This document shows, one piece after another, positions 1 through 64,000 of a DNA stretch of 64,000 nt. Source of the DNA: an uncultured Candidatus Saccharibacteria bacterium (GTDB taxonomy: Bacteria; Patescibacteriota; Minisyncoccia; Phycocordibacterales; JAACPR01). Under the pieces are notes generated by a model, which worked only from the letters and a program-made list of their open reading frames with translations, had not been told where the DNA came from and did not search any database. Each line of letters starts with the position of its first letter. Positions within the stretch are counted from its first letter, which is position 1. The position numbers were made by a program, and so were the translations under genes. Location of the stretch: contig CAZIEY010000002.1 of NCBI GenBank assembly GCA_964538855.1, forward strand, positions 153,007-217,006, written 5' to 3'.

Positions 1-58
1 TACACTCGCATTATTAAATTGCCTTTGCGAAAGAACGACGCTACCAAAATGGCTCAAA

Positions 59-421
59 TTGAATTTGTATAATTTTATGGAAAAAATCATTGACGCAAAA
101 AACAAAAAGATTGGACGAGTCGCAAGCGCGGTGGCGAAAATTCTCCTTGGTAAAGACCAACCTGATTTTCAGAATCACGTCGTAGCTGATGTAAAAGTAA
201 TCATCAACAATGCTTCTCTTTCTGATGTTTCTGACAAGAAAAAGGGAACTACTACATACGAACGATACAGCGGATACCCAGGCGGTATCAAAATGGAAAG
301 CATGTCTCGTGTAATCGAGAAGAAAGGTTTTGCCGAAGTTTACAAACAAGCCGTCTACGGTATGCTTCCTCCAAATCGATTGCGAAAGGAACGCATGAAG
401 AATTTAACAGTAAACGAATAA
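59..421 (+). CDS. rplM: 50S ribosomal protein L13
   Basis: 120-aa ORF; N-terminal KKIGRVASAVAKILLGK... pattern typical of L13; immediately followed by S9 (conserved rplM-rpsI pair). Confidence 0.9.
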   Translation: MNLYNFMEKIIDAKNKKIGRVASAVAKILLGKDQPDFQNHVVADVKVIINNASLSDVSDKKKGTTTYERYSGYPGGIKMESMSRVIEKKGFAEVYKQAVYGMLPPNRLRKERMKNLTVNE

Positions 422-425
422 TACG

Positions 426-830
426 ATGGCAAAATCAGCAGAAAAATACATTGAATCAGTAGGACGACGCAAAACTGCAATCGCTCGAGTACGACTTACT
501 CCGGCTGCAAAGCAAAATTTTGTGATCAACGGAAAATCTCTCAAAGATTTCTTTACAGTTGACGCCCTCGTACGAATCGTTGAAGACGCATTTAACGTCG
601 CTGGTCTTGAACAAAAATACGCCGTTTCAGCACACGTGCTCGGAGGTGGTATCAATGGTCAAGCCGAAGCAGTTCGCCTCGGAATCGCACGTTCATTGAT
701 TAAAATCAATCTCGAATTGCGAAAGAACCTCAAAAAGGCTGGTTACCTCAAGCGAGATCCTCGAATCAAGGAACGAAAGAAGCCTGGTTTGAAGAAAGCT
801 CGAAAGGCTCCGCAGTGGTCAAAGCGTTAG
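426..830 (+). CDS. rpsI: 30S ribosomal protein S9
   Basis: 134 aa; GRRKTAIARV...; basic C-terminus ...KKARKAPQWSKR characteristic of S9. Confidence 0.9.
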   Translation: MAKSAEKYIESVGRRKTAIARVRLTPAAKQNFVINGKSLKDFFTVDALVRIVEDAFNVAGLEQKYAVSAHVLGGGINGQAEAVRLGIARSLIKINLELRKNLKKAGYLKRDPRIKERKKPGLKKARKAPQWSKR

Positions 831-835
831 TAAAA

Positions 836-946
836 CTACTTCAAAATTTAAAAGTCCTAGGGTCGCATCACGCACGTTCAGCAATGAATGTGCGTTTTGT
901 GTTGATGCTCAACCAGACATTTTAAATTTCGAAGTAGTTTGACTAT
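836..946. terminator. Long near-perfect inverted repeat (21-bp arms aaactacttcaaaatttaaaa / ttttaaatttcgaagtagttt) enclosing two nested sub-hairpins; likely rpsI operon terminator or small structured RNA
   Basis: Arms at ~837-859 and ~922-946 are reverse complements (1 mismatch); inner stems cgcacgttc/gaatgtgcg and gcatca/tgatgc seen directly. Confidence 0.4.
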
Positions 947-1024
947 TACCAGAAGGCGGTAGTTCTAAAGAAATTCTAAAGTTTTTTCTTGCCTCTGAAT
1001 AATGCGTGATGTATTTTGAGGTAG

Positions 1025-1468
1025 ATGGATAAAGATTTCAATACATGGAATACTAAGAAACAAGCAATTAACAACAAAGCACCTAATCGAGATTTATTTT
1101 TTCATCCTGGAGAATTATGGGAATGTTCGTTTGGAATTAATATTGGGGTAGAAATTGATGGAAAGAATGAAGATTATCAAAGACCTGCTTTGATAATAAA
1201 AAAGTTTAATGGAGATATGTTATGGGTTTTACCGTTGACTACAAAATTTAAAAATACAAAGTATCATTACAAATTACCTAATTCAGATATTGATACATAC
1301 GTTGTTCTATCCCAAATAAGAACTATCAGTTCAAAGAGATTGTTGCGTAGAATTGGCAGAATTGCTTCCTCAGTTTTTGACAACATTATTAAAGAGCTTA
1401 CAAAGATTCTAAATGACGAAAGCCCCCTTGCGGGAGCTTTCTCGGAGGCCGAAGCCACTAATGAATAA
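1025..1468 (+). CDS. MazF/PemK-family mRNA interferase-like toxin with ~30-aa N-terminal extension; no cognate antitoxin ORF found
   Basis: Core GELWECSFGINIGVEIDGK..RPALIIKK...WVLPLTTKFK...YVVLSQIRTISSKRLLRRIG matches PemK/MazF layout (G-D/E-h-W..F.P..G.E..G.RP.hhh...hP.T); 147 aa. Confidence 0.6.
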   Translation: MDKDFNTWNTKKQAINNKAPNRDLFFHPGELWECSFGINIGVEIDGKNEDYQRPALIIKKFNGDMLWVLPLTTKFKNTKYHYKLPNSDIDTYVVLSQIRTISSKRLLRRIGRIASSVFDNIIKELTKILNDESPLAGAFSEAEATNE

Positions 1469-1520
1469 AATATAGCAGCTCAGAGAAAAAAGTCAACTTG
1501 ATATTTTGACTGTGTTTTGT

Positions 1521-1549
1521 TTGACACCTAATTTACAGGATGGTAATGT
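1521..1549 (+). promoter_or_regulatory. sigma70-like promoter ttgaca-N17-taatgt preceding structured non-coding region
   Basis: gtTTGACAcctaatttacaggatggTAATGTttg read directly. Confidence 0.35.
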
Positions 1550-1555
1550 TTGCAC

Positions 1556-1835
1556 GTTGAGCGCAAAACGAGAAGGCTACTGATCTGGGGGGGGAAACTC
1601 TCGGATTTAGATGGTTCGAATCCATCACTCGGTTCTGTGAGCAAGCTTGGTATGTATAGAATAGGCTGGGAGCCGATGAAGTGTCAGGTCACACTGACAT
1701 AGAGGCGTCAGTGGAATACCACTCTTACCAAGCTAAAATCTATTCTGTGATATGGCATGAATCACAGGATAAGCTCGAGGATTGCTCAACTTTGCGGCAC
1801 CCTTATCTCTTGCCTTGGGTGCCGTTTTTCTATAC
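1556..1835 (+). ncRNA. Candidate structured non-coding RNA of unknown class (contains canonical tRNA T-arm gatgg-TTCGAAT-ccatc, pseudoknot-like overlapping helices, terminal hairpin+T-run)
   Basis: 414-nt ORF-free gap between the toxin-like gene and grpE; GGTTCGAATCC at 1613-1623; helices tgtcag/ctgaca, cactgac/gtcagtg, agcttggta/taccaagct; bounded by promoter and terminator. Confidence 0.35.
1795..1832 (+). terminator. Rho-independent terminator cggcaccc-N15-gggtgccg followed by TTTTT
   Basis: 8-bp GC-rich stem and T-run seen directly; sits ~20 nt upstream of grpE -35. Confidence 0.5.
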
Positions 1836-1882
1836 TCCATACTTGGTTTGAAAACCCCGCTTTTTTTGCTATAATACCCCTC

Positions 1883-2434
1883 ATGACAGACGAAATTGTA
1901 TATGAAAACGGCGACGAAGCCACAAATTCATTCGGCACAACAGCCGACGACAAGGTCGCCACACTTAAAAAGCAATTAGAAGAAGCGCTCGCGCAGAAGC
2001 AGGAATATTTGGACGGCTGGCAACGCAGCAAGGCCGACTATATCAACCTCAAAAAACGCTCCGAGGAAGAGCGTGCGAACGTGCGTGACTACGCCACCGA
2101 GGATTTTGCATTGAGCATCATTCCCGTCATCGACAGCTTTGAAATGGCGTTCAAGAATGAGAAAGCTCTCGAAAATGTTCCAAAAGTCTGGACCGAGGGC
2201 GTGAAATACATTTTCAATCAATTAATCGCAGCACTCGCGGGGTACGACATCAAACCAATCGATCCACAGGGCGAAATGTACGATGTGAATAAACACACCG
2301 CTCAGGAAATGGTCAAAGTCGATTCAGAAGCCGACAACGGCAAAATCGTCGAGGTCATTCAAAAAGGCTACGAATTCAAAGGTAAGATGATTCGACATGC
2401 GGTGGTGAAGGTGGGGGAGATTAAAGAGTTGTAG
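1883..2434 (+). CDS. grpE: Nucleotide exchange factor GrpE
   Basis: Start chosen at MTDEIVYENG (ATG 6 nt after a perfect TATAAT at 1871-1876; upstream part of the long ORF looks non-coding); coiled-coil + C-terminal beta domain typical of GrpE. Confidence 0.85.
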   Translation: MTDEIVYENGDEATNSFGTTADDKVATLKKQLEEALAQKQEYLDGWQRSKADYINLKKRSEEERANVRDYATEDFALSIIPVIDSFEMAFKNEKALENVPKVWTEGVKYIFNQLIAALAGYDIKPIDPQGEMYDVNKHTAQEMVKVDSEADNGKIVEVIQKGYEFKGKMIRHAVVKVGEIKEL

Positions 2435-2444
2435 TAGTTAAAAT

Positions 2445-3092
2445 ATGAAAAAATTTCTACGCATATTATCTTATTTAGCTCTTGGGTTAATAGTACTCTG
2501 TCTTTGCTACGGATTTTTTCTTAATCTAACACTGAAAGAACACATTGGTGCCTCGAGTCAAGAATTTTACATATCAATGCGACAGACAGATGAATTTTAT
2601 AAGCATGGTCTGTGCTCAGACATTCTCATAGTTTACCCTTGGCAAAATCCATCTCATAATCCAACGCAGGATTATTCCTCAAAAACCCACTGTGAGATGG
2701 TAGATAAAGAAAATCCTTTTGACTTTACGTACGTAAAGTCCTGGGGAAATAAGAAAGATATATCTGCTTTTGGTTATACTACCCACCCATTTACTTTAGT
2801 TAAAAAACTTTTCTTTAATAATCCATCCTCTATTTGTATTGAAGGAGTTCAGCAACCACTTCATTTACAAGAAAATATTTACTCAACGGAGTGGTTTTCT
2901 GTCAGAGGTCTAGAATATTCAATCGTTATGACAGAATCAGATAAAAATGATTGGGTAGGTATTATTAAAAATTTATCAGCAAGTAACGACAAGCCCGCAA
3001 AAGCGTTTCTTGTTAAGAAAGATAGTTGTAATAACATTAACGAGTCGGATGTATTAAAAACATATCCAATCAAATTTAATACTAATTGGTAG
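2445..3092 (+). CDS. Hypothetical protein with N-terminal transmembrane/signal segment, inserted between grpE and dnaK
   Basis: 215-aa ORF, hydrophobic N-terminus LALGLIVLCLCYGFFL; no recognisable motif. Confidence 0.5.
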   Translation: MKKFLRILSYLALGLIVLCLCYGFFLNLTLKEHIGASSQEFYISMRQTDEFYKHGLCSDILIVYPWQNPSHNPTQDYSSKTHCEMVDKENPFDFTYVKSWGNKKDISAFGYTTHPFTLVKKLFFNNPSSICIEGVQQPLHLQENIYSTEWFSVRGLEYSIVMTESDKNDWVGIIKNLSASNDKPAKAFLVKKDSCNNINESDVLKTYPIKFNTNW

Positions 3093-3139
3093 TGATAAAA
3101 GCATCTTGATTTTCTCCACATTTACCATATAATACACCC

Positions 3140-3439
3140 ATGTTCGCCCTATCCGCACAGCAAAAATACTTCCAAAAAGAAGTCGTTCTGCCAAACGGCT
3201 CAAAGGCTATTGTCTTCTTCGAGCTCGTTGAAACTAACGGCCGAATTGTTGCTCGCGCTGTTAACGTTCAAATCATTTCCGAGGCTAAGGCGTCTGCATC
3301 TGTCGTCTACCTTCCGGTTTCAATTACTCGTGCAATTTTTGCACCGGTTGTTGCTTTCTATTCAAACTATGTTGCTCCAATTGTCGAAGAACTTTCTTTC
3401 ATCACAAGCCAACCAACTCGCGCGCCATCTCTCGCTTAA
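3140..3439 (+). CDS. Hypothetical protein (99 aa)
   Basis: ORF only; position between grpE and dnaK. Confidence 0.35.
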   Translation: MFALSAQQKYFQKEVVLPNGSKAIVFFELVETNGRIVARAVNVQIISEAKASASVVYLPVSITRAIFAPVVAFYSNYVAPIVEELSFITSQPTRAPSLA

Positions 3440-3494
3440 AATTTCGTAGCTTTTTATTAACAAAGCTTTTACAAATTTTAACCTAAATAAAAAT

Positions 3495-5387
3495 ATGGCA
3501 AAAATAATTGGTATTGACCTCGGTACTACTAACTCCGCGGTTGCATTCGTAGAAGGTGGCGAACCTCGCATCATTGAAAACGTCGAAGGAAATCGCACGA
3601 CACCTTCAATCGTAGGTATTACTCGAAATAATGAACGACTCGTTGGGCAAATCGCAAAACGACAAGCGGTGACAAATCCAAAAAACACTGTCTACGGTAT
3701 CAAACGATTCATTGGACACGCGTTCGACGAACCAGCTTTGGACAAAGACAAGAAAACCGTTCCATACGAAATCAAAAAGTCTGACACAAACGGTGTGCTC
3801 GTGAAAATGGGTGACAAAGAATATCGTCCAGAAGAAATTTCGGCGATGATTTTGACAAAGTTGAAGAATGACGCAGAAGCAAAGCTCGGTGAAAAAATTA
3901 CCGAAGCAGTTATTACCGTTCCTGCATACTTCAACGACTCACAACGCCAAGCTACAAAAGACGCGGGTAAAATCGCGGGGCTTGATGTAAAACGAATCAT
4001 CAATGAACCGACTGCGGCGGCTCTTGCGTACGGCTTCAACAAAAATAAAGACGAGAAAATCGTAGTGTACGACTTCGGAGGTGGAACATTCGATATTTCG
4101 GTGCTTGAAGTTGCTGACAACGTGATCGAAGTGAAATCGACAGACGGAGACTCACATATGGGTGGACGCGACATCGATCAGAAAATCATGCGATTCATCA
4201 TCGATGAATTCAAAAAGGATACTGGAATCGATGTGTCAAAAGACGCGCTCGCGTTGCAACGAATCGACGAAGCGGCTGAAAAAGCAAAAATGGAATTGTC
4301 GACTTCAATGGAAACAGAAGTTAACATTCCATTCATCGCGACTGGTCAAAATGGTCCGGAACACCTCGTCAAAAAAATAACTCGAGCAAAATTGGAGGAA
4401 CTTTCTGCAGAATTCATTGAACGATCTATCGAAATTACAAAGCGTGCGATGGCGGCTTCTCCTTTCAAAATCAACGAAATTAACGAAGTGATTTTGGTTG
4501 GTGGACAAACTCGTATGCCAAAAATTATCGAAGAAGTGAAAAAACTTTTCGGTAAGGAACCAAACAAGGGCGTAAACCCTGACGAAGTGGTGGCAATCGG
4601 TGCTGCAATTCAAGCCGGAATTTTGCAAGGTGACGTGAAAGACGTGCTCTTGCTCGACGTGATTCCACTTTCTCTTGGAATTGAAACAATGGGAGGTGTC
4701 GCGACAAAATTGATTGAGAAAAACAAAACGATTCCAACAACGGCTTCACAAGTTTTCTCTACCGCAGCCGACAATCAGACGCAAGTCGAAATCAACATTG
4801 TCCAGGGTGAACGCGCAATGGCGGCCGACAACAAATCGCTCGGACGATTCGTGCTCGATGGAATTCCACCAGCTCCACGCGGCGTGCCTCAAGTCGAAGT
4901 AACGTTTGATATCGACGCAAACGGAATTTTGAACGTAAAGGCGACTGACAAAGCTTCTAAAAAAGAACAAACCATTCGTATTGAAGCGAGCTCGTCTCTC
5001 TCAAAAGAAGAAATTGAAAAGATGAAAAAAGACGCCGAAATGCACGAAGCCGACGACAAGAAAAAGAAAGAAGTCATCGACGCGAAAAACATGGCGGAAC
5101 AAATGGCGTACACTGCGGAAAAAGCGCTCAAAGACGCAGGCGACAAAGTGCCAGCTGATATAAAAACTTCTGTTGAAGCGAAAATCAAAGAAGTTCGCGA
5201 AGTCGCGGCAAAAGATTCACTCGACGACATCAAAAAAGTTTCGACTGAACTTTCTACAGAAATGCAGAAAATCGGTGAATTCATGAGCAAGCAAAATGCT
5301 GAAGCTCCAAAAGCTGACGCAAAAGATGCTGGCACAACTGCCGATTCAGGAAACGTTCGCGACGCGGAAGCTGAAGATAAGAAATAA
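3495..5387 (+). CDS. dnaK: Chaperone DnaK (Hsp70)
   Basis: [17 protein letters not shown]..., [19 protein letters not shown] Hsp70 signatures; 630 aa. Confidence 0.95.
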
Positions 5388-5389
5388 TA

Positions 5390-6280
5390 ATGACAAAAGA
5401 CTTCTACAACATATTGGGCGTGACAAAATCTGCGAGCAAAGACGACATTAAAAAAGCGTATCGCAAATTAGCGCATGAACATCACCCGGATAAACCCGGC
5501 GGAAACGAGGCCAAGTTTAAAGAGATAAACGAGGCATATTCTGTGCTATCTGACGACACGAAACGTGGCCAATATGATCAATTCGGACAGACCTTTAACG
5601 GTGCCGGAGGTGGTCATGGTGCGGGTGGTTTCGGAGGCTTCGGTCAAGGTGGATTCGAGGGTTTTGATTTCTCGCAATTCACGAATGGCGCGGGAGGCGG
5701 TTTTGAATTCGACCTGAACGACATTTTGGGCGGTATGTTTGGAGGAGGGCGTCGTCGCCAGCGAAAAGGTGCGGATATTTCTATCGATATTGAAATCGAT
5801 TTCAAGGATTCGATTTTAGGTGTCTCTCGCGAAATAAATTTCGCGCGTAAAACCGGTGGCACAGAACATATCAAAGTAAATGTTCCACCTGGCATCGATA
5901 GTGGAGAAATGATTCGCTACACCGGCCGCGGTGAGCAAATTCCTGATGGTCAGCCGGGCGACTTGTACGTGCGCATTCACGTGAAGCCGCATAAAAGACT
6001 TCGCAAAGAGGGGTATCATTTAGTCACAGAAGAAAAAATCACGCTTTCAGAATCAATTTTGGGAGCGAAAAAAGATATTGAATCTGTTGATGGTGTTATC
6101 ACTGTGAAAATTCCAGAGGGAAGCAAACATGGCGAAGTATTGCGCGTACGTGGACGTGGCGTACCAGTATCGACTCGTGAAGTAGGAGACTTGCTCATCA
6201 AGATTTCCGTCGAATATCCAAAAAAGTTATCAAAGAAAGCAAAAGAAGCGATAGAGATATTGCAAAAAGAGGGGATGTAA
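5390..6280 (+). CDS. dnaJ: DnaJ/CbpA-like J-domain co-chaperone lacking the CxxCxGxG zinc-finger domain
   Basis: J domain with HPD (AHEHHPDK), Gly/Phe-rich linker, C-terminal substrate-binding domains; no Cys repeats; 296 aa. Confidence 0.8.
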
Positions 6281-6326
6281 ACAGGCTGTGGATGCAGAAA
6301 TGAACCGCCTGGAGTATAATTGAGAA

Positions 6327-6794
6327 ATGACGCACCTTGGGTTTTTAACAGTCGATATTATTGTGCTGGTTGCACTTTTTATTGGACTATTTCTCATCAC
6401 GTGGCACACAGAAAAAAGATTAATTATTTCATTAATCTTGTCTGCATACCCAACACTGCTCGTCTTCAAAAATTTTCCTTATCTCAAACTAGGAGCCGGA
6501 TTGCCCCAAGCAATCTGGTTTTTAGTTATATACGTCGTTATCTCGGGAATTACGTGGCGTTGCATTCACATGCGCCGAGTGTACAGTCACTTCAGAAAAA
6601 TCTTTGACTATAGCGTCCTGACCCTGTCCTATCTAGCCCTGATGATTTCAATCTCGACTCACGCAGCACCAGCACTTCAAAATATATACACGTTTAGCGG
6701 AATTTTCTCACGCTTTGTCGAAAGTCTCGATTTCGGTCTCATCCTCATCATCCCAATAATAGCCATCCTAATTACAAGTAAATCTGATTCCTAA
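6327..6794 (+). CDS. Hypothetical multi-pass membrane protein
   Basis: 155 aa, 4 predicted hydrophobic helices. Confidence 0.4.
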   Translation: MTHLGFLTVDIIVLVALFIGLFLITWHTEKRLIISLILSAYPTLLVFKNFPYLKLGAGLPQAIWFLVIYVVISGITWRCIHMRRVYSHFRKIFDYSVLTLSYLALMISISTHAAPALQNIYTFSGIFSRFVESLDFGLILIIPIIAILITSKSDS

Positions 6795-6795
6795 T

Positions 6796-7845
6796 ATGAA
6801 CTTATCAATCGCCATCTCCGTCATAATTTTAATCGTGATTGTCGCGAGTGTTTATATTATTTCTATCAACTTTATACATTCGCGAAGCAAGAAATTAGAC
6901 TTACGATTTAAAAGTATCTCCGTACAGTTACTCGCGATGACAGTATGGATTACTATTCTCAGCAATATTTTCTTCCCAAGAAATTTACTCATGATTGCTG
7001 ACCATGGTATTGGACTTGTTATTTTTGGAATTTCGCTCATAGTGGGAATTTTGCTCATTCGCAGCATGTTCCGCGAAGTAGAAATAGAAGCAGACGTCGA
7101 GAAATTAATTGGGAAACTCCATCGAAATAACATTCTTCTCAAAAAAGTTGACGTTCAGAAAAATGAATTCGTATCACTTGCATCGCATCAATTACGCGGA
7201 CCTCTCACGAATATTTACGGCTATATATCAATGATTTTGGATGGTGATTATGGCGAAGTTCCTGAACATTTACGTGAACCAATCAATCGAATTTTCAAGT
7301 CGAGCACATTTTTAGGCTTCCTCATCAATGACTTTTTAAATGTGAGCCGAATCGATAAAGGTGAAATGGAATACACTATTCAGGATTTTGATGTGAGCAC
7401 GATGCTCGATCAGCTCATGAAAGAATTTCAGTTGGTGGCGAAAACTGCACACCTCGATTTCATGCGCGAATTTAATGAGGCCGATAAAATAATGGTCAGA
7501 GCAGATCTCAATAAAACCAAGCAGATCATTTCTAATTTGCTTGATAATGCAATTAAATACACACCAAAAGGATACGTTGCGCTTGGATATAAAGTTGACT
7601 CAAAGAAAATAACTATTGCTATTCGAGACTCTGGTATTGGGCTCGGGACTTCAATGAAAGAAAACCTCTTCAAAAAATTCAGTCGCGACAAGGAGGCTTC
7701 AAAAGTCAATATTTCTGGATCTGGATTAGGTCTCTATGTAGCAGCGGTGATGATAAAGGGTATGGATGGTCGTATTTGGGCTGAATCTGCTGGTCCAGGC
7801 AAGGGCACCACATTCTATGTAGAGCTTCCTCTCGCTACCAAATAA
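6796..7845 (+). CDS. Membrane-bound sensor histidine kinase (orphan, no adjacent response regulator)
   Basis: Two N-terminal TM helices; H-box SLASHQLRGPLTNIYGY; N/G1/G2 boxes NLLDNAIKYT, DSGIGL, GSGLGLY. Confidence 0.8.
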   Translation: MNLSIAISVIILIVIVASVYIISINFIHSRSKKLDLRFKSISVQLLAMTVWITILSNIFFPRNLLMIADHGIGLVIFGISLIVGILLIRSMFREVEIEADVEKLIGKLHRNNILLKKVDVQKNEFVSLASHQLRGPLTNIYGYISMILDGDYGEVPEHLREPINRIFKSSTFLGFLINDFLNVSRIDKGEMEYTIQDFDVSTMLDQLMKEFQLVAKTAHLDFMREFNEADKIMVRADLNKTKQIISNLLDNAIKYTPKGYVALGYKVDSKKITIAIRDSGIGLGTSMKENLFKKFSRDKEASKVNISGSGLGLYVAAVMIKGMDGRIWAESAGPGKGTTFYVELPLATK

Positions 7846-7871
7846 GGCAATAATTTGATATTCTATAGGGT

Positions 7872-8846
7872 ATGAAAAAGACACTTGTATCAGGAGTTAA
7901 ACCGACAGGACGCCCTCATCTGGGTAATTATTTTGGGGCGATGAAACAATTTGTTGATCTGCAAAATGATTACAACGCTCATATTTTTATTGCTGATTTT
8001 CATGCACTAACAAGCGTTAGTAATGGTGCGGAGATGCGTCAATCAATAATCGATTTAGCTCTCGATTATTTAGCGATTGGTCTTGATCCGAAAAAAATGG
8101 TTTTATTTAAGCAATCAGATATTCCAGAAGTAACCGAGCTCGCTTGGATTTTTAGTTGCATCACAACTATGCCGTACTTAATGCGCGCTCATGCGTTCAA
8201 AGATGCTGAAGCAAAAAACAAAGAAGTGAATGTTGGTCTATTCAATTATCCGGTTCTCATGGCTGCTGATATTTTACTACCCGGAGCAGAAGTCGTGCCG
8301 GTTGGAAAAGATCAAAAACAACACGTTGAAATTGCTCGTGATATTGCCGAAAAGTTTAATCGAATATTTGGTGATACGTTCAAATTGCCGGAAGCAAAGA
8401 TTTTAGAATCCGTCGCTACTGTTCCAGGGACTGATGGTCAAAAGATGAGTAAGAGTTACAAAAATACCATCCCGCTTTTTGCTTCTGATGGAGAAATTCG
8501 TTCAGCAGTCATGAAGATTCCAACGGATTCAGCTGGAATTAATGATTCCAAAAATCCTGACGAGAGTATTCTATTCCAAATTCATTCATTAATTTTGGAT
8601 GAAAAAAACAAAGAAGAGTTACGCAATAAATTTATCAATGGAGGAGTTGGGTATAAAGATTTGAAGGAAGGTCTTATAAAAGATCTTGTTGAATTTATAT
8701 CTCCGATGCGTACTAGACGAGAAGCACTTGAAAAAGATATCTCAGGAGTATCAAAGATTTTACAGGAAGGTGGCCAGAAAATGCGAAATATAATTGAATC
8801 TAAAATGGTAGAGATTCGTCAAAAAGTCGGAAATAAACTTTACTAA
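7872..8846 (+). CDS. trpS: Tryptophanyl-tRNA synthetase
   Basis: GVKPTGRPHLGNYFG (HIGH-type) and KMSKS motifs; 324 aa. Confidence 0.9.
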   Translation: MKKTLVSGVKPTGRPHLGNYFGAMKQFVDLQNDYNAHIFIADFHALTSVSNGAEMRQSIIDLALDYLAIGLDPKKMVLFKQSDIPEVTELAWIFSCITTMPYLMRAHAFKDAEAKNKEVNVGLFNYPVLMAADILLPGAEVVPVGKDQKQHVEIARDIAEKFNRIFGDTFKLPEAKILESVATVPGTDGQKMSKSYKNTIPLFASDGEIRSAVMKIPTDSAGINDSKNPDESILFQIHSLILDEKNKEELRNKFINGGVGYKDLKEGLIKDLVEFISPMRTRREALEKDISGVSKILQEGGQKMRNIIESKMVEIRQKVGNKLY

Positions 8847-8850
8847 GAAG

Positions 8851-9585
8851 ATGAATGCAGGCACCTTTTCAATTAAAACGGAGGGTTTTGAGGGTCCGCT
8901 CGACCTGCTCCTTTCGCTTATAGAGAAGAGAAAATTACTTATTAACGATGTTTCACTCGCCAAAATTACTGACGATTACATCGAATTTATCAAGTCTTCC
9001 GATCATTATTCAATCAAAGACAATTCGCACTTCATTTTGATTGCATCAACGTTGCTATTGATCAAGTCTAAATCGCTTTTACCTAACCTTGAATTAACAT
9101 TGGAGGAACAGCACAGTATCGAAGACCTTGAAACTCGACTCAAGATTTTCAAAGTTATAAAAGATTCGGAACACCGCATCTCTGAAATGTTTGGAAACCA
9201 CCCATCTTTTTTTAGTGAAGGAGTTGTTTCTCAGGAAGCAGTATTTGCGCCTCCACAAAACTTGGATTTGAAGATGATTCAAAATACAATCGCGGCAGTT
9301 CTAAAAAGTCTTCCTAAAAAAGAGACGCTACCTGCGACTGTGGTGAAAAAAATAGTCAGTCTCGAGGAAACAATTGTGAAATTAACCGAACGAGTCCGTC
9401 AAAGTATCAATATGAGCTTCCGAGAGTTTTCAAATTTTGGAAAAGAAGATAAAATAAACATTGTTGTTAGTTTCTTGGCGATGCTTGAACTTGTAAAACA
9501 GGGTATTATAGAGACAAGTCAACATAATCATTTTGGAGATATTGAAATCCAAACCAAATCTGTCGAAACACCAAATTATTCTTAA
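8851..9585 (+). CDS. scpA: Segregation and condensation protein A
   Basis: FEGPLDLLLSLIEKRKL... N-terminal ScpA signature; followed by scpB. Confidence 0.8.
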   Translation: MNAGTFSIKTEGFEGPLDLLLSLIEKRKLLINDVSLAKITDDYIEFIKSSDHYSIKDNSHFILIASTLLLIKSKSLLPNLELTLEEQHSIEDLETRLKIFKVIKDSEHRISEMFGNHPSFFSEGVVSQEAVFAPPQNLDLKMIQNTIAAVLKSLPKKETLPATVVKKIVSLEETIVKLTERVRQSINMSFREFSNFGKEDKINIVVSFLAMLELVKQGIIETSQHNHFGDIEIQTKSVETPNYS

Positions 9586-9589
9586 TACC

Positions 9590-10153
9590 ATGCAACCAAA
9601 TTCATTAGCATCAAAAATCGAGAGTGTACTTTTTTACAAAGCCGAGCCAATGAAAATCAAAAATCTCGCGCAGATTTTGGGTGTTGATGAAAATCAAATC
9701 AGTGAAGCAATACAAATACTCTCTAATGATTTACAGGGCAGAGGATTGCGTGTTATTTCCAAAGATGACGCCGTGGTTCTCGTCACAAGTCCCGATAATT
9801 CCGACATCATCAAGAATCTACAAAAAGAGGAGCTTTCAAAAAATCTCAGTAAAGCAGCGCTCGAAACTTTATCAATCGTAATTTACAAAGGCCCTATTCG
9901 TCGCAGCGAAATTGATTACATTAGAGGTGTCAATTCTCAATTCAGTCTCCGACTCCTCCTTGTCCGCGGTTTGATTGAAAAAATAAGCGATCCAAACGAC
10001 GAACGTTCATATCTTTATAAGCCGAGCTTTGAATTGTTCGCACATCTGGGCATTCAAAAAATCGAGGACATTCCTGACTTTGCAAAAGTTGTGGCTGAAA
10101 TTGAATCTTTCAAAAATCAAAATACAGACAACGTAACCAATGAATCCAAATAG
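9590..10153 (+). CDS. scpB: Segregation and condensation protein B
   Basis: Start taken at MQPNSLASKIESVLFY (internal Met of ORF 9533..10153); tandem winged-helix ScpB-like, coupled to scpA. Confidence 0.7.
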   Translation: MQPNSLASKIESVLFYKAEPMKIKNLAQILGVDENQISEAIQILSNDLQGRGLRVISKDDAVVLVTSPDNSDIIKNLQKEELSKNLSKAALETLSIVIYKGPIRRSEIDYIRGVNSQFSLRLLLVRGLIEKISDPNDERSYLYKPSFELFAHLGIQKIEDIPDFAKVVAEIESFKNQNTDNVTNESK

Positions 10154-11072
10154 GCAAACAGATCAAAAACTATTTTCGATATTAGTATGGATTTTCCCCG
10201 TATTCTTTTTGTTGATATTGTTCATTGCAAGCTATAGCAACGTTGCAGAGGAACATTCTGAGAAACCTATTGCACTAAATCCAGTCAGAAACATGGAGCT
10301 AGAGGGTGATGCTCGCATTGTCGCACAGGCTTATATTGTAAAGGATATAAATACTGGAAATGTTTTGTTCCAAAAAAACGCTTCGCTTGCACTACCACTC
10401 GCGTCAATTACAAAGATTATGACAGCGTTAGTTGCCAAAAATATCGCAACACCCCTCACGCGCGTTCCGGTTACTGCGAGTGCACATGACCCAAGGGAAA
10501 AAGCTGATTTGTACGTGGGTGAATCTTTTTCTTTTAGTAAGATGTTGGATTACACATTGGTTGCTTCGTCGAATGACGGTGCGGCGGCGATTGCCCAGGC
10601 GGTTCAAAATATCTCACGCGAGACAAGCTTTGTAGATAAAATGAATACATTCGCACGTGATATCGGTATGACAAATTCTCGTTTTCTTAATCCGACAGGT
10701 CTTGATGAAAATCCTGGTCAGGCCGGTGCTTTCGGGTCAGCAGAAGATGTTGCACTTCTCATGGAATATACACTCAAAAATTTTCCAGAGACATTTGAAG
10801 CCACAAAAGAGATCAGCTTTAAGACTTCATCCAACATCGGTCTCATGCATCATGCCACAAATACCAACGAAATTGTAAGTGAGCTACCAAATGTGCTTGC
10901 CTCAAAAACAGGATTCACTGATATTGCGGGAGGGAATTTGGCAGTCATTATTGATCCAGCGTTAAATAGACCCGTAGTAATTGTCGTGCTTGGATCGACC
11001 CAGGAGGGCAGATTTGACGACGTAAAAAATCTTGCAAACAGTGTGAGTAAATATTTTTCACTTGTTGAGTAA
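10140..11072 (+). CDS. D-alanyl-D-alanine carboxypeptidase (S11, PBP5/6-like)
   Basis: SITK (SxxK), SSN (SxN) and KTGFT (KTG) active-site triad motifs; signal/TM at N-terminus. Confidence 0.75.
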   Translation: MNPNRQTDQKLFSILVWIFPVFFLLILFIASYSNVAEEHSEKPIALNPVRNMELEGDARIVAQAYIVKDINTGNVLFQKNASLALPLASITKIMTALVAKNIATPLTRVPVTASAHDPREKADLYVGESFSFSKMLDYTLVASSNDGAAAIAQAVQNISRETSFVDKMNTFARDIGMTNSRFLNPTGLDENPGQAGAFGSAEDVALLMEYTLKNFPETFEATKEISFKTSSNIGLMHHATNTNEIVSELPNVLASKTGFTDIAGGNLAVIIDPALNRPVVIVVLGSTQEGRFDDVKNLANSVSKYFSLVE

Positions 11073-11091
11073 AATATGCTACATTATATGA

Positions 11092-12168
11092 ATGACGTGG
11101 GATATTATTAAGATTCTTTTACCTATAACACTGACTTTTTTTATTGGAATTTTGATTACCCCAACAATTACAAACTTCCTCTACAAACACAAAATGTGGA
11201 AGAAAAAATCCGGGAAAATAACCACAGATGGTCGGGTCGCCACAATTTTTAACGAGCTTCACAAAGACAAAGAAGTCGGCACGCCACGAATGGGAGGAGT
11301 AGTCATCTGGAGTAGTGTAATTATATCAATCGGTCTCATTTTGATACTTTCGAAATTTCTCCCGGAAACTATTTTTGAGAAACTCGATTTTTTAAGTAGA
11401 AATCAAACTTGGATTCCGGTAGCAACGCTCATTTTGGGTGCACTATTCGGACTTGTCGATGATTGGCTTGAAATTAAAGGGTCGCACGATCAAAAAGCAG
11501 GTGGTCTATCATTTAAAAAAAGATTATTTGTTGTTGGTGTGATCGGTGTCGCGGTTTCAAGCTGGTTTTATTTTAAGTTAGGTATAGGTGCGATCAGTAT
11601 TCCTTTTTCTAACAATGATTTAATGCTCGGTGCATTAATAATCCCGTTTTTCACATTCATTATGATGGTTATTTATTCCGGCGGTGTTATCGATGGTCTC
11701 GATGGATTATCCGGAGGGGTCTTTGCAATCATTTATTCTGCATACGGAATTATCGCGTTTTCACTTGGGCAAATTAACTTGGCTGCATTTTGTGCGGCGA
11801 TTGTCGGTGCTACACTTGCATTCCTCTGGTTCAATATTCCTCCCGCTCGATTTTATATGTCAGAAACGGGTTCTATGGCACTTACAATTACGCTTGCGGT
11901 TGTTGCTTTTATGACCGATTCAATTGTAGGAGGTATAGGTATCGCCGTGTTGCCGATTATCGCTCTACCTCTCATCATCAGTATCGCCTCAACAGTAATT
12001 CAGCTCGTATCGAAAAAATTACGGAACGGTAAAAAAGTCTTCCTCGTCGCTCCACTCCATCATCATTTCGAAGCTCTCGGTTGGCCAGCATACAAAGTTA
12101 CTATGCGTTACTGGATATTCACCATGATTGTTGCTTTTATTGGAATCATCGTGACATTAATTTCATAA
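11092..12168 (+). CDS. mraY: Phospho-N-acetylmuramoyl-pentapeptide transferase MraY
   Basis: Polytopic membrane protein; DDxxD-like LVDDWLE and VAPLHHHFE motif. Confidence 0.9.
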   Translation: MTWDIIKILLPITLTFFIGILITPTITNFLYKHKMWKKKSGKITTDGRVATIFNELHKDKEVGTPRMGGVVIWSSVIISIGLILILSKFLPETIFEKLDFLSRNQTWIPVATLILGALFGLVDDWLEIKGSHDQKAGGLSFKKRLFVVGVIGVAVSSWFYFKLGIGAISIPFSNNDLMLGALIIPFFTFIMMVIYSGGVIDGLDGLSGGVFAIIYSAYGIIAFSLGQINLAAFCAAIVGATLAFLWFNIPPARFYMSETGSMALTITLAVVAFMTDSIVGGIGIAVLPIIALPLIISIASTVIQLVSKKLRNGKKVFLVAPLHHHFEALGWPAYKVTMRYWIFTMIVAFIGIIVTLIS

Positions 12169-12171
12169 ATT

Positions 12172-13272
12172 ATGGTCAAGGAAAAACCTGCCGACCTCAC
12201 ATTACTTGTCACCGTTGTACTACTTCTGGTCTCAGGACTCATTATTTTTTTCTCTGCTTCACTCGGACTTTTGGCTCGTGATGGAGCGAAATTTGGTTCG
12301 GTTGTTATAGGGCAAATTGGACTCGGACTGATTCTTGGGGGGTCATTTTCAATCATTATATCGCGCATTTCGTATAAATTTTGGGGTAAACAATCCTTTT
12401 GGGTTCTTCTCCTTGCAATCGCAGCAACACTCGCAGTTTTCATCCCAGGACTTGGATTTGAACACGGCGGCGCGCGACGATGGATCGCAATTGGAAATTA
12501 TTTAACTTTCCAACCTGCTGAATTTTTAAAAATCGCTTACATTATCTATTTATCTGCGTGGATAGCTAGTGTGAAAGAGGGTGTAAAAACCATGACTCAC
12601 GGATTCTTACCCTTCGTTATTTTATCTGCTATTTGTGGAGGAATTTTACTTGCACAACCTGATACTGACACCACCGTGCTCATGCTCGCTGCGGGATTCA
12701 CCCTTTATTTTGTATCTGGTGCAAACCTCAAACATATTTTAATCATATTCGCCGCAACAGCGTTTTTAATGCTCGGCTTGATCTTAACTCGTCCGTACCT
12801 TATGGCACGAGTTCAAACTTTTATTAATCCTAGTGCCGATTCGCTTGGTTCTGGATATCAAGTCCAACAATCTCTTATCGCGATTGGTTCGGGCGGTATT
12901 ACGGGTAGGGGTTTTGGTCAAAGTGTTCAAAAGTTCAACTATCTTCCTGAACCAATTGGCGACTCGGTTTTTGCGGTTTTTGCCGAAGAATTCGGCTTTA
13001 TTGGCACCACGCTGCTTCTGCTATTATTTGTTGTTTTTGCCGTACGAAGCATCAAAATCAGCTTTTCTATCAAGGACACATTCGGTGGACTACTACTACT
13101 CGGTCTTGGTATACTTATTACTGCGCAATCATTTTTGAATATGGCGGCTATGCTTGGAATATTCCCATTATCGGGTCTTCCGCTCATCTTCGTCAGCCAC
13201 GGTGGATCAGCATTATTCTTCTCGTTATGTGCAGTAGGAATCATGCTTAACATTTCGCGCTACAAAAACTAA
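12172..13272 (+). CDS. ftsW: SEDS-family peptidoglycan glycosyltransferase FtsW/RodA
   Basis: 10-TM SEDS layout, located mraY-ftsW-murG as in dcw clusters. Confidence 0.8.
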   Translation: MVKEKPADLTLLVTVVLLLVSGLIIFFSASLGLLARDGAKFGSVVIGQIGLGLILGGSFSIIISRISYKFWGKQSFWVLLLAIAATLAVFIPGLGFEHGGARRWIAIGNYLTFQPAEFLKIAYIIYLSAWIASVKEGVKTMTHGFLPFVILSAICGGILLAQPDTDTTVLMLAAGFTLYFVSGANLKHILIIFAATAFLMLGLILTRPYLMARVQTFINPSADSLGSGYQVQQSLIAIGSGGITGRGFGQSVQKFNYLPEPIGDSVFAVFAEEFGFIGTTLLLLLFVVFAVRSIKISFSIKDTFGGLLLLGLGILITAQSFLNMAAMLGIFPLSGLPLIFVSHGGSALFFSLCAVGIMLNISRYKN

Positions 13273-13275
13273 CCA

Positions 13276-14403
13276 ATGAAAATACTACTTACAGGTGGGG
13301 GTTCAGGCGGACATTTTTATCCGATTATTGCGGTTGCTGAATCTATTCGTGAAATTTGTAAAGAGAGAAAATTGCTCGATCCAAATCTTACTTTTTTTGG
13401 TCCGCATCCATATAACGAGCAGATGCTTTTCAATCATCAAATCTATTTTGAAAAAGTTTCAGCCGGCAAACAGCGAACGTATCGTTCTATTTTGAACTTC
13501 TTTGATATGTTTAAAACGGGTTGGGGAACACTTGTTGCGATTTGGAAAGTTTTCTGGCTTTACCCTGATGTTATTTTTAGTAAAGGAGGATACGGAAGTT
13601 TTCCTATCGTACTTGCGGGTCGTATCTTGGGTATTCCTATTGTCATTCACGAATCTGATAGTTACCCAGGTAGAGTAAACATGTGGGCTGGAAAATTCGC
13701 AGATCGAGTCGCTATTTCATACCCAGAAGCAAAAAAATATTTCCCCGCAGACAAAGTGGCGTGGACGGGTAACCCAGTACGCAAAGAAGTCGCACTCACT
13801 TCCGAACAAGGTGCCCGAGAATACCTTGGACTAGAAATTGGCGTCCCAACTATTCTTGTTCTCGGCGGATCGCTCGGTGCAAAAGTAATCAATGATGCAA
13901 TTATAGAAGTATTACCTGAGTTAGTGAAAAAATACCAAGTCATACATCAAACAGGAAACGACAATTTTTCAGAAATTAAAATCATATCAGATTTAGTACT
14001 TGATAATTCGCAGTTTAAAAACCGCTATCGACCATTTAATTACCTAGATGATTTGGCTATGCGCATGTCAGCTGGTGCGGCTGATCTCATCATTACACGC
14101 GCTGGATCAGCCTTGTTTGAAGTCTCTTTGTGGAAAATCCCAAGCATTGTAATTCCGATTACCAATTCAAACGGTAATCATCAATACAAAAATGCCTACA
14201 CATACGCACGGGCCGGTGCCGGAGTCGTCATCGAAGAAGCCAACTTAAACCGAGCGATCCTCATAACTGAAATTGAAAAAATTATGGGGGATACAACCTT
14301 ATATGAAAATATGAAGAAAAGTGCAGGGGAATTTGCTCGCCCAGATGCCGCGAGAACAATCGCAGAAGAAATTATCAAAACCGCCCTTAAACACGAAAAA
14401 TAA
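13276..14403 (+). CDS. murG: UDP-GlcNAc:lipid I N-acetylglucosaminyltransferase MurG
   Basis: MKILLTGGGSGGHFYP N-terminal G-loop; GT28 C-terminal domain. Confidence 0.85.
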   Translation: MKILLTGGGSGGHFYPIIAVAESIREICKERKLLDPNLTFFGPHPYNEQMLFNHQIYFEKVSAGKQRTYRSILNFFDMFKTGWGTLVAIWKVFWLYPDVIFSKGGYGSFPIVLAGRILGIPIVIHESDSYPGRVNMWAGKFADRVAISYPEAKKYFPADKVAWTGNPVRKEVALTSEQGAREYLGLEIGVPTILVLGGSLGAKVINDAIIEVLPELVKKYQVIHQTGNDNFSEIKIISDLVLDNSQFKNRYRPFNYLDDLAMRMSAGAADLIITRAGSALFEVSLWKIPSIVIPITNSNGNHQYKNAYTYARAGAGVVIEEANLNRAILITEIEKIMGDTTLYENMKKSAGEFARPDAARTIAEEIIKTALKHEK

Positions 14404-14404
14404 C

Positions 14405-15757
14405 ATGAACATGCTCGATATTTTCAAAAGTAAAAAAGTTGTAGTCAGATTTCCGCCATCACCGACCGGATATCTTCATGTTGGACGGGCTCGAACCATG
14501 CTTTTTAATTACCTTTTTGCTAAACAGCATGGAGGTAAAATTATTTTTCGGCTCGAAGATACCGACAAGGCGCGTTCAAAAGACGAATACGTACAAGATA
14601 TTATCGAGGGTTTAAAGTGGCTTGGAATTTCATATGACGAAGGCCCTTTCAAGCAATCTGAAAGAACTGAAATCTACAAAAAATATCTCCACAAAATGGT
14701 TGCGGATGGACGAGCCTACATTTCCCACGAACCGGAAGGTGAAAATAAAGAGGTTGTCCGTTTTAAAAATCCAAACAAAAAAGTGACTTTCACGGACTTG
14801 ATTAGAGGTGATATTACTATCGATACTACTGATCTTGGAGACTTTGTTATTGCACGTAACATCGACGATCCGCTGTACCACCTCACGGTAGTGGTGGATG
14901 ATTTTGAAATGGGAATCACACATATCATTCGAGGAGATGATGGTATTGCTAATACTCCAAGACAAATCCTCATTCAGGAAGCAATTGATGCGCCACGGCC
15001 TCTGTACGCGCACTTACCACTCATTCTCGCTGCCGACAAGTCAAAATTGTCAGGTCGTAAAGGTGCGGTGTCTGTTCGAGATTTTCGTGAAAAGGGATAC
15101 TTACCAGAAGCCTTCGTAAACTTCCTCGCACTGATCGGATGGAATCCTGGCACAGAGCAAGAAATTTTCAGCATGGATGAACTCATCAAAGATTTCGACA
15201 TCACAAAAATCTCAAAAGGTGGGGGAGTCTTCAACGAAGAAAAATTACAGTGGTTCAACCGCGAATATATTCGAAAGGTCAGCGACAAGATTTTTGTAGA
15301 AGAGGTCAAGAAGCGGCTCACACAATATAATCCGAGCGACGAAACTATTCTACGTCTCAAACACGTATTAATCGAACGCATGAGCGTATTCGACGATATC
15401 GCAACAATGGTTGCCGCAGGAGAGATTGAATATTATTTCCAAAAACCTTCCGATTTTCCAATTCACAACATCATCTGGAAAAAAAGTGATGCGACGACAA
15501 CACTGAAGCACCTCAAAAATGCGCTGGAAAAAATCTCAACCTTACCGGATCAATTTTCTGAAGAAACTGCTAAAAAGGCTTTGTGGGCATACGCCGAAGA
15601 ACACGGCAAAGGGGACGTTTTGTGGCCAATTCGATACTCACTTTCTGGCAAGGATCGTTCACCTGACCCATTTTCACTCATGGCTATTTTAGGAAAGAAA
15701 GAGACGATGGAACGCATCGAGTTTACTTATAAAAAATTGAATGAAACACAATCTTAA
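14405..15757 (+). CDS. gltX: Glutamyl-tRNA synthetase
   Basis: Start at MNMLDIF (ORF 14321.. overlaps murG); PSPTGYLHVG HIGH region, KLSGRKG KMSKS-variant. Confidence 0.85.
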   Translation: MNMLDIFKSKKVVVRFPPSPTGYLHVGRARTMLFNYLFAKQHGGKIIFRLEDTDKARSKDEYVQDIIEGLKWLGISYDEGPFKQSERTEIYKKYLHKMVADGRAYISHEPEGENKEVVRFKNPNKKVTFTDLIRGDITIDTTDLGDFVIARNIDDPLYHLTVVVDDFEMGITHIIRGDDGIANTPRQILIQEAIDAPRPLYAHLPLILAADKSKLSGRKGAVSVRDFREKGYLPEAFVNFLALIGWNPGTEQEIFSMDELIKDFDITKISKGGGVFNEEKLQWFNREYIRKVSDKIFVEEVKKRLTQYNPSDETILRLKHVLIERMSVFDDIATMVAAGEIEYYFQKPSDFPIHNIIWKKSDATTTLKHLKNALEKISTLPDQFSEETAKKALWAYAEEHGKGDVLWPIRYSLSGKDRSPDPFSLMAILGKKETMERIEFTYKKLNETQS

Positions 15758-17072
15758 GATTATTATTACTATTCTAAGTCTGGCTTTCGCGGTGATTTTT
15801 TGTGTCTCAGCATTCTATCCACAGAACGCATTCGCTCTCAACGAAGAAGAAGAGGCGGAACTTACATCAGAAATTAACTCGAAACGAGAGCAAATCGAAA
15901 AGTTAGACAAGGAAATTTCCGCACACCGAAACGCACTCAATTCAGCGAGTGGACGTGCATCAAATCTCCAAGGAACGATCAAGACACTCGAGGCAACAAA
16001 ATTAAAATTGCAGACTGATATCAAAAAAACACAAACCGAGATGGAGAAAACCGATCTCACCATCAAAAAACTCGGACTCGATATAATCGAAAAAGAATAT
16101 CTTCTTAAAAAAAATCGTGACGGGTTGTCCGAATCAGTACGTCGCGTCAACGAAATTGAATCCGTATCTACTATCGACAGATTTCTCGGGTATACCACAT
16201 TGTCTGAATTTTGGAGTGATTTTGAATTGACGGAAAAATTGCAAAAGCAGTTACACACCGAAGTTGAAACACTTAACAGGCTAACAAATGAATTAAAGGC
16301 TGCCGAACTCAACCAACGAAACGAGAAGAATAATTTAGTAGAGCAAGAAAAACAATTGTCCGGTCAAACAGTTGCGGTTCAATACACGCAAAATGAAAAA
16401 GCAACGCTCCTCGCTCAAACTAAAAACGAAGAATCAAATTACCAAAAACTTCTCGCGCAAAAATTAGCTGAAAAAAAAGCCGCCGAAGCCGAGATTTACG
16501 AAATTGAATCAAAGCTACATTACACAATTGATCCAAATGCATATCTTACACCTCGTCATGGCATTTTGGATTGGCCGGTCGCAGGTTTTCGCTTGACCCA
16601 ATATTTCGGCAACACTGGCTTTGCACGCAGTAATCCACAATTTTATTCAACAGGATTTCACAACGGAGTTGATCTCGCGGTACCACTTGGGACCGCAATT
16701 AAAGCACCGGCAGATGGGGTAGTAAAAGGATTTGGTAATACAGACTTATATCCAGGCTGTCGTTCGTGGGGAGGTTGGCTCATGATCAGTCATCCGACAG
16801 GTCTTTCAACCCTCTATGGTCACCTTTCATCTACAATCGTCAGTGTTGGTCAGCAAGTCAAAAAGGGTCAGGTGGTCGCATATAGTGGTAGTACAGGTAT
16901 CAGTACCGGTCCACATCTTCACTTTGGTACTTATATTTCTCAAGCCGTTGAAATTAAAAATTATAGGGAAGTCGCACCTTCATCAAAAGGTTGTGGTGCT
17001 TATAACGTAAACATCCCAATGGCATCTCACGAAGCATATCTAGACCCGTTAACATATCTTCCTGCCTTATAA
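15741..17072 (+). CDS. M23 (LytM) peptidoglycan endopeptidase with long N-terminal coiled coil (EnvC-like)
   Basis: Signal peptide; heptad-rich region; HNGVDLAVPLGT...D and HLHFG zinc-binding motifs. Confidence 0.8.
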   Translation: MKHNLKIIITILSLAFAVIFCVSAFYPQNAFALNEEEEAELTSEINSKREQIEKLDKEISAHRNALNSASGRASNLQGTIKTLEATKLKLQTDIKKTQTEMEKTDLTIKKLGLDIIEKEYLLKKNRDGLSESVRRVNEIESVSTIDRFLGYTTLSEFWSDFELTEKLQKQLHTEVETLNRLTNELKAAELNQRNEKNNLVEQEKQLSGQTVAVQYTQNEKATLLAQTKNEESNYQKLLAQKLAEKKAAEAEIYEIESKLHYTIDPNAYLTPRHGILDWPVAGFRLTQYFGNTGFARSNPQFYSTGFHNGVDLAVPLGTAIKAPADGVVKGFGNTDLYPGCRSWGGWLMISHPTGLSTLYGHLSSTIVSVGQQVKKGQVVAYSGSTGISTGPHLHFGTYISQAVEIKNYREVAPSSKGCGAYNVNIPMASHEAYLDPLTYLPAL

Positions 17073-17073
17073 A

Positions 17074-18120
17074 ATGTCGAAGTCAACATTCATCATTCGA
17101 AAATTATCCGATTCGGAACCTTGTGATGATTTTCTAATTAAGCATAATGCACCTTTTACACAATCGCTCATGTACGCTACATGGCATAGGAATTTAGGTC
17201 GAACTATTCATCGCTATACAATTGAAATTACTGGTAGCCCTGTGAAACAAATTGGCTATGTACAATTTGTTGAAGCTCCATTATTTTTTGGAAAAAAATA
17301 TGCATACGCGTCGTATGGTCCGATAATCGATCCAAAATATTTCACCGAAGTTCTACCTTTCATCAAATCCGAATTTACAAAAATCACGCAGGGAATTGGG
17401 GCAGCTTTTTTTCGACTAGACTTTACCCCAACTTTATCAGACGCAACCACCCTTCTCTGTAAAAAAACTTTTTTCAAATCCCCTCGCAAAACCTACAAAG
17501 GTGCTCATTTTCAAAACCGCGAAGAATGGTTCATGGACATACGACCAAACGAATCTGAGCTCTATAACAGTATTCATTCTAAACATCGATATTGCTTTCG
17601 TTCTGCTGAAAAAAAGAATTGCCAAGTTGCCATAATCACGGACCATTTCATGGATCATTTTGATACTTTCTGTGCATTAATGAAAGAAACCGCGTCTCGC
17701 AATTCATTCTATTTGCATTCCGAAGACTATTACCGCAGTATCTTTACAAGCCTCGAAACAAGCAAAAGTGGCTATTTAGTAACCACCACCGTGGATGGAA
17801 TCATTACAAACATCATGCTATTCGTTTATTATGGTCGCACAGTTATGTATGTATTCAGCGGCTCGATTAAAGATCAAAAAAATATTCCGTCCGGACATCT
17901 CGCACTATGGCACAGTATTAGACATGCAAAATCTCTCGGGCTCGAGCAATTTAATTTTGGCGGACTTTCAACAAAAGAATTTCCAGACCCATCAATGACG
18001 AACTTAACCCAGTTCAAAATGCGATTTGGAGGTCATCTAGTACGTCATTCAGACTTCTACGACTTGATTATCAATCCGTTTGTGTATGGATTATTTGTCT
18101 TGCGCAAGCTTTTTAGATGA
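17074..18120 (+). CDS. FemAB-family aminoacyl-tRNA-dependent peptidoglycan branch transferase (putative)
   Basis: 348 aa, tandem GNAT-like FemAB/FemX architecture, cell-wall gene neighbourhood; motif-level match only. Confidence 0.5.
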   Translation: MSKSTFIIRKLSDSEPCDDFLIKHNAPFTQSLMYATWHRNLGRTIHRYTIEITGSPVKQIGYVQFVEAPLFFGKKYAYASYGPIIDPKYFTEVLPFIKSEFTKITQGIGAAFFRLDFTPTLSDATTLLCKKTFFKSPRKTYKGAHFQNREEWFMDIRPNESELYNSIHSKHRYCFRSAEKKNCQVAIITDHFMDHFDTFCALMKETASRNSFYLHSEDYYRSIFTSLETSKSGYLVTTTVDGIITNIMLFVYYGRTVMYVFSGSIKDQKNIPSGHLALWHSIRHAKSLGLEQFNFGGLSTKEFPDPSMTNLTQFKMRFGGHLVRHSDFYDLIINPFVYGLFVLRKLFR

Positions 18121-18134
18121 TATAATCCTCCTAT

Positions 18135-18353
18135 ATGATTAAAGATACAAACAAAGGGTTCATACACATCATTTTCGTTTTAATCTTGGTTTTAGTAATT
18201 TTAGGTCTTGTTGGCCTTAATACAGGAAAAATTTGGACTGATTTGTTTTATCCATTATTTAGATTCATCGGAAATATTATCGTAAGCGTTGCAGATTTCT
18301 TAACTTCAATAATTAAATATTTATGGCAAATAGTTGTACAAGTTGGATCATAA
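18135..18353 (+). CDS. Small hypothetical membrane protein (72 aa)
   Basis: ORF with two hydrophobic segments; weak RBS. Confidence 0.3.
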   Translation: MIKDTNKGFIHIIFVLILVLVILGLVGLNTGKIWTDLFYPLFRFIGNIIVSVADFLTSIIKYLWQIVVQVGS

Positions 18354-18695
18354 ACTGCAGAGAAGTGGTTTGAGCAAAAAAATAACATAGTGGTCAAAGT
18401 AGGTGCATATGACAGGAGGAAATATCAAAACAATCGAATCGGCCTTATACAGACCGGTTTTATTTTGGCTAATATAGAGGCTTTATACTATATAGATAGT
18501 GTCGCAAAGATATATTGTGCGACATATATACAATCAACCCCAGCTAACATTTACGTGGGTACCGGTAAAAAAGAGAGATGAGTTTAGTGTGAGTAATTCT
18601 CCACCAATAAAATATTCTCACTCAGTTTAGTCACATACATTTATCTGCACACAAAATATTTGACCGACATGAAAAATAAAAAAGTATCGCCGTTA

Positions 18696-18724
18696 GGGAG
18701 GTCCAAAGTCCATTTGGTCCTCCC
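18696..18724. terminator. Hairpin ggagg(t)ccaaa-gtcca-tttgg(t)cctcc, probable terminator for the minus-strand gene 18826..19452
   Basis: 12-bp stem with one T:T mismatch read directly. Confidence 0.4.
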
Positions 18725-18825
18725 CTCACCCATTTACACAATAAAAGTTATCCACAGGCAAGTTTCACGCAAAAAGAAAAAGCCGCGCCCTACACTTTCG
18801 TGTAGTTAGCGGCCAAACTTGAGCT

Positions 18826-19452
18826 TCAAGCGATACGTCGCTTGACGTATTCTCGTTCACTCAACAATGTAGTCTCACCAGGCAACATATAATGTCTGTT
18901 AATTTCACAAAGGTCAATCCATCGTGCATTTGCCATAGCTGGATCCTGGGAACGGTATTCAAGATCGACTCCTAATGCGCCGCACAGCTCTCTCACTGTC
19001 TTCACCGCATTCGAAACAAAATCCAATCTTGAATCATATGGATAATAATAACGAAATACATCAGGACGTTCAGTTCCGGAAACAGAAACGAATCCAAGCG
19101 ACGACAAGTCAGACATTCGCACAAGTGCTCGGTCACACCAATTAAACAAGTGACCATCTTTTGCACCAGACCACGGTATCGAAAACCCGATCTTGCCGTG
19201 ACCTGGCGGATCCTTGAGAGGATTCGGTTGCATGCACTCGATGTGTCCCAAATGCATGTACGGATTTTCATTTTGTGGCAAACTAACATTATGCATGTGA
19301 GGAAACCACACTCCTTGCCCATCCCACCTCATCATTTCAAGAGTGACGATGGACGGCACAAGCCGATTTTGACCTCGAGGACCTCCAAAAAAGAAAGGTG
19401 CGAATGTTGCGCGGAAAATCCAAGACAATCCCTCGCGTCTTTTCATTTTCAT
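18826..19452 (-). CDS. Hypothetical protein, Trp/His-rich, higher GC than surroundings
   Basis: Start taken at MKMKRREG (GGGAGAG RBS 7 nt upstream); upstream 28 codons of the longer ORF are encoded by an 18-bp inverted repeat and are probably not coding. Confidence 0.45.
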   Translation of the reverse strand: MKMKRREGLSWIFRATFAPFFFGGPRGQNRLVPSIVTLEMMRWDGQGVWFPHMHNVSLPQNENPYMHLGHIECMQPNPLKDPPGHGKIGFSIPWSGAKDGHLFNWCDRALVRMSDLSSLGFVSVSGTERPDVFRYYYPYDSRLDFVSNAVKTVRELCGALGVDLEYRSQDPAMANARWIDLCEINRHYMLPGETTLLSEREYVKRRIA

Positions 19453-19465
19453 GACCGCTCTCCCA

Positions 19466-19512
19466 TTTTCATCCTTAGACACTTTACACCATGCAAAGTG
19501 TCTAAGGATGAA
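19466..19512. promoter_or_regulatory. Perfect 18-bp inverted repeat ttcatccttagacacttt-N9-aaagtgtctaaggatgaa in the leader of gene 18826..19452
   Basis: Read directly; 14 nt upstream of the RBS on the minus strand. Confidence 0.5.
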
Positions 19513-19554
19513 TCTATATATCAGATTACACTTCATAATAAATAAATCAATAGA

Positions 19555-19590
19555 AAAAAGCCGCCACCCTCGCGGATGTCGGCTTTTCCC
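19555..19590. terminator. Bidirectional terminator aaaagccg-N16-cggctttt
   Basis: 8-bp stem flanked by A-run/T-run; downstream of minus-strand gene 19622..20116. Confidence 0.5.
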
Positions 19591-19621
19591 TTGCCTTGCG
19601 ATTTCTCGCGCGGCGAACTAT

Positions 19622-20116
19622 TTAGATACTAACTGCAACTTCTCGCACCTTGTTCCAACACTTCGCTGAGTGAACCCAAGGGTCTGTACCGAATGTTTTG
19701 TACAAGTAACGACCATAGGCCATGTTACCTTCCAACGTATTCAAGTCTAAACCGAGTTTCTGTGCAGTCGCAAGGTGGTAATGTTCATTGATCTGCATCA
19801 CCCCAACATCGTCAGGGTTTGCTCGACCACGTAAAGCTGAACCATCTGGGTTAAACTGTACGAATCGAGATTCACAGAACGCGACATCGATGAGAACAGG
19901 AATATCTTGAAAATATTCTCGCACTCGTTCTTCTGTCGTAAGAGATTTTTTGTTTGTGTTAGGATCAGGCTTAACTGAAACTTCTACAGGAACATTTTGT
20001 GTTGTCGCAGGTGCATTTGTCGTAACTGGGTTACCAGAGATGACTGAGGCAAGCATTGTGAGTCCTAATGTAAGTTCAAAAATAAGTTTGATGTTAATGA
20101 CAATCTGCGTGTGCAA
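19622..20116 (-). CDS. Secreted lysozyme-like/lytic-transglycosylase-like protein (putative)
   Basis: Signal-peptide-like N-terminus; CESRF...GVMQINEHYH...AYGRYLY resembles the E-S...G-hMQI...AY-G motifs of SLT-type muramidases; motif-level only. Confidence 0.45.
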   Translation of the reverse strand: MHTQIVINIKLIFELTLGLTMLASVISGNPVTTNAPATTQNVPVEVSVKPDPNTNKKSLTTEERVREYFQDIPVLIDVAFCESRFVQFNPDGSALRGRANPDDVGVMQINEHYHLATAQKLGLDLNTLEGNMAYGRYLYKTFGTDPWVHSAKCWNKVREVAVSI

Positions 20117-20277
20117 CCGTATTACTCGTACGCAGTTTTAAGGTGACTTGTTTACAAGGCCTTAAAAACAAAAACTCAAAGGTTCTAAACCATTTGAGCA
20201 TGAGTATATGATAGCACAGATACCCCCTTGATGTCAATAGTAAAATGTGGGCTAATATGATAGTTATTCCGGCCTAT

Positions 20278-20658
20278 TTAGGGCTTTTTGCAATTTTTTG
20301 CAAGCGAAAGTCCGGACATTTCGGCATCTTCGACAGAGTCAAAATACATGCGATTTTCTGGCTTTATACGGCTCAAACCAGAGCAATTGGAGTAATAATA
20401 GACGGAACCAGTGACACTAGCCCCTATTTTGCCTGCCATATCCCCTTTTTCAGGGTCTAGAATGTCGAATTTTGGGCTGAAGACCCGCTTTTCGATACTT
20501 GGCGCAACCGCCGAAATAGTTGTTTTGTGGGCGTAAAATACCCCAAATCCAAGGCTTATCGAAAGAGCGAAAATCAGGGCTAAATAGATGGTTTTGACAA
20601 AGGAAGGATCAAACTTGATAAGGGGCTTGATTTTTTCCTTGATTTGTGCGAAACTCAT
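20278..20658 (-). CDS. Hypothetical membrane-anchored protein with C-terminal YYYSNC...FDSVEDAEMSGLSLAKNC module
   Basis: N-terminal TM helix; small Cys-containing C-terminal domain. Confidence 0.45.
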   Translation of the reverse strand: MSFAQIKEKIKPLIKFDPSFVKTIYLALIFALSISLGFGVFYAHKTTISAVAPSIEKRVFSPKFDILDPEKGDMAGKIGASVTGSVYYYSNCSGLSRIKPENRMYFDSVEDAEMSGLSLAKNCKKP

Positions 20659-20688
20659 GTGTATCTAATTTATTAATATTGAAAACAA

Positions 20689-20961
20689 ATGTCAACCGTT
20701 AAATCTGGAGGAACAGCTAAAAACCTGACCGACTCAAAGCCAAAGTATCTTGGTACTAAATTGCACGATGGAGAAACAGCTCAAATCGGTTCTATTATCG
20801 TTCGACAACGCGGTACACGAATTTTGCCTGGCGCAAACGTAGGTATGGGTAAAGACCACACATTATTTGCCCTCAAAGACGGTGTTGTAAAATTCACTCC
20901 TACTCGAAAGACAAATTTCGATGGACGAACAAAGAAAACAATTAAGGTCTCAGTAAACTAA
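20689..20961 (+). CDS. rpmA: 50S ribosomal protein L27
   Basis: [28 protein letters not shown] matches L27 core; 90 aa. Confidence 0.9.
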
Positions 20962-20967
20962 ACATAA

Positions 20968-21000
20968 AGAAAAACCGGTCTATGTGGACCGGTTTTTCTT
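20968..21000 (+). terminator. Rho-independent terminator aaaaaccggtc-N6-gaccggttttt after rpmA
   Basis: Stem and T-run read directly. Confidence 0.5.
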
Positions 21001-21012
21001 TATATAAAAAAG

Positions 21013-21038
21013 CATTGGCCAGTGGAAGCTGGCCAATG
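21013..21038 (-). terminator. Hairpin cattggccag-N6-ctggccaatg with T-run on minus strand
   Basis: Perfect 10-bp stem; downstream of small minus-strand ORF. Confidence 0.45.
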
Positions 21039-21059
21039 TAGAGGGTAATACACCAGTGA

Positions 21060-21203
21060 TCAGGTCTCGAGTCCGGCTCTCACTTCCCGGATTATTCGAC
21101 CGGTGTGGGGCAACCACACCAAAATGAATGCCACCAGTATAATCACCACAATTAAAACTTCCACCCAGTTCTCTAACTCAATCTTCTCTTCTGTCTGCTT
21201 CAT
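21060..21203 (-). CDS. Small membrane protein (47 aa; below ORF-track cutoff)
   Basis: MKQTEEKIELENWVEVLIVVIILVAFILVWLPHTGRIIREVRAGLET; strong RBS GGAGGA 5 nt upstream of ATG; own terminator. Confidence 0.4.
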   Translation of the reverse strand: MKQTEEKIELENWVEVLIVVIILVAFILVWLPHTGRIIREVRAGLET

Positions 21204-21314
21204 GGATTCCTCCTTGATTTGGCATTCTGTACCAAATCTTTATAAAAAGACTAAACTTTTTTAAAGATTTGTCAATATAATATATTCTTCATCAGACAGA
21301 TATGCATACACATC

Positions 21315-21758
21315 TTACTTCCCCACCACCTCCAAATTCACCTTCACGCTCTTTTTATTGAAAGTAATTTCAACAGGATGCGCACCAGTTGACTTGATGT
21401 GAGAATCGTAATTCACCCAGTCCTTATCAATAGAGACTTTTAATTGTGAGGCAATTACAGACACAATATCGATAAGGGGAATTGCCGCGAACAAGTGACC
21501 TTTGTCATTCGCCTTTTCAGAAATAGTAACAGTCGCACCTTTGATGCTTTCGAGCATCTGATGAATCGCGTTATTTTTTTGTTCGGTCGCCTGCGCAATT
21601 TTACCTTTTTGAGCTTCCACATTTTTGAGTTCGCCAGGTGTCAAAATTTTTGCCATGCCTTTCGGGATGAGCATATTTCGAACATATCCTTCTGACAAAT
21701 CTTTTACATCACCTCGTTGTCCAACGCGCGCTACGTTTTTGAGCAATAATACTTTCAT
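21315..21758 (-). CDS. rplI: 50S ribosomal protein L9
   Basis: MKVLLLKNVARVGQRGDVKDLSEGYVRNMLIPKGMA N-terminal L9 signature. Confidence 0.85.
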   Translation of the reverse strand: MKVLLLKNVARVGQRGDVKDLSEGYVRNMLIPKGMAKILTPGELKNVEAQKGKIAQATEQKNNAIHQMLESIKGATVTISEKANDKGHLFAAIPLIDIVSVIASQLKVSIDKDWVNYDSHIKSTGAHPVEITFNKKSVKVNLEVVGK

Positions 21759-21780
21759 ATGTGTGAGGGTTAATCTACTG

Positions 21781-22992
21781 TTACATTCCCTTCAAAATCT
21801 TGAGGGCTTCATCGAATTGATAATCCATTAATTTCGTGTCTTTCGGCGCTGTTTCAGGTACCTTTTCTATCAAATAATCAGGAGTAAGTCCACCATCTGA
21901 AATAGATTTTCCAGTTGGAGTTAACCATCGTGCAATCGTCACCTTGAGAGAGGTTTCTGGGCTAATTTCGACTAATTCTTGCACAGATCCTTTGCCGAAT
22001 GTTTTTGTTCCTACTAATTTTGCAATACCGTGTTCCTGTAGTGCACCTGCCAAAATTTCAGAGGCCGAAGCCGACCCTTTGTTCACAAGCACAACCATTT
22101 TCAAATTATTGTTGAAAATATTTTGCCCATCGCTGCGGAAGTCTTTTTTACTGTCGCCGAAATCTTCGGAAACAATCACTTTGCCTGTTGGCACAAACCA
22201 ACTTGCCATATCAACAGCAGCGTCCAAATATCCACCAGGGTTACCACGCAAATCGAGAATCAGACGGCTTTTTTTAGAAAGTACAAATTCACGCAGAGCT
22301 TTGCGAAATTCACTGCTTGATTGAGAACCAAAACTATAGAGCGAGATAACAAAAACCCCGTCTGAACGCAATTCCGTTTTAATATTCGGAATGACAATCT
22401 TTTCGCGAGTGATCTTAACTTCACGTTCTTCTTTTTCACCTTCACGGAAAATAGTGAGAGTTACCACGGTACCAAGCGGGCCGCGAATCTTGCTCACACC
22501 TTGTTCAATGGTCATACCTTCGGTAGAAACTCCGTCAATTTTAAGAACATGATCCCCAGTCATCATGCCAGCACGTTCTGCCGGAGAATCTTTGAGAGGA
22601 GCGACCACAACAAAGAAGTCGTCTTCGATTCCGACTTCCATACCAATTCCTTCAAAATTACCCTCGAGACTTTCTTCGAAATCTTTTTTCTCTTTTGGTG
22701 GGAAAAATGTAGTGTGAGGATCACCAAGTGAATCCACGAGACCTGAAATGGCACCCCAGACTTTTTCCTGATTTGAAACTGCGGTTGTGCTCGACGCTGC
22801 AATGAATTTTTCATCCAATAGCTGCCACACTTTCCAAAAATCACTGAGATCTGCATTTTCAACTTTGTCCAAATTCGCCGAGAATGCAAAATTATTATTG
22901 CTATTCCCTACAAAATATCCGCAAAAGAAAATCAGCCCAATCAGAATAAGACTCACTCCGGCAAAAGACAGGTTTTTGGTAAATGTTTTCAT
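21781..22992 (-). CDS. Carboxyl-terminal processing protease (S41, CtpA/Prc-like) with PDZ domain
   Basis: N-terminal TM; PDZ segment; LVNKGSASASEILAGALQE...TFGKGSVQ S41 catalytic region. Confidence 0.85.
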   Translation of the reverse strand: MKTFTKNLSFAGVSLILIGLIFFCGYFVGNSNNNFAFSANLDKVENADLSDFWKVWQLLDEKFIAASSTTAVSNQEKVWGAISGLVDSLGDPHTTFFPPKEKKDFEESLEGNFEGIGMEVGIEDDFFVVVAPLKDSPAERAGMMTGDHVLKIDGVSTEGMTIEQGVSKIRGPLGTVVTLTIFREGEKEEREVKITREKIVIPNIKTELRSDGVFVISLYSFGSQSSSEFRKALREFVLSKKSRLILDLRGNPGGYLDAAVDMASWFVPTGKVIVSEDFGDSKKDFRSDGQNIFNNNLKMVVLVNKGSASASEILAGALQEHGIAKLVGTKTFGKGSVQELVEISPETSLKVTIARWLTPTGKSISDGGLTPDYLIEKVPETAPKDTKLMDYQFDEALKILKGM

Positions 22993-23037
22993 ACGAGAAT
23001 AAGTATATCAAAAAAATAAAAAGCATGTGGTATACTT

Positions 23038-23967
23038 TTGTGGATGATCTCTACCTATAAACATGGGAATATTGTGTGGACCGACTTGGAAAATCCGAGC
23101 GCCGAAGAAATTCGCAAAATTTCTGAAAAATATGCATTCGACCCTCTCGTGGCGAATGATTTACTCACACCAACGATGCGTCCACACGTTGATTTGCACG
23201 GTGATCACATCTATTTGATACTTCACTTCCCCATTGTCGATTCTCATATAAGTTCCGACCATCGCACTCGCATGCACGAAGTCGATTTTGTGATCGGCCG
23301 AAATTACATTATTACAAATCGTTATTCAAACCTCGACTCATTTTTTGAATTTTCAAAGATTTTTGAAGTTGATTCAGTACTCGACAAATCGCAGATGTCC
23401 GAACACGCAGGTTTTGTGTTTTTCTACTTGATCAAGCATCTTTACCACGATCTCTTCAATCGCCTCGAAAATTTACGTGGAAAATTACACGATTTCGAAG
23501 AAAAGATTTTCGACGGACGTGAACGTGAAATGGTCTTCAAATTATCTGAAATTAATCGTCAATTAATCAATTTCAAATCCGCCCTATCGATGCACGAAGA
23601 TGTATTAAAATCTTTTGTCGTTGTTGGCGAAAACTTTTTTGGCGTAGAATTTAAACACTATCTAAAGAGCATCCTCGGTGAATATTTGAAAGTACAAGGC
23701 GAACTTCGTAACGTCAAAGAATATTTAAACGAACTACGCGAAACAAACGACTCTCTTTTGACCACAAAACAAAATGAAATTATGAAGAATTTGACCGTTA
23801 TTTCGTTTATCGTGCTTCCGTTGTCGCTTGTGACAGCGCTTTTCCAGATGAACGCAAAAACCACCCCTATCATCGGCAGTGAATATGACTTCCTCAAAAT
23901 TATTGGTATTATGTGTATAACGCTCATCGCTGCGTTCAGTTTTTTGAAGTACAAGAGATGGTTTTAG
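23038..23967 (+). CDS. CorA-family divalent cation transporter (putative)
   Basis: ~310 aa soluble N-domain plus two C-terminal TM helices with FQMN (GMN-like) motif at the first TM. Confidence 0.55.
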   Translation: MWMISTYKHGNIVWTDLENPSAEEIRKISEKYAFDPLVANDLLTPTMRPHVDLHGDHIYLILHFPIVDSHISSDHRTRMHEVDFVIGRNYIITNRYSNLDSFFEFSKIFEVDSVLDKSQMSEHAGFVFFYLIKHLYHDLFNRLENLRGKLHDFEEKIFDGREREMVFKLSEINRQLINFKSALSMHEDVLKSFVVVGENFFGVEFKHYLKSILGEYLKVQGELRNVKEYLNELRETNDSLLTTKQNEIMKNLTVISFIVLPLSLVTALFQMNAKTTPIIGSEYDFLKIIGIMCITLIAAFSFLKYKRWF

Positions 23968-23985
23968 AGGTACGGAATTCTACAC

Positions 23986-25389
23986 ATGAAGATTTTTCTC
24001 ACCAATACATTAGGAGGTAAAAAAGAGGAATTCGTCCCTATTCGCAAGGGTCGAGTCGGTATTTACCATTGCGGACCGACAGTGTATTCCGAACAGCATC
24101 TTGGGAATTTGACCGGATTTATTTATACGGATGTATTGCGACGGCTTTTTGAATACACCAGGAATCGCGTGACAGAAGTCATCAATATTACGGACGTTGG
24201 TCACATCGTTGATGATGCCGATGTTGGCGAAGATAAAATGGAAAAAGCCGCCAAAAAAACTGGGCTCAAGGCAGCCGATATTGCACGAGATATTACTGAA
24301 AAATATCTCTCGGACCTGAAAGCGGTAAATATTCCTATTGAAAGAATTAAATTTCCACGGGCAACCGATCATATTACTGAGCAAATTGAAATTATTAAAA
24401 TTCTTGAAAAAAACCTGCTTACATATCACACATCTGACGGAATCTATTTTGATACGGCGCGTTTTCCTGCGTATGGACGACTCGGAAATATTAACATCGA
24501 GGGTTTGCGCGAAGGAGCTCGTGTTGAATCAACCGGCGAGAAACGTAATCCAACTGATTTCGCCTTGTGGAAATTTTCTACACCGGGCGAAAAACGCCAG
24601 CAAGAATGGCCTTCTCCTTGGGGTGTTGGTTTCCCTGGTTGGCACATTGAATGCTCGGCGATGGCTCGAAAATATTTGGGTGAGACATTCGATATTCACA
24701 TTGGCGGGATCGAACATATTCCAATTCACCATAATAACGAAATCGCTCAATCTGAGGGCGCGTACGGTAAACCTCTTGCAAAATATTGGTTGCACAATAA
24801 TCACCTGCAGTTGAATGGCGCCAAGGTTTCAAAGTCTGATGGTAATGTGATTTATTTGCGGGAATTGCTCGTGAAAAATATTCCAGCGTATGCATTTCGT
24901 TACTGGATTTTGACTGCTCATTACCGAGCCGAGAAAAATTTTACTTGGGAAGCAATCGCTGCGGCACAAAGTGCAGTTGAGAAAATGATTAATTTCATTG
25001 CAAAAACAAAATCTGGTTTTCTATTCAATCCAATTCACAAAGCGACTATGCAAAAGTTTCTCGATGCAGTTGCTGACGACCTCGGCACACCTCGCGCAAT
25101 TGCAGTGCTGTGGGAAATGATGAAGGATGCAACAATTTCCGACACAATAAAACGTGCAACATTAATTAAAGCTGACGAAATTTTAGGTATTGGACTTTTG
25201 ACTGCTTCACGAATACCTAAAGCGAAAAGCGCAGATATTCCTGCTGAAATTATTGCACTTGCCGAAGCCCGCGAAGTTGCTCGAAAAAATAAGGATTTTA
25301 AAAAAGCAGATGAGTTGCGGGGTGAAATTGCAAAGAAAGGATTTGAAGTTTTGGATACTCAAGATGGGTTTAGGATTATAAAAAAGTAA
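23986..25389 (+). CDS. cysS: Cysteinyl-tRNA synthetase
   Basis: HCGPTVYSEQHLGN (HIGH), KVSKSDGN (KMSKS), Zn-binding Cys/His pattern. Confidence 0.9.
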   Translation: MKIFLTNTLGGKKEEFVPIRKGRVGIYHCGPTVYSEQHLGNLTGFIYTDVLRRLFEYTRNRVTEVINITDVGHIVDDADVGEDKMEKAAKKTGLKAADIARDITEKYLSDLKAVNIPIERIKFPRATDHITEQIEIIKILEKNLLTYHTSDGIYFDTARFPAYGRLGNINIEGLREGARVESTGEKRNPTDFALWKFSTPGEKRQQEWPSPWGVGFPGWHIECSAMARKYLGETFDIHIGGIEHIPIHHNNEIAQSEGAYGKPLAKYWLHNNHLQLNGAKVSKSDGNVIYLRELLVKNIPAYAFRYWILTAHYRAEKNFTWEAIAAAQSAVEKMINFIAKTKSGFLFNPIHKATMQKFLDAVADDLGTPRAIAVLWEMMKDATISDTIKRATLIKADEILGIGLLTASRIPKAKSADIPAEIIALAEAREVARKNKDFKKADELRGEIAKKGFEVLDTQDGFRIIKK

Positions 25390-25887
25390 ACCCCCGGCCA
25401 AATTGGTTGGCTGAGGGGTGGGGCTCCTGATTCACAGGAGTATTCCCTTTGGGCATTTCAGACGCGGCTCAGATATTTTTTACAGCTTACCGCGTAAACT
25501 TCTAGTTTATACATCACTCTGTGAGAATAAACCCTCACTTCATGAATTGTCCAGTGTAGCAGGATTAAAAAGAACATTCAGATCGACTTAGTACCATCGT
25601 GAAATACCTGCTCCATCCACGATAGCCACTAAGCTTTTTCTATGACTGCCATCGAACCATTCTTACCCTAAGTGCCTCCAATAAATTGCACATACGGGGT
25701 AAAACCAGTTAACCAGACTAAGTACATAGAGACCTTCAACAAGTAGGATATCATATATAAAAATATTGTCAAGTATTTTACACTTAGTCCTTATTTATCC
25801 CCCTCTTACCCACTTTTTGACCACATTTGCATAAAAACTTTATTTTTTCTTTATGTTATTCTATATGTACTTTGAATAAAACACGAA

Positions 25888-27276
25888 ATGGCTGATAACA
25901 ATAAAAACAACGTCGCAAAACATCTTCTGAAAGTTCCCCCGCACAGCCTCGAGGGTGAAATGGCAGTACTCGGTTCGATTATGTTACGCACCGATTCAAT
26001 GAACGAAATTCTCGACCTTATCAATCCAGATTCATTTTATTCTGGTCGACACAAGATAATTTATGAGACAATTTTGAAACTATTCGCAGATGGAAAACCA
26101 GTCGATTTAATTTCTGTTTCAGAAAAGCTCAAAGATTCAAATAGACTTGATCAGGTTGGTGGGCGTAGTTATTTGGCAGAAATCACGGACGCAGTGCCTT
26201 CTTCGGCAAATATTAAATATTATGCAGACATCGTGCAGACCAAGGCAACACTGCGTGCTTTGATTGAAGCTTCGGAAAAAATCTCGGCGATGGGCTATAA
26301 TGAAATAGACGCAATAGAAAATATCTTAGATGAAGCAGAGAAAAAGATTTTTAACGTAACTAATAAAAATGATGCGCGCACCTTGGTTTCAATCAAAGAA
26401 ACACTTGGCGGGGCCTGGGAACGCATCGATCATTTGCATAAAAACAAGGACGAAATTCGCGGAGTCAAAACCGGCTTTAAAGGGCTTGATAACCTGCTCG
26501 CGGGTTTGCAAAAATCTGACTTGATCATTTTGGCGGCCCGTCCATCAGTCGGTAAAACATCGCTCGCGCTCGACATTGCCCGTCACGTTGGTATTCGAGA
26601 AAAAGTTCCTGTCATCATTTTCTCTCTCGAAATGAGTGCGCAACAATTGATTGACCGTATGCTTGCTGCAGAAGCATCTGTTAATGCCTGGAAATTGCGT
26701 ACAGGTAACCTGACGAATGAAGAAGACTTCGACCGCATTCGCGACACATTAGGTGTACTATCCGAAGCGCCAATTTTCGTGGATGACAAGCCTGGTAACA
26801 ACATCATTTCGATGCGTTCAACGGCACGAAAATTGAAAAGTGAAAAAGGTATTGGTCTAATTGTGGTTGACTATCTCCAACTCATGGTACCAACAAATTC
26901 TCGCAACAACGACAACGTCGTACAACAAGTAACGGAAATTTCACGCTCACTCAAATCGCTCGCTCGCGAATTGGATGTGCCGGTGCTTGCCTTGTCCCAA
27001 TTGTCTCGTGCCGTCGAACAACGTGGAGGTAAACCTCGCCTTTCTGACCTTCGCGATTCTGGTTCTATCGAACAAGACGCCGACGTGGTGGCCTTTATTC
27101 ACCGCGAGGACAAATACAAAGACCAAGCCGAGCGAACCAATATCGCTGAAATTTTGATCGAAAAGCACAGAAATGGTCCGACGGGTTCTGTGCAGCTGTT
27201 CTTCGACGATACCAAATCAACTTTCCGCGATGTTGACAAGAGTGAGTATGGGAATAATAACGTCGATAATTTTTAA
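25888..27276 (+). CDS. dnaB: Replicative DNA helicase DnaB
   Basis: N-terminal DnaB domain, Walker A ARPSVGKT, RecA-like C-domain. Confidence 0.9.
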   Translation: MADNNKNNVAKHLLKVPPHSLEGEMAVLGSIMLRTDSMNEILDLINPDSFYSGRHKIIYETILKLFADGKPVDLISVSEKLKDSNRLDQVGGRSYLAEITDAVPSSANIKYYADIVQTKATLRALIEASEKISAMGYNEIDAIENILDEAEKKIFNVTNKNDARTLVSIKETLGGAWERIDHLHKNKDEIRGVKTGFKGLDNLLAGLQKSDLIILAARPSVGKTSLALDIARHVGIREKVPVIIFSLEMSAQQLIDRMLAAEASVNAWKLRTGNLTNEEDFDRIRDTLGVLSEAPIFVDDKPGNNIISMRSTARKLKSEKGIGLIVVDYLQLMVPTNSRNNDNVVQQVTEISRSLKSLARELDVPVLALSQLSRAVEQRGGKPRLSDLRDSGSIEQDADVVAFIHREDKYKDQAERTNIAEILIEKHRNGPTGSVQLFFDDTKSTFRDVDKSEYGNNNVDNF

Positions 27277-27285
27277 GCCCTCATC

Positions 27286-27894
27286 ATGGACCTCATCAAC
27301 GAATTAGCTGAATATTTTCGTAAATTTCCTGGCATCGGGCCAAAACAAGCTCAGCGTTTTGTGTATCATTTATTGAAGCAGGACACGTATACTTTGCAGA
27401 AAATTTCGGGTGCCATTGCAGGAATAAAGAAAAACGTGCGCACATGTGCCGGCTGTTTCCGATTTTTTATGGTGCGTCAGGACGAGAAAAAATGTTCAAT
27501 TTGTTCGAGTAAAAATCGCTCGCACACGACACTGATGATCGTGGCGAATGATTCTGATGTTGAATCAATGGAACGGTCCGCCGCGTTTGATGGGCAATAT
27601 TTTGTGCTCGGAGGACTAGTGCCTATTTTAAATAAAAATCCAGAAGAAAAAGTGCGCCTCAACGAGTTGCGAAAATTAGTCGAGACTTCTCCTGATTTGC
27701 GCGAAATTATTATCGCAGTCAATGCAAATCCCGAGGGTGAACACACATTGAATATTGTGCGCACCAAAATCGCGGACGTCGCCGAAAAAATCGGTGCAAA
27801 AATCACAACGCTTGGCCGCGGACTTTCAACAGGTGCGGAAATTGAATATACAGATTCGGAGACGATTAAAAATGCGCTGAGGAATAGGTTTTAA
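27286..27894 (+). CDS. recR: Recombination protein RecR
   Basis: HhH FPGIGPKQAQR, C4 zinc finger CAGC...CSIC, Toprim domain. Confidence 0.9.
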   Translation: MDLINELAEYFRKFPGIGPKQAQRFVYHLLKQDTYTLQKISGAIAGIKKNVRTCAGCFRFFMVRQDEKKCSICSSKNRSHTTLMIVANDSDVESMERSAAFDGQYFVLGGLVPILNKNPEEKVRLNELRKLVETSPDLREIIIAVNANPEGEHTLNIVRTKIADVAEKIGAKITTLGRGLSTGAEIEYTDSETIKNALRNRF

Positions 27895-27906
27895 ATACAA
27901 AGTTAT

Positions 27907-28599
27907 ATGCAATACATTAAGAAAGGAGCAGTACCTTCATTAGAATTAAGTGACCTTATTTTAGAAGAAATAGACAATATTATCGAAGAAAAACAATCTG
28001 AATATCGTATACATAAAAACAGTGAGAAGATAACTTTTAGTTCCTTAAAAGAACTAAAAAAATCTCAATATTTTGATACTGATACCACAAAAGTAGAAAT
28101 AGACATAAAAAATAATATTACTTCTGGTATTAGAATCTCTATAGTAATTGAATTGGACTGGTTATCTAACGGTTACTATGAAATTACTTCTTATGATGAG
28201 GGAGCGTTAAAAGAGGTGGAAAGAAAAATTATAACTATTTTTAATAAGTTCAAGAATAGTTATCAACCGATTTTTTATCCATTTAAAAGCTATCCTAATG
28301 CTTTTATTAATACCGTGGTTATATTAGTATCTTTTCTAGCAGCATATTTTATTCAGCCAGTCTTTTTTAAGGAATACAATAAAACAGTTTTAATTTTTCA
28401 AAGTATTTTTTTATGGTTTTATCCTTTTCTGGTAATAAAAAGTTACATTAAGTATGCTTATCCCTATTACCAATTCTTCTCTATCGAGAAAAAACCATTT
28501 AAAAATATAGTGCGTAAAGTAGTAACGTTTGTAATACTATTTGCTTTCACACTTATTAGTGACAATGTTAGAGAATTTATTTTGAAAATAATCAAATAA
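27907..28599 (+). CDS. Hypothetical membrane protein
   Basis: 230 aa, low-GC, several hydrophobic helices in C-terminal half. Confidence 0.4.
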   Translation: MQYIKKGAVPSLELSDLILEEIDNIIEEKQSEYRIHKNSEKITFSSLKELKKSQYFDTDTTKVEIDIKNNITSGIRISIVIELDWLSNGYYEITSYDEGALKEVERKIITIFNKFKNSYQPIFYPFKSYPNAFINTVVILVSFLAAYFIQPVFFKEYNKTVLIFQSIFLWFYPFLVIKSYIKYAYPYYQFFSIEKKPFKNIVRKVVTFVILFAFTLISDNVREFILKIIK

Positions 28600-28626
28600 A
28601 AAACCACCTCAACGGGTGGTTTTTTA
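28598..28626. terminator. Bidirectional terminator aaaaaccacc-N6-ggtggtttttt between convergent genes
   Basis: Read directly. Confidence 0.55.
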
Positions 28627-28627
28627 T

Positions 28628-28984
28628 TTATTTAATCGCTGTAATTTTTACGAGCATTTTTGGTTGCTTGTGACCGTTTTTCTTGAAGTATCGAGATTTT
28701 TGTCGGTACTTGATAACAATGACTTTCTTTTCTTTAAAAGATTCTACGAGGTCGGCTGATACAGTTGCGCCGGCTACAAGTGGCATACCGATAGTTACAT
28801 CAGATGCACTGCCTTTCATCAAAACCTGATCAAATGTAATTTTGTCGTTTTTTACTGCTGAAGCGTCCAATTTTTCAATCGCAAGTGAATCACCAACACG
28901 TACAACGTATTGTTTACCGCCTGTTTTGATAATGGCGAAATCACCTTCATTTGCAACGTTTTTTTCTGTAGTTTTTGTAGCCAT
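28628..28984 (-). CDS. rplU: 50S ribosomal protein L21
   Basis: Start at MATKTT...; FAIIKTGGKQYVVRVGD matches L21 N-terminus. Confidence 0.8.
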   Translation of the reverse strand: MATKTTEKNVANEGDFAIIKTGGKQYVVRVGDSLAIEKLDASAVKNDKITFDQVLMKGSASDVTIGMPLVAGATVSADLVESFKEKKVIVIKYRQKSRYFKKNGHKQPKMLVKITAIK

Positions 28985-29083
28985 ATAATGTATTTTTGTA
29001 AGTTCCCCTATTTTACACGAAAAGTGGAATTTAGCAAGCGTCAAATCAGTGAATTCCCTTACGTACTTTTATATTGATTAATA

Positions 29084-29431
29084 TTAAATTCCAAAATAAA
29101 ACACAGCGAATAATAGCATAGGTACATAATAAAGCATCAAAAGGACAATTGGTGCTAGTGGTAAAAATATACATATTCGATAGATGACTGCCACTTGGCC
29201 ATACTTATTGTTGATATGAAATATAAAAGAACTTATTAAACTAATACAAACCAATATTGGATACGACGTGAGTATTCTCATTAAAACTATCTGATTGAAT
29301 TCGTGAGGTTGTGTCGAGCTATCGAATGCGACCATCGCAGCAAGCATCACGTAAATCGCAAATGGTAATAGTATTAAATAAAATATTCCAAGATACCGCG
29401 CCCATACATTTTGTTTTATCTTTTCCAACAT
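29084..29431 (-). CDS. Hypothetical membrane protein (115 aa)
   Basis: Four hydrophobic segments. Confidence 0.4.
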   Translation of the reverse strand: MLEKIKQNVWARYLGIFYLILLPFAIYVMLAAMVAFDSSTQPHEFNQIVLMRILTSYPILVCISLISSFIFHINNKYGQVAVIYRICIFLPLAPIVLLMLYYVPMLLFAVFYFGI

Positions 29432-29473
29432 ATTATTATTTATAGGCTACTCTAGTAATTAACACTTATTAAA

Positions 29474-30559
29474 TTACTCAACCTCCGGCTTCTCCACCAA
29501 AATCGGCTCAATCCCAATCTGATTTTCAGTAATACGCGCCACGTCTTTATCAATCTTTTTGAGTTCGTGATGAGCCTTGTTGTAATGACCGACCGTCACA
29601 CCGAGCGACTTGCCGAGCGCCGATAAAAATTTCTCGTATGAACCGACATGCGCACCCAATTCCGCCACGCGCTTAATAATATCTTTAGTCTTCTCTTCAA
29701 TTTGAAGCGCCTTCAAACCCTGCAACACCGTCTGTAAATATGCCAAAAATGAGGTCGGTGACACGATAATGACTTTGTATTTTCGCGCAGCAATTTCAAT
29801 CATGTTTTCACCTTCGTCGAGTCCTCTTGTACCAATTTTATTCACGAGCAAATCGTAATAAATCGCTTCGTGCGGAATGAACATAAATGCAAATTCCAAA
29901 GTGTTGCGCGCCGGCTGAATGTATTTTGAAGTTTCTTTGATGCGCTCCTTGAGGTCGTTAATAAACATTTTTTCGAGCTCTTCGCGGCGGGCTTGATCCT
30001 GTTCTTTGATAAAACGATTGTAATTTTCGAGGCTGAATTTTGAATCAACCGGAATGATTTTCCCTTTCACAAACACAACTGCGTCCACGATTAAATCACT
30101 GCCAGTATTTTCATCCTTGCCCAAATTGTATTGCATCGCGTAACTTTCTGGCGGGAGCACATTTTTCAAAACTGTTTCGAGGAAATATTCACCCAAAACG
30201 CCGCGTTGTTTTGGATTCTTTAAAATGTCTTGAAGCGATTTCAATTGATCCGCGAACCCGACGACTTGTTTATTCGTCTCGTCCAATTTCGTGAGGCGTT
30301 CCGTGATGTCTTTTATGACACGATATGATTCGCCTGCCTGATATTTGAGCGATTCTTGCATTTCCTTGGCGCTCATACCCAATTTTTGATCAACGTTGCG
30401 CCCCATATCGTTCAGTTGCTGAAGGAGAAGCTGCATCGACGACGTCACCGCTGCCGAATTGTCCACCGGTTTATCTTTTCTGGCTTGCCAAAATGCAAAA
30501 ATTAAAAATGCGTTCATAAGGACGATTACGACGGCGAGGATGATGAGTGTGGTTGTCAT
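29474..30559 (-). CDS. rmuC: DNA recombination protein RmuC
   Basis: N-terminal TM, long coiled coil, QRGVLGEYFLE (RGxxGExxL) motif typical of RmuC. Confidence 0.7.
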   Translation of the reverse strand: MTTTLIILAVVIVLMNAFLIFAFWQARKDKPVDNSAAVTSSMQLLLQQLNDMGRNVDQKLGMSAKEMQESLKYQAGESYRVIKDITERLTKLDETNKQVVGFADQLKSLQDILKNPKQRGVLGEYFLETVLKNVLPPESYAMQYNLGKDENTGSDLIVDAVVFVKGKIIPVDSKFSLENYNRFIKEQDQARREELEKMFINDLKERIKETSKYIQPARNTLEFAFMFIPHEAIYYDLLVNKIGTRGLDEGENMIEIAARKYKVIIVSPTSFLAYLQTVLQGLKALQIEEKTKDIIKRVAELGAHVGSYEKFLSALGKSLGVTVGHYNKAHHELKKIDKDVARITENQIGIEPILVEKPEVE

Positions 30560-30680
30560 TTGTTTTTTGATTATATCAAAATTGACGGGGTCTGTCTTTT
30601 GAAGTAGTCTGATAATTAGGAGTTAGGAAAACATCGTGTTTTCCCCTTTCAACATCCCGAGTTCAATCAGGAGACTCACC

Positions 30681-31133
30681 ATGAACCGCATCATTTTTCT
30701 ACCCGCAAGTTCAGACACTGAAACTCGTTTAAGCCAGGCCGCTTACTATGATTTGGGTGTTTGCCTCGAAAAAATTAGGCCGCTTCTGCCAGACCACGAT
30801 CCAGACAGTTCTCTGGTCATGGTCCTTCGTGGAACTCACCCAATGTCAAAGAAAACTGCTGACATTGTGTCCGTGGCTTTTGAAATCTCAAAGGACCCCA
30901 GAGCACGGTTCGATGAGACTGGTAAACCAACGTTCTCGAATTGGTATGACAGTCTTATGAGAGTTGGAAATGTTAAAATAGTGCTGGTGGTTATACAGCT
31001 AGAACACATTCGGACATTTGCTGAATACACAGCTCGACGTTCACTTGGAAATGACGACTTGAGAATCCGTGGGGATATCAGGACTGATCAAATAATTGTT
31101 CTGGACCCCGAGCGACCTAGCGTTGTAATCTAA
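30681..31133 (+). CDS. Hypothetical protein (locally elevated GC ~48 %)
   Basis: Start at MNRIIF with AGGAG RBS; followed by terminator gacacccc-N-ggggtgtc-TTTTT. Confidence 0.4.
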   Translation: MNRIIFLPASSDTETRLSQAAYYDLGVCLEKIRPLLPDHDPDSSLVMVLRGTHPMSKKTADIVSVAFEISKDPRARFDETGKPTFSNWYDSLMRVGNVKIVLVVIQLEHIRTFAEYTARRSLGNDDLRIRGDIRTDQIIVLDPERPSVVI

Positions 31134-31282
31134 ATGGTAATAATTAAAAATCATTGTCTTACCTTTTGACACCCCGACTTATACACAAAGGGGTGTCGTT
31201 TTTGTTTAATTGACCACATATTTTTTTCAAATTATACTAATGATGTTTAGAATAAATTTCTTATTAAAGCTTTAAATAAAAC

Positions 31283-31614
31283 ATGCAAACACCAGCACAA
31301 GTTCCGCACATTGGTTTTTATCGACATTACAAACACAATCCGACTCAGAGCGTCAATAATTATACTTACGAAGTACTTGGAACAGGTCTCCACACTGAAA
31401 TTGACGGTGCTTTTTTGTGGTATATCGCCCATTATATGAGGAGTCGTCTGCGTATCAAGCTGGGAAACTTTTCACTCTCCGTCCTCTCGATATGTGGAAT
31501 GAGAATGTGACTAAAGACGGCACAACTTTTCCAAGATTTACTAAGATTACCGACCAAAAAATTATTTCACAGCTCATCGCAAACCGAGACAAAATGTACT
31601 CTCATGTGATATAA
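31283..31614 (+). pseudogene. DUF1653-family gene interrupted by a frameshift inside a T6 homopolymer (31413-31418)
   Basis: Frame 2 encodes HIGFYRHYKHNP...YEVLG...TEIDGAF, frame 1 continues VYRPLYEESS...LRPLDMW; both halves match the DUF1653 consensus (YRHYKG...VVYR.LY...W.RP). Confidence 0.6.
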
Positions 31615-31647
31615 TTGAACGCACTTAACAATATAATTTCAGAACAC

Positions 31648-32103
31648 ATGTCACTATACGAAACAATTAAAACCGATTTGAAAGAAGCTATGAAAGCAAA
31701 GGACGCCGCTCGATTAAACGTGGTGCGCGGGATTTTGTCGGCTTTTACTAACGAATTAGTGGCAACTGGAAAAACTCCTCAGGACGCAGTCGATGATGAG
31801 CTCGCCCTCAAAGTCCTGACTCGAGCCGCAAAACAACGAAAGGACGCGATCGAACAATTTGAAGCAGGTGGCCGTGCAGACCTCGCTGAAAATGAAAAAG
31901 TAGAACTCGCCATGCTCGAAAAATATCTCCCTCAATTAATGAGTGAAACTGACATCAAAAAAATCGTTGACGCCAAAAAGACAGAAATGGGTGTGACTGA
32001 CAAAGCTAAAGCTGGCCAATTTGTGGGCGCCCTCATGAAGGAATTAAAAGGCAAGGCCGACGGAATGCTCGTCAAAAAGATTGTTGACGCGTCGTTTGAA
32101 TAG
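31648..32103 (+). CDS. GatB/YqeY-domain protein
   Basis: LKEAMKAKD..RL.V.R.ILSA...E...........DDE...VL....KQRKD...........L...E..E...L..YLP pattern. Confidence 0.7.
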   Translation: MSLYETIKTDLKEAMKAKDAARLNVVRGILSAFTNELVATGKTPQDAVDDELALKVLTRAAKQRKDAIEQFEAGGRADLAENEKVELAMLEKYLPQLMSETDIKKIVDAKKTEMGVTDKAKAGQFVGALMKELKGKADGMLVKKIVDASFE

Positions 32104-32121
32104 TTTTTGAGCCTGATATTT

Positions 32122-32931
32122 TTAAGCTAATTTACGAAGTTCGAGACACATAAAAAGCGGGAATTCTTTCCGAGCGCGATTTTCTGCTTCGGCACGAACA
32201 CCAACTTCACTTGTTTTATGAGAAATCCATTCTTCGATTTTTGAAATAGCGAGTCCGTGTTTATGAAAGGTTTTTGAATATACTTGGAGAGGCCGATGAA
32301 ATGATGTGGTGATTTCCTTATTTGAAAGACTACCCGGATTCATGTCGATTGCGATTTCTTCCTCTGAGAGATATTTTTTCATCACACGTGTCTGGGTTTT
32401 TGATTTCTCATCAAACATCCAGTCACTTTGTTTTGGAATTCGAAATGCGGGATGATTCAGAACGATATATGCTCGTCCTTTTGGCGAAAGAAGGCGCGAC
32501 ACATTTGTAATTACTGCATCCATATTACGCATATTTTGAAGTGCTAAAATAATTGTTATCACGTCAAAAGTTCGGTTGGGTAAAATCGTCGCATCATCTG
32601 CAGATGCCACAATATAATTAATATTCTGATTTTTTTGTTTCGCAAGCGCGATCAATTCACCCCCCAAATCAATTCCAAATAGATTCTCTGGTTTTGTTCG
32701 AGCCGAAAACTTTTCCAAGAAAAAACCCTGTCCGCAGCCAAGCTCGAGCATAGTTTCACCTTGCTTTAAAGCCACCAAACGATCTAGATTTGGCGCTACA
32801 ACCATCGAATGGTAACTATCCTTATCTTCGAGATGTTTATCGTACCAGTGGGCAACACTGCCCCAATCTGTGGCTTTGGAATGAGACTTTTGAATGGCTT
32901 GTTTGAGCTGTCGGCGACCTTTTTTAAACAT
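32122..32931 (-). CDS. Class I SAM-dependent methyltransferase
   Basis: Start at MFKKGRRQ (longer ORF would overlap the next gene); LELGCGQGFF motif I, acidic motif II, DVITII. Confidence 0.7.
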   Translation of the reverse strand: MFKKGRRQLKQAIQKSHSKATDWGSVAHWYDKHLEDKDSYHSMVVAPNLDRLVALKQGETMLELGCGQGFFLEKFSARTKPENLFGIDLGGELIALAKQKNQNINYIVASADDATILPNRTFDVITIILALQNMRNMDAVITNVSRLLSPKGRAYIVLNHPAFRIPKQSDWMFDEKSKTQTRVMKKYLSEEEIAIDMNPGSLSNKEITTSFHRPLQVYSKTFHKHGLAISKIEEWISHKTSEVGVRAEAENRARKEFPLFMCLELRKLA

Positions 32932-32962
32932 TGAATTATTATAACACGCTTTGAGTGTTAAA

Positions 32963-33535
32963 TCAATATTTGATTCTAATTCCCCATGTATTGGCTTCTT
33001 CTGTACGTTCGCGGCGGGATATACTGAACTGCCACACTGAAAAAGCAATCGCGACCCAAAGATACCAAAAACGATAGTGAACCCAAAATTCCGGCGTGAA
33101 AAATATTCGCACGATTTCGTTTGCTCCGGCCGAAACGAGCATAAAAATCCCCCACCTGCGCGTTGTAATGAACCAACCTCGATCAGAGATTGCGAACAAA
33201 TCACTAAAGATTTTCTTGAGTGGATCTTTGCCCATCGCGAGAGAACCGAGCAGTAGTACTCCAACCACTGCGTTGTACAGCGTATTCTCGAAAATAATAT
33301 ATTCCGGATTATCAAAAATGACGGTCAGCGATCCAAAGCCTGCCGTCAAAATTGTGACAATAATTGGAAACCACATAATGCGTCGCTCTACAATCAAACT
33401 CGCAACCGTCACAATTGCAGTCGTGACAACCAACACAATTGTGGCTTTGATAAAGTCCACAAAATAAAATGCTGCGAAAAATGCCAAAATTGGCCCAAAG
33501 TCAGACGCGAAGATGAAGAGGACCTTATGAAGCAT
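32963..33535 (-). CDS. YciB/IspZ-like intracellular septation membrane protein (putative)
   Basis: 190 aa, 5 TM helices, N-terminal FIFASDFGPILAFF; family assignment by similarity of layout only. Confidence 0.4.
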   Translation of the reverse strand: MLHKVLFIFASDFGPILAFFAAFYFVDFIKATIVLVVTTAIVTVASLIVERRIMWFPIIVTILTAGFGSLTVIFDNPEYIIFENTLYNAVVGVLLLGSLAMGKDPLKKIFSDLFAISDRGWFITTRRWGIFMLVSAGANEIVRIFFTPEFWVHYRFWYLWVAIAFSVWQFSISRRERTEEANTWGIRIKY

Positions 33536-33538
33536 TAT

Positions 33539-33955
33539 TTATTTTTTTAATTTCATCTGAGCCTCTATATTTTGCTGATTTTTTAGACTTTTCTCTAAAC
33601 CAGATCGCTTTAATTCAAGTTTTTTAGTCTCATTAGTAACCTGACTAATTTCTGATTCAATTTTTTGCAAATCACTGGTTTTTACATTTAATTGACTTTG
33701 AACTTTTTCTATATCGGATTGAATAGCTTTCAATTCTTTGTCTATATCTAATTGAATTCTTCTCAACTCTTCACCTCTATCTCTCTGTTTTTCTTTGTAT
33801 TTTGTTGAAATTTTATCCACCTCTCTCTTTAAAAAATCTACGGCTTTTTCTAATTCATTTTCCTCACCCTTAAATCTTTCTAAGTTGGAATATTCCTGAT
33901 GTAAGGCATTAGAAATTTGTGCCAATTCTTGCGTTATTTGTTGTGATGATGACAT
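33539..33955 (-). CDS. Hypothetical coiled-coil protein
   Basis: Heptad-rich, charged 138-aa ORF. Confidence 0.4.
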   Translation of the reverse strand: MSSSQQITQELAQISNALHQEYSNLERFKGEENELEKAVDFLKREVDKISTKYKEKQRDRGEELRRIQLDIDKELKAIQSDIEKVQSQLNVKTSDLQKIESEISQVTNETKKLELKRSGLEKSLKNQQNIEAQMKLKK

Positions 33956-33971
33956 ATTTTTATTACATTAA

Positions 33972-34973
33972 TTACTTCTTCGGTTCACCATGTGCATGCG
34001 AACCAGCGTCTACTTCGTAATTTGTGTTCTGGGCTTCGAAGAAATTCACAAGTTCGAGCACATCTGTCGCACCCGTCATCCATTTTGCTGGATTCGTTAC
34101 ATTATACTCTTTTTCAAGACCGAGTTCTTCGAGACGACGGTCAGCCACATATTTCACGTATTGGTTTACGTAATCTGCGTTTAATCCCAAAATTCCGTTC
34201 GGGAACAAGTCGTGGTTATATGCCACTTCTTTTTCAACTCCTTCGACAATGATCCGGCGAATTTCTGCGGCGAATTCCTCGGTCAAAAGGTCTGCATTTT
34301 CTTCGAGCACATTGTGCACCAAATTGATTCCGAATTTGAGGTGGAGAGATTCGTCACGCAACACCCAGTTGATCATTGAACCGAAATTTCGCAATTGATT
34401 TCGTTGTCGGAATGAAAGAGCCACCATAAATCCAGAATAGAACCAAATTCCCTCCATCACAATGTTTGTTGCAACGAGATTTCGAATAAAATCCTTTTTA
34501 CCGTCCACCGAATTAATATCAAGCGTGGTTTCTGTCATTCGCTTTAGATATTTAATGATGTATTCCTCTTTAGCTTTCATCGAAGGAACTTCGAGGTGAA
34601 TATTGAATACTTTTTCTCGGTCGAGTGGGAAGGTTTGCAAGACATATTCGAATGATACGCAGTGATTTGCTTCTTCAAACATTTGCTTTGCCAAATACAG
34701 GTGACATTCTGGTGATTTGAGGTACGGGTAAATACCAAGTGCAATCGAACGATTCACAATCAATTCAGCTGGATTGAAAAACGCCATCAGAAATTTCACT
34801 GCGTGTTTTTCGTCTTCGGTCATTTTTTCCCAATCTTGCAAGTCTTCTTTGAGTGCAATTTCGTGTGGGAACCATGTATTACGCACAGCTTGTTGATACA
34901 AGTCGTATGCCCATTGATAACGAATTGGATGAAGATTCATATCCTCTGGTGATGCTTTTCCGATGATTGACAT
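33972..34973 (-). CDS. nrdB: Ribonucleoside-diphosphate reductase beta subunit (di-iron R2)
   Basis: Ferritin-like E..H iron ligands (EEANHC..., EGIWFYSGF), radical Tyr region. Confidence 0.85.
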   Translation of the reverse strand: MSIIGKASPEDMNLHPIRYQWAYDLYQQAVRNTWFPHEIALKEDLQDWEKMTEDEKHAVKFLMAFFNPAELIVNRSIALGIYPYLKSPECHLYLAKQMFEEANHCVSFEYVLQTFPLDREKVFNIHLEVPSMKAKEEYIIKYLKRMTETTLDINSVDGKKDFIRNLVATNIVMEGIWFYSGFMVALSFRQRNQLRNFGSMINWVLRDESLHLKFGINLVHNVLEENADLLTEEFAAEIRRIIVEGVEKEVAYNHDLFPNGILGLNADYVNQYVKYVADRRLEELGLEKEYNVTNPAKWMTGATDVLELVNFFEAQNTNYEVDAGSHAHGEPKK

Positions 34974-35007
34974 AGTTTTTATTTTAATCTAATAAGGGGA
35001 ATTAATT

Positions 35008-37542
35008 TTACTGGCAACTGTCGCATTGTGCAAGCAGTGCTGGATCAGTTGGGCAAGTTTTAGCTCCTGCAATAATAACCTTTGGTTTTGGTGTGACTGC
35101 TGATACAACTGGCTGTGATTCTATTGTTTGAGTTTCTGCGACAGTTACTGATGGAACGGCTTTTTTGAGTGAACCGAAACCGACACGACCCATTTTAGCT
35201 GATTTGTTTACAGTGACATTTGATTGTTCAGCTGTGTGACGCGGCTTCATGTGGAGATAGTATGTGGTTTTGACACCCTTTTCCCAAGCAGTCATATAAA
35301 TCTTCATGATTTCATCCATATCGCGCACATCGAGGTACATATTTCGAGAAATTCCCTGATCAATCCATTTCTGCGCGCGAGCGGCGACCTCGATAAAGGC
35401 ATAAGGAGAAGTTCCGAAAGAAGTTTTGTAGACGCGTTTGATATAATCTGGAATTTCAGCAATGTCAGAAATATCACCTTGGAATTCAACAATCTTGTCT
35501 TTGACTGCATCCCAAAGTCCGAGATTCACCAAATCTTTTACTAAGTTGTGGTTAATGTCCAAATATTTTCCGGAAATTTTATTTCGAGAAAATACCTGTG
35601 CGAATCGTGGGTCCATACCAGGCACAGTTCCCGCCAAAATTCCAATGTTTGCGTTTGGCGCAGTTGCCATCAAGGTTGCATGTCGCATTCCCTTTTTTAC
35701 TTTTTCTCTCAAAACATCCCAATTCAAACCGCGGTGTTTGCTTTTTACATCGACAGTGAGAGGTTCTCCACGATCTGACGCAAGTCTTTCGAGTGTATCG
35801 ACTGGCACCATACCTTTTGACCAACCAGAACCCTTGAAATGCATGTAACTTCCACGAGATTCCGCAAGATTTGCACTTTCATCGATGGCCATATAGCTGA
35901 TGAATTCGAAAACTCGGTCAGTGAAATCGTAGGCAGCCTCGCTTTCATATGCAAGACCAATTCGTTCAAACGCATCGGCAAGCCCCATCACACCTAAACC
36001 AATCGCGCGATTTTCCTTGTCAGATTTTACCGCCTCTGGAACTGGCAAAAGATTGATATCAATGAGGTTATCAAGCTGTCGAATCGCCATACGCACAGTT
36101 TCCTCGAGCTTGCCCCACTGAATTTCTTTGTTCACGACATGGTTTGCAAGGTTCAATGATGCCAAGTTACAAACTGCGATATTATCTTTGTCTTGTGGCA
36201 AACAAATTTCTGTACAAAGGTTCGACATGTGAATTGTCCCTGTGTTGTTGTTGAGGGCTCGCAAGTTGATGCTGTCTTTCCATGTAATCCAAGGGTGAGA
36301 AGTAGTTTGAAGTGCAGTTAAAATTTGCTTGAAGATTTCGACTGCTGGAACTTTGCGATACACACGTAATTTTTTCTCATCAGCCATTTTAACGTATTCG
36401 TTGTATCGCTTGCTGAATGCAGCACCGTACAATTCACCGAGGTCGGCGACTTCTACTGGATCAAACATGTACCAATCTTCGCGATTTTTAACACGTTTCA
36501 TAAATTCATCTGAAATGAAGGCTGCGGTGTTTGCAGTTCGCATTCTGAGATAATCGTCGCCGGCGTTGTGTTTCCAGTCAATGAATTCTTGGAAATCGAG
36601 ATGCCAAGTTTCCATGTAAAAACAAAGCGCACCTTTTTTCTTGCCACCACGCTGAATAGCACGAATCGCAGTATCGACAATTTTTGCAAACGGTGTCGGA
36701 CCAGTTGAAATTCCGTTATTTGATTTAAGTGGAGATCCTGCCGCGCGCAATTTTGAAACCGAAAGACCAATACCGCCCGAACCTTTTGATAAAAGCATCA
36801 CGTCAGACACGGTTTTTGCGATGTGCGACATATCGTCATGCATTTCAAGCAAGAAACAATTTGAAAGACAAGGGGTTTTTGTTCCTGCGCCAAGATTTGT
36901 TGATCCACCAGCCACATAATCAAGACGAGACATTTTGTCGTAGAATTTTTTCGCCCAGAGTGTCGGATTTTCCTCGTTATATGACAAACCCATCGCAACG
37001 CGCATAAAGAAAAATTGAGGAGTTTCAAGGGGTTCTTGTTTTATTGATCGCAAAGAGTATCTATCGATCAAAGTGGAAAGACCTGCATACTGAAACAATT
37101 CATCTCGATCGATATTGAGAGCTGTGGCAAGTGCCTTCAAATCGAATTTCTCCATCATAAGAGGAGAAAGTCGACCCGCCTCCACACCCTTTTTAATATA
37201 TTCCGGAAAGGCTAATTTATGGGTCTTTTTAAGGTCTGCATAGTCGTCTTTGTTATACTCTGGTAATACTTTTCGATAGATAGTCTTTAAAAGAAGGCGT
37301 GTCGCGACTTTATCATAACCAATATCGTCTTTGATGTTTTGCAAAGCCGCATTTATGGTCGCCGCATCAATTTCATCAGTTGTAATCCCATCATACAAAG
37401 TGATTTGAGTCTCGGTAGCAATTTGGGTTACCATCGAAATTGGGTTCATCAGACCCTTGCAAGCTCGTTCGAGCGACTTGTTAATGAGATCTGCGTTAAA
37501 AGGCTCGCGTGTACCGTTGTTCTTTGTAATTGATATAGCCAT
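35008..37542 (-). CDS. nrdA: Ribonucleoside-diphosphate reductase alpha subunit with N-terminal ATP-cone
   Basis: Start at MAISITKNNGTREPF (ATP-cone); NLCTEI, CNLASLNL active-site Cys motifs; C-terminal CxxC tail. Confidence 0.9.
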   Translation of the reverse strand: MAISITKNNGTREPFNADLINKSLERACKGLMNPISMVTQIATETQITLYDGITTDEIDAATINAALQNIKDDIGYDKVATRLLLKTIYRKVLPEYNKDDYADLKKTHKLAFPEYIKKGVEAGRLSPLMMEKFDLKALATALNIDRDELFQYAGLSTLIDRYSLRSIKQEPLETPQFFFMRVAMGLSYNEENPTLWAKKFYDKMSRLDYVAGGSTNLGAGTKTPCLSNCFLLEMHDDMSHIAKTVSDVMLLSKGSGGIGLSVSKLRAAGSPLKSNNGISTGPTPFAKIVDTAIRAIQRGGKKKGALCFYMETWHLDFQEFIDWKHNAGDDYLRMRTANTAAFISDEFMKRVKNREDWYMFDPVEVADLGELYGAAFSKRYNEYVKMADEKKLRVYRKVPAVEIFKQILTALQTTSHPWITWKDSINLRALNNNTGTIHMSNLCTEICLPQDKDNIAVCNLASLNLANHVVNKEIQWGKLEETVRMAIRQLDNLIDINLLPVPEAVKSDKENRAIGLGVMGLADAFERIGLAYESEAAYDFTDRVFEFISYMAIDESANLAESRGSYMHFKGSGWSKGMVPVDTLERLASDRGEPLTVDVKSKHRGLNWDVLREKVKKGMRHATLMATAPNANIGILAGTVPGMDPRFAQVFSRNKISGKYLDINHNLVKDLVNLGLWDAVKDKIVEFQGDISDIAEIPDYIKRVYKTSFGTSPYAFIEVAARAQKWIDQGISRNMYLDVRDMDEIMKIYMTAWEKGVKTTYYLHMKPRHTAEQSNVTVNKSAKMGRVGFGSLKKAVPSVTVAETQTIESQPVVSAVTPKPKVIIAGAKTCPTDPALLAQCDSCQ

Positions 37543-37826
37543 AATATTAATTATTTTTCTTTTAAAAACCATTTCGATGTTGCACAGAGAGCGAATCAAA
37601 CTCCGCCCAGTTTCCCAGGTTTTGTGTGTCGATTTTTGCTTCTCGAATTGATTTGTTCGTTAATTGTAACTCCGATAAAAAGAATGAAAATGTGGATAAC
37701 TTTTTGGAATACCTTTTGAGGCAAGCGTCAACCGTGTCGCAAAATATTTTTTAAAAAATAAACAAAAAACCCGCTATTATGCGAGTCTTTTGTAACTAAT
37801 AAGTATCTCTAAACCAGTTTTATTTT

Positions 37827-39110
37827 CTATTCTTTATTTTCTTTTCTAAAGAAGAATAGAAACCACGCAACAAAAACTACAAACAACGCGAGAATCGTTG
37901 AAAATATTTTGTGGTCTGTGATAAACGCAAACGACGACACGTTTGCTAATTGATTTGCTCGATCCAATGAGCTTGTACCTGTAGTAGTACTTACAATGAT
38001 TTCCGCACTAGTTGTTACTGTGCTCGTTGCGGTGCTTGTTCCACTAACTTCCCCTGAAACAGTGATTCGAGGAGAGTTATTTGAAATTCGATTAGGTGTC
38101 GCTGTTACCGGATTAATTGGAGTCTGATTTTCTCGTACAGTTGTTACAACATTATTATCATTGCTATTGTTGTTATTACGAGAAGAACTACTTCGCCCGC
38201 TTCCACTTCTGCTAGAAGAACTTTCTTCATCTTTAACAGTAGTTGAACAAGTAGCGTCTATGACAACTTGACCATCAGAAGATGTAACGTCTACTGTAGC
38301 GGTTTTAGTGCCTTCTGTAGTATAAGTTTTCTTTATTGTAGTAGCTGAACCAGATAAATTATCTGTTCCATCCCAATTATAAGTATACGGAGCATCACCA
38401 CCAGACACTGAAACCGACCAAACAACTTCTTCATCAGTCTCTACCTTGCTATTGTCTGCTGAACATGAAGCGGTCAACTCTGCTGCGGCAGCCTCTACGG
38501 TTGCGGAAGCACAATTGAATGAACCTGTAACTACCTGACCGTCAGATGAACTGAGGTTTGAAACAGTACCGGTTTTTACTCCTGCAGTTGTATAAGTAAT
38601 TTTAGTCTTTTCTGTAGTACCAGAAAGACCATCAGTTCCAACGAGAGTGAATCCATATGGAGCAACTCCACCTTTTAATTTAACTGTCCAAGTAGTTTCG
38701 TATCCTGTATTTGAAACAACTTCGTTAGGAGTACAAGAATCAAATTCGAGGGGTGCAATCACAGTGAGACGTGGTGAACATTCTGCGATAGCAACAGTAA
38801 ATGCAGCATCAGTGACGGTTAATTTTGCGCCGTATGAACCAGCGGCTGTGTATGTCTTTGATGCATTTTCAGAACTTCCCGAAATTGGGTTGTTTTGTGA
38901 TCCGAGACTTGAAGCTGACCAAGAGTATGTGTATGGGGCTTCACCACCTGAAACATTAGATTTCCAAGTAACTGTATCGCCAACATAGGCAGAGTCGACC
39001 TCTGCGTTACAAGAAACAGAAAGATCCGCTGTCTGCGCGTTCACCTGTGCAATTGGCGCAATAAGCGCAAATGCCACGATTACAAGCAATTTTGATACGA
39101 ATTTGTTCAT
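37827..39110 (-). CDS. Surface protein with three PKD/Ig-like repeats, Ser/Thr-rich stalk and C-terminal TM anchor
   Basis: Signal peptide; three ~55-aa repeats (W..VSGG.APYTY.W...LSG....K.YT..G.KT.TV...SSDGQVV); low-complexity S/T/N region; C-terminal hydrophobic helix + RKENKE. Confidence 0.7.
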   Translation of the reverse strand: MNKFVSKLLVIVAFALIAPIAQVNAQTADLSVSCNAEVDSAYVGDTVTWKSNVSGGEAPYTYSWSASSLGSQNNPISGSSENASKTYTAAGSYGAKLTVTDAAFTVAIAECSPRLTVIAPLEFDSCTPNEVVSNTGYETTWTVKLKGGVAPYGFTLVGTDGLSGTTEKTKITYTTAGVKTGTVSNLSSSDGQVVTGSFNCASATVEAAAAELTASCSADNSKVETDEEVVWSVSVSGGDAPYTYNWDGTDNLSGSATTIKKTYTTEGTKTATVDVTSSDGQVVIDATCSTTVKDEESSSSRSGSGRSSSSRNNNNSNDNNVVTTVRENQTPINPVTATPNRISNNSPRITVSGEVSGTSTATSTVTTSAEIIVSTTTGTSSLDRANQLANVSSFAFITDHKIFSTILALFVVFVAWFLFFFRKENKE

Positions 39111-39140
39111 ATATTGAATGAATTTATAATTTATTAATTA

Positions 39141-39182
39141 AAGCAGTACCCTATCATATAAATAAACGTATGTCAATAGTAT
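39141..39182 (-). promoter_or_regulatory. Promoter ttgaca-N17-tagggt (minus strand) for the PKD-repeat gene; same motif recurs at 39762-39805
   Basis: Minus-strand reading TTGACAtacgtttatttatatgaTAGGGTactg; twin copy TTGACAaccacaacaaagtatgaTAGGGTgctg. Confidence 0.4.
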
Positions 39183-39278
39183 TGTTCGATTAAATTAAAG
39201 TGGGGTGAGTATAAAAAGAAAGAACCGCCGCGTCCGGTGAAGGATAGCGACGGTTCGGTGGACCCCAGTGCCTCTCGG

Positions 39279-39704
39279 CTACTGGGGGGTTGCGGTGGTA
39301 AGCGGGGTTTTTACCCGAAACACCGCGCGGTTCGCAGGAAAACGAACCGTTTCGACGGTCCAAACAATGGTAGTTCCCGAAAAGGAAACCCCCACAATCT
39401 GGCCTGAAGTAGGTGCCTGGAACGGCCCCGTTGGATCGGTTGCCCGTTCCAACTTGTACGTCCCAGTCACTGTTCCGTAATCGTAGGAAATCATCATGAG
39501 ACTTCCCGAACCCCTGGCGATTTTCACACGACCGGGCTCTGCTGTGGCACCAGTAAGATAGAAAGGCAACAGCGGCCGCGGAGCGTCGTTGATCACCACA
39601 GTTTCAGGTGACCACAACACCACCCCCTCCTGCTGTTCTCCCGCGAAGGAAGATACGAGGCAGAAAAAGGAAAGGATAATCGAAGACAGAACAAGTCGAT
39701 TCAT
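39279..39704 (-). CDS. Secreted hypothetical protein encoded in GC-rich (~57 %) island
   Basis: Signal peptide MNRLVLSSIILSFFCLVSSFA; codon/GC usage unlike flanking genes. Confidence 0.5.
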   Translation of the reverse strand: MNRLVLSSIILSFFCLVSSFAGEQQEGVVLWSPETVVINDAPRPLLPFYLTGATAEPGRVKIARGSGSLMMISYDYGTVTGTYKLERATDPTGPFQAPTSGQIVGVSFSGTTIVWTVETVRFPANRAVFRVKTPLTTATPQ

Positions 39705-39761
39705 AGAAAGAACTCCTCATGCCGTCGTCGAGATACACTTGTACCCCATACAACAACAGAA

Positions 39762-39805
39762 CAGCACCCTATCATACTTTGTTGTGGTTGTCAAATATAA
39801 AAATC
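39762..39805 (-). promoter_or_regulatory. Second copy of ttgaca-N17-tagggt promoter motif, upstream of 39279..39704
   Basis: See 39141-39182. Confidence 0.4.
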
Positions 39806-39833
39806 CTTCATTCAAAATTTAATAAAAATAGAA

Positions 39834-39862
39834 GAGCCCACGGAAACGTGTTCCGTGGGCTC
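39834..39862 (-). terminator. Terminator gagcccacggaa-acgtg-ttccgtgggctc (12-bp perfect stem) for gene 39880..40470
   Basis: Read directly; T-rich on minus strand after stem. Confidence 0.5.
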
Positions 39863-39879
39863 CGAGCATGCGCAGTTTC

Positions 39880-40470
39880 TCAGGCTGCGCAATAGCGAGC
39901 TCTCTCCTTCCTGCGGTGATTGTACTCTGCTTTGCTTCCACGATGATTGTGGGCAGCGGAGACTTCCTTAGCGACTGCAACGGCAAGAATGATTGAACCT
40001 TTTACCCCTTCTTGCCATTTTACAAGAACTGCACCTTGTCCCAACACCCAAGCAGAACCGTGGGTGTTCCCATGCCTCTTGAATGCAGAGGATACCTGGT
40101 CAGCATTCTCCCTTAGTGGAGTGACCAGGATTTTCTCACCGCCCTCCATCGTAACAATGGACTGGAATTCAATTCCTTGACCATCCCTACGTTGGTGACG
40201 CCGAAAGACCACCTCCGTACCCGACAGATCAGGGATTCGGTACTTGATCGTGACAAGGATACGATGTTGGGATTCGTACACAGGAAGTTCCCCCGTTTTT
40301 TTACACAGGTACAACCCCTCCTCTTCAACAGGGATTCCGGGTTGACGAAGGTTTATCCGAAACTTAGTGTCCGGATAATAACCCGATGTGGCTCCCCACT
40401 TTGGGTTTCCCTTCTTAGATGATCCGATTTGGGTCATCCGAAGAACGAGTCCATCTTTGAGAGAGAACAT
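39880..40470 (-). CDS. Hypothetical protein in GC-rich island
   Basis: Start at MFSLKDG with GAGGAGG RBS; no recognisable motif. Confidence 0.45.
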   Translation of the reverse strand: MFSLKDGLVLRMTQIGSSKKGNPKWGATSGYYPDTKFRINLRQPGIPVEEEGLYLCKKTGELPVYESQHRILVTIKYRIPDLSGTEVVFRRHQRRDGQGIEFQSIVTMEGGEKILVTPLRENADQVSSAFKRHGNTHGSAWVLGQGAVLVKWQEGVKGSIILAVAVAKEVSAAHNHRGSKAEYNHRRKERARYCAA

Positions 40471-40579
40471 GAACGACTTCCTCCTCAGGTTAGATTGTAA
40501 TTGGCAGCTCAAAGAGCTCCTCGTCTGATTTAATCATAGAATGAGGAGCTAAGTCAATTAAAATTGACTAGTGGAGAAA

Positions 40580-40696
40580 CTATCGCTTCTTTGATCGTCG
40601 GGCCGCAAGCATCGCCTTTTTAATAGCGAGTCGCTTTTTGGTTTTTCGAGAACGAGAAGTTTTGTTCTTGATGTCTTGTGCTGCTCTTTTTGCCAT
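40580..40696 (-). CDS. Small highly basic protein (38 aa, MAKRAAQDIKNKTSRSRKTKKRLAIKKAMLAARRSKKR); possible ribosomal-like or nucleic-acid-binding peptide
   Basis: ORF below track cutoff, different frame from listed 40558..40767 ORF; composition only. Confidence 0.25.
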   Translation of the reverse strand: MAKRAAQDIKNKTSRSRKTKKRLAIKKAMLAARRSKKR

Positions 40697-40768
40697 ACAA
40701 GTAAGTATACCTTAATTTTAAAAAAAGGCGAATTTTTTATTACAAACGTGCGAACACAACCTTTCAAA

Positions 40769-41935
40769 CTATATTTTTACAATTACACCAGCGTCAGCAT
40801 CTAATAATATCGCATCACCATCTTTAAGTACTCTTGTTGCATTCTTTGTACCAACCACGCAAGGAATTTTGTACTCTCGACTTATTAATGCTGCATGAGA
40901 CATCAGCCCACCTTCATCGGTAATCACACCAGATACTTTCGCAAACCCCATAGCGAGATGAGGGGACGTCATAGGTGCCACAATAATATCCCCTCGTTTT
41001 AATTGATCAATGAACGTATTGTAACCTTTTTCAGATAATAACGCTGGGACAATTTTAGCAGTACCCTGTACTTTTCCGGGATATACACTTTTCCCTTTTA
41101 TGCAATCAGTAGGTGCATTTTCAAAATCATTAATTTTTCTGATATCGTCCTCAGAAAGCTCTGTGATGGTAACATCGTCTTTATTAACATGTATTTCCAG
41201 ACCAAAACCTTCCATTCTTTTATTTAAGACCTCGACATTAACAGAGCCACCTACAACAAGTAAATCTTCTAATTCATGTAACGACATATTAGCCACCTGA
41301 GGAATAGTGTATTTTTTTCTAGTACTGACCACTGATATCAAACGGGCGATATCTGATGATAAATTTTCTGTGATCTGTTTCGCTTCGAATCTCATTCTTG
41401 AAACGTATCTAATCACATTAAACAAGTCTTGATATTTTTCTAATCCATATTTCATAAAACCTTTTTCTGATGATAATATGTCCGCCAATATCGCATCTAT
41501 ATTTGTATTACTTTGAGTATCTAACACAATAGTTCTCGCCTTATTTTCAAGATGTTGCACCAAATGCGGTTCAGTGAGACGATACACGGAAATAAACTTT
41601 CCAAACAAAACTATGACCTCTCTAAAGAAATTATATATTTGTGTGTTAGAGATTTTCTCAAAATCTAATTTCGAAAATGTTGTATGAAACGTAGCGATGT
41701 CATTTCTCACTTTTGCAAAATCAATTTCAATATTCAATATTTTTTGAGGATCATCAATCAGATTACTAGTTAAAACACGCACTGCCTCTATTTCATCATC
41801 GGTCGCATACGCGGACAAAACACCTTGGCGATACACAAAATAACCACTATGAAAGAAGTAGTGTTTCCCGGTGGTTTCAGTAGCCCACAAATAATCTATA
41901 AAACTTTCTCTCCATAAAAAATGCGGAGTTTTCAT
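40769..41935 (-). CDS. PEP-utilising-enzyme family protein (C-terminal phosphohistidine swivel domain) with unknown N-terminal domain
   Basis: C-terminus GGLMSHAALISREYKIPCVVG matches PEP-utilizers mobile-domain His motif. Confidence 0.6.
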   Translation of the reverse strand: MKTPHFLWRESFIDYLWATETTGKHYFFHSGYFVYRQGVLSAYATDDEIEAVRVLTSNLIDDPQKILNIEIDFAKVRNDIATFHTTFSKLDFEKISNTQIYNFFREVIVLFGKFISVYRLTEPHLVQHLENKARTIVLDTQSNTNIDAILADILSSEKGFMKYGLEKYQDLFNVIRYVSRMRFEAKQITENLSSDIARLISVVSTRKKYTIPQVANMSLHELEDLLVVGGSVNVEVLNKRMEGFGLEIHVNKDDVTITELSEDDIRKINDFENAPTDCIKGKSVYPGKVQGTAKIVPALLSEKGYNTFIDQLKRGDIIVAPMTSPHLAMGFAKVSGVITDEGGLMSHAALISREYKIPCVVGTKNATRVLKDGDAILLDADAGVIVKI

Positions 41936-41954
41936 GGTGATAGTATATCAAATG

Positions 41955-42515
41955 TTAACCCAATAATGCATGAAGTTCATCAAATCGCACAGCACATGCT
42001 TCACCGAATTTAAAGAGGTCTGCTCGCACTACTTCTACTAATTTTTCTTCTCGCAGTTTGTCTGGGTTTTTACTATAAAAACAATCGGCGTAACACACAA
42101 TTTTTTCTTCGATAGAAAGTGGCAACATGTCGCGTGCTGGAATTGGCAATTTCTGCGCGATAATTTCATCTTTGGCCAAGCCCGAACCCGTATGTCGATC
42201 CGCGACCAACGCATGACGCGGTAACCCTTCTGCTTCGAGCAATTCTCGACCCAAGTATCCGTGCGCAATATATGGCTCGGTGCCGTGACAAAAAATGCTC
42301 GGGGTATTGGTTTTGAAAATACCGATGTCGTGCAGTAGACTGGCTTCTTCGATAAAATTTCTGTCGGGATTTAAATGTGCGACGCGGTCTGCAATTTCGA
42401 GAGCTTTTGCACGGACCATTTCAACATGTGTAGTTAAAATAAGTTTGCATTCTGGATTGTCCGCATAATATTTTTCGATGAGAGCGTAGCATTGTGCGAG
42501 GTTTGGTTGTGACAT
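41955..42515 (-). CDS. HD-domain metal-dependent phosphohydrolase
   Basis: H...HD (LLHDIGIF) and downstream His/Asp ligands; start at MSQPNL. Confidence 0.6.
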   Translation of the reverse strand: MSQPNLAQCYALIEKYYADNPECKLILTTHVEMVRAKALEIADRVAHLNPDRNFIEEASLLHDIGIFKTNTPSIFCHGTEPYIAHGYLGRELLEAEGLPRHALVADRHTGSGLAKDEIIAQKLPIPARDMLPLSIEEKIVCYADCFYSKNPDKLREEKLVEVVRADLFKFGEACAVRFDELHALLG

Positions 42516-42531
42516 AGTTACATAATACACG

Positions 42532-42771
42532 TTACCAACCAGAAGTCCAAAAAAGTAATCCAGCAGTCCAAATAACAGTGCCCACGAATGCAATTATTGT
42601 ACTATTTCTTAGTACTTTATTTTGAAAAGCGACAGCAACTCTGTTAAGCCAACCAAGCGTTATCACCCAGCCCACATACAATATAAACTCATTATTTATA
42701 AAAACAGAAATTCCGAAAAATAAAATTAACGAAGCTATTGGCAAAATATACGCGTAAAATTTATTCACCAA
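42532..42771 (-). CDS. Small two-TM membrane protein
   Basis: 79-aa hydrophobic ORF. Confidence 0.3.
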   Translation of the reverse strand: MVNKFYAYILPIASLILFFGISVFINNEFILYVGWVITLGWLNRVAVAFQNKVLRNSTIIAFVGTVIWTAGLLFWTSGW

Positions 42772-42775
42772 AATA

Positions 42776-43456
42776 TTATACCACGCTAGGTTTAGCTAGT
42801 ACTCCATCAATTTTCTCCATCTCCAACTTCGTCCTCTCCCAATCCACCGGCGTCATTGAACGTAACTTTTTCTGATCGATGTCTATATCAAATACCATAT
42901 CTCTCAATTTCCACTTCCGGATTATTCCAGCGGCTTCGTATTTCGCGCTTAAGGCAAGCATCATTTCGCCAGCCTCTGCTTCGAGGTTCGCTAAATCTGC
43001 GGACGAGTAACCTTTTTCTTTCAAAAACCTGATGTCGTTATTAACCCACCGAATGCCCGCAACGCGTTCCATGACAATTAAGTAGGCGCCAGACTGTTCG
43101 ATTTTAGCAATTGGTCGTGGTGCAGGCAGACCGAGTTTTTGTAAAATCTCCATCACTTTATATTCGTAAAATGGATCAGCGTGTTTCTTTATTTGAGCTT
43201 TCTCGGTGTTAACTCTTTTAGCAACAGCAGCCAATGTTTGACCTGCAGAATTTGTCCAAACAGGTAAATCTTTCACCGCATTCGGATCTTCGTCGATGAC
43301 ACCGCTTGCGTCGTAGGTAGCTTTCCCCGATTTTATATTCACGCCTTTTTCGTTGAAATATGCGAGTGGATCGGCTATAAATTCCTCAGGCAAAAAATCA
43401 ACGAGAGTGGGTTCGATTTCAATTTTAGGAAACTGGGAAGGAGTTTCAGGATTCAT
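42776..43456 (-). CDS. Hypothetical protein, possibly atypical kinase-like fold
   Basis: YEYKVMEILQKLGL...YLIVMERVAG resembles kinase N-lobe/hinge; its last 19 codons are duplicated at 46174-46236. Confidence 0.4.
   Translation of the reverse strand: MNPETPSQFPKIEIEPTLVDFLPEEFIADPLAYFNEKGVNIKSGKATYDASGVIDEDPNAVKDLPVWTNSAGQTLAAVAKRVNTEKAQIKKHADPFYEYKVMEILQKLGLPAPRPIAKIEQSGAYLIVMERVAGIRWVNNDIRFLKEKGYSSADLANLEAEAGEMMLALSAKYEAAGIIRKWKLRDMVFDIDIDQKKLRSMTPVDWERTKLEMEKIDGVLAKPSVV
42813..42870. repeat. Copy A of 57-nt direct repeat (32-nt identical core ttctccatctccaacttcgtcctctcccaatc)
   Basis: Identical core at 46179-46210; flanks ~70 % identical. Confidence 0.6.
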
Positions 43457-43519
43457 AAATGAAGTATGCTACACATTCGGGGATGTAGATGACGATTTTG
43501 TAGGATTTCATGTAAATTA

Positions 43520-44089
43520 TTATATTACCTCCTCCAATAACTCCGGAAATTCCCTTGTCTTCATGTCGCCAAAACAGAAATGTCCGTAATTTTTGAACTC
43601 GACTGTCTTTATGCCTTGCACAGTTTCAGCGAGAATATTTGCGCTCTGTACCACATCTTTTTCGTCGTTGGTCGAAGTAAAAACCGTCACACCTTTTGTC
43701 TTTTTTACCAATTCAGGATCAATTTGCAACCCATCAAATATGGTCACATCAAATTCTCTTAGTGGATTAATCCAAGGAGCGACGAGTACCACCTTACCGA
43801 CTTTGATATTTGGTGTTTCTGATAAGTACCTGACGATAAAACCCGCTCCGCACGAATGTCCCACGAGCGCTGTATCTTCATTCAAAGTAAATTGTTCGAA
43901 CACTTTTTTCCAAGTTTCATACACCGGATTGTACGGCTCAGGCATTTCTGGTGTTTGTGTTAAAATCCCGCGTATATTTAACTGCTGTTGGAGCCAAGGT
44001 ATCCAATGACAATTGGACTGACTATCAGACTTTGCATCGAAATAGGTCTCCTTATCCGGCATTCCATGAAGTATGATAGCGGTTTTCAT
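43520..44089 (-). CDS. Alpha/beta-hydrolase (serine esterase-like)
   Basis: GHSCG (GxSxG) nucleophile elbow; 189 aa. Confidence 0.65.
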   Translation of the reverse strand: MKTAIILHGMPDKETYFDAKSDSQSNCHWIPWLQQQLNIRGILTQTPEMPEPYNPVYETWKKVFEQFTLNEDTALVGHSCGAGFIVRYLSETPNIKVGKVVLVAPWINPLREFDVTIFDGLQIDPELVKKTKGVTVFTSTNDEKDVVQSANILAETVQGIKTVEFKNYGHFCFGDMKTREFPELLEEVI

Positions 44090-44196
44090 ATACCATATGT
44101 TAACAAAAGGTTACAAGACCCACAATGATTTCATAATTTCCACCTTCTAGTATCAACATGTGCTTATTAAGAGGAAATAACGACGAAGTTGCAATT

Positions 44197-45279
44197 TTAA
44201 ATCTGTCTAAGCGCCGGTCGATACCCAGTCGCATCGCCGTTTTTGTTAAATCCGTACGTACCTAAAACTCCGTCGAAATCTGTCAGAGTGTGAAGGTAAT
44301 TTTGTATCGTCTCCGAATCTATGCTTTTTGTATCGTCAATAGCTCGCTTTAATACATAGACCGAATCATATGTAACAGAAACTGCAAAATCAAAAGTGGG
44401 CTGACCAAATCGTTCCTTGTAAGTTGAAAATATTTTTTCTTTTTTACTAGTATTAGGGATTTCAGGATCTGCCGGATATGTCATACCCTTTGCGAAAGGA
44501 ATATTCCGTATTTCTGGTATGCTGCCCACATAATTCCCGTAGATCGCCCCTTTATATTTTCTTTGTTCAAGTTGATTCAAAATAGCTATTGCACTCCCCG
44601 ATTCGTTTGCATTTATAAATATAGCTTGCGGATTGTGACTCATTATCTTTTGCACCTGTGTCCGCACATCTGTCGAATGTGGCAAAGCATCCTCGCTGTA
44701 CAGAGTGCCCGTATAATGTTTTTTAAAAGCCTCTTTCATTCCTGCAGAATAATCCCCGAGTTCAGTAATAATACCTACGGATGTATATTTTGTATTCATA
44801 TCTTCGGCAATAATCTGCGCCGAGTCTTCATCAGAGTGTGAATTACGAAAAACATATTCACTCATGCCAGATATCTGAGGATTTGTAGACCATACTGCAA
44901 TGAGATTTATTTTGGCACGATCGGCAATCTCTCCTGCTGCCAAAGTTTCTGCCGAGCAAGACGACATAAGGAAATTTACACGATCAATAGAGATAAGTTT
45001 TTGCGCCGCAATCGAAGCTGTTTTCGCATCACATTTTCCGTCTTCGTAAATTACTTCCAGTCGTTTACCCAGAGTATCCCCTGCGGAATTAATTTCTTCA
45101 ATCGCTAATTCCATAGCATGCTTCTCTTCAATTCCCCATGATGCACCGAAACCCGTAAGTGGGGCGATAAAACCAATTTTAATTGATTCATTATTTGTGG
45201 TTTTAGAACTGTTAATACCAACTGCTGCGGCAATAGTAATAATTGCTACAAAAACCCATATTTTGTGGTTTATTTTCAT
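44197..45279 (-). CDS. ABC transporter substrate-binding protein, LivJ/Leu-Ile-Val-binding family (orphan)
   Basis: Signal/TM anchor, type I periplasmic-binding fold length and motifs (IGFIAPLTG...); no adjacent permease/ATPase. Confidence 0.75.
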   Translation of the reverse strand: MKINHKIWVFVAIITIAAAVGINSSKTTNNESIKIGFIAPLTGFGASWGIEEKHAMELAIEEINSAGDTLGKRLEVIYEDGKCDAKTASIAAQKLISIDRVNFLMSSCSAETLAAGEIADRAKINLIAVWSTNPQISGMSEYVFRNSHSDEDSAQIIAEDMNTKYTSVGIITELGDYSAGMKEAFKKHYTGTLYSEDALPHSTDVRTQVQKIMSHNPQAIFINANESGSAIAILNQLEQRKYKGAIYGNYVGSIPEIRNIPFAKGMTYPADPEIPNTSKKEKIFSTYKERFGQPTFDFAVSVTYDSVYVLKRAIDDTKSIDSETIQNYLHTLTDFDGVLGTYGFNKNGDATGYRPALRQI

Positions 45280-45414
45280 ACAACATAAACCCTATCAACA
45301 AAACAAAATATGTTTAGTAGGTATCGACATGTATACAATAAAAGGTCTATTATATCCATATACAAAGCCATACTATTGTTGACTGTGGTACAACAACATG
45401 TTAGCGTATTTTAT

Positions 45415-46173
45415 ATGAATAGCCCGCTTACCACCCTAGGCTTTACTGATAATGAAATCGACGTATACGTTGCTGTGCTTAAGTTTGGCAAAATTTCCTA
45501 CAGTGACGTGTCTAAACATACACATCTCAATAGAACCACAACATACGGAATTGTCCGCTCCCTCATCAAAAAAGGCTTGATTCACGAAGACATCGGTTCT
45601 ACCAAGAAATACTTGGTCGCCTCAGAACCCCGCGAGCTTTTATCACATTTGGAAATCGAACAAAAAGAATTAGACAACAAAAAATCTCTTGCGCTAAAAG
45701 CAGTGGAGGAACTTTCTCATATCGAGAAAACCAATAAACATTTTGCACCTCGAATTCGATTTATAGAAGAAGACAAAATCGAGAAATTTCTCTTTACACA
45801 ATCCGCGAAATGGAATAACTCGATACATATGTACGATAAAAAATGGTGGGGATTCCAAGACGCTTCTTCGATCAAGACCTACAAAAAGTGGCTCACGCAA
45901 TGGCAAAAGGAACCCAGTTCAAAAGGGATCGGCGCGCGGCTCATCACTAATTTGTCTGAGACTGAAAAATCTCTTCAGAATAATCATAGTGACCGAATCA
46001 TCAAATTTTGGGATGCGGACGAAGAGCGATTTGATTCGACATTGTGGGTAGCCGGAGATTACGTCATTACAATTGTCAGCACACACAACCCACACTACCT
46101 CATCGAAACTCACGACCCAATCATGGCGAATAACTTGCGAGGAGTGTTTAAGCAGTTGTGGAAGAGGTTGTAA
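45415..46173 (+). CDS. TrmB-like winged-helix transcriptional regulator (putative)
   Basis: Start at MNSPLTTLGFTDNEIDVYVAVLKFGKISYSDVS...TTYGIVRSLIKKGLI = TrmB N-terminal wHTH pattern. Confidence 0.45.
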   Translation: MNSPLTTLGFTDNEIDVYVAVLKFGKISYSDVSKHTHLNRTTTYGIVRSLIKKGLIHEDIGSTKKYLVASEPRELLSHLEIEQKELDNKKSLALKAVEELSHIEKTNKHFAPRIRFIEEDKIEKFLFTQSAKWNNSIHMYDKKWWGFQDASSIKTYKKWLTQWQKEPSSKGIGARLITNLSETEKSLQNNHSDRIIKFWDADEERFDSTLWVAGDYVITIVSTHNPHYLIETHDPIMANNLRGVFKQLWKRL

Positions 46174-46178
46174 TTTTA

Positions 46179-46237
46179 TTTCTCCATCTCCAACTTCGTC
46201 CTCTCCCAATCAACAGACGTCAGCGATCTTACTTTTC
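46179..46237. repeat. Copy B of 57-nt direct repeat; encodes remnant ...RSLTSVDWERTKLEMEK* (minus strand) matching C-terminus of gene 42776..43456
   Basis: Translation of minus strand gives KVRSLTSVDWERTKLEMEK-stop vs RSMTPVDWERTKLEMEK in the intact gene. Confidence 0.6.
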
Positions 46238-47296
46238 AATAAAGATTCCGTCTCTAAACACTTTTTGAGTAAAATCCCCCACTCTAGTTCCATTATGATC
46301 AAATCTAATTACACCCGAAAAACCTTCGTAATTGATGGTCGATAAATTACTCTTCCATGTAAGTACATTTGAATTATATGTTTTATTAATAAGACCTATC
46401 AAATCATATGCGTAATCCGCAGCAAATGCAGGTTTGCTGTTATATTGTCTTTCATATAGATTTGAAAATGTATCGTTCTGTCTCTTGAAGAATACAGAAA
46501 TACAGCCATCAAAGGGCTCATCCCCTATCGATTCAATATATGGAATTATAGTAACCTCCATATCTGGATTGCAAAATATCTTTTGTGTAGAATCTTTCAT
46601 TAAATACCATTTACTCAGAAATGGAACGCCAATTTCTGGGGTGGCCAGCACGGACACGGCTTGATACTCTTTATTACTTGCAATCAATGTAGCCATTCTC
46701 GACACATCACTTTTGCCTCCTATAACAAAAATCGAACTACTTGCAACATCGAAAGATTCTGAGAATCTAGACGCTGCATTTTTAAAAGTACCAGAATCTT
46801 GATAGACAAGAGCAACATTCGAGAAGTATGTAGAGACAACACGCCCGAGCTCCGTATACAAAGTTGAGGCGGATGGCATTATTTGAAAAATAGTATCATC
46901 AAAAGATTCACTTGGTTCAGCAATTTGAAATACTATAATAGGACTATCTTTAATGAGTGGTGCAATAGCATCCGCTGTTGTCGGTGATGTGTTTATTATC
47001 AAATTTACTTTATCAAGATTTATAAGCTTTAGATAAGCCGCAACTCCTTTTTTGGGGTCAAAACCATCATCCTCATAAATAATTGTATAAGGTACTTTTA
47101 ATTGATTATTCGCAAGCTCCAAGGCATTTCTAATACCATCACCTATAACAGCTTGCTCCCCGGAAAGTGGTAAAATTACTCCTATCTTAATTTTGTCCAA
47201 ATTTTTATTATTTGAAAATACCGCAACAAAAAGAGCGTTAATTACTATAATCAAACCGACTACAACTAATATCTTTTTATTTCTCATATATAGCAA
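46229..47296 (-). CDS. ABC transporter substrate-binding protein, LivJ family (orphan)
   Basis: As 44197..45279; N-terminal TM anchor. Confidence 0.75.
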   Translation of the reverse strand: MLYMRNKKILVVVGLIIVINALFVAVFSNNKNLDKIKIGVILPLSGEQAVIGDGIRNALELANNQLKVPYTIIYEDDGFDPKKGVAAYLKLINLDKVNLIINTSPTTADAIAPLIKDSPIIVFQIAEPSESFDDTIFQIMPSASTLYTELGRVVSTYFSNVALVYQDSGTFKNAASRFSESFDVASSSIFVIGGKSDVSRMATLIASNKEYQAVSVLATPEIGVPFLSKWYLMKDSTQKIFCNPDMEVTIIPYIESIGDEPFDGCISVFFKRQNDTFSNLYERQYNSKPAFAADYAYDLIGLINKTYNSNVLTWKSNLSTINYEGFSGVIRFDHNGTRVGDFTQKVFRDGIFIEK

Positions 47297-47357
47297 TTAT
47301 AATGCCTGAGTTTATAAGATTGAATTTTTGTACATTTTATGTACACTAGCACTATAT

Positions 47358-48017
47358 ATGGATATCCACGAAATACATAAAACCGAGCAAGAGATACTGA
47401 AAATACTCTCTACTCAACGGAAAGCGGTGAATATAAGTCAGTTAGCTTTTAGAATTAACATATCGCGAACAAGTATATACAATGCGATTAGAAAGTTACT
47501 TATCAAAAAATTTATAGTAAAAGATGGTCATGGGTATAGGCTTAACAAACACATCAGTTCATCCCCTCTCTCGATATACACAGATTCCAATGTTCTAATA
47601 AAAAAATTAATGGGAGAGCTTTTGACTTTAAAAAAGGGTGAGATAATTTATTCTATAGAAGCCGATAGTGAGATTGAGACTCTTGTGAAAGATAGGGTTT
47701 GGTTTTCGAAATGGCAAGATACAGTAATTAAAAATGGAATAGTATTAAAAGGTGTTGGATCTGCTAACGGGCTTTTGTTACTAAAAAACATACTTACTGA
47801 AAAAGAAAAATCTAAAATAAAAGAAAGAAGCGGGAGTGCGAGATTTATTCCGACAGAAATAAATACGCACATTAATTTAATCGTTTTTAAAAACTCAACT
47901 GTGTTATTTTCGAGGAAGCTTAATATTTTCCAAAGAATAGACAACAAAGATATATCTGATACATTCAGAATTATTCTAGACTCCCTCTACCTAAGCGGAA
48001 CTAGTGATGTGATCTAA
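47358..48017 (+). CDS. Winged-helix (TrmB/MarR-like) regulator-like protein
   Basis: Start at MDIHEIHK; EQEILKILSTQRKAVNISQLAFRINISRTSIYNAIRKL wHTH; architecture parallels 45415..46173. Confidence 0.4.
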   Translation: MDIHEIHKTEQEILKILSTQRKAVNISQLAFRINISRTSIYNAIRKLLIKKFIVKDGHGYRLNKHISSSPLSIYTDSNVLIKKLMGELLTLKKGEIIYSIEADSEIETLVKDRVWFSKWQDTVIKNGIVLKGVGSANGLLLLKNILTEKEKSKIKERSGSARFIPTEINTHINLIVFKNSTVLFSRKLNIFQRIDNKDISDTFRIILDSLYLSGTSDVI

Positions 48018-48072
48018 TTAATATATTTATTAGGTGATGATTTTGTAGGATTTTATATGTATAAATTATAAA

Positions 48073-48720
48073 TTAAAAAGAGGCGGTTATATAACCCCAC
48101 ACATTTTTAATATTTTTGTCCTTCTCCCAATATGCAGCGATCTTTTGTCGCATTTCTGCATGTTGAGGATACCCTTTATCAACCACTCCTTCAGGCAGCA
48201 AATCTTTGCATTCCACATTTAACAAAACTGTCAGAGCCTCTTTTATGTCATTATATTTTTGATGTCCGAGCCTTTCTTCTTGATCAGAACCTAATCCATA
48301 CCATGTATAGAAGTGCCACAATTCATGCATTGTAGTTTGTATAGCTTGCGAGGATTGAAGAGAAACATAAAAGAAATTATTTTCGATACTGTACGGACAT
48401 CGACTGTTAATTGTCAGATACGCAGTAAGATCTTGTGGAAGCACAACTCCGAAAATTGCTTCTGCCCTCTTTTGAAATTCAGACGAAATACGTTCCCAGT
48501 CAGCTTGAGATGCCGCAATTCGATTTTTAATATCGATATGATTTTCGGTGATATATTCATCAATAAATACACCGACTGATTCTGTGGTTGGATTCTCTCC
48601 GTATTTTTGAACAAGCTGTGTGTATTGCTTGGTTGGGTTTTGTGAGTGACTTGAGCTTTTACCTTTGTTAAGAAGACACCAGATGTCCTTGTCTCTGTCG
48701 TATGTAAAATTGATGCGCAT
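48073..48720 (-). CDS. Hypothetical protein with HExxH motif (putative zinc metallopeptidase)
   Basis: TMHELWHFYTW. Confidence 0.35.
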   Translation of the reverse strand: MRINFTYDRDKDIWCLLNKGKSSSHSQNPTKQYTQLVQKYGENPTTESVGVFIDEYITENHIDIKNRIAASQADWERISSEFQKRAEAIFGVVLPQDLTAYLTINSRCPYSIENNFFYVSLQSSQAIQTTMHELWHFYTWYGLGSDQEERLGHQKYNDIKEALTVLLNVECKDLLPEGVVDKGYPQHAEMRQKIAAYWEKDKNIKNVWGYITASF

Positions 48721-48756
48721 ATGAAAAGTATATCAAAATCTGTCCTCAACCGCCCA

Positions 48757-49476
48757 TTACATCGTCTTATCAAACTCCCCTTTTACATAACTCAAAAACC
48801 TAAACAACAACTCGTTGCTTGGCTTGTAATCATTGCGACGCAATTGATGTTCGTCTTGAACATATTTCAAGTTCTTGTATTTTTCTAATTCGTCTTTACT
48901 GTTTTGAATCATTCCTTCGATGCTCTCTGGGGTGAATTCGAAATGGCATTGGAAGCCGTACATTTTAGGTGAATATTTCACAATCTGTCGTGGACAACCT
49001 TCGCTCGTTGCAAGTATTTCTGATGTCGCAGTCAGCCCCGGCATATCACCGTGCCAGTGTCCGACCAAACATGTCGATGGAAATGTGCCGATGATCGGGT
49101 CTTTTTTTCCTTGTTCGGTTAGACTCAACATAAACAAACCGATTTCTTTGTTTGGACTATGTTCAAATCGAGCACCTAATGCTTCACCTATTAATTGAGC
49201 ACCCAAACACACGCCGAGTAAAAATTTGTCCTGTGCAATGACTTGTTGAATAAATCGAATTTCTTTCGCAGCGTCGAAATGTGGACATTCAGCGAACGTT
49301 GTAGATGGAGACTGCGGCCCACCCATCACAATCAAAAAATCAATCTCGTTAATGTTATTTGGAAAGTCCTCATTCTGATATATTTTTGTATACGAAACTT
49401 TGCAATTATTTTTCAAAGCCCAATCCACGATTGCGCCTGGTGCTTCGAAACTTTCGTGCATGATGATGTGGATTTT
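48757..49476 (-). CDS. Type 1 glutamine amidotransferase-like protein
   Basis: Start at MKIHIIMHE; LIVMGGPQSP and GVCLGAQLIGEALG (Cys nucleophile elbow). Confidence 0.6.
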   Translation of the reverse strand, partial: KIHIIMHESFEAPGAIVDWALKNNCKVSYTKIYQNEDFPNNINEIDFLIVMGGPQSPSTTFAECPHFDAAKEIRFIQQVIAQDKFLLGVCLGAQLIGEALGARFEHSPNKEIGLFMLSLTEQGKKDPIIGTFPSTCLVGHWHGDMPGLTATSEILATSEGCPRQIVKYSPKMYGFQCHFEFTPESIEGMIQNSKDELEKYKNLKYVQDEHQLRRNDYKPSNELLFRFLSYVKGEFDKTM

Positions 49477-49489
49477 CATGAGCAATATA

Positions 49490-50065
49490 TTAAAACGTTT
49501 TAAACTCCCCATCCCTAAGAGTACAAATCTCCAAGCTTTCTTTGTACTCGGATAGTTTATTGAGCAATGCACCCCAATCAATAACGAGCCCTTCATTATA
49601 ATCTGATTTCCAATGAGGAATAAATTTTATCGGCAATACGCCAAATCCTTCTCCAAGTCTGCTTGTTTTTCCAACACCGAAATATTTTGAGAGCATACTC
49701 GCCCCACCCGAACTTGCTACAACTGTTTTGTCAGCAAGCATATCGATCCACCCTGGAATGGCCTGTAATACGCTCATAATATCTTCTGGTCGAGAGCCTT
49801 GAAAAAATATAACGTCATTTTCTTTAACTTGTTGAGCAAATTTTTCTTGTGAAGCGAGTTCGACTTGGACCGAATCAATGTATTGCGAAAAAAATTGTTG
49901 ATCATCAGAAAATTTCTGATCCCAAGTTTCGAGTGGTCTTCCAAATAAACAATCAAGCAGTTTAATCGGCTGATGAGCAATATCCTTAGTGATTTCCTTA
50001 CAAAATGCAGCGCCACCGTCAGGAGCTTTGTAGTAGTAACCGCCGGAGAGAATAAACTTTGTCAT
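49490..50065 (-). CDS. Peptidase S51 (dipeptidase E/cyanophycinase-like) family protein
   Basis: ILSGGYYY...VVASSGGASM... layout of S51/GATase1-like fold. Confidence 0.5.
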   Translation of the reverse strand: MTKFILSGGYYYKAPDGGAAFCKEITKDIAHQPIKLLDCLFGRPLETWDQKFSDDQQFFSQYIDSVQVELASQEKFAQQVKENDVIFFQGSRPEDIMSVLQAIPGWIDMLADKTVVASSGGASMLSKYFGVGKTSRLGEGFGVLPIKFIPHWKSDYNEGLVIDWGALLNKLSEYKESLEICTLRDGEFKTF

Positions 50066-50111
50066 GCGAAAATTATATCATAGAAGCACCTTCACGATTA
50101 CATAAGGTGTC

Positions 50112-50726
50112 TTAATCTAAATACCCCTCAATCTCCCCCGGACTCTCCGCAAATCCCGCCACGAATTTTTCCATTCCAGAAAAATGTGACTTGTCTTGAT
50201 ATCCGTACGTCACCAAAATAATTCGCATGCCGAAATCTTTTGCATCAAGCACGTCGCCAACTGTATCAGTGATAAATGTCGCGTCATTACCACAGACATT
50301 ATAATCGCGTAAAATCTTTTCGAACTTCACTTTTTTATCTTTGGATGTTTCAGTGCCGTAAATCACGTCGAAATAATCAATTCTATTTTTGACGAGAAAC
50401 TTTTTTGTCGAGTCCGCATCCGCCGAAGTATTAATGACCAAAGTATGACCGTCCGCATGAAGCTTTTGTATAAGCGTATCTATCCCCGCAAATATCGGCA
50501 ACTCGTTTTTAGTTGGAAAATAAACTTCATTCATCCATCGTTCTTTTTCTTCTTTTGATTGAGCCGACGGCCCCATTTTCGCAATTTCCTCGTGAATATT
50601 TCCATTGAAAAAAGCCTTGTGCTGTTCTGGCTTTAAATCAGACCAGTCACGCAGATTCATTTCGTATGAGTGTCTCCAACTGTCTGCGATGACTCCGTCG
50701 AAGTCGAAGATGATGAGTTTTTTCAT
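50112..50726 (-). CDS. HAD-superfamily hydrolase
   Basis: MKKLIIFDFDGVIADS (DxD motif I), downstream motif II/III pattern. Confidence 0.7.
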   Translation of the reverse strand: MKKLIIFDFDGVIADSWRHSYEMNLRDWSDLKPEQHKAFFNGNIHEEIAKMGPSAQSKEEKERWMNEVYFPTKNELPIFAGIDTLIQKLHADGHTLVINTSADADSTKKFLVKNRIDYFDVIYGTETSKDKKVKFEKILRDYNVCGNDATFITDTVGDVLDAKDFGMRIILVTYGYQDKSHFSGMEKFVAGFAESPGEIEGYLD

Positions 50727-50989
50727 AAATAATTATATATTAATACTTCATCTTACACTTACCTAACCAAAACACCACACTCTTGCAAGTGTTTGCTATG
50801 TACAATAATATCTTTCTGTAAAGATCTAAAGTACATCCAACACAAATGAAAAAAATAGCCATACTAAATTCTACAACTTCAAGGAAAAATTCTTAGGAAA
50901 AAACAACATGGCTAAATTTTAGCTTGTTTTTATTGGTAAATATAGTATAAATTCAACCTAGTGGACCATTCAAAAATAACACTACCTAC

Positions 50990-52417
50990 ATGTCTAATAG
51001 CAACAATACTACTAACAATATTTTACATTTTATAAAAAATATATATTCGATAGAAGACAGTATTTTTGATATTCTAGATAAATTTATTGGATTTATTCTA
51101 ATCATTATGTGGATGTCCATATGTAGCTACTGGACATACACTATTCTACCGAAATTCAATATATATCCCTCTAATATTTTATTACAACTTATCATTCTCA
51201 ATATAGTTTTATCATTTATTTTTTGGAGATTTGTTCTCAGAAAGGTAAACAAATTTAAAGATGGAGAAATAGGTATACTGATTTCACTAGTAAAACCAGA
51301 AAGTGAGGAAAGAATTTTAATCAATAAAGAATTAAGATTAATTAAAAATTCGCTTCAAACCCTAGCAAATCGAGAAAACGTAAGTCACACCATAAAAATA
51401 CGAATCCTTCCGGACAGATTATGTCCTAAAAATAAAGATGCTGCATATAGTTTAAGAGATAAATACAAATCTGATCTTATTATTTGGGGTGATATTGAAC
51501 ATGGCAATATGAATGGTAAGGCTCATACAGCTTTTTCAAATACATGTTTTTCTTATGCTTTACCATTAACTCAAGAAAATACACAAAAATTTACCAATAA
51601 TTTAAGCAGAATTTTAAAAAAGAGTAAGTGGTTAATTAGAGAAAGTGAAAATCTAAATGATCGAAATACGTTAGTGAGAAATCTAGAAAAGTTCTCATCT
51701 TATATAATAGGTTTTGCTTACTGTAGAAAAGATCCCAATATTGCATTATCTTTTTTAAAGAAAAGCTTTTTTGATTTTAAGAAAGAAGCCCAAGATATTG
51801 ATAATGCAGTCGCAATATCAAATCTAAGGACTATTATATTAGATATATTATCGTGGAGAAATAAGCAGCTGGAACTATGGCCATCAAGTAAGATTTTACC
51901 GAAAGAGGTTGAAAAATGTAAACAAATAATTGCGGAATTTGAGAGTGTGGGACTGGACACAGAAGCGAATAACACCAAGGCAGTAATGTACGTTGCTGCA
52001 GGCGAGCTCGGATTGGCAAAAAATGCTCTGGCACAAATATCAAACAAAGTAATAAAAAAGGACGCTAGTATTTCGTTTAATTACGCCTATATTTTTTATT
52101 CAGAGGGTAACATTATTGAAGGAACTAGATTTCTGTTGAGGTCTATTAAAATACTAAAACAAAACTCTTCTAACCTAATTGAACAATCTCCTAACTTGGC
52201 CAGATGGTATCAAGATCAACTTCAAACCTACCCAGAGAAGATATATCTAAACTTCCCCTTGGGAATAATATATTATGATCTGATGGGAGATAAAAAACTA
52301 GCAAAAGATTGCTTAAAAATTGCTCTGGATTATTGTTTAGAAAAAATTGGAGAAGATGGTATATGGATAAAAATAAAATATAATATAGAAAAGAGATTAA
52401 GAAAAACGGGTAGGTAA
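50990..52417 (+). CDS. Hypothetical membrane-anchored protein, very AT-rich, helical-repeat-like C-terminal region
   Basis: 475 aa; two N-terminal TM helices; GC ~28 %. Confidence 0.4.
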   Translation: MSNSNNTTNNILHFIKNIYSIEDSIFDILDKFIGFILIIMWMSICSYWTYTILPKFNIYPSNILLQLIILNIVLSFIFWRFVLRKVNKFKDGEIGILISLVKPESEERILINKELRLIKNSLQTLANRENVSHTIKIRILPDRLCPKNKDAAYSLRDKYKSDLIIWGDIEHGNMNGKAHTAFSNTCFSYALPLTQENTQKFTNNLSRILKKSKWLIRESENLNDRNTLVRNLEKFSSYIIGFAYCRKDPNIALSFLKKSFFDFKKEAQDIDNAVAISNLRTIILDILSWRNKQLELWPSSKILPKEVEKCKQIIAEFESVGLDTEANNTKAVMYVAAGELGLAKNALAQISNKVIKKDASISFNYAYIFYSEGNIIEGTRFLLRSIKILKQNSSNLIEQSPNLARWYQDQLQTYPEKIYLNFPLGIIYYDLMGDKKLAKDCLKIALDYCLEKIGEDGIWIKIKYNIEKRLRKTGR

Positions 52418-52468
52418 ATTTCATCTCTGAAATAATGCCTCTCCACTAGGTTCCTCTCCCCATAGCAG

Positions 52469-53587
52469 CTAAATACTCACAAACAATCCATTCTCCACCT
52501 TTCGAATCTGATATTCACGTTGCGCTTGGCAGTCTGTATCAAAACTCTTGGCTTTTCCGGTGATGAGTGGGTAATCAGTAAGGTTCGATATATAGTTTCC
52601 GACTTCTTGAGGAGATTCTCCGACGACTTTTATTGCATCGAGGGCAAGTTTTACACCATCATAATACGCTGCTGTCGGAAGACTTGGATGTGTGCCGAAT
52701 TGTTCGAGGTAAGCCTGCTTGTATGCTTTCACACTCGGTGTATCACTATTGCTTGGTTCAGATTGATAGTTCCAGTCTACAAATACAATTCCATTCGCAA
52801 GCTTCTTGTCCTGGAGTACAGGATTCTGGATAGTATTATAGTCACTGTAAATTGGTTTATTCCAACCAAGATTAGAAATTTGTTGAAGCATAGTTTGGGC
52901 AGTATTTGCAGCATTTACCGTGATCAAGGCTCCAGTTGTACTCATAACTGTCTTTAATTTTGTGATGTTAGTCCTGAAATCTGAAGTTGCCGCGTCGAAT
53001 GGTTCCGAAGCAGTGACAGTTCCACCTAGTGCAACATACACCTTGGTAAATTCATCTGATATTCCTTTACCGAATTCATTATTCGGCATGAGAAGCGCAG
53101 TTGTTTTAATATTTGAATTAATCAATTGCTGAGCAAGCGCAGGGCCGATATCTTTTGCGGTCATAGTTGTACGACATGACAACGTATTATTATCTATGAA
53201 CGCTGGGGTTGTTGCTCCTGAAGAAATAATAAAGTTACCATCAGTGATTGCAACGGGACGCACCGCAGCTGCTACAGGACTGTATTCAACAACAAAGAAT
53301 TTCACACCTCTAGTTTTAAGTGCTTGATATGCATCAAGACCTTTTTTCGCATCGGAAGCGGTATCTTCGATCAGTAGTTCTACTGGCTGACCATTAATAC
53401 CGCCAGCATCATTTATATTCTTTACCGCAAGTTCAGCACTTTGTTTCTGAAATTCACCGTATGCCGCAAGAGGACCAGTGAGCGTGTAAAGAGCTCCAAT
53501 CTTGAGTGGTGTTTCGGAAGTGTTGTTCTTCCATCCCATGACGAAAATGACGATAATAACGACTACTACAAGAAGGTATTTTTTCAT
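52469..53587 (-). CDS. ABC transporter substrate-binding protein, LivJ family (orphan)
   Basis: Third paralogous SBP. Confidence 0.75.
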   Translation of the reverse strand: MKKYLLVVVVIIVIFVMGWKNNTSETPLKIGALYTLTGPLAAYGEFQKQSAELAVKNINDAGGINGQPVELLIEDTASDAKKGLDAYQALKTRGVKFFVVEYSPVAAAVRPVAITDGNFIISSGATTPAFIDNNTLSCRTTMTAKDIGPALAQQLINSNIKTTALLMPNNEFGKGISDEFTKVYVALGGTVTASEPFDAATSDFRTNITKLKTVMSTTGALITVNAANTAQTMLQQISNLGWNKPIYSDYNTIQNPVLQDKKLANGIVFVDWNYQSEPSNSDTPSVKAYKQAYLEQFGTHPSLPTAAYYDGVKLALDAIKVVGESPQEVGNYISNLTDYPLITGKAKSFDTDCQAQREYQIRKVENGLFVSI

Positions 53588-53688
53588 ATTTGTTATAGCT
53601 TAGTGCTAGGTTAATTGTAGCAAATTTAAATCCAACATAAAATGCTTGCACATAGTCACAGCTGATCAAAACAAGCAATTCGAGGCAT

Positions 53689-55008
53689 TTAAGAACAAAA
53701 CATCTGCTCACTTAATTCTAATCCTTTCTGAAGCAAATCGATGTGCATATTTTCTTCTGCTCCGTGCATATTACTGTCATTACAACCTAAAGGAATTAAG
53801 ATGGTATCAATACCAAGAATTTCTTTAAAGTCAGCGACAATAGGAATACCTCCGCCAACATTTTTAATAATTGGTTTTTTACCGTAAATTCTTTCTTGGT
53901 GTTTCATAATTCTTTGAATCTCGGGAGATGAGACATCCACTTTAACGGGTGGTGAAAATTTACTCATCGATATTGTATAATCTACGGTATCAGGCGCATT
54001 CTTTTCCACGTACTCTCTAAACATTTTTTCAAATGATTCTATAGTCTGTGACGCAACCAATCTCACATTAATCTTGGCGATGGTCTCGGCAGGTATAATG
54101 TTACTGTACCCTTCACCTGTGTAACCACTCGATAGGCCACTGATCTCAATAGCTGGCCACACACCAACCATTGTATGAAAATCATGAATACCAATTGTCT
54201 TTTTTGCTCCAGTTACTTCGAGTGGATTATTTATTTCAAGCATTGCTTTATTTTTCGCACACTTTTCTGGACTGATTGGATCAACTGAATCGTAAAAACC
54301 ATCTATATTCACAGAGCCGTCGGTTGATAACATCTTTGCTAAAAATGTCGCCATTTCTTTTGCTGAATTTGGTATACCACTTCCATACACACCAGAATGA
54401 AGATTATTTTTTGCTGTTTTGAAAGTAAGCGTTATGTTTCCTCCACCACGAAGCGACTCTTCAACACAAGGCGTGTCTCCCAAGATTTCTCCGTCTGAAA
54501 TAATAATTTCGTCACATTGTAATTCATCGACATGTTTTCTCACTAACTCTGCTATGTCGGGATTCTGAGTTTCCTCATTTCCTTCAATCAAAAATTTTAA
54601 ATTGCATCCGAGGTTGCCGTTTTTGATGAGCTTCAATGCGGTAAAAATATGAATGAGATTCTGTGCTTTATTATCCATTACACCACGACCTATTAAACGC
54701 TTATTTTCTTCACGAAGCACAAAAGGATCAGCTTTCCAACCAGATTCCAATAAGGCAGGTTGTACGTCATAGTGCCCATATATTAGCTTTGTCTTCATAT
54801 TATCAGATTGGTGATAACGGGCAAAAACCACGGGATTTGTATTCGGGCCCTGGAGAATTGAAACCGTAAAGCCATTACTTTCGAATAAAGACTTGAGAAA
54901 AGTAACAGTGGCATTAATACCATCGACAAAAGCTCTATCTGTAGATACGCTTTTGTGGCCAACATACTCCTTGAGTAAGTTGACAAATTCAGTGAAATTG
55001 AAATTCAT
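53689..55008 (-). CDS. M20-family metallopeptidase (dipeptidase/ArgE-DapE-like)
   Basis: GHYDVQPA, GRGVMDNKAQ metal-binding motifs; dimerisation insert. Confidence 0.75.
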   Translation of the reverse strand: MNFNFTEFVNLLKEYVGHKSVSTDRAFVDGINATVTFLKSLFESNGFTVSILQGPNTNPVVFARYHQSDNMKTKLIYGHYDVQPALLESGWKADPFVLREENKRLIGRGVMDNKAQNLIHIFTALKLIKNGNLGCNLKFLIEGNEETQNPDIAELVRKHVDELQCDEIIISDGEILGDTPCVEESLRGGGNITLTFKTAKNNLHSGVYGSGIPNSAKEMATFLAKMLSTDGSVNIDGFYDSVDPISPEKCAKNKAMLEINNPLEVTGAKKTIGIHDFHTMVGVWPAIEISGLSSGYTGEGYSNIIPAETIAKINVRLVASQTIESFEKMFREYVEKNAPDTVDYTISMSKFSPPVKVDVSSPEIQRIMKHQERIYGKKPIIKNVGGGIPIVADFKEILGIDTILIPLGCNDSNMHGAEENMHIDLLQKGLELSEQMFCS

Positions 55009-55013
55009 AGTAA

Positions 55014-56114
55014 TTATTCTACCATTACATAGGAACCGCCCCGAATCTGGCGAAGTTCTGTATCTTGAAAAGATTGCTGACCGTACTCATTAAATTTTAT
55101 TACGTTTGAATAACCAACATAATTATCGACAGAATTTAGATAATTTTTGATATCTTCTCCATTTTTAGCTCCAGATTTTATTGCATCAATAACAAGCATA
55201 GTCATATCATAAGATGTTGCAGCACTAATTGCTGATGGTAAAGTTCCGAAACGCTTCAAATATTTATCGTTGAATTCTGATGTTTTTACGTACACCTTGT
55301 CGGCTGGATAATATATTCCATCTCCAATGCTTGCTCCTGCCTGATTAGACAACAATGATTGAATGGAGCCAACTGGCATGAAGATTGGTAAGTTAATTCC
55401 GAGTTCTTTTGTTTGTCTCGCAAAAACCTCTGGCTTACTGCCACCTGATATAACAGCGTAGATAACATCAGCGTCGCTATTTTTTAATTTAAGCAATTCT
55501 GTTCGATAATCAGAAATTCCCTCGTTTGTCTTTGATTCAAAAACAATACTAAGGTCTTTATAATTATCTTTTACTTCCTGCTTGACGACCGCCGCCAAAT
55601 TATCTGACCAAGAGCTCACGTTCGAATAGAGAGCAACTTTTTTATGTCCAGATTTAACCATGTAATCCAAGACCTCTTTAACTTGAAATCTTTCGCTGGC
55701 TGTTGCTGAAAAATAATATGGTAATTTAGACCACTCGAATTCGCTTGCCATCCAAGGAGAAATGACTGGAACATTCGCGGTATTTCCAATAGGTGCGGCA
55801 ACTTCACCCCACTCTGCCCATTCTGGACCAATAATTACGTCCACACCGTCTACGTTGATCAATTTTCTAGTCGCAGTAACTGTTTTAGAAATATCTGACT
55901 GAGTATCTTCCAAAACATAATCAACATCTAGACCGGAATCCTCTATCGCCATGATAAAACCATTACGAGAAGATTCTCCAGCAAATGACACAAATCCAGT
56001 TTGACCAAACAATCCACCAATTTTTATCGTGTTATTTGTTTCAGTGGGCTTGTTCAAAGATACTGCCAAAATGATTATCGCAATTACTACTACTGGCCAA
56101 ATTATTTTTTTCAT
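55014..56114 (-). CDS. ABC transporter substrate-binding protein, LivJ family (orphan)
   Basis: Fourth paralogous SBP. Confidence 0.75.
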   Translation of the reverse strand: MKKIIWPVVVIAIIILAVSLNKPTETNNTIKIGGLFGQTGFVSFAGESSRNGFIMAIEDSGLDVDYVLEDTQSDISKTVTATRKLINVDGVDVIIGPEWAEWGEVAAPIGNTANVPVISPWMASEFEWSKLPYYFSATASERFQVKEVLDYMVKSGHKKVALYSNVSSWSDNLAAVVKQEVKDNYKDLSIVFESKTNEGISDYRTELLKLKNSDADVIYAVISGGSKPEVFARQTKELGINLPIFMPVGSIQSLLSNQAGASIGDGIYYPADKVYVKTSEFNDKYLKRFGTLPSAISAATSYDMTMLVIDAIKSGAKNGEDIKNYLNSVDNYVGYSNVIKFNEYGQQSFQDTELRQIRGGSYVMVE

Positions 56115-56199
56115 ATAGAAATGATTGTATCAAAATAGGGACTAAATACAATGTGAGCCTAGTCGAGATGCGACCCAAAGGTTCATTGACCCACAAGGC

Positions 56200-56394
56200 T
56201 TATTTAGGCTCTTTCTGACCTTCTGGTCGACCCTTCTCGAGAGTAGCTTTCTCTGCATACAAATGAGGATTTTGTTTCCTATCTTGATCCAGTAACCATT
56301 GAAATACTGCGACCACTCTGTCACTTTCTTCTTTAGTCCAGTTTCTAAGATTTTTCTTGTTTTCTTGATTCATAAAAAGTGACAAAAGTGACAT
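56200..56394 (-). CDS. Small hypothetical protein (64 aa) at distal end of LexA-led operon
   Basis: ORF begins with tandem gtcactttt repeat; WTKEESDRVVAVFQWLLDQ. Confidence 0.3.
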   Translation of the reverse strand: MSLLSLFMNQENKKNLRNWTKEESDRVVAVFQWLLDQDRKQNPHLYAEKATLEKGRPEGQKEPK

Positions 56395-56416
56395 TCGTAC
56401 ACTTTTTCCATATTAG

Positions 56417-57112
56417 CTATAAGTCTAAACCATATTTTTTAATCGCCTCTCGAAAACTCCTTGCCACCAAAATCAAATCGGGGTGACACTTGTTAATCAT
56501 ACGGTCACTACCACAAAAACATTTTCTCCCGTCAAATTGACCGTTCATTACGGATTCAACCAAATTCCATTGTTTACTTACTTTTAGTCGCTTAAGACAA
56601 GCAAGAACTTGTGGTTCTTTACTATCACTATTCTTGAACGATTGCAGAATGCCGACTACATCGTGGTCATACGCAAGCCAAGGCCATTTTTTGTACTCAT
56701 CAAAATAAGATTGGGCATATAAAAATGGTATCACTAAACGTTCAAAGTATTCGAGAAAACTATAGCCTCGTGTAAAAATATCATCCTCTTCAGAAGGACC
56801 CGCTAAACACGCTCGTCCATCTCCAGTGTCAAAAAAATGACGTTTCGGTATCCACTTGTTTTTATCTGTATAAACCCAGCATTTAGGCATTCTACGACTC
56901 TCACTATTTTTAGTGATTTTTATCTTGTATTCCCCACTAATAACCAGACCCTCGTAATCGATGTTTGGGTCCATGAAAGCAGTAAACATATTTGTGACTT
57001 TATCGTAGACAGAAGTAAACCGGACAGTACCTTCAATAGTGTCCTCACCCTCATTTATTTTTAAATCAGGTAAAGTTTCAGCGAGCCATTGAATTTCGAT
57101 TTTAGTTATCAT
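56417..57112 (-). CDS. Unrecognised Cys-rich protein (~230 aa) encoded immediately downstream of the candidate CD-NTase; possible novel CBASS accessory/effector
   Basis: Start at MITKIEIQ; Cys pairs RACLAG and KCFCGSDRMINKCHPD; overlaps the NTase gene stop by ~10 nt. Confidence 0.45.
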   Translation of the reverse strand: MITKIEIQWLAETLPDLKINEGEDTIEGTVRFTSVYDKVTNMFTAFMDPNIDYEGLVISGEYKIKITKNSESRRMPKCWVYTDKNKWIPKRHFFDTGDGRACLAGPSEEDDIFTRGYSFLEYFERLVIPFLYAQSYFDEYKKWPWLAYDHDVVGILQSFKNSDSKEPQVLACLKRLKVSKQWNLVESVMNGQFDGRKCFCGSDRMINKCHPDLILVARSFREAIKKYGLDL

Positions 57113-58019
57113 TATTATAAGACCATTGGCGTGGTGGTGTATATGAACCACCGATTGTATACCCGGCAGTTACCGCACTCGCACTCTTACTATTTCCTGA
57201 ATTGTTCTGTTTAATATTACTTTCAAATAGTACTTTCCAAGATTCTATCTCATTTGAATCTTGTATAGTTTTAAGAACCATTTTCGCTGCTTGAGAAATG
57301 TTTCTTTTTTCAGAATCATCAACAAGTTGAGAAACGATATTATTCGTGTTGGCAGGGTCTATAATTCGCGATGACGCAAAGTTATCACGAAAAGCTTCAA
57401 GCACCTTAATGAATCCCTTCTCGAGATCGCCCTTATTCTGATAACCCGAAAGAGTTTGCACAACAAACAATTCGAGAATAAAGGTCTTTATCTTGATGTT
57501 ATTTCGATGTGCCCAAAGTTTAATCAGACGAATAATCGACACACATCCACTATCGACAATATGATCGATATGTATTTTAAGATTGGTCTGCATTCTCTCC
57601 TTGTCTCCTTGTGCGACATGAAGAAATACATCCTTAGTGTCTGTGATAAAGCGTCCCGGTACAACATCAATATGGAAATCACCTGGTGCATCAGCACCCT
57701 TTAGATCGAGAATTCTTTCTGCCGAAGCCTTGTGCGTAAGGAGGTACTTCTTAGAAAGTCGAGTTGCTACGTCTTCACGGATTTCTTTCAATGACCGTTC
57801 GTCAGAACTTGGAAAGTAACAGACGATATCAAGATCGTATCGATCACAAATCATTGTGCCTTTCTCTCTAGATCCTGCATATTTTATAACAGGATCATCA
57901 CCGAATTCTTCACGGAGAAAAGCGGTTACTTCGTTCTTATGGGACTGCAAAGCTTCCTCCTGTTTTTCAGACAGATCTTGTGAAGCGAGCAGGTTTTCTA
58001 GGTATTTGCTTGGTGTCAT
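57102..58019 (-). CDS. Pol-beta-superfamily nucleotidyltransferase of SMODS/CD-NTase type (candidate cyclic-oligonucleotide synthase)
   Basis: YAGSREKGTMICDRYDLDIVCYF = G-S-x11-DhDh; third acidic residue in HIDVVPG; 305 aa; translationally coupled to HNH-fusion gene. Confidence 0.55.
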   Translation of the reverse strand: MTPSKYLENLLASQDLSEKQEEALQSHKNEVTAFLREEFGDDPVIKYAGSREKGTMICDRYDLDIVCYFPSSDERSLKEIREDVATRLSKKYLLTHKASAERILDLKGADAPGDFHIDVVPGRFITDTKDVFLHVAQGDKERMQTNLKIHIDHIVDSGCVSIIRLIKLWAHRNNIKIKTFILELFVVQTLSGYQNKGDLEKGFIKVLEAFRDNFASSRIIDPANTNNIVSQLVDDSEKRNISQAAKMVLKTIQDSNEIESWKVLFESNIKQNNSGNSKSASAVTAGYTIGGSYTPPRQWSYNNDN

Positions 58020-58023
58020 AAAT

Positions 58024-59199
58024 TTAATTAATAGTTAATGCTAACTCGTACCCTTCTCTGATTCGATCGTATACATGCAACTGCGGACTAACATCTTTTA
58101 GTAGTTCTCGTCCGCAAACTATCGCAACTGGGGCAGGTATTGCAGCGAAAAGATGAAGTTCACTCTTTGTTCCATGCTCCACTTCGATTGAACGCAAGAT
58201 ACTTTGGTACTTTCTTTGGAATGTATGAAGACTCTCTCTTGCTGTTATGAGCGACCGATTCGGATCTTTGCCTAATGGCGTAATTTCGTAGATAGTAAAC
58301 TCATCGTTTATATGTTCAGGTAGTTGATCCAAGACAATCTTGCTACTCAACGAGAGAAGTAAGGCGATCTTTTTCTGATTACTACCTTTCTGAATGCATT
58401 GCGATTCGAACTGTACAGATTCTTCTTTGCGCCATCGCCATCCCGCAGGATTATCTCTGTGATGTTGGTAAAAATCTGCAGCAATCTTATCCCCCAACGC
58501 ATTACCTAGATGAATGAGTATGGGTATCCTTGCAAGTGAAAATACTGATATGTGTCCAATATGTCCACTTTCTATCGCAGGAACTACCTGACGATTCACA
58601 ATTTCGTTCACTTTAGCTATAGCCATCTTCCAAAAATCAGTGTTTACTTCTTGCGGTAGAGACTGAAGATCTATCTCAATTGCCCGCTCGTCCCCCAAGT
58701 AGCGAGGATATCTACCAGTATCAAGCACTGCGGTTCGTATCTCTTCGTTTGAGATTGAAACACTATCCCCTCGAATATTACCCATGATCCGAAGCACTAC
58801 CGTCTCATGCTCAACACCAAGACTTGTAAGGTACTTAATACGAGCTTCGTGCTCGTTCTTGTATCTCATTAGAAGCTCTTTTGGATATTCATCAACTTTA
58901 TCAATCACAGCATGACATTTTGTGCAAAGAAGCATAAGGTTTGAAGCTTTATTTCGTTCTGTGATCGGGAGAGGATCGTCGCCTCGTGGACCTCCTTTTG
59001 ATCGAGCGACTATGTGTGCGATATTCGAGAGTTTTACCTCTTGAGTCGTAAGAGCATCTTCCAATAAATAGGTATTACACCCATGGAATTCACACCTACC
59101 TCCTGCATGCGTCCACAACTCAAATACAACAGGATCAGTACCACTGATACTCGGTGCTTTAGATAAATTTCGACTTTTCTTTGCACGCTTTCTGGACAT
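58024..59199 (-). CDS. HNH endonuclease fused to ~250-aa C-terminal domain (Cap5-like HNH-SAVED effector, putative)
   Basis: CEFHGC...AHIVARSKGGPRGDDP...NLMLLCTKCH = HNH bba-Me motif; size (391 aa) and domain order match Cap5; SAVED assignment is inference. Confidence 0.5.
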   Translation of the reverse strand: MSRKRAKKSRNLSKAPSISGTDPVVFELWTHAGGRCEFHGCNTYLLEDALTTQEVKLSNIAHIVARSKGGPRGDDPLPITERNKASNLMLLCTKCHAVIDKVDEYPKELLMRYKNEHEARIKYLTSLGVEHETVVLRIMGNIRGDSVSISNEEIRTAVLDTGRYPRYLGDERAIEIDLQSLPQEVNTDFWKMAIAKVNEIVNRQVVPAIESGHIGHISVFSLARIPILIHLGNALGDKIAADFYQHHRDNPAGWRWRKEESVQFESQCIQKGSNQKKIALLLSLSSKIVLDQLPEHINDEFTIYEITPLGKDPNRSLITARESLHTFQRKYQSILRSIEVEHGTKSELHLFAAIPAPVAIVCGRELLKDVSPQLHVYDRIREGYELALTIN

Positions 59200-59201
59200 A
59201 A

Positions 59202-59411
59202 TTATTTTTTCTTCCTGTTATATGGGGATTGATTTGTTGGCCGTAAACTAATACCGAGTTCCGACGCCTTATTTCGAACTCCACCCACAGGTCTACCAAG
59301 TTTAAAGCCAATCACACGAGTCGGTGTATTATCTTTCGATAATGATTTGAGTTGTTTCACCTCGTTAGGTGTCCACTCTTTTCCAGCATTCCTAATGTAT
59401 TTTTGTACCAT
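59202..59411 (-). CDS. Small GcrA-N-terminal-like DNA-binding domain protein
   Basis: WTPNEVKQLKSLSKDNTPTRVIGFKLGRPVGGVRNKASELGI parallels GcrA WTDERVELLKKLW.EGLSASQIAAELGGVSRNAVIGKVHRLGL. Confidence 0.3.
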   Translation of the reverse strand: MVQKYIRNAGKEWTPNEVKQLKSLSKDNTPTRVIGFKLGRPVGGVRNKASELGISLRPTNQSPYNRKKK

Positions 59412-59418
59412 AATTTTA

Positions 59419-60066
59419 TTAATTAACGTTTTTAATAATTCCTACAACCTTACCACTCAACCTAAAATCGTCACCTTCATGAATAAATATTGGAAGATAT
59501 TTATGAGTTGAGTCAGCCTCCAATACAATGATTTTATTTTTAGGTTCAAACTTATACCGCTTAATGGTCGCCAATCCATCAATAACAGCCACGACGATGT
59601 CTCCATTTTTGTAGTTTTTATACTCACTGTCGACTAGTATAAAATCCCCGCTTTCAATTACTTTACCAGGTTCAACTTCTGCAAGATTCATACTGTCACC
59701 GTCAGCAATCAACGCATATAGATCTTTCTTGTTTCGTGGTAAAATAGATGTAGAAACTTTAAGATATTGTTCAACATTAGGCTCTGCAAAGATTGAAGCA
59801 GGACCACAATTTGCAGACCCTACTACAGGGAGAGAGTAAATGGGGCTTGTTGATGCTTTTGCATATCCCCTTTTAACCAATCTGATGATTTTCTCATCCA
59901 AATTCATTTGGATTAAGCCGTCTTTTTCAAGTTGCTGTAAATGATATTTGGCTGTCTGCGGCTTATCTTTTGCACCGATCATTTCAGCAATTTTTCTAAG
60001 ACTATACGATCCGAAATCATCGTGCGTTGCTATAAGGTCTAAAATTTGTTGTTGTATCCTGTGCAT
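59419..60066 (-). CDS. lexA: LexA repressor (wHTH + S24 autopeptidase)
   Basis: N-terminal LexA DNA-binding fold (QQILDLIATHDD...KYHLQQLEKDGLI), cleavage-site region, ADGDSM Ser motif, catalytic Lys in ATIKRY. Confidence 0.8.
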   Translation of the reverse strand: MHRIQQQILDLIATHDDFGSYSLRKIAEMIGAKDKPQTAKYHLQQLEKDGLIQMNLDEKIIRLVKRGYAKASTSPIYSLPVVGSANCGPASIFAEPNVEQYLKVSTSILPRNKKDLYALIADGDSMNLAEVEPGKVIESGDFILVDSEYKNYKNGDIVVAVIDGLATIKRYKFEPKNKIIVLEADSTHKYLPIFIHEGDDFRLSGKVVGIIKNVN

Positions 60067-60145
60067 ATTTAAAGTATAGCATATTTCAGAGTAAAATGCA
60101 ACTAATAATTTGACATTTTACACCCGCTTTTGATATTATTACATC
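60067..60145. promoter_or_regulatory. Divergent promoter region: minus-strand ttgcat-N17-tatact ending 6 nt before lexA ATG (leaderless?), plus-strand ttgaca-N18-tattat, and inverted repeat gtaaaatg-N17-cattttac
   Basis: Read directly. Confidence 0.35.
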
Positions 60146-60505
60146 ATGGAGATTCAGATCCAAAATTCAAAAGCATCCTCTCTCAATTTTCCAAAAAGAA
60201 AGTCGAGAAATAAATGCGAAGAGAAATGGAATGACTCCGAAAATCAGAAAATATTTCTAGACGAACAAGAGTTCTATATAGACGAGTCTGGTATTGATGT
60301 AATTGCAAAATTTAAACTACCACCCTATCTCAAAGAAAAGATAGTGCGAGGAGAAGTTAATATCAACGGAACATTTTTCCCAGAAGAAACAAATCGTGAA
60401 CTAGAAGATTTGCTCGATACGCAAGAAAAGCTTTTGCTAAATGGTAAAACAGCACAACAAGTAGATTTCGACAAATTACTGGAAACAGGACTCTTGAGAT
60501 TATAG
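60146..60505 (+). CDS. Hypothetical acidic protein (119 aa)
   Basis: ORF only. Confidence 0.4.
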   Translation: MEIQIQNSKASSLNFPKRKSRNKCEEKWNDSENQKIFLDEQEFYIDESGIDVIAKFKLPPYLKEKIVRGEVNINGTFFPEETNRELEDLLDTQEKLLLNGKTAQQVDFDKLLETGLLRL

Positions 60506-60655
60506 AAATAATGGAATTAGTGCCGCTTAAATAAAATTAACCCGCCTGATTTCATACAGAAAGCCTAAGTACATCATTTTTGGTGTATTAAGTCTTCGTA
60601 TGAAGTTCGGCTTTTTGTTTTATCTGTTTTTATTATTTAACTAATATAAAACATA

Positions 60656-61939
60656 ATGAAAAAACTAGTTTGGAGCACAGTTCAAAAGAAAGTAGATGAC
60701 CTTATTCCCCAAAAGATAAACCCTCGTATTATCAATGACAAACAAATGTCAGATCTTAAGAGAAGTTTACAAAAGTATAACTTGGTGGAAATACCTGCAG
60801 TTGATCTCAACGGAAAAATTCTTGCGGGACACCAGCGCATCAAAGCACTGAAGATATTAGGTCGTGGTGATGAATTAATAGATGTAAGGGTCCCCAACCG
60901 CAAACTTACTGAAAAAGAATCGAATGAATACCTGATAGCATCCAACAAACTCGGCGGTGACTGGGATTTTGAAGCACTCAAATCTTTCGATCTTGATGCG
61001 CTTGAATTTGCAGGATTTGATGAGGTTGAAATCGGCAAATTCATGGATGATGACAAGGAAGTGATAGAAGAAGATTTTGATGTAGAAAAAGAATTGAAGA
61101 AGATAAAGAAACCAATAACAAAGCTTGGTGATATTATCACGCTTGGGAAACATCGAATCTTGTGCGGAGATTCTACACGCAAAGAAAATCTTACAAAACT
61201 ATTCGGGAAAGAAAAAGCATCAATGATATATTCAGATCCAGTGTATAACATAGATATCAATTACGACGGAGGTATTAGTGGCAACAAAGACTACGGCGGA
61301 AATGTAAACGACACAAGAACTTTTGATGAATACAAAAAATTCTTGAAAGATAGTATGGAAGCAGGACTTGCGGTATCCAATAAAGATATTCACACCTTCT
61401 ATTGGTGTGATCAAGTATATATAGGCGTGGTGCAGGATCTATATAGATCCCTCGGTATTGTAAACAAGCGGGTATGCTTATGGATAAAGAACAACCAAAA
61501 TCCAGTCCCTAGTGTTGCATTCAACAAAGTTTACGAACCCTCAGTATATGGTGTCCGAGGAAAACCGTATCTAGCAAATATCAACAATCTTAATGAAGTG
61601 CTCAATAAGGAATTAAGTACTGGTAACAACTTGTTTGATGAGATTAATGATATCTGGATGACGAAAAGACTATCAGCACAGGATTACACGCATGCAACTT
61701 CAAAACCCTACCAACTACACGAGAAAGCAATAAAACGCTGCACTAAACCAAACGACCTCATCCTCGATAGTTTTCTCGGATCGGGCAGTACTCTCATTGC
61801 AGCCGAAACTCTAGGTCGAAGAGTATATGGGTGTGAATTAGAACCTCAATTCTGCGATCTCATTATACGAAGATATGAAAAGCTAACTGGTAAAAAAGCC
61901 GCAATCAAACACCATGAAGAAAAACAAAGTTCAGAATAA
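60656..61939 (+). CDS. ParB-like nuclease domain fused to beta-class N6A/N4C DNA methyltransferase
   Basis: N-terminal ParB/Srx fold with AGHQRIKAL; motif IV SDPVYN (DPPY-type) precedes motif I DSFLGSGST; typical phage/plasmid orphan MTase layout. Confidence 0.75.
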   Translation: MKKLVWSTVQKKVDDLIPQKINPRIINDKQMSDLKRSLQKYNLVEIPAVDLNGKILAGHQRIKALKILGRGDELIDVRVPNRKLTEKESNEYLIASNKLGGDWDFEALKSFDLDALEFAGFDEVEIGKFMDDDKEVIEEDFDVEKELKKIKKPITKLGDIITLGKHRILCGDSTRKENLTKLFGKEKASMIYSDPVYNIDINYDGGISGNKDYGGNVNDTRTFDEYKKFLKDSMEAGLAVSNKDIHTFYWCDQVYIGVVQDLYRSLGIVNKRVCLWIKNNQNPVPSVAFNKVYEPSVYGVRGKPYLANINNLNEVLNKELSTGNNLFDEINDIWMTKRLSAQDYTHATSKPYQLHEKAIKRCTKPNDLILDSFLGSGSTLIAAETLGRRVYGCELEPQFCDLIIRRYEKLTGKKAAIKHHEEKQSSE

Positions 61940-62345
61940 ATTCCTTGATGAATTGGAAAAAACACCGATTATCCAGTATGCATGTGAAAAATGCGGAATA
62001 TCAAGAAATACATACTACCGATGGATTAAAGAAGATAGTTTTTTCAGGTTACAAGTAGACGACCGCATAAGTCTTGGTGTTGATAGAATAAATGATTTCG
62101 CCGAAAATAATATCCTTTCTGGTATTAAACGAGGTGATTTCAGATCAACTATATATTGGCTTAGTCATAGGAATAGAAACTATGTAAAGCCATTGAAAGT
62201 TATTATGCACCCAGACGACTCGGATACCCAGAGAATTCGATTGGAATTTGCAAAACGGAGAGCAAAAGAAATGCAGGAGCGGTGGTTTAGACATAAACCA
62301 AATCAAGAGATCAGTGATCCAAATCACCCACTTGACCCCAAATGA
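61914..62345 (+). CDS. HTH protein, phage terminase-small-subunit-like (putative)
   Basis: ACEKCGISRNTYYRWIKED helix-turn-helix; overlaps MTase gene end. Confidence 0.3.
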   Translation: MKKNKVQNKFLDELEKTPIIQYACEKCGISRNTYYRWIKEDSFFRLQVDDRISLGVDRINDFAENNILSGIKRGDFRSTIYWLSHRNRNYVKPLKVIMHPDDSDTQRIRLEFAKRRAKEMQERWFRHKPNQEISDPNHPLDPK

Positions 62346-62381
62346 TGCGCTATATCCTATTCAGACAATATAGATGTAGTT

Positions 62382-62546
62382 TTAGTCTTTTGCGACTGCC
62401 CATACAAGTGCCACGATCCATCCAATGACCGTCCAACCAGCTGTGATATTTAACACTAGTATTGCTTCTGAATTCTTCTTGTGACGAGAATAACCAATAA
62501 TTGACGGCAACATGTACCCAATCAGCATCCCGAAAAATAATTCCAT
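62382..62546 (-). CDS. Superinfection-immunity-like mini membrane protein (54 aa)
   Basis: MELFFGMLIGYMLPSIIGYSRHKKNSEAILVLNITAGWTVIGWIVALVWAVAKD; LN..AGWT.IGW..ALVWA pattern of prophage Imm/superinfection-immunity family. Confidence 0.4.
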   Translation of the reverse strand: MELFFGMLIGYMLPSIIGYSRHKKNSEAILVLNITAGWTVIGWIVALVWAVAKD

Positions 62547-62650
62547 AATTTTATTTAGAGACTTAATATTTATAATGTAAGTAATTTATGATTATCTTAA
62601 TCTCAAGATAGGTAAAATAAAAACCATCTTTAATGCGAGATGAGTCGTAC

Positions 62651-63220
62651 TTACCTTTGTTCAACAGTACCGTCTGTATAAACCAGAGTCTCGACTTCCC
62701 ATTCGTAATTCATCTTTGCTAAATCAATATTTCTGAGTTCTATATCACTGTCGATAAATTGATTGTATTCAAGATATACTGAATACAACTTAACTTCTGA
62801 AATTTTTAATCCATCATCATAAGAAATACCAATTGACTTGATATGATCACCGAATAAATCTTGGATACGAATAGTTCCCTTAACCCCGTCCAATTCCTTA
62901 CCAGAATTATTAGTAAGTTCAAGCGACATACTAATTGAATCTTGATAGTCTCCGTCCGTAAAACCTTTTTTTAAAATCTTAAGATCTACTTTTTTTGATA
63001 AGTCAGTAGTATTACTTACCTCAGGTGCACTCCGTTCTTCTGAATTATTAGTTTGCACATCAGACTGCGTATTAATCACATCGGAAAACGTATCTCGAAT
63101 GGCTTTCTGCAATTGATATGTTTTATATTCCATACCCGCCCAAAACACCAACGCCAATAGTATACACACCGGAATAATCCACTCACGTTTACTTTGTAAA
63201 AATATTTTTAATTTTTCCAT
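62651..63220 (-). CDS. Hypothetical membrane-anchored protein (189 aa)
   Basis: N-terminal TM; preceded by attenuator-like leader. Confidence 0.45.
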   Translation of the reverse strand: MEKLKIFLQSKREWIIPVCILLALVFWAGMEYKTYQLQKAIRDTFSDVINTQSDVQTNNSEERSAPEVSNTTDLSKKVDLKILKKGFTDGDYQDSISMSLELTNNSGKELDGVKGTIRIQDLFGDHIKSIGISYDDGLKISEVKLYSVYLEYNQFIDSDIELRNIDLAKMNYEWEVETLVYTDGTVEQR

Positions 63221-63225
63221 GAAAT

Positions 63226-63364
63226 GTTCGTCGCGATTTATTTTATAAATTCCTAAAGATGAGACACAAAAATCCCATCACTAGGAAGACCCGAAGGTCT
63301 CTACACCAGTTTCCCGATGTAACGCGACGAACGCCCTAATGATGGGGTTTTTAAGTTCGTCGCG
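63226..63364 (-). promoter_or_regulatory. Attenuator/riboswitch-like leader with mutually exclusive helices: X1/X2 (cgcgacgaac, two copies) vs Y (gttcgtcgcg), and a 17-bp terminator helix enclosing a UUCG-capped hairpin
   Basis: Plus-strand: gttcgtcgcg 63226-35 and 63355-64; inverse cgcgacgaac 63323-32; terminator arms 63268-85 / 63334-52 with T-runs both sides; gaccUUCGggtc inner hairpin (minus-strand sense). Confidence 0.4.
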
Positions 63365-63553
63365 ATTTTGACCATATCCTTTGAAATTTCAAAGGGGTTA
63401 GGTCCAATTAATATGTAATTGTCAGGATTAAATGATACAACAAAAGCATCGTTTAATCCAGTTTAGATTATATCGCTGAACACTCTCTTTGCTAAGACTT
63501 GGTGACGACCACACTACGCTTTTCCGTGTTTGCATAGATATATTAAAAAATGT

Positions 63554-63582
63554 ATAGCCCCTGAAGTTCATCCAGGGGCTAT
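63554..63582 (-). terminator. Terminator atagcccctg-N9-caggggctat overlapping stop of histidine-phosphatase gene
   Basis: Perfect 10-bp stem, T-run on minus strand. Confidence 0.5.
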
Positions 63583-63999
63583 GAGGGATTGATCACTGAC
63601 GTCTTCCTTACCCACTCAAATGCAGGAGTCAGGAAAAACATTTCTTCAAGATGAAACCCTCCGCTTTCACCCTGAAGATAACGAACTATTTGGCAATTTC
63701 TAATATAATTATCTCCACCGATAAAATCTATGTAATTGCTCGGTGGAGTTTTATGGTGTATCACTCTAACGGCTTGTATAGGTCCGCCGTGCGTAACAAC
63801 CAAAATCTTCTTACCTGCATAAACCCTGTGGGCGTTACGCAGAAATAAATTCATTCTCTCCCTAACAGATTGCATAGACTCGCCATTCAACGGCTTCCAA
63901 TCAATACCGTCTTCGCTCTTAGCGATGCCCGCATCTTCAAATGCTCTTTCCCTTTCTGGATATGGAAGTAGCTCATAACCACCCCAATCCCGTTCACGT
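63579..63999 (-). CDS. Histidine phosphatase (phosphoglycerate-mutase-like) family protein, N-terminus beyond window
   Basis: LVVTHGGPIQAV (HGG) C-terminal motif; reading frame stays open upstream to the window edge (...REAFEDAGIAKSEDGIDWKPLNGES...). Confidence 0.6.
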   Translation of the reverse strand, partial: RERDWGGYELLPYPERERAFEDAGIAKSEDGIDWKPLNGESMQSVRERMNLFLRNAHRVYAGKKILVVTHGGPIQAVRVIHHKTPPSNYIDFIGGDNYIRNCQIVRYLQGESGGFHLEEMFFLTPAFEWVRKTSVINPS

Positions 64000-64000
64000 A

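What the first reader, a model, noticed from the sequence alone, without database searches (positions are those of the whole stretch)
1025..1468. Solo MazF/PemK-like toxin gene without antitoxin, wedged between the rplM-rpsI operon and a structured RNA
The protein shows the full PemK/MazF core pattern and a ~30-aa N-terminal extension. The 190 nt upstream and the region downstream contain no small antitoxin ORF. Possible explanations are an orphan toxin, a toxin neutralised in trans, or an extension acting as an intramolecular antitoxin.
Basis: partly seen in the sequence, partly recalled or inferred. Interest (0 to 1): 0.5.

Follow-up and report, generated by a model that had tools for sequence, protein, structure and literature searches.

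The report
MazF toxin paired with small RNA
The supposedly partnerless MazF-type toxin gene overlaps at its 3' end a tiny, strongly conserved small-RNA gene on the opposite strand; the pair recurs as a mobile two-gene unit in hundreds of ultra-small (CPR/Patescibacteria) bacteria, and the RNA probably stands in for the missing protein antidote.

Summary
The ORF at 1025-1468 is a real PemK/MazF-family gene. It matches Pfam at E=4e-13, has a MazF fold, and keeps the catalytic Arg53 and Thr72. It carries a conserved N-terminal helix and has no protein antitoxin next to it. It is not solo, though. Its last 18 codons ('SPLAGAFSEAEATN') are conserved because they overlap a ~52-nt RNA gene on the minus strand (about 1462 to 1411). 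That gene has its own sigma-70 promoter (1496-1469), a UUCG hairpin, a near-invariant linker UCCGA, and a covarying GNRA hairpin plus U-run terminator.

All 80 related CPR genome loci carry this RNA, always convergent at the toxin's 3' end. In 44 of the 67 aligned loci it lies beyond the stop codon, so coding does not explain its conservation. Searching with the RNA alone found 105 metagenome sites. Of the 98 with enough flank, 82 have the toxin, about ten of them decayed. Another 16 have the RNA only. No neighbouring protein family recurs. The RNA matches no Rfam family.

Best reading: a MazF toxin with a small-RNA antitoxin, most likely by direct binding (type III-like), with a possible antisense contribution (type I-like). 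Function is inferred, not shown. I rate it a new variant of a known kind.

The parts
989..1017 (+). Putative promoter of the toxin gene: -35 TTGCCT (989-994), 17-nt spacer, -10 TATTTT (1012-1017). Only 7 nt lie between the -10 box and ATG 1025, so the mRNA is probably leaderless.
   Evidence: Read from the sequence. The same layout occurs in the syntenic relatives L190 and L191. In many other loci a TATAAT-like box sits 6-8 nt before the ATG. It is below the threshold of the promoter scan. This is an inference.
1025..1468 (+). MazF/PemK-family endoribonuclease toxin gene, 147 aa. N-terminal helix is residues 5-17, the MazF core is 28-129, and the C-terminal helix is 115-131. Catalytic Arg53 is at nt 1181-1183 and Thr72 at nt 1238-1240.
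   Evidence: Pfam PF02452 at E=3.8e-13. 110 homologues, and every one that carries a source name is named as Patescibacteria or an unclassified 'bacterium'. MazF fold. Catalytic residues aligned. GC is about 30% against about 44% in the neighbours.
1412..1468 (+). C-terminal tail codons 130-147 (NDESPLAGAFSEAEATNE). This is read-through into the small-RNA gene and is not a functional peptide motif.
   Evidence: The same nucleotides occur in other reading frames or after the stop codon in relatives. pLDDT over residues 131-147 is 50-59.
1469..1496 (-). Sigma-70 promoter of the small RNA: -35 TTGACT (1496-1491), 16-nt spacer with TG, -10 TATATT (1474-1469).
   Evidence: Promoter scan gives 10 of 12 matches. 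70 of 73 related loci have at least 9 of 12 matches at a fixed distance; TTGACA/T in 60 and TATACT/TATAAT in 47.
1411..1462 (-). Small RNA, about 52 nt: 5'-AUUAGUG-[P1 GGC(UUCG)GCC, + strand 1447-1456]-UCCGA (1442-1446)-[P2 GAAAGCUCCC(GCAA)GGGGGCUUUC, 1418-1441]-GUCAUUU-3'. This is the candidate RNA antitoxin.
   Evidence: Covariance model R1 gives 73.6 bits, E=6e-15, and it is the only hit in the 64 kb window. Covariation: 92.7% of cells paired against 75.5% in shuffles, with 106 double changes against 31.5. Strand evidence: 28 G.U against 7 A.C, UUCG and GNRA loops, and the U-run are all on the minus strand only. MFE is -24.1 kcal/mol, z=-3.6. No Rfam family matches.

Best explanation
The locus is a self-contained, horizontally mobile two-gene module of about 0.6 kb. 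One gene is a MazF-family endoribonuclease toxin, probably translated from a leaderless mRNA. The other is a convergently transcribed ~52-nt small RNA that overlaps or abuts the toxin's 3' end.

The RNA has a highly conserved 22-nt 5' domain (AUUAGUG, a UUCG hairpin, then CUCCGAG) followed by a generic terminator hairpin. I propose that this RNA is the antitoxin. Its conserved 5' domain would bind the RNA-binding groove of the MazF dimer as a non-cleaved or slowly cleaved pseudo-substrate, which is type III-like neutralisation. Because it is fully complementary to the 3' end of the toxin transcript, it may also lower toxin mRNA levels, a type I-like contribution.

Shown here: the toxin family, fold and catalytic residues; the RNA gene with its promoter, covarying structure, terminator and strand; the obligate co-occurrence; and the absence of a protein partner. 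Inferred: expression, toxicity, neutralisation, and the mode of neutralisation.

My probability that the RNA is an antitoxin by any mechanism is about 0.7. My probability for direct binding specifically is about 0.45.
For: (1) Toxin identity and likely activity.

(2) The conserved 'tail' is a nucleotide element. It occurs in any frame or after the stop. In the 44 loci where it is non-coding, the linker columns are 93-100% identical, while the flanks are about 50%.

(3) It is an RNA gene on the minus strand. The promoter is conserved in 70 of 73 loci. Both helices covary. G.U pairs, UUCG/GNRA loops and the U-run all fit the minus strand.

(4) Toxin to RNA: all 80 genome loci have the RNA, always convergent at the ORF's 3' end. 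That includes 13 loci held out of the model (12 with E <= 0.002, L070 at 0.011). There were no plus-strand hits at E <= 0.01 in 592 kb.

(5) RNA to toxin: of 98 metagenome sites found with the RNA 22-mer alone and having enough flank, 82 have a convergent MazF-like match. About ten of these are toxin remnants with internal deletions or truncations beside an intact RNA. Sixteen are RNA-only. So no toxin locus here lacks the RNA, but the RNA survives toxin loss, which is the classical antitoxin asymmetry.

(6) No neighbouring protein family occurs in more than 6 of 81 loci. The immediate neighbours are unrelated housekeeping genes.

(7) The primary sequence of the unpaired segments is conserved across proteins only 40-60% identical, while the terminator stem varies freely. 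This points to sequence-specific recognition rather than mere antisense complementarity.

(8) Four genomes with two modules each carry different RNA variants.

(9) There is no SD upstream of the toxin start, and the -10 box lies 6-8 nt from the ATG. The RNA's CCUCC therefore cannot act by masking a toxin RBS.
Against: There are no expression data, so transcription of the small RNA is inferred from its promoter, terminator and covariation. There is no test of toxicity or rescue.

The strictly conserved convergent, overlapping arrangement is what a cis-antisense (type I) mechanism predicts. A purely protein-binding RNA would not need it; known type III antitoxins lie upstream as tandem repeats.

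No RNA-protein interface could be modelled. The toxin's cleavage motif is unknown, so the pseudo-substrate idea cannot be checked.

Half of the protein-first loci were retrieved with a pattern (FSEAEATN) that is itself encoded by the RNA. The other half came from a pattern in the toxin core, and these also all carry the RNA.
Confidence: 0.45

Rival explanations
1. Pure cis-antisense control (type I-like). The small RNA never touches the protein. It anneals to the complementary 3' end of the toxin mRNA, or its convergent promoter collides with toxin transcription. This triggers RNase III cleavage or decay and keeps toxin synthesis low.
For: The convergent, 3'-overlapping arrangement is invariant in all 80 loci. 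No plus-strand terminator lies between the toxin stop and the RNA gene, so the toxin transcript must run through it. Known type I pairs with 3' overlap work this way (own knowledge: txpA/RatA, bsrG/SR4 in B. subtilis).
Against: Antisense pairing does not need a fixed primary sequence. Yet the unpaired 5' tail and linker are 93-100% conserved even where non-coding, across toxins only 40-60% identical. Type I toxins are small membrane peptides, with rare exceptions. RNA-only sites and extra or tandem RNA copies without a toxin mRNA persist with intact sequence.
Confidence: 0.25
2. This is not a toxin-antitoxin pair. The MazF-fold protein would be a dedicated RNA-binding or processing partner of the small RNA. 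One version: a ribonucleoprotein whose CCUCC-containing RNA targets Shine-Dalgarno-like sequences. Another: an RNA that guides or limits the nuclease to particular targets, possibly in anti-phage defence.
For: The association is tight in both directions. The linker contains an anti-SD-like CCUCC. Modules sit between essential housekeeping genes in streamlined genomes, which suggests they are tolerated.
Against: The catalytic Arg and Thr of a cleaving MazF are retained. The toxin gene decays by internal deletion while the RNA stays, which is typical of a harmful gene and its antidote. Low GC and scattered, variable insertion sites are typical of selfish TA modules. There is no PADLOC defence hit.
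Confidence: 0.15
3. One reading: an orphan toxin, either neutralised in trans from elsewhere or held in check by its own N-terminal extension. The conserved downstream element would then be only a terminator or insulator.
For: No protein antitoxin is adjacent. The N-terminal helix is conserved.
Against: The element has its own conserved promoter facing the toxin, a conserved non-terminator 5' domain, and covariation. It is on the wrong strand to terminate the toxin mRNA, since the plus strand has no U-run after the hairpin. The N-terminal extension also occurs in homologues flanked by RHH proteins.
Confidence: 0.05
4. The conserved C-terminal peptide SPLAGAFSEAEATN is a functional protein motif. 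One possibility is an acidic intramolecular MazE-like tail that occupies the active site.
For: The peptide is nearly invariant in about 50 full-length homologues and is acidic.
Against: The same DNA is read in other frames or lies after the stop codon in 44 of the 67 aligned loci. About half of the family are ~130-aa proteins without the tail. The tail has low pLDDT. The stems covary at the nucleotide level.
Confidence: 0.02

Closest known systems
MazEF / PemIK (Kid-Kis) type II toxin-antitoxin systems
   Same: The toxin belongs to the same Pfam family (PF02452), has the same fold, and keeps the catalytic Arg and Thr.
   Different: There is no MazE/PemI (AbrB or RHH) protein gene in an operon with it, here or in 80 relatives. 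It has an extra N-terminal helix, a probable leaderless mRNA, and a conserved small-RNA partner instead.
Type III toxin-antitoxin systems (ToxIN, CptIN, TenpIN; AbiQ)
   Same: An endoribonuclease toxin is paired with a small structured RNA whose primary sequence is conserved. The proposed neutralisation is by RNA-protein binding. From my own knowledge (Blower et al. 2011), ToxN resembles Kid/MazF in fold.
   Different: Type III antitoxins are tandem repeats upstream of the toxin in the same operon, are processed by the toxin, and form pseudoknots (PMC6315513). Here the RNA is a single unit, downstream, convergent, with its own promoter and terminator. It forms two simple hairpins, and there are no tandem repeats. 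The toxin is a PemK-family member, not ToxN/AbiQ/CptN/TenpN, and has no PADLOC hit.
Type I systems with 3'-overlapping convergent antisense RNAs (own knowledge: txpA/RatA, bsrG/SR4, bsrE/SR5; Fst/RNAII par)
   Same: A short RNA with its own promoter is transcribed convergently and overlaps the 3' end of the toxin transcript.
   Different: Those toxins are small hydrophobic peptides, and their antisense RNAs are poorly conserved in sequence. Here the toxin is a 147-aa RNase, and the RNA's unpaired segments are near-invariant across a phylum-level radiation.
SymE/SymR (own knowledge)
   Same: A soluble nuclease-like toxin from a protein superfamily normally seen in type II systems, controlled by a cis-antisense RNA.
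   Different: SymR overlaps the 5' end and RBS of symE. SymE has the AbrB (antitoxin-like) fold, not the MazF fold.
pemK RNA motif, Rfam RF02913 (Weinberg et al. 2017; listed as cis-regulatory)
   Same: A conserved structured RNA associated with pemK/mazF-family genes.
   Different: Rfam cmscan at E<=10 over 1380-1530 and at E<=1 over 1-6000 gives no RF02913 match. It is also absent from the distant homologue loci scanned. From memory, that motif lies upstream in the 5' UTR sense strand in other phyla. This RNA is downstream and antisense.

Membership tests
PemK/MazF toxin family (PF02452) | Sequence match to the family profile above the curated threshold | tested here: met
   50 bits against a cutoff of 23.1, E=3.8e-13, profile positions 2-109 of 109. 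PDB profile hits to S. aureus, B. subtilis, E. coli and M. tuberculosis MazF.
PemK/MazF toxin family (PF02452) | SH3-like beta-barrel MazF/Kid fold | tested here: met
   AF2 model with pLDDT 80.8 and pTM 0.75. The Foldseek top 50 are all MazF/MoxT/YdcE, with E down to 3e-8 and TM (target-normalised) 0.64-0.77.
PemK/MazF toxin family (PF02452) | Catalytic Arg (BsMazF R25) and Thr (T48) | tested here: met
   R53 in the 'RP' motif and T72 in 'PLT' align to 'GVRP' and 'AAIT' of S. aureus MazF. R53 and T72 are each conserved in at least 90% of 78 homologues. Residue roles come from PMC7354611.
PemK/MazF toxin family (PF02452) | Sequence-specific endoribonuclease activity and toxicity | not testable with these tools
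   Needs expression and cleavage assays.
Type II MazEF/PemIK system | Adjacent co-transcribed protein antitoxin (AbrB/RHH/other) | tested here: not met
   No Pfam hit for any small ORF at 815-1583. No neighbouring protein family occurs in more than 6 of 81 loci. The flanking genes are housekeeping genes such as rpoC, pheS/pheT and grpE.
Type III TA (ToxIN/CptIN/TenpIN) | Tandem-repeat RNA antitoxin upstream of the toxin in one operon, separated by a terminator | tested here: not met
   No tandem repeats in 700-1900. The RNA is single-copy, downstream and convergent. Definition from PMC6315513.
Type III TA (ToxIN/CptIN/TenpIN) | Toxin of the ToxN/AbiQ, CptN or TenpN families | tested here: not met
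   PADLOC gives 0 hits. Pfam assigns only PemK_toxin.
Type III TA (ToxIN/CptIN/TenpIN) | RNA binds and inhibits the toxin protein | not testable with these tools
   Inferred only, from the conservation pattern.
Type I TA | Cis-encoded antisense RNA overlapping the toxin transcript | tested here: met
   The minus-strand RNA at 1462-1411 overlaps ORF codons 130-147. It is convergent in all 80 loci.
Type I TA | Small hydrophobic or membrane toxin whose translation is blocked by the RNA | tested here: not met
   The toxin is a 147-aa soluble RNase. The RNA does not overlap the start region, and there is no SD to mask.
Rfam RF02913 pemK RNA motif, and all other Rfam 15 families | Match to the covariance model | tested here: not met
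   No hit at E<=10 on 1380-1530. Only sub-threshold terminator-like matches to RNAI (21.6 bits against a gathering score of 47) and ctRNA appeared.

The most novel reading that the evidence does not exclude
This would be a previously unrecognised class of toxin-antitoxin system. In it, a clade of the archetypal type II toxin MazF has no protein antitoxin at all. Instead it is neutralised by a ~50-nt stand-alone small RNA that binds the nuclease directly. The RNA's two 7-nt single-stranded arms, flanking a UUCG hairpin, could occupy the two substrate grooves of the MazF dimer. It might even mimic the toxin's cellular target, for example the anti-SD-bearing 3' end of 16S rRNA (CCUCC). The system is widespread and mobile in CPR/Patescibacteria, and may extend to N-extended MazF homologues on Campylobacterota plasmids.
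Probability: 0.4. Interest if true: 0.85.

Novelty: new variant of a known kind. Interest (0 to 1): 0.72.

Why it matters
MazF is the textbook type II toxin and is normally described with a MazE-type protein partner. A large MazF clade that depends on a small RNA would blur the type I, II and III classification. It would show that one toxin fold can switch the chemical nature of its antidote.

It would also provide a very compact (~0.6 kb) RNA-controlled nuclease module. It adds a well-supported new structured small RNA to CPR bacteria, whose non-coding RNA repertoire, as far as I know, is little explored.

There is a practical consequence for annotation. 'Orphan' MazF genes in CPR genomes, and the odd conserved C-terminal 'SEAEATN' peptide on many database proteins, are annotation artefacts caused by an unrecognised RNA gene.

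The hypothesis is directly testable with a two-plasmid rescue assay and an EMSA.

Tried and rejected
- **Rfam scans.** I scanned the region, the whole window and the distant homologue loci. No family matched, including RF02913. Weak RNAI and ctRNA matches are only terminator-like and fall far below the gathering scores.
- **ARAGORN** found no tRNA or tmRNA anywhere in the window.
- **Hammerhead or other ribozyme reading of the plus strand.** I considered this from the GAAA...CUAAUGA resemblance and rejected it. The core G is missing, there is no Rfam hit, and the strand evidence favours the minus strand.
- **A peptide encoded by the small RNA** (GUG/AUG at its 5' end; minus-strand ORF 1267-1458). 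Rejected: the start codon is absent in several variants (ACG, AGG), the frame shifts with the length of P1, and there is no Pfam hit.
- **Protein antitoxin search.** Clustering of all neighbouring ORFs of at least 35 aa within 1.5 kb, inspection of the nearest same-strand ORFs, and Pfam on the small ORFs all found nothing.
- **PADLOC defence models:** no hit.
- **Viral contigs:** the RNA 22-mer is absent.
- **First search for related loci attempt** with the broad alignment failed because it had no conserved stretch. I repeated it with closer sequences.
- **Flanking repeats.** I looked for direct or inverted repeats that would mark a transposon. Only an unrelated imperfect inverted repeat around the rpsI terminator turned up.
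- **Literature searches** for a MazF/PemK toxin with an RNA antitoxin, or for CPR toxin-associated ncRNAs, found no description. The Weinberg 2017 supplement is not held in the library.
- **Other limits.** The organism name could not be obtained from the protein cluster.

Full report
**Observation.** The window carries rplM (77-421) and rpsI (426-830), followed by a terminator hairpin (870-895). Next comes a 147-aa ORF at 1025-1468, then a 415-nt gap, then grpE (1883-2434) and dnaK (3495-5387). The gene order was confirmed against an annotated syntenic relative.

The ORF matches Pfam PemK_toxin (PF02452) at E=3.8e-13, 50 bits against a cutoff of 23.1. The match covers residues 28-129 and nearly the whole profile. 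NCBIfam gives only weak MazF/ChpB matches, and PADLOC gives none. The gene has about 30% G+C against about 44% for its neighbours, which indicates horizontal acquisition.

An AlphaFold2 model built on 78 homologues (pLDDT 80.8, pTM 0.75) shows an N-terminal helix (5-17), the beta-barrel core, a C-terminal helix (115-131), and a low-confidence tail. Its best structural matches are all MazF toxins from M. tuberculosis, S. aureus, B. subtilis and E. coli, with E down to 3e-8.

A profile search of the PDB aligns R53 ('RP') and T72 ('PLT') with 'GVRP' and 'AAIT' of S. aureus MazF. These are the catalytic Arg25 and Thr48 of Bacillus MazF (PMC7354611). Both are conserved in at least 90% of 78 homologues.

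**The unexpected feature.** The 110 homologues found are all from metagenomes or MAGs. Every one that carries a source name is named as Patescibacteria/CPR or as an unclassified 'bacterium'. About half share a C-terminal peptide, SPLAGAFSEAEATN, that is nearly invariant even where the rest of the protein is only 50% identical. That is not how protein tails evolve.

In 80 related loci fetched from GTDB species genomes, the same nucleotides appear in any reading frame, or entirely after the stop codon. The first hairpin changes by compensatory substitutions (GAAAGCCCCC, GAACCCCGCA, GGACCCACC and others).

Read on the minus strand, the element is a complete gene:
- a -35 box TTGAC(A/T), a 16-17-nt spacer, and a -10 box TATA(C/A)T;
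- about 6 nt further on, the transcript 5'-AUUAGUG;
- P1, a 3-4-bp stem closed by UUCG;
- the linker CUCCGAG;
- P2, an 8-12-bp stem usually closed by a GNRA loop;
- a tail, CGAUUUU.

In the window, the promoter is at 1496-1469 (TTGACT, 16 nt, TATATT, with a TG). The RNA runs from about 1462 to about 1411.

**Tests of the RNA gene.** An alignment of 67 copies (A3) supports both helices. In the named structure, 92.7% of cells are paired against 75.5% in shuffles. There are 106 double-change cells against 31.5. Slid controls reach at most 67% paired, and 9 of 11 pairs show changes on both sides.

The strand is settled by four observations:
- There are 28 G.U pairs in the minus-strand reading, against 7 A.C cells that would be G.U on the plus strand.
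- The P1 loop is UUCG in 50 of 67 copies.
- The P2 loops are mostly GCAA, GUAA, GAAA or GCGA.
- The U-run follows P2 only on the minus strand.

A promoter with at least 9 of 12 consensus matches sits at a fixed distance in 70 of 73 loci.

A covariance model (R1) finds exactly one hit in the 64-kb window, at 1397-1477(-), with 73.6 bits and E=6e-15. It also finds the RNA in every one of the 80 genome loci. That includes 13 loci not used to build it (12 with E <= 0.002, L070 at 0.011). The hit is always on the strand opposite the toxin and at the toxin's 3' end. There were no plus-strand hits at E <= 0.01 in 592 kb.

In the 44 aligned loci where the RNA's 5' domain lies beyond the stop codon, the linker columns are still 93-100% identical, while the flanks are about 50%. 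Coding constraint therefore does not explain the conservation. The 18-codon tail of the window's ORF is read-through into the RNA gene. Nothing in Rfam 15 matches, including the known pemK motif RF02913 (identity of RF02913).

**Association in the other direction.** The exact 22-mer of the RNA's 5' domain is absent from IMG/VR viral contigs. It occurs in 105 metagenome stretches. Of the 98 with enough flank, 82 have a convergent MazF-like match ending within 150 nt.

About ten of those 82 are remnants: toxin ORFs with internal deletions or truncations of the catalytic core beside an intact RNA. Examples are L130/L169 (a 50-aa fusion of the N- and C-termini), L105, L113/L119 and L153. L173, scored as RNA-only by tblastn, also holds such a fused remnant. 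Another 16 have the RNA but no toxin match. Extra solo or tandem RNA copies also occur next to complete modules.

So no toxin locus examined here lacks the RNA, while the RNA survives toxin decay. This is the asymmetry expected for a harmful gene and its antidote.

**No protein partner.** Clustering all ORFs of at least 35 aa within 1.5 kb in 81 loci gives no family present in more than 6 loci. The nearest same-strand genes are unrelated housekeeping genes. Examples are rpoC, pheS and pheT (the module sits between them in six genomes), helicases and grpE. The small ORFs around the window's gene have no Pfam match, and there are no tandem repeats.

The upstream regions are not conserved. They often show a TATAAT-like box 6-8 nt before the ATG. 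In the window this is TTGCCT, 17 nt, TATTTT, 7 nt, ATG, and the layout is shared with L190 and L191. This suggests a leaderless toxin mRNA.

**Mechanism.** What is shown is a two-part mobile module: an apparently active MazF-family RNase gene and a convergent ~52-nt RNA gene. What follows is inferred.

I favour an RNA antitoxin (about 0.7 overall). Within that, I favour direct binding of the conserved 22-nt 5' domain to the MazF dimer (about 0.45). The reason is that the unpaired nucleotides are under strong purifying selection across toxins only 40-60% identical, while the terminator stem drifts freely. Cis-antisense pairing does not require that pattern. Recognition by a sequence-specific RNA-binding nuclease does. 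Co-resident modules in four genomes carry different RNA variants, which is consistent with insulated cognate pairs.

The invariant convergent overlap and the lack of a plus-strand terminator before the RNA gene mean that the two transcripts are complementary over about 50 nt. A type I-like contribution is therefore plausible, and a purely antisense mechanism remains a serious rival (0.25).

A non-TA ribonucleoprotein role is possible (0.15). It fits poorly with the retained catalytic residues and the pattern of toxin decay. The orphan-toxin, N-extension and functional-peptide readings are essentially excluded.

**Comparison with known systems.** The toxin is a member of the PemK/MazF family. 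The system fails the defining feature of type II, because there is no protein antitoxin. It fails those of type III as reviewed in PMC6315513, namely upstream tandem repeats, processing, and the ToxN, CptN or TenpN toxin families. It matches type I only in gene arrangement. It therefore works most like type III or type I, but it is a member of neither as currently defined.

Four literature searches found no description of a MazF/PemK toxin with an RNA antitoxin, or of this RNA. I rate it a new variant of a known kind.

Distant homologues with the N-terminal extension occur on plasmids of Nitratiruptor and Helicobacter. They also have two hairpins right after the stop, but with RHH-type ORFs nearby. 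They are not detected by R1. Whether an RNA partner is older than the CPR clade is open.

**Caveats.**
- No transcript evidence is available.
- Half of the protein-first loci were retrieved through a peptide pattern that the RNA itself encodes. The other half came from a pattern in the toxin core, and these also all carry the RNA.
- E-values from R1 are rough.
Its CPR affiliation is inferred from the homologue distribution.

Noticed in passing
window 1497-1848 (RNA body about 1553-1838, + strand): This ~350-nt stretch is absent from the closest syntenic relatives, where the small-RNA promoter directly abuts the grpE promoter. It holds a plus-strand RNA gene with its own promoter (TTGACA at 1521, 17 nt, TAATGT ending at 1549) and its own terminator (GGCACCC...GGGTGCC plus T5). 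MFE is -103.7 kcal/mol, z=-4.1. It has a T-arm-like hairpin, GATGGTTCGAATCCATC, at 1610-1626. There is no Rfam or ARAGORN hit. It is conserved next to the toxin and small RNA in metagenome contig L121, with a compensatory change in that hairpin. Its identity is unknown.
   Followed up: partly
window 63286-63404 (-): LOOT RNA (Rfam RF03000), 77.7 bits against a gathering score of 46.4. It is the only Rfam family above threshold in the whole window.
   Followed up: no
window 828-945: An imperfect inverted repeat with 43-nt arms (828-870 and 903-945, 77% complementary) encloses the rpsI terminator hairpin (870-895). It is absent from the relative L190. It may be a small inserted palindromic element.
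   Followed up: no
L028, L034, L046, L050, L065, L075 (near 4000-4500); L003, L012: The toxin and small-RNA module is inserted between pheS and pheT in six different CPR genomes, and just after rpoC in two. It sits between rpsI and grpE in the window and its close relatives. This looks like recurrent insertion into intergenic gaps of housekeeping operons, and no recombinase was seen nearby.
   Followed up: partly
L003 4462-4548; L063 4456-4540; L009 3198-3284; L039 3874-3952; L008 606-708: Additional copies of the small RNA, solo or in tandem, lie next to complete modules. All are in the same orientation. They may be relics of earlier insertions at the same spot.
   Followed up: no
L186 (Nitratiruptor plasmid) 1881-1940; L195 (Helicobacter plasmid) 1396-1450: Distant MazF homologues with the N-terminal extension (31-38% identity) also have two hairpins immediately after the stop. 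In L186 there is a minus-strand TTGCAT, 17 nt, TATAAT promoter. These loci also have RHH-type small ORFs nearby: 1955-2143 in L186 and 657-878 in L195. They are not detected by model R1.
   Followed up: partly
L128, L164, L163 (metagenome sites with solo small RNA): Some toxin-less copies of the small RNA sit beside other addiction or mobilome genes. By eye these are a RelE/ParE-like ORF, an XRE-type HTH ORF, and a RhuM-like ORF. This suggests small TA or mobilome islands. The ORFs were not checked against profiles.
   Followed up: no
window 1025-1060 versus 1408-1420: The conserved toxin 5' codons (..AAAGAUUUUGAU.., encoding K-D-F-D) contain GAUUUU. This could pair with the AAAAUC that precedes the P2 complement at the 3' end of the same mRNA in most loci. 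A hok-like 5'-3' fold-back is conceivable, but the pairing is only 6 bp and may be coincidence.
   Followed up: no

Follow-up and report, generated by a model that had tools for sequence, protein, structure and literature searches.

An independent RNA gene of a CPR bacterium with a predicted copy of the 23S rRNA L1 stalk and a tRNA-like T-arm

Within the window, the whole 64-kb stretch of DNA that was analyzed, a 414-nt gap lies between a PemK-like toxin gene and grpE, as the original prediction had it. We found that this gap holds an independent gene encoding a ~270-nt structured non-coding RNA, preceded by a putative promoter and ending in a terminator-like hairpin. In window coordinates, the locus comprises:

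1025-1468: PemK-like gene (Pfam PF02452), on the upstream side of the gap
1469-1882: intergenic gap of 414 nt, between the PemK-like gene and grpE
1499-1847 (+): insertion as compared to relatives without the RNA, approximate extent
1521-1549 (+): putative promoter of the RNA, read from the sequence; -35 TTGACA at 1521-1526, N17, -10 TAATGT at 1544-1549
1556-1829 (+): RNA gene
1796-1829 (+): intrinsic-terminator-like hairpin, from sequence and fold; GGCACCC, 14-nt loop, GGGUGCC, G, U5
1848-1875 (+): grpE promoter, TTGAAA-16-TG-TATAAT, outside the RNA and marking its downstream limit
1883-2434: grpE (PF01025), on the downstream side of the gap

The region had been described as non-coding and highly structured, and both properties held up. 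The plus strand of 1550-1830 folds at -103.7 kcal/mol (z = -5.1), and 0 of 200 shuffled sequences folded equally well. The minus strand folds more weakly (-82.4 kcal/mol); the plus strand is 21 kcal/mol more stable because of its many G-U pairs. The accompanying statement that no ORF of at least 60 amino acids occupies the gap needs qualification, since two mechanical ORFs of this size reach its 3′ edge: 1757-2434 (+), which is the grpE frame extended upstream, and 1786-2031 (-). Neither is supported as coding, as close GrpE relatives all start with MTDEI, which corresponds to position 1883. A small-ORF explanation was rejected as well: there is no conserved ORF, and substitutions among homologues keep base pairs, not codons.

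We recovered two homologues of the RNA, at loci L088 and L092. The L088 copy has the same orientation and lies downstream of a Fic/Doc gene, and the L092 copy is inverted relative to grpE, beside a 126-aa ORF without a Pfam match. Both bear on the transcription signals, a TTGACA-N17-TAATGT promoter and a GC-stem plus T5 terminator, which are present as first described. The RNA promoter, which has a TG at 1541-1542 in its spacer (an extended -10), is identical in L088. Its register is kept in L092, where TTGTTA-N17-TAGGGT is followed by 6 nt and then GTTGAG. Judging from the sequence, the RNA probably starts near G1556. A consensus promoter scan did not call this promoter because its -10 matches only 3/6 positions, and a terminator scan did not call the hairpin at 1796-1829 because its loop is longer than 8 nt. 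The hairpin is kept in L092, including most of the loop. The consensus scan called the grpE promoter (11/12 matches, with TG), which is also found in relatives without the RNA.

In one Paceibacteria-type (CPR) lineage, the RNA gene forms an accessory cassette, found in either orientation, within the cargo hotspot between rpsI and grpE. This locus is a site of frequent insertions and mosaic recombination. Three of about 12 related loci carry the RNA, which is absent at L001, L002, L084, L085/86, L087, L090, L091, L093, and L097, with 3-4 kb covered on either side of grpE; genomes without it at this locus might carry it elsewhere. Searches with nhmmer and blastn found no further copies in the rest of the window or in 80 GrpE loci. 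Where the window has the insertion, L001 and L002 have about 70 nt. Remnants or duplicates of the grpE promoter region flank the insertion, as seen at the junctions against L084, L091, L097, and L092, and the left end of the insertion, GATATTTTG, is common to L088, where another gene lies upstream of it. The flanks resemble duplicated grpE promoter segments; a simple target-site duplication is one possible model.

The neighboring genes raise the idea of an RNA antitoxin or decoy that mimics the rRNA or tRNA target of an adjacent toxin, either a PemK/MazF-type endoribonuclease or Doc. Some MazF toxins cut rRNA or tRNA, the window copy directly follows a PemK-like gene with no protein antitoxin beside it, and the L088 copy comes after Fic/Doc. 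However, L001, L002, and L090 have the same PemK gene but not the RNA, L084 has the same Doc pair but not the RNA, and in L088 an ORF upstream of Doc is already a candidate protein antitoxin. In L092, the neighbor of the inverted RNA is unrelated to either toxin. We regard an antitoxin role as quite unlikely.

The predicted fold of the RNA, including the domain that resembles 23S rRNA, contains the following elements:

1556-1562 (+), paired with 1784-1790: P1, GUUGAGC/GCUCAAC, 7 bp, closing the whole RNA
1569-1631 (+): domain A, a three-way junction of P2, the variable hairpin P2a, and the T-arm
1569-1572/1628-1631: P2, CGAG/CUCG
1582-1591/1598-1607: P2a, variable hairpin holding an 8-G run
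1610-1626 (+): T-arm, 5-bp stem GAUGG/CCAUC with loop UUCGAAU
1632-1642 (+), paired with 1773-1782: 5′ strand of P3, GUUCU-G-UGAGC, H75-like, at the base of the stalk arm
1644-1654/1724-1734: H76, closing the stalk module, aligned to the LSU model
1655-1663: T-loop 1
1664-1665 and 1667-1669, paired with 1719-1723: H77, 5 bp
1672-1674/1704-1706: C-stem of kink-turn 77/78, with bulge 1675-1677 and sheared pairs G1678.A1703 and A1679.G1702
1681-1700: H78 hairpin, GTGTCAG/CTGACAT
1707-1718: T-loop 2 region
1741-1771 (+): P7 hairpin, UAUUCUGUGAU/AUCACAGGAUA, H79-like by position
1773-1790 (+): 3′ strands of P3 (1773-1782) and P1 (1784-1790)

The 7-bp closing helix links the stalk part to a second three-way junction, which bears the T-arm. 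Most helices outside the stalk change in ways that keep them paired. P1 reads GUUGAGU/ACUCAAC in L092, a compensatory change of C-G to U-A; P2 reads CAGUG/CAUUG, with 2 compensatory pairs; and P3 reads GUUCU.GAGUGGA/UCCGCUC.GAAU. P7 has a U-A to C-G change in L088 and another sequence in L092 that still forms a hairpin (GUAACU/GGUUAC). P2a is the variable element, present in L088 with one-sided changes and short in L092. Its 8-G run is not conserved: GGGAGGAAG takes its place in L088, and the hairpin with the run is missing in L092.

The T-arm GATGG-TTCGAAT-CCATC is present at 1610-1626 and merits the name canonical that it had been given, as tRNA T-loops canonically read UUCGAAU. A single exact copy of the 11-mer GGTTCGAATCC is present in 64 kb, and since 1.35 chance matches are expected with one mismatch, the T-arm alone is not compelling. 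The compelling point is its invariance across three diverged homologues. The T-loop and two inner G-C pairs (GG-UUCGAAU-CC) are identical in 3/3 copies, and the T-stem covaries, reading GACGG/CCGUC in L088 and (A)GGGG/CCCC(A) in L092. On the 3′ flank of the T-stem, A-CUCG pairs with CGAG 55 nt upstream.

A canonical T-arm, whose loop gives 13-15-nt local matches to tmRNA and mascRNA models, could belong to a divergent tmRNA, a tRNA, or another housekeeping RNA (RNase P, SRP, 6S), and a divergent tmRNA or tRNA-like RNA had been one of the two classes first proposed. ARAGORN, run on the window and 43 loci, found neither a tRNA nor a tmRNA in the window and only ordinary tRNAs elsewhere. At E ≤ 10, Rfam gave no tmRNA, tRNA (RF00005), RNase P, or SRP match beyond T-loop fragments of ~15 nt; the tmRNA match covered 15 nt of the T-loop at 8.1 bits. 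The RNA has only the T-arm of a tRNA, with no acceptor stem ending in CCA, and no tag reading frame. It is also missing from most close relatives, unlike a housekeeping RNA, and is found in either orientation where present. As far as these tools can tell, it is not a housekeeping RNA, a reading to which we give almost no credence. The other class first proposed, a new ncRNA, is the right one, as no Rfam family reached threshold and the structure is conserved with covariation. Rfam gave no match to bacterial Y RNA (YrlA). Hammerhead ribozymes, group I and II introns, retrons, and omega-RNA were rejected on the grounds that neither an Rfam match nor a partner protein was found.

Below the threshold for any family, a local Rfam match points to the ribosome. 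Positions 1644-1734 (+) match LSU_rRNA_bacteria at model positions 2126-2215 (44.8 bits, E = 7.8e-13), and the same module is present in L088 (48.1 bits) and L092 (45.2 bits), with E about 1e-13 across the copies. Rfam runs on 1350-2000, at the gathering threshold and at E ≤ 10, missed this match, which appeared with a shorter stretch or with L092. In this alignment, the larger domain of the RNA replicates the L1 stalk of 23S rRNA, with H76 and H77, H78 and its kink-turn 77/78, and the two interdigitated T-loops. Similarity to LSU rRNA stops precisely at the H76 base and does not extend into the flanks. A true 23S rRNA gene was rejected, as there is no continuity with H73-H75, with H79-H80, or beyond; at the Rfam gathering threshold, there is no rRNA in the 64-kb window.

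The rRNA fold reorganizes the pairings that had been read from the window alone. Of a proposed 9+7-bp long-range pairing, the 9-bp part, AGCTTGGTA/TACCAAGCT (1644-1652/1726-1734), is present and belongs to H76, and the 7-bp part, AGAATAG/CTATTCT, is not kept in the homologues. The original prediction did not recognize the 9-bp part as H76 of an L1-stalk look-alike. Similarly, of two mutually overlapping helices, the GTGTCAG/CTGACAT hairpin stands and CACTGAC/GTCAGTG is not kept. The bases of both lost pairings belong to the rRNA-type T-loops. The hairpins at 1664-1674 and 1710-1723 in the window-only minimum free energy fold, together with our interim helices P5 and P5a, were replaced by H77 and the T-loops, and pairs scored as mismatched on the window-only fold become paired in the rRNA fold (H77, GG-UGG/CCAC[U/C]).

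Among the three copies, H77, the GA pairs of the kink-turn, and both T-loop blocks are invariant, and H76, the C-stem, and H78 covary. H76 reads GUUGAUA/UAUCAAU in L092, with compensatory changes, and has a tandem G.A/A.G mismatch in L088. The C-stem is GCC/GGC (GAC/GUC in L092), with a 3-nt bulge of GAU or GGU and an invariant GA...GA. When we aligned the CPR copies with modules from phage contigs (described below) and one true 23S rRNA (alignment A8), the T-loop blocks GUGUAGNAUA and UGAAAUA and H77 were again invariant, and 8/8 pairs of H78 changed on both sides. The window copy is off the rRNA consensus at four conserved stalk positions (A1656, an inserted C1666, G1714, and U1723), at which L088 and L092 hold the consensus. 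Because of these four departures, the window copy may be drifting.

Kink-turns and T-loops are also found together in T-boxes, and the RNA, which has a terminator hairpin at its end, directly precedes grpE. These features would suit a cis-acting leader of grpE-dnaK, such as a riboswitch, a T-box-like element, or a heat-shock thermometer, and sub-threshold matches to the c-di-GMP-II riboswitch add a weak resemblance. However, the c-di-GMP-II scores (12.9 bits for the window, 22.7 for L088, and 28.8 for L092) are far below the gathering score of 53.5, and they overlap the kink-turn region, which the LSU model scores higher and explains better. There is no T-box match at E ≤ 10, and the downstream gene is a chaperone gene with its own strong promoter beyond the terminator. 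The L092 copy is directed away from grpE, converging on the upstream ORF, and most relatives have grpE without the RNA. We therefore consider a grpE leader highly improbable. An autoregulatory leader bound by uL1 was rejected because the neighbors are PemK and grpE, the RNA has its own terminator, and it is inverted in L092; no L1 or L11 homologue was found in the 64-kb window or at any fetched locus.

The stalk module is mounted on an H75/H79-like three-way junction, comparable to the H75/H76/H79 junction of the real ribosomal stalk (PMC3401443). Some CPR ribosomes have an incomplete L1 stalk (PMC9297842). A complete stalk on such a junction could be a trans-encoded piece of a fragmented 23S rRNA, supplying the L1 stalk to ribosomes without their own. 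Such a role seems to us barely credible, since the RNA is closed on itself by P1, with no free strands for pairing to 23S rRNA, its T-arm domain has no rRNA counterpart, and it is missing at the locus in most close relatives.

To assess the whole structure, we aligned the three copies with a covariance model (CM). Standard pairs filled 96.9% of 192 pair cells, compared to 36-41% with slid partners, and compensatory, both-sided changes occurred in 21 of 74 pairs; the alignment was fitted to the structure, and these counts lean towards it. The family has three members, one of which is truncated at a contig end and one of which is close to the window copy. Part of the covariation in H76 and H78 could stem from different resident 23S alleles that were copied, and not from selection on the RNA.

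Isolated L1-stalk modules also occur in metagenomic phage contigs (L099/L103/L105, L106, L100, L107, and L101/L104). Some lie 47-50 nt from tRNAs within tRNA arrays, which links them to tRNA biology, and others lie just upstream of ORFs. Like the stalk of the RNA, they are precisely bounded H76-H78 units outside rRNA with conserved loops and covarying helices: 88.8% of cells are paired, and 17/24 pairs have double changes. Unlike the RNA, they are ~80 nt long and lack P1, P3, P7, and the T-arm domain, and the full-RNA CM matches them only over positions 92-176. The element itself was not found by blastn in phage and plasmid collections. In viral contigs, we detected no window-specific 20-26-mers and no pattern of a T-arm followed by a stalk, and a T-loop plus GGTTCTG pattern gave three unrelated matches, two at or beside tRNAs called by ARAGORN and one on a contig without a called tRNA. 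Deposited phage genomes, searched with a phage module, returned only true 23S contaminants.

These observations bear on whether the gene is functional at all. A decaying, non-functional fragment of a 23S rRNA gene, possibly joined to a tRNA fragment, could have landed in the recombination hotspot with its structure inherited from rRNA. Such an origin would account for a core that is rRNA-like at E about 1e-13, for the four departures of the window copy from consensus, for the insertions and mosaic recombination at the locus, and for the lack of the RNA in most relatives. It accounts less well for similarity that stops at the base of H76, with the module complete and the highly conserved 23S flanks missing, or for compensatory changes in the surrounding non-rRNA helices (P1, P2, P3, P7, and the T-arm). 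In addition, promoter register and terminator are kept between copies that are ~65-70% identical and oppositely oriented, and similarly bounded modules persist in several unrelated phage genomes. A decaying fragment is, in our judgment, unlikely.

The best explanation, which we hold with about even confidence, is a free-standing RNA gene with a copy of the L1 stalk, most likely acting as an L1-stalk mimic. As a molecular mimic, the RNA would present the surfaces of the ribosomal stalk and could bind uL1 and/or dock flat tRNA elbows on its double T-loop platform, both putative activities suggested by the likeness of the module to rRNA. The T-loop hairpin of the RNA itself may act as an elbow-like ligand, either built in or between molecules. 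A mobile accessory element would then be expected to titrate or tether uL1 or tRNA. Against a uL1 ligand, a subgroup of Parcubacteria is entirely devoid of uL1 (PMC9297842), and no uL1 gene lies in the 64-kb window. On the other hand, uL1 also binds an mRNA mimic of H77/H78 that has no T-loops, and the fact that the RNA keeps both of them therefore speaks for a role beyond uL1 binding. In the ribosome, the L1 stalk grips the elbow of the E-site tRNA through two interdigitated T-loops, and RNase P and T-boxes use the same device (PMC4810234).

Comparison with known systems places the RNA between several of them. It has the secondary structure of the 23S L1 stalk, near-identical loops (GUGUAGNAUAGG-UGGGAG ... 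GGAG ... UGAAAUACCACC), the same kink-turn 77/78 and covarying helices, and the same layout of closing helix, stalk, and side hairpin. Unlike the 23S stalk, its 91-nt module is part of a 270-nt RNA outside an rRNA gene. The RNA has a promoter and terminator of its own, joins the module to a T-arm domain, varies among strains, and is found in either orientation. The L11-operon (rplKA) mRNA carries a uL1-binding rRNA mimic for autoregulation, likewise an extraribosomal imitation of H77/H78 of the L1 stalk. A role of uL1 as a repressor has been mentioned (PMC13157829). The rplKA site is a short 5′-UTR element beside rplK/rplA without T-loops, whereas the RNA is a free-standing gene with the whole stalk and both T-loops, in a window with no L1 or L11 gene.

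With the T-box Stem I distal domain and the RNase P specificity domain, the RNA shares the elbow-docking device (PMC4810234), and both T-box Stem I and the RNA combine this device with a kink-turn. The version in the RNA is a direct, sequence-level copy of rRNA, in contrast to the convergent T-box and RNase P versions, and it comes without a specifier loop, T-box sequence, catalytic domain, or Rfam match to either. Like tmRNA and YrlA, the RNA has a canonical T-arm extending from a multi-helix junction in a larger ncRNA, but it lacks an acceptor stem with CCA, a tag ORF, and a D-arm, and it has an rRNA-like domain. Short protein-binding sites in the mRNAs of ribosomal proteins are known to mimic rRNA and, to our knowledge, only three RNA classes have double T-loops that dock tRNA elbows. 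In the literature, we found no description of L1-stalk-like small RNAs or of such a T-loop ncRNA in Patescibacteria.

A broader and considerably more speculative proposal is that free-standing L1-stalk RNAs form an unrecognized class of mobile-element and phage RNAs that borrow the ribosomal double T-loop platform to capture tRNA elbows (or uL1) off the ribosome, a proposal that includes a rod-like CPR form, its docking, and a tRNA-manipulating role. In the CPR RNA, a rod could form by stacking of P3, P2, and the T-stem, with the stalk head and the T-loop at opposite ends. Such a rod could dock head-to-tail on itself or on a partner, or could use the T-arm as a pseudo-substrate. By this reading, the RNA would manipulate the supply or repair of tRNA, or defenses that target tRNA.

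If the RNA is an L1-stalk mimic, a complete L1 stalk that exists as an independent, horizontally mobile small RNA joined to a T-arm would represent a different use of this structure. In practical terms, short "partial 23S" matches in the genomes of phages and CPR bacteria should not be written off as contaminants. The RNA and its simpler relatives in phage tRNA arrays suggest that mobile elements may deploy a detached part of the ribosome to bind tRNA or uL1. Since uL1 or parts of the stalk are missing in some CPR bacteria, this would bear on the tuning of translation by these bacteria and their phages.

The stalk RNA, a ~270-nt structured RNA gene at window 1556-1829 (+), lies in a gap between a toxin-like gene and grpE. 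All elements that the original prediction had listed there (T-arm, run of eight Gs, promoter, terminator and a 9-bp pairing, AGCTTGGTA/TACCAAGCT) were found in the sequence.

Features of the gap and its neighbours (window coordinates)
1025-1468, PemK/MazF-like gene (PF02452, E 4e-13)
1469-1882, intergenic gap of 414 nt
1521-1549, putative promoter TTGACA-N17-TAATGT, with TG two bases ahead of the -10 hexamer
1587-1594, run of eight Gs, read in the sequence
1610-1626, T-arm GATGG-TTCGAAT-CCATC, read in the sequence
~1796-1829, putative terminator, a GC-rich hairpin followed by T5
1883-2434, grpE (PF01025)

The + strand of 1550-1830 folds at -103.7 kcal/mol, compared to a shuffle mean of -80.1 (z = -5.1; 0 of 200 shuffles were as stable). 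The complementary strand folds 21 kcal/mol less stably, as expected because many pairs of the + strand are G-U. Two mechanical ORFs of at least 60 aa reach the 3′ edge of the gap; one is a mere upstream extension of the grpE frame, as close GrpE relatives all begin with MTDEI, which corresponds to 1883. The 64-kb window has a single exact copy of the T-loop 11-mer. With one mismatch allowed, 1.35 matches are expected by chance, and the T-arm by itself is therefore not decisive.

ARAGORN detected neither a tRNA nor a tmRNA in the whole 64 kb. The T-arm is the sole defining feature of a tmRNA or tRNA that the molecule possesses and all others fail; thus, of the earlier proposal of a divergent tmRNA/tRNA-like RNA or a new non-coding RNA, only the second part held. 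With Rfam at the gathering threshold, the sole match in the window was a full-length LOOT RNA at its far end (RF03000; 63286-63404, - strand; 77.7 bits versus a gathering score of 46.4). Of the permissive Rfam scans, that of 1350-2000 yielded no credible match, while those of shorter stretches matched bacterial LSU rRNA. Matches to c-di-GMP-II (12.9-28.8 bits, below the threshold of 53.5), which overlapped the kink-turn described below, were not meaningful.

By its GrpE, the organism groups with Paceibacteria-type Patescibacteria (CPR). L001 and L002, the two nearest genomes, share the window's rpsI-PemK-grpE order with a PemK-grpE spacing of only ~70 nt; compared with both, the window has ~350 nt inserted (~1499-1847). 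Further relatives, reached via GrpE cluster members, show a cargo hotspot between rpsI and grpE: it holds PemK in the window, L001, L002 and L090; an antitoxin and Fic/Doc in L084 and L088; an unknown 126-aa ORF in L087, L091, L092 and L097; and no cargo in L085/86. A metagenome pattern scan located one homologue of the stalk RNA in L088, behind the Fic/Doc gene and 3′ of an rpsI 96.8% identical to the window's; this contig stops inside the RNA. A more distant homologue, found with nhmmer in L092, is encoded on the strand opposite to grpE. The RNA was absent from the rpsI-grpE locus in L001, L002, L084, L085/86, L087, L090, L091, L093 and L097. When 755 kb of related sequence was searched with a covariance model of the complete RNA, the three copies were the only matches; two further assemblies carry the window allele (L081-L083). 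That the same toxins are found without the RNA, and that its copies have three different neighbours, contradicts a role as RNA antitoxin against the adjacent toxin. Similarly, a cis-acting leader of grpE is contradicted by the separate promoter of grpE and by the inverted copy in L092.

Both flanks of grpE are strain-variable cargo hotspots (window 831-3139; L001, L002, L084-L087, L090-L093, L097), the 3′ cargo being GmrSD, a type III restriction-modification system, a Zeta-toxin-like gene or a 215-aa unknown. The window's grpE-dnaK interval contains two ORFs without a Pfam match, one of 215 aa with a hydrophobic segment at its N terminus (2445-3092) and one of 99 aa (3140-3439); L085 has a 99-aa gene call just 5′ of dnaK, a match in position and length. 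The PemK/MazF-like gene (window 831-1468; L001 3368-3928; L002 3371-3928) has no adjacent antitoxin ORF in three of three genomes, and its end motif, SPLAGAFSEAEATN, is identical across otherwise diverged copies. The genomes are mosaics. In a comparison of window 1883-2434 with L001 and L002, the L001 GrpE joins an L002-type N terminus to a window-type C-terminal two-thirds. Between the window (59-830) and L088, rpsI is 96.8% identical and the neighbouring rplM only 80.9%; the first ~85 nt of the stalk RNA are identical and the remainder ~86% identical.

In both the window and L092, the cassette lies between a degenerate left copy (GAAAAAGTCAA...CTGT) and an intact right copy (TTGAAA-N16/17-TATAAT) of the grpE promoter region (window 1469-1520 and 1830-1882; L092 3640-3700 and 3960-4000). 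These duplicated flanks suggest that the cassette inserted into, or recombined at, this promoter. No terminal repeats or target-site duplication could be clearly defined at the cassette ends in either genome.

The three copies share a single architecture.

Architecture of the stalk RNA (window coordinates)
1556-1562/1784-1790, P1, which closes the molecule
1569-1572/1628-1631, P2, which forms the three-way junction of domain A with variable hairpin P2a and the T-arm
1632-1642/1773-1782, P3, the long helix that begins domain B straight after P2
1644-1734, large arm carried by P3
1741-1771, P7, side hairpin carried by P3
3′ of domain B, terminator hairpin

Helices compared across the three copies
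P1: window GUUGAGC/GCUCAAC; L088 not comparable, as the 3′ strand is lost at the contig end; L092 GUUGAGU/ACUCAAC
T-stem: window GAUGG/CCAUC; L088 GACGG/CCGUC; L092 GGGG/CCCC
Hairpin 1681-1700: window GUGUCAG/CUGACAU; L088 GUGUCAG/CUGGCAC (one-sided changes only); L092 ACAUACC/GGUAUGU
H77: window GG-UGG/CCACU; L088 GGUGG/CCACC; L092 GGUUGG/CCAACC

Of the 192 pair cells in an alignment of only three sequences, itself fitted to the model, 96.9% were standard, compared to 36-41% when the 3′ partners were slid by 1-3 columns, and 21 of 74 pairs had changed on both sides; no shuffle reached the observed values. P1, the T-stem and hairpin 1681-1700 exemplify the compensatory changes. The T-loop and its two G-C pairs are invariant. 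The run of eight Gs and the two alternative helices of the original prediction are not conserved in the homologues. The L088 promoter is identical to the window's, the L092 promoter keeps the same register (-35, 17-nt spacer with TG, -10, 6 nt, then P1), and the terminators of the window and L092 share ~90% identity.

The large arm resembles part of 23S rRNA. With permissive Rfam settings, the L092 copy matched positions 2127-2214 of the bacterial LSU rRNA model (45.2 bits, E 1.3e-12), and re-scans of short stretches gave 44.8 bits (E 7.8e-13) for window 1644-1734 and 48.1 bits for L088. Judged by these matches, the arm is a replica of the L1 stalk, comprising H76, T-loop 1 (GUGUAGNAUA), H77, kink-turn 77/78 with tandem G.A pairs, H78 and T-loop 2 (UGAAAUACC). 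The kink-turn had been recognised from the three sequences ahead of the LSU match, and the apparent broken pairs of the window-only MFE fold are regular H77 pairs in the rRNA fold. The window copy departs from the rRNA consensus at four positions (A1656, inserted C1666, G1714 and U1723), none of which is altered in L088 or L092.

The match stops at the base of H76, and Rfam at the gathering threshold found no rRNA in the 64-kb window, which makes the arm a bounded structural copy within another RNA rather than a piece of an rRNA gene. In the ribosome, H75, H76 and H79 form the natural three-way junction of the stalk (PMC3401443); P3 and P7 stand where H75 and H79 stand but do not resemble them in sequence. 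The exact module boundaries, the covariation of non-rRNA helices and the conservation of promoter and terminator across inverted copies contradict a decaying 23S fragment. The RNA is closed by P1 and only some members of the lineage have it, which makes a ribosomal stalk supplied in trans unlikely.

Scanning IMG/VR with a pattern for the conserved stalk loops yielded 12 viral loci. Rfam identified one full 23S and one contig-end 23S piece; from their flanking sequence, L098 and the contig-end locus L108 are probably true 23S. Another eight of the 12 represent five distinct isolated modules of ~80 nt each.

Isolated modules on viral contigs (= joins loci with the same module)
L099 = L103 = L105 (L103 1772-1855)
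L106 (1229-1312)
L100 (4719-4798)
L107 (~386-465)
L101 = L104 (L101 2484-2566; L104 469-551)

These metagenomic contigs are 58-153 kb, except one of 4.8 kb, and carry no rRNA gene. The L100 and L107 modules lie inside tRNA arrays, 47-50 nt 5′ of a tRNA; two modules lie ~25 nt 5′ of an ORF with a ribosome-binding site; and in L101 an AAA_33 kinase gene and a metallophosphoesterase gene precede the module. The three CPR modules were aligned with five phage modules and one true 23S by ordinary MAFFT; judged by the rRNA structure, this alignment had 88.8% paired cells, compared to 36-45% when slid, with both-sided changes in 17 of 24 pairs and invariant T-loops, H77 and GA pairs. In the literature, we found no description of small L1-stalk-like RNAs, including the phage modules.

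The stalk RNA gene is thus independently bounded and conserved in structure, resides on a strain-variable cassette, and carries a complete L1-stalk replica and a T-arm. Outside the ribosome, uL1 represses its own operon by binding a mimic of H77/H78 in the mRNA; that mimic lacks the T-loops. In the ribosome, the L1 stalk and uL1 hold the E-site tRNA by its elbow via two interdigitated T-loops, a device also used by RNase P and T-boxes (PMC4810234). Most likely, the stalk RNA would act as a stalk mimic, binding uL1 and/or tRNA elbows outside the ribosome. That all free-standing copies keep both T-loops, and that they are associated with tRNA (the fused T-arm in the window RNA and the tRNA arrays in phages), favours tRNA or a tRNA-like element as the interaction partner. 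P2 directly adjoins P3, and a single base separates P2 from the T-stem, so these three helices could form a single stack. This stack would place the T-loop at the end opposite the stalk head, so we speculate that docking of the T-loop on a stalk head is more plausible between molecules than within one. Against the stalk-mimic mechanism, we count the four departures from the rRNA consensus and the loss of uL1 in a subgroup of Parcubacteria (PMC9297842).

The stalk RNA belongs with rRNA mimicry and elbow-docking modules, both of which are known. What appears to be new is a mimic of the L1 stalk that is encoded on its own and joined to a T-arm domain; phages carry simpler relatives. The chance that this RNA constitutes a new functional class is substantial.

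Follow-up and report, generated by a model that had tools for sequence, protein, structure and literature searches.

Gene content and transcription signals of the locus

The locus lies within a 64-kb window, the whole stretch of DNA that was analysed, and consists of two adjacent genes on the minus strand, ORF A and ORF B, with a gene coding for a PKD/SprB-repeat surface protein on one side and a small ORF of 38 aa on the other (Table 1). Six related assemblies (L001, L002, L003, L004, L021 and L023), five of them from other samples, were compared with the window. The PKD protein has a signal peptide and a C-terminal TM anchor and is 90-93% identical at the amino-acid level in L001 and L021; its gene is host-like in composition (GC3 0.26).

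Table 1. Features of the gene pair and its immediate surroundings (positions in the 64-kb window)
Feature	Position	Strand	Description or basis
PKD/SprB-repeat surface protein	37827-39110	-	427 aa; Pfam PKD_4 and SprB matches
PKD gene promoter (predicted)	39144-39176	-	second motif copy, TTGACA-N12-TATGATAGGGTACTG
ORF A intrinsic terminator (predicted)	39208-39256	-	10-bp GC-rich stem (39222-39256), then T-tract
ORF A	39279-39704	-	141 aa; allele class A1; open reading frame
ORF A mature part	39291-39641	-	predicted Ig/FN3-like beta-sandwich; hypervariable
ORF A Sec signal peptide (predicted)	39642-39704	-	residues 1-21; conserved part
ORF A 5' leader (predicted)	39705-39761	-	
ORF A Shine-Dalgarno	39713-39717	-	AGGAG
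ORF A leader hairpin (predicted)	39716-39761	-	stable; overlaps part of the Shine-Dalgarno
ORF A promoter (predicted)	39762-39794	-	TTGACA-N17-TAGGGT(A/G)CTG motif
ORF A -10	39766-39771	-	TAGGGT, GCTG next; extended -10 block TATGATAGGGT
ORF A -35	39789-39794	-	TTGACA
ORF B intrinsic terminator (predicted)	39822-39863	-	terminator scan; 13-bp stem (39833-39863), then T-tract
ORF B	39880-40470	-	196 aa from ATG; cytoplasmic; allele class B1; open reading frame
ORF B Shine-Dalgarno	40480-40485	-	AGGAGG, 9 nt 5' of ATG
ORF B promoter (predicted)	40528-40557	-	read from sequence
ORF B -10	40528-40533	-	TTAAAT
ORF B TG extension	40535-40536	-	at the end of the 18-nt spacer
ORF B -35	40552-40557	-	TTGACT
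Small ORF	40580-40696	-	38 aa; very basic (MAKRAAQDIKNKTSRSRKTKKRLAIKKAMLAARRSKKR); host-like
Small ORF -10 box (putative)	40704-40709		TATACT, 7 nt before ATG

The first-pass annotation had described a two-gene island driven by a host-type promoter motif shared with the PKD gene. Indeed, the motif TTGACA-N17-TAGGGT(A/G)CTG, also written TTGACA-N12-TATGATAGGGTRCTG, occurs exactly twice, 5' of ORF A and 5' of the PKD gene, and its pattern of 21 specified bases was matched in none of 100 shuffles, even with 3 mismatches allowed. It fits a sigma-70 extended -10 promoter (TTGACA, 17-nt spacing, TG at -15/-14, TAnnnT) and is retained at both positions in relatives. ORF A and the PKD gene are thereby predicted to be under the same promoter type, hence co-promoted. 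The motif does not serve ORF B, for which a promoter of the form TTGACT-N18-TTAAAT with a TG extension was predicted, so that the pair as a whole is not driven by it. The label "host-type" was partly right, since native promoters are built on the TGATA extended -10; the native promoter consensus is TTTGATATACT, and TGATAGGGT is also present 5' of a native leaderless gene at 45289-45297. Between the two motif copies, the 12-nt spacers that separate the -35 from the TATGAT block have practically no sequence in common. Among strains, the hexamers of the ORF A promoter are kept while its spacer varies (in L021 the -10 reads TAGTGT). As the spacers are unrelated, the two copies do not represent a duplicated segment, and the promoter duplication that had been proposed is not sustained.

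The ORF B promoter is conserved in L001, L002 and L003, and its -10 is straddled by an 8-bp inverted repeat, AGCTCCTC-N20-GAGGAGCT. Its terminator folds with -25 kcal/mol (z -5.4) and is invariant in all aligned strains; that of ORF A folds with -27.9 kcal/mol (z -3.4), and its stem is retained in L001 and L002 although bases have changed. The ORF A leader hairpin (-21 kcal/mol, z -2.6) is mostly invariant in relatives, with variation at the Shine-Dalgarno (SD) end and in the stretch before the ATG (AUGAGGAG vs AUAGGGAG).

The small ORF is probably leaderless, given the position of its putative -10 box. Its 38-aa product is 97-100% identical in L001, L002 and L003 despite 6-8 nucleotide changes, and an identical protein is annotated as a gene on Logan contig SRR13208889_6461. 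No family match was found for it. This ORF forms the right end of the block common to the relatives, homology ending at 40725.

Predicted products and coding status

Both ORFs are protein-coding: dN/dS is about 0.11-0.43, staying below 0.45 wherever measurable, and the frames are intact at 43-55% amino-acid identity. The coding sequences of both cassettes are under purifying selection. The earlier description of two real ORFs without a recognisable domain, one with a signal peptide and the other of 196 aa, is thus confirmed.

The N-terminus of ORF A (MNR, then LVLSSIILSFFCLVSSF, then A before GE) fits the n-h-c pattern of signal peptides; the AF2 model places a helix at residues 3-18, and both allele classes of the gene retain the signal. 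ORF A is therefore predicted to be exported by Sec. After the signal peptide, the model shows a single beta-sandwich of about 75 residues, with moderate model confidence. ORF A has no Pfam match, and profile support for an Ig/FN3/PKD fold is absent. In hhalign comparisons, similarity between ORF A and the adjoining PKD protein was confined to the signal peptide, and the comparison of ORF A with ORF B was negative; a derivation of ORF A from the PKD gene and a relationship of ORF A to ORF B were both rejected.

ORF B has no export signal and no match in Pfam or NCBIfam at E<0.01-1, PF00575 included. Its predicted model contains an S1-like OB fold at residues 5-87, the C-terminal half being unmodelled and ending in a basic tail. 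From this model we infer that ORF B may be a cytoplasmic RNA/ssDNA-binding protein, with an S1-like OB fold and an Arg/Lys/His-rich tail. Ig-V matches to ORF B (E 0.17-1.7) were at chance level and at odds with the OB-fold model, and BFVD held no viral fold relatives of ORF B at E<0.001. The folds and functions of both proteins are tentative, because their models derive from shallow MSAs, with mean pLDDT of 54 and 57.

Neither protein has a match in Pfam, NCBIfam, PHROGs, PADLOC or PDB sequences; for PADLOC, which covers defence and toxin-antitoxin components, nothing was found at E<1 with either allele class. Rfam returned nothing over the island at gathering score, and chance-level matches only at E<5. 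In 5.8 billion proteins, ORF A had only three matches by profile, all close relatives from the same lineage, and single-sequence searches of that set likewise returned this lineage only. An exhaustive HMMER scan of 1.84 billion representatives yielded for ORF B one other 50%-identity cluster, also of the same lineage. A protein search for the donor lineage, proposed in the first-pass annotation, thus returned same-lineage relatives only and no donor. Furthermore, nothing was found for the pair in JGI metagenome contigs (DNA anchor and protein profile) or in IMG/VR (DNA anchor and both profiles). The pair is absent from 14 Parcubacteria/Saccharibacteria genome loci, and among GTDB species representatives the RNR is at most 74% identical at the amino-acid level and the locus is missing.

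Base composition and translation signals

Positions 39190-40520 have a GC content of 50.6%, compared with a mean of 39.5% for the window, and form the most GC-rich 1.3-kb stretch of the 64 kb (z about 3.5, with an sd of 3.2% in 1330-nt windows). The initial estimate of about 57% vs about 38% was right in that the GC-rich stretch is real but overstated its contrast: the range originally delimited, 39150-40560, has 49.4% GC, and 57-58% is reached only locally, in sub-windows of 300-426 nt covering the 3' half of ORF A and its terminator. Per gene, GC is 54.5% for ORF A and 50.1% for ORF B, and GC3 is 0.58 and 0.49, respectively, against 0.36 +/- 0.07 in the host (z-scores 3.1 and 1.8). The GC-normalised dinucleotide signature deviates mildly (delta* z about 1.6, rank 21/330), and about half of the GC excess of the pair is accounted for by amino-acid composition.

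Some native genes also have a raised GC3, namely dnaK, dnaJ and grpE, the last at 0.57. High expression was considered as the cause and rejected: although grpE, dnaK and dnaJ are raised, the GC3 of ribosomal protein genes is ordinary (0.38). Polarised substitutions (S>W 50, W>S 40; p=0.34 vs equilibrium) give no clear sign of amelioration. Changes at third positions lean AT-ward (29:18), counts that cannot separate amelioration from equilibrium. Both deep allele classes have a GC3 of 0.49-0.69, with dS between the classes saturated.

Translation signals set the pair apart as well. Of the 51 genes in the window, only ORF A and ORF B are preceded by an SD that is well placed and at least 5 nt long, and both have long leaders. 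The host's own genes are AT-rich, practically devoid of SD sites and often leaderless, and in 12 of 51 a TGnTAnnnT box ends 6-10 nt 5' of the ATG. The PKD gene is leadered (37 nt) yet has no SD. In L001 and L021, the other GC-rich orphans of the variable zone likewise have SD sites. The elevated GC3 and SD-led leaders, set against AT-rich, SD-less and often leaderless host genes, give the pair a foreign-type signature; this part of the first-pass annotation is borne out by GC content, SD sites and long leaders. As neither a donor nor a homologue outside the lineage was found, the argument for foreign origin is one from signatures only.

Age, allele classes and recombination

All six related assemblies carry the pair at this locus and with the same GC bump, and in the flanks they share about 92-95% nucleotide identity with the window. 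The only relatives that lack the pair are those with an RNR of no more than 74% amino-acid identity. For the orthologous allele, dS is 0.20 in ORF B, compared with 0.29 in PKD and 0.26 in RNR. The acquisition is therefore old, since the pair occupies the same place in six assemblies and the dS of one allele matches that of the flanks. A recent acquisition had been suggested, with presence or absence in sister genomes as a check; the six-out-of-six presence, the similar dS values and the equally high GC of diverged alleles speak against it.

Each gene has two deep allele classes, with an amino-acid identity of 53% between B1 and B2 and of 43-48% between A1 and A2, lying between flanks with 89-96% nucleotide identity. 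All four combinations occur (B1A1 in the window, B1A2 in L001, B2A1 in L002 and B2A2 in L021), which shows recombination in the conserved 175-nt spacer (IGR2); this spacer is 93-97% identical throughout, with breakpoints at the CDS edges.

The window contains no tRNA genes, and no repeats flank the pair. No integrase or transposase domains were found in the 15 neighbouring genes scanned (33.5-53.6 kb), and no sequence of the island longer than 17 nt is repeated elsewhere in the window, the sole longer self-match being the palindrome of the ORF B terminator. A diversity-generating retroelement target was also considered and rejected: there is no repeat pair, the genes scanned have no RT domain, and the allele differences are not restricted to adenines.

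Origin of the gene pair

On balance, we consider it probable that the island consists of two independent, monocistronic, lineage-restricted cassettes, which are old, foreign-type, recombining residents of a Parcubacteria (Patescibacteria) chromosome. They lie at the edge of a strain-variable chromosomal segment, each composed of a predicted sigma-70-type promoter, a long SD leader, a CDS under purifying selection and a predicted strong hairpin terminator, the promoters combining a consensus -35 with an extended -10 built on the host TGAT core. Allele classes are re-assorted by homologous recombination in the 175-nt spacer, making the locus comparable to a miniature "replacement" flexible island. 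Entry would have taken place long ago, from an unsampled, GC-richer and SD-using pool (phage, plasmid or other bacterium).

That the genes are instead native, fast-evolving and lineage-specific, without any horizontal transfer, seems rather unlikely, although several observations agree with it. Their GC could then stem from GC-biased gene conversion (gBGC) at a recombination hotspot or from selection for GC-rich codons or mRNA structure, and their SD sites would reflect that they are among the few leadered genes. A link of recombination with GC3 has been described in bacteria (PMC4450053), and the occurrence of all four allele combinations shows that the locus recombines. The GC3 richness of both classes at saturated dS is hard to fit with passive amelioration in an AT-rich host; the balance of S>W and W>S changes, the near-native dinucleotide signature and the host type of the promoters point the same way. 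However, the adjoining PKD gene, in the same recombining block, has the lowest GC3 and is leadered without an SD, third-position changes lean towards AT, and unrelated orphans of the neighbouring variable zone carry the same SD-plus-GC signature, which suggests a common external pool.

It is improbable that the two genes form a polymorphic module for interaction or conflict with alleles under balancing selection, for example one in which a secreted effector has a cognate partner inside the cell, or one that acts against phage or as a decoy. Such a module would agree with two deep allele classes per gene between conserved regulatory flanks, with the exported domain being the variable part of ORF A, and with the adjoining surface PKD protein and its promoter of the same type. 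The host is presumably an episymbiont, as for CPR bacteria, which also fits. However, PADLOC and Pfam gave no toxin or immunity matches, dN/dS is low everywhere measurable, and the A and B alleles are unlinked, which argues against a cognate pair.

A recent insertion specific to the window genome, placed under a duplicated local promoter as the first-pass annotation had it, is very improbable. It would explain why GC and GC3 are atypical, why the genes are orphans and why an identical 15-nt promoter block lies 5' of two adjacent genes, but every relative sampled has the pair at this locus, with dS equal to the flanks, the spacers of both promoters are unrelated, and there are neither insertion scars nor mobility genes. 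That the ORFs are not genes at all, the stretch being a structured non-coding RNA or an assembly chimera, is scarcely credible and is refuted as far as sequence analysis reaches: GC-rich patches of AT-rich genomes are often RNAs and an identical public contig has no gene call for ORF A, but there is no Rfam match beyond chance even at E<5, substitutions are codon-like, indels are in-frame in protein-guided codon alignments, assemblies from at least five other samples have the same junctions, and one contig of an independent Logan assembly is 100% identical to the window.

Comparison with known systems

Replacement flexible genomic islands are known from aquatic bacteria (Lopez-Perez, Rodriguez-Valera and colleagues; PMC4033161). 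The locus resembles them in its fixed chromosomal position with highly divergent versions of one unit, in the swapping of versions by homologous recombination in conserved flanks, and in having at least one product outside the cell (here ORF A, as predicted). It differs in that the units are single genes of 0.35-0.6 kb rather than clusters of many genes for glycosylation or the envelope that span tens of kb, in that GC is above and not below that of the genome, and in that one of the two products, ORF B, is cytoplasmic.

Horizontal transfer and genomic islands have also been described in Patescibacteria (PMC12455944). The atypical GC within a streamlined CPR genome and the hypothetical genes are similar, whereas the pair has no integrase, tRNA gene, repeats or identifiable donor and is present in all sampled relatives rather than patchily. 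Among the features of a classical island, the pair thus shows the deviating composition, but not mobility, tRNA or repeat borders, patchy presence or a donor.

The OB fold predicted for ORF B invites comparison with S1/cold-shock-type domains (RNase R S1 domain, vaccinia K3L), from which it differs in having no profile match to PF00575 or any other family and in being half unmodelled. ORF A is similar to small secreted Ig-like/FN3/PKD modules in its signal peptide, its predicted beta-sandwich and the PKD-repeat gene adjoining it; it differs in having no Pfam match and in an hhalign similarity to PKD that is limited to the signal peptide.

Prophage "morons", associated with Hendrix and colleagues, are reportedly autonomous extra transcription units. 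As in morons, each gene here has its own promoter and intrinsic terminator (both predicted), a base composition unlike that of its surroundings and no recognisable function. The difference is that no prophage is present: housekeeping and accessory metabolism genes surround the pair, among them those for RNR, HD hydrolase, PEP-utiliser and binding proteins, no phage families were found near it, and there was no similarity to PHROG or BFVD entries.

Biological meaning

A limited literature search on leaderless translation and SD usage in CPR bacteria found nothing relevant. ORF A could be a small Ig-like binding module at the cell surface, co-expressed with the PKD surface protein. Predicted to be exported and co-regulated with an adhesin-like surface protein, it is a candidate for contact between symbiont and host or with phage, and the variability of its mature domain suggests that such contact imposes diversifying or frequency-dependent selection.

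A broader reading, which we hold to be speculative and quite unlikely, is that the Parcubacterium maintains a stock of orphan cassettes, SD-led, GC-rich and bounded by terminators, which come from an unsampled mobile gene pool. The cassettes would include ORF A, ORF B and the 99-aa and 129/149-aa orphans of sister strains, gathered in one recombination-prone zone of a genome that otherwise translates leaderless, SD-free mRNAs. The ORF A and ORF B alleles would then determine attachment to the host or specificity for phage or host, and be subject to frequency-dependent selection. If true, an episymbiotic CPR bacterium would have here a compact "recognition locus".

In summary, if the main reading holds, the locus is a small, clean case of ultra-small CPR genomes keeping accessory genes and shuffling them by recombination in the 175-nt spacer, with a grammar of translation initiation (SD-led) that differs from that of the host (leaderless, SD-free). 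The analysis also flags two protein families without relatives in billions of sequences beyond their own lineage; it leaves current concepts unchallenged and may be useful for work on the cell surface and population genomics of CPR bacteria.

Gene layout and transcription signals

Two genes make up the island, one for a predicted secreted protein (ORF A) and one for a cytoplasmic protein (ORF B). Together with a small basic ORF and a PKD/SprB-repeat surface-protein gene (PKD gene), they are encoded on the minus strand, in the right-to-left order small ORF, ORF B, ORF A and PKD gene. Since ORF A and ORF B each possess their own promoter and terminator, they are predicted to be separate transcription units. 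A possible operator spans the -10 region upstream of ORF B: an 8-bp inverted repeat (AGCTCCTC-N20-GAGGAGCT; 40505-40545) that is kept in relatives. The ORF A leader hairpin, which partly occludes the Shine-Dalgarno (SD) site and is mostly invariant in relatives except for a variable SD end, may be involved in translational control or mRNA stabilisation. The small ORF, constantly found just upstream of ORF B, is apparently leaderless and encodes an extremely basic protein (pI probably >12) with no family match, which is 97-100% identical among relatives despite synonymous changes.

Coordinates of the features at the island locus and examples of host genes preceded by a TTTGATATACT-type box
Feature	Position	Strand	Remarks
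Small basic ORF	40580-40696	-	38 aa; -10 box TATACT 7 nt upstream of ATG
ORF B promoter	40528-40557	-	TTGACT-N18-TTAAAT, TG-extended, predicted from sequence
ORF B SD site	40480-40485	-	AGGAGG
ORF B	39880-40470	-	196 aa counted from its ATG
ORF B terminator	39833-39863	-	13-bp hairpin, -25 kcal/mol, z -5.4
ORF A promoter	39762-39794	-	motif copy
ORF A leader hairpin	39716-39761	-	leader ~55 nt; 5' hairpin -21 kcal/mol, z -2.6
ORF A SD site	39713-39717	-	AGGAG
ORF A	39279-39704	-	141 aa
ORF A terminator	39222-39256	-	hairpin, -27.9 kcal/mol, z -3.4
PKD gene promoter	39144-39176	-	motif copy
PKD gene	37827-39110	-	PKD/SprB-repeat surface protein
Genes with upstream TTTGATATACT-type box	21781-22992, 29474-30559, 40769-41935, 48073-48720, 55014-56114, 60146-60505		

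Base composition and coding status

A 300-nt sliding profile revealed a GC bump from ~39.2 to 40.5 kb. With 50.6% GC, the stretch 39190-40520 is the most GC-rich of its length in the 64 kb; the window averages 39.5% (sd 3.2%, windows of equal length). The GC-rich island reported in the first-pass annotation is real but moderate: the announced 57% is attained only in sub-windows of 300-426 nt, and the GC-normalised dinucleotide signature deviates only mildly. About half of the GC excess of the pair is due to amino-acid composition, the GC predicted under host codon usage being 47% for ORF A (observed 54.5%) and 45% for ORF B (observed 50.1%), and synonymous sites account for the remaining half (GC3 of 0.58 and 0.49, respectively, vs an expected 0.36). 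High expression was rejected as the cause of this GC3, since that of ribosomal protein genes is ordinary (0.38), yet grpE-dnaK-dnaJ are elevated too (grpE GC3 0.57). The operon concerned (grpE, a 215-aa ORF, dnaK and dnaJ; 1521-6280, +) is the second most GC-rich region of the window; it stands downstream of a perfect TTGACA-N17-TAnnnT site, of which the window has only four, and a leader of ~200 nt lies upstream of grpE.

The same locus was compared at codon level in related contigs, namely L001 (Logan DRR438536), L002 (Logan SRR25018350), L003 and L004 (GCA_013558375.1), L021 (MAG GCA_964412465.1) and L023 (GCA_020049755.1). The dN/dS ratio was 0.11-0.41 for ORF B and 0.25-0.43 for ORF A (PKD gene, 0.12; neighbouring class I ribonucleotide reductase (RNR) genes, 0), and open frames with in-frame indels are preserved in alleles of only 43-55% protein identity. 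Judged by these patterns, ORF A and ORF B are genuine protein-coding genes; a structured RNA was rejected, given the codon-like constraint and the lack of any Rfam match in the island region. An assembly chimera is excluded by a Logan contig (run SRR13208889) sharing 100% identity with the window across 13 kb and by the gene order common to five other samples. In that identical contig, no gene was called at the ORF A position, although the versions of the relatives were called, and the exact window protein is absent from a 15-billion-protein collection. The window ORF A thus appears to be unannotated, its atypical composition having probably led gene finders to miss it.

As first described, the pair has no recognisable domain: Pfam, NCBIfam, PHROGs, PADLOC and PDB sequence searches were all empty. 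Among 1.84 billion representatives, ORF B has a single further cluster at 50% identity, and the ORF A profile matched three proteins among 5.8 billion. Neither the PKD protein nor ORF B is detectably related to ORF A. Fold predictions are tentative because the alignments held only four sequences; from weak models and context, the proposal is that ORF A serves as an exported Ig-like binder together with the PKD surface protein and that ORF B is an OB-fold nucleic-acid binder.

Translation signals

Of the 51 window genes, just two, ORF A and ORF B, are preceded by a properly spaced SD core of 5 nt or more (2/2 vs 0/49 others; Fisher's exact test, p ~8e-4). In 12/51 genes, all promoter-proximal host genes, an extended -10 box, TGnTAnnnT (consensus TTTGATATACT), ends 6-10 nt upstream of the ATG, usually without a recognisable -35. 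This arrangement points to leaderless mRNAs, and it appears that this organism, in which SD sites are nearly absent, initiates translation largely on leaderless transcripts and independently of SD. The SD signals of the pair are a second foreign-type signature, independent of GC. Further orphans of 99 aa and 129/149 aa (L001 464-763, + and 881-1270, -; L021 8654-9103, -), with no Pfam match, carry the same signature (46-50% GC, strong SD sites) and are located in sister strains within the variable zone that adjoins the island.

Promoter motif

The motif TTGACA-N17-TAGGGT occurs exactly twice in the window, upstream of ORF A and of the PKD gene, and its extended form (TTGACA-N12-TATGATAGGGTRCTG) gave 0 matches in 100 shuffles with up to three mismatches permitted, which confirms the sharing first reported; it does not precede ORF B and so does not drive both island genes, as had been proposed. 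Neither the motif nor the two genes were found in JGI metagenome contigs, IMG/VR or 14 Parcubacteria/Saccharibacteria RNR loci. The motif is built on TGATA, the extended -10 of native genes. A third TGATAGGGT copy (45289-45297, -) lies 9 nt upstream of the ATG of a native periplasmic-binding-protein gene (44197-45279) with a leaderless promoter, and the unusual TAGGGT hexamer is therefore also used natively; besides this native-type core, the promoters of ORF A and the PKD gene have a perfect -35. The suggested promoter duplication did not hold: the two copies have 15 nt in common around the -10, whereas their spacers are unrelated, and across strains the ORF A hexamers persist while the spacer varies (the L021 -10 is TAGTGT). 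Two promoters of one class under functional constraint would look like this and a recently duplicated segment would not, which suggests that ORF A and the PKD gene are co-regulated.

Genomic surroundings, age and alleles

With its dnaK, dnaJ, grpE, gltX, cysS, dnaB and class I RNR genes, the window belongs to the chromosome of a Patescibacteria/Parcubacteria bacterium; its RNR large subunit finds its closest genome relative in a Candidatus Taylorbacteria MAG (74% aa identity). No tRNA gene is present in the window, no integrase, transposase or phage gene occurs among the neighbours scanned, and the island sequence is not repeated elsewhere in the window. Homology with relatives on the right side ends at 40725, beyond which the window encodes a PEP-utiliser, and L001 and L021 other orphans and a Ser-hydrolase paralogue. 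When 40726 to ~50100 is set against L021 1-9700, only HD, HAD-hydrolase and binding-protein genes are common, the gene content being otherwise strongly different; the region is large and flexible. Elsewhere, a MazF/PemK-family toxin gene (1025-1468, +; PF02452, E 4e-13) adjoins the ribosomal protein S9 gene, and the sole Rfam match of the window is a full-length LOOT RNA (RF03000; 63286-63404, -; 77.7 bits vs a gathering score of 46.4).

In the sister-genome check, the series running from the small ORF through ORF B and ORF A to the PKD gene lay beside RNR in an unchanged order in all relatives, accompanied by the same GC bump. Between the window and L001 (orthologous allele), the dS of ORF B (0.20) matches that of the flanks (PKD 0.29, RNR 0.26), which are ~92-95% identical in nucleotides between the window and these lineages; the pair is thus older than their divergence, contrary to the recent acquisition first suggested.

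Both genes exist as deep allele classes. ORF B of L002 and L021 (B2) shares 53% identity with the window class (B1), and ORF A of L001, L021 and L023 (A2) shares 43-48% with A1, within a locus whose 175-nt ORF A-ORF B spacer is 93-97% identical across strains and whose PKD and RNR proteins are 90-93% and 100% identical. All four combinations were observed (window B1A1, L001 B1A2, L002 B2A1, L021 B2A2), so recombination took place between ORF A and ORF B. Across ORF A classes, replacement is confined to the mature domain, the signal-peptide codons and the final codons being conserved. The locus behaves like a replacement-type flexible island (PMC4033161) in miniature, with divergent exchangeable versions at a fixed position.

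Interpretation

The best-supported reading is that SD-led cassettes were acquired long ago from an unsampled, GC-richer gene pool, would now be expressed from host-compatible promoters and would be maintained as recombining deep alleles. Its main rival treats both as native genes that evolve fast and keep their GC3 through recombination-associated GC bias (PMC4450053) or selection; both allele classes indeed remain GC3-rich despite saturated dS between them, and polarised changes are nearly balanced (S>W 50, W>S 40), but the PKD gene, which belongs to the same block, lacks an SD site and is the lowest in GC3. Recent insertion, promoter duplication, RNA and artefact were all rejected for the island.

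In summary, the island adds a further example to a known kind, that of strain-variable accessory cassettes in a CPR genome, made mildly notable by SD-led signals that contrast with a leaderless, SD-free host and by deep alleles that freely re-assort.
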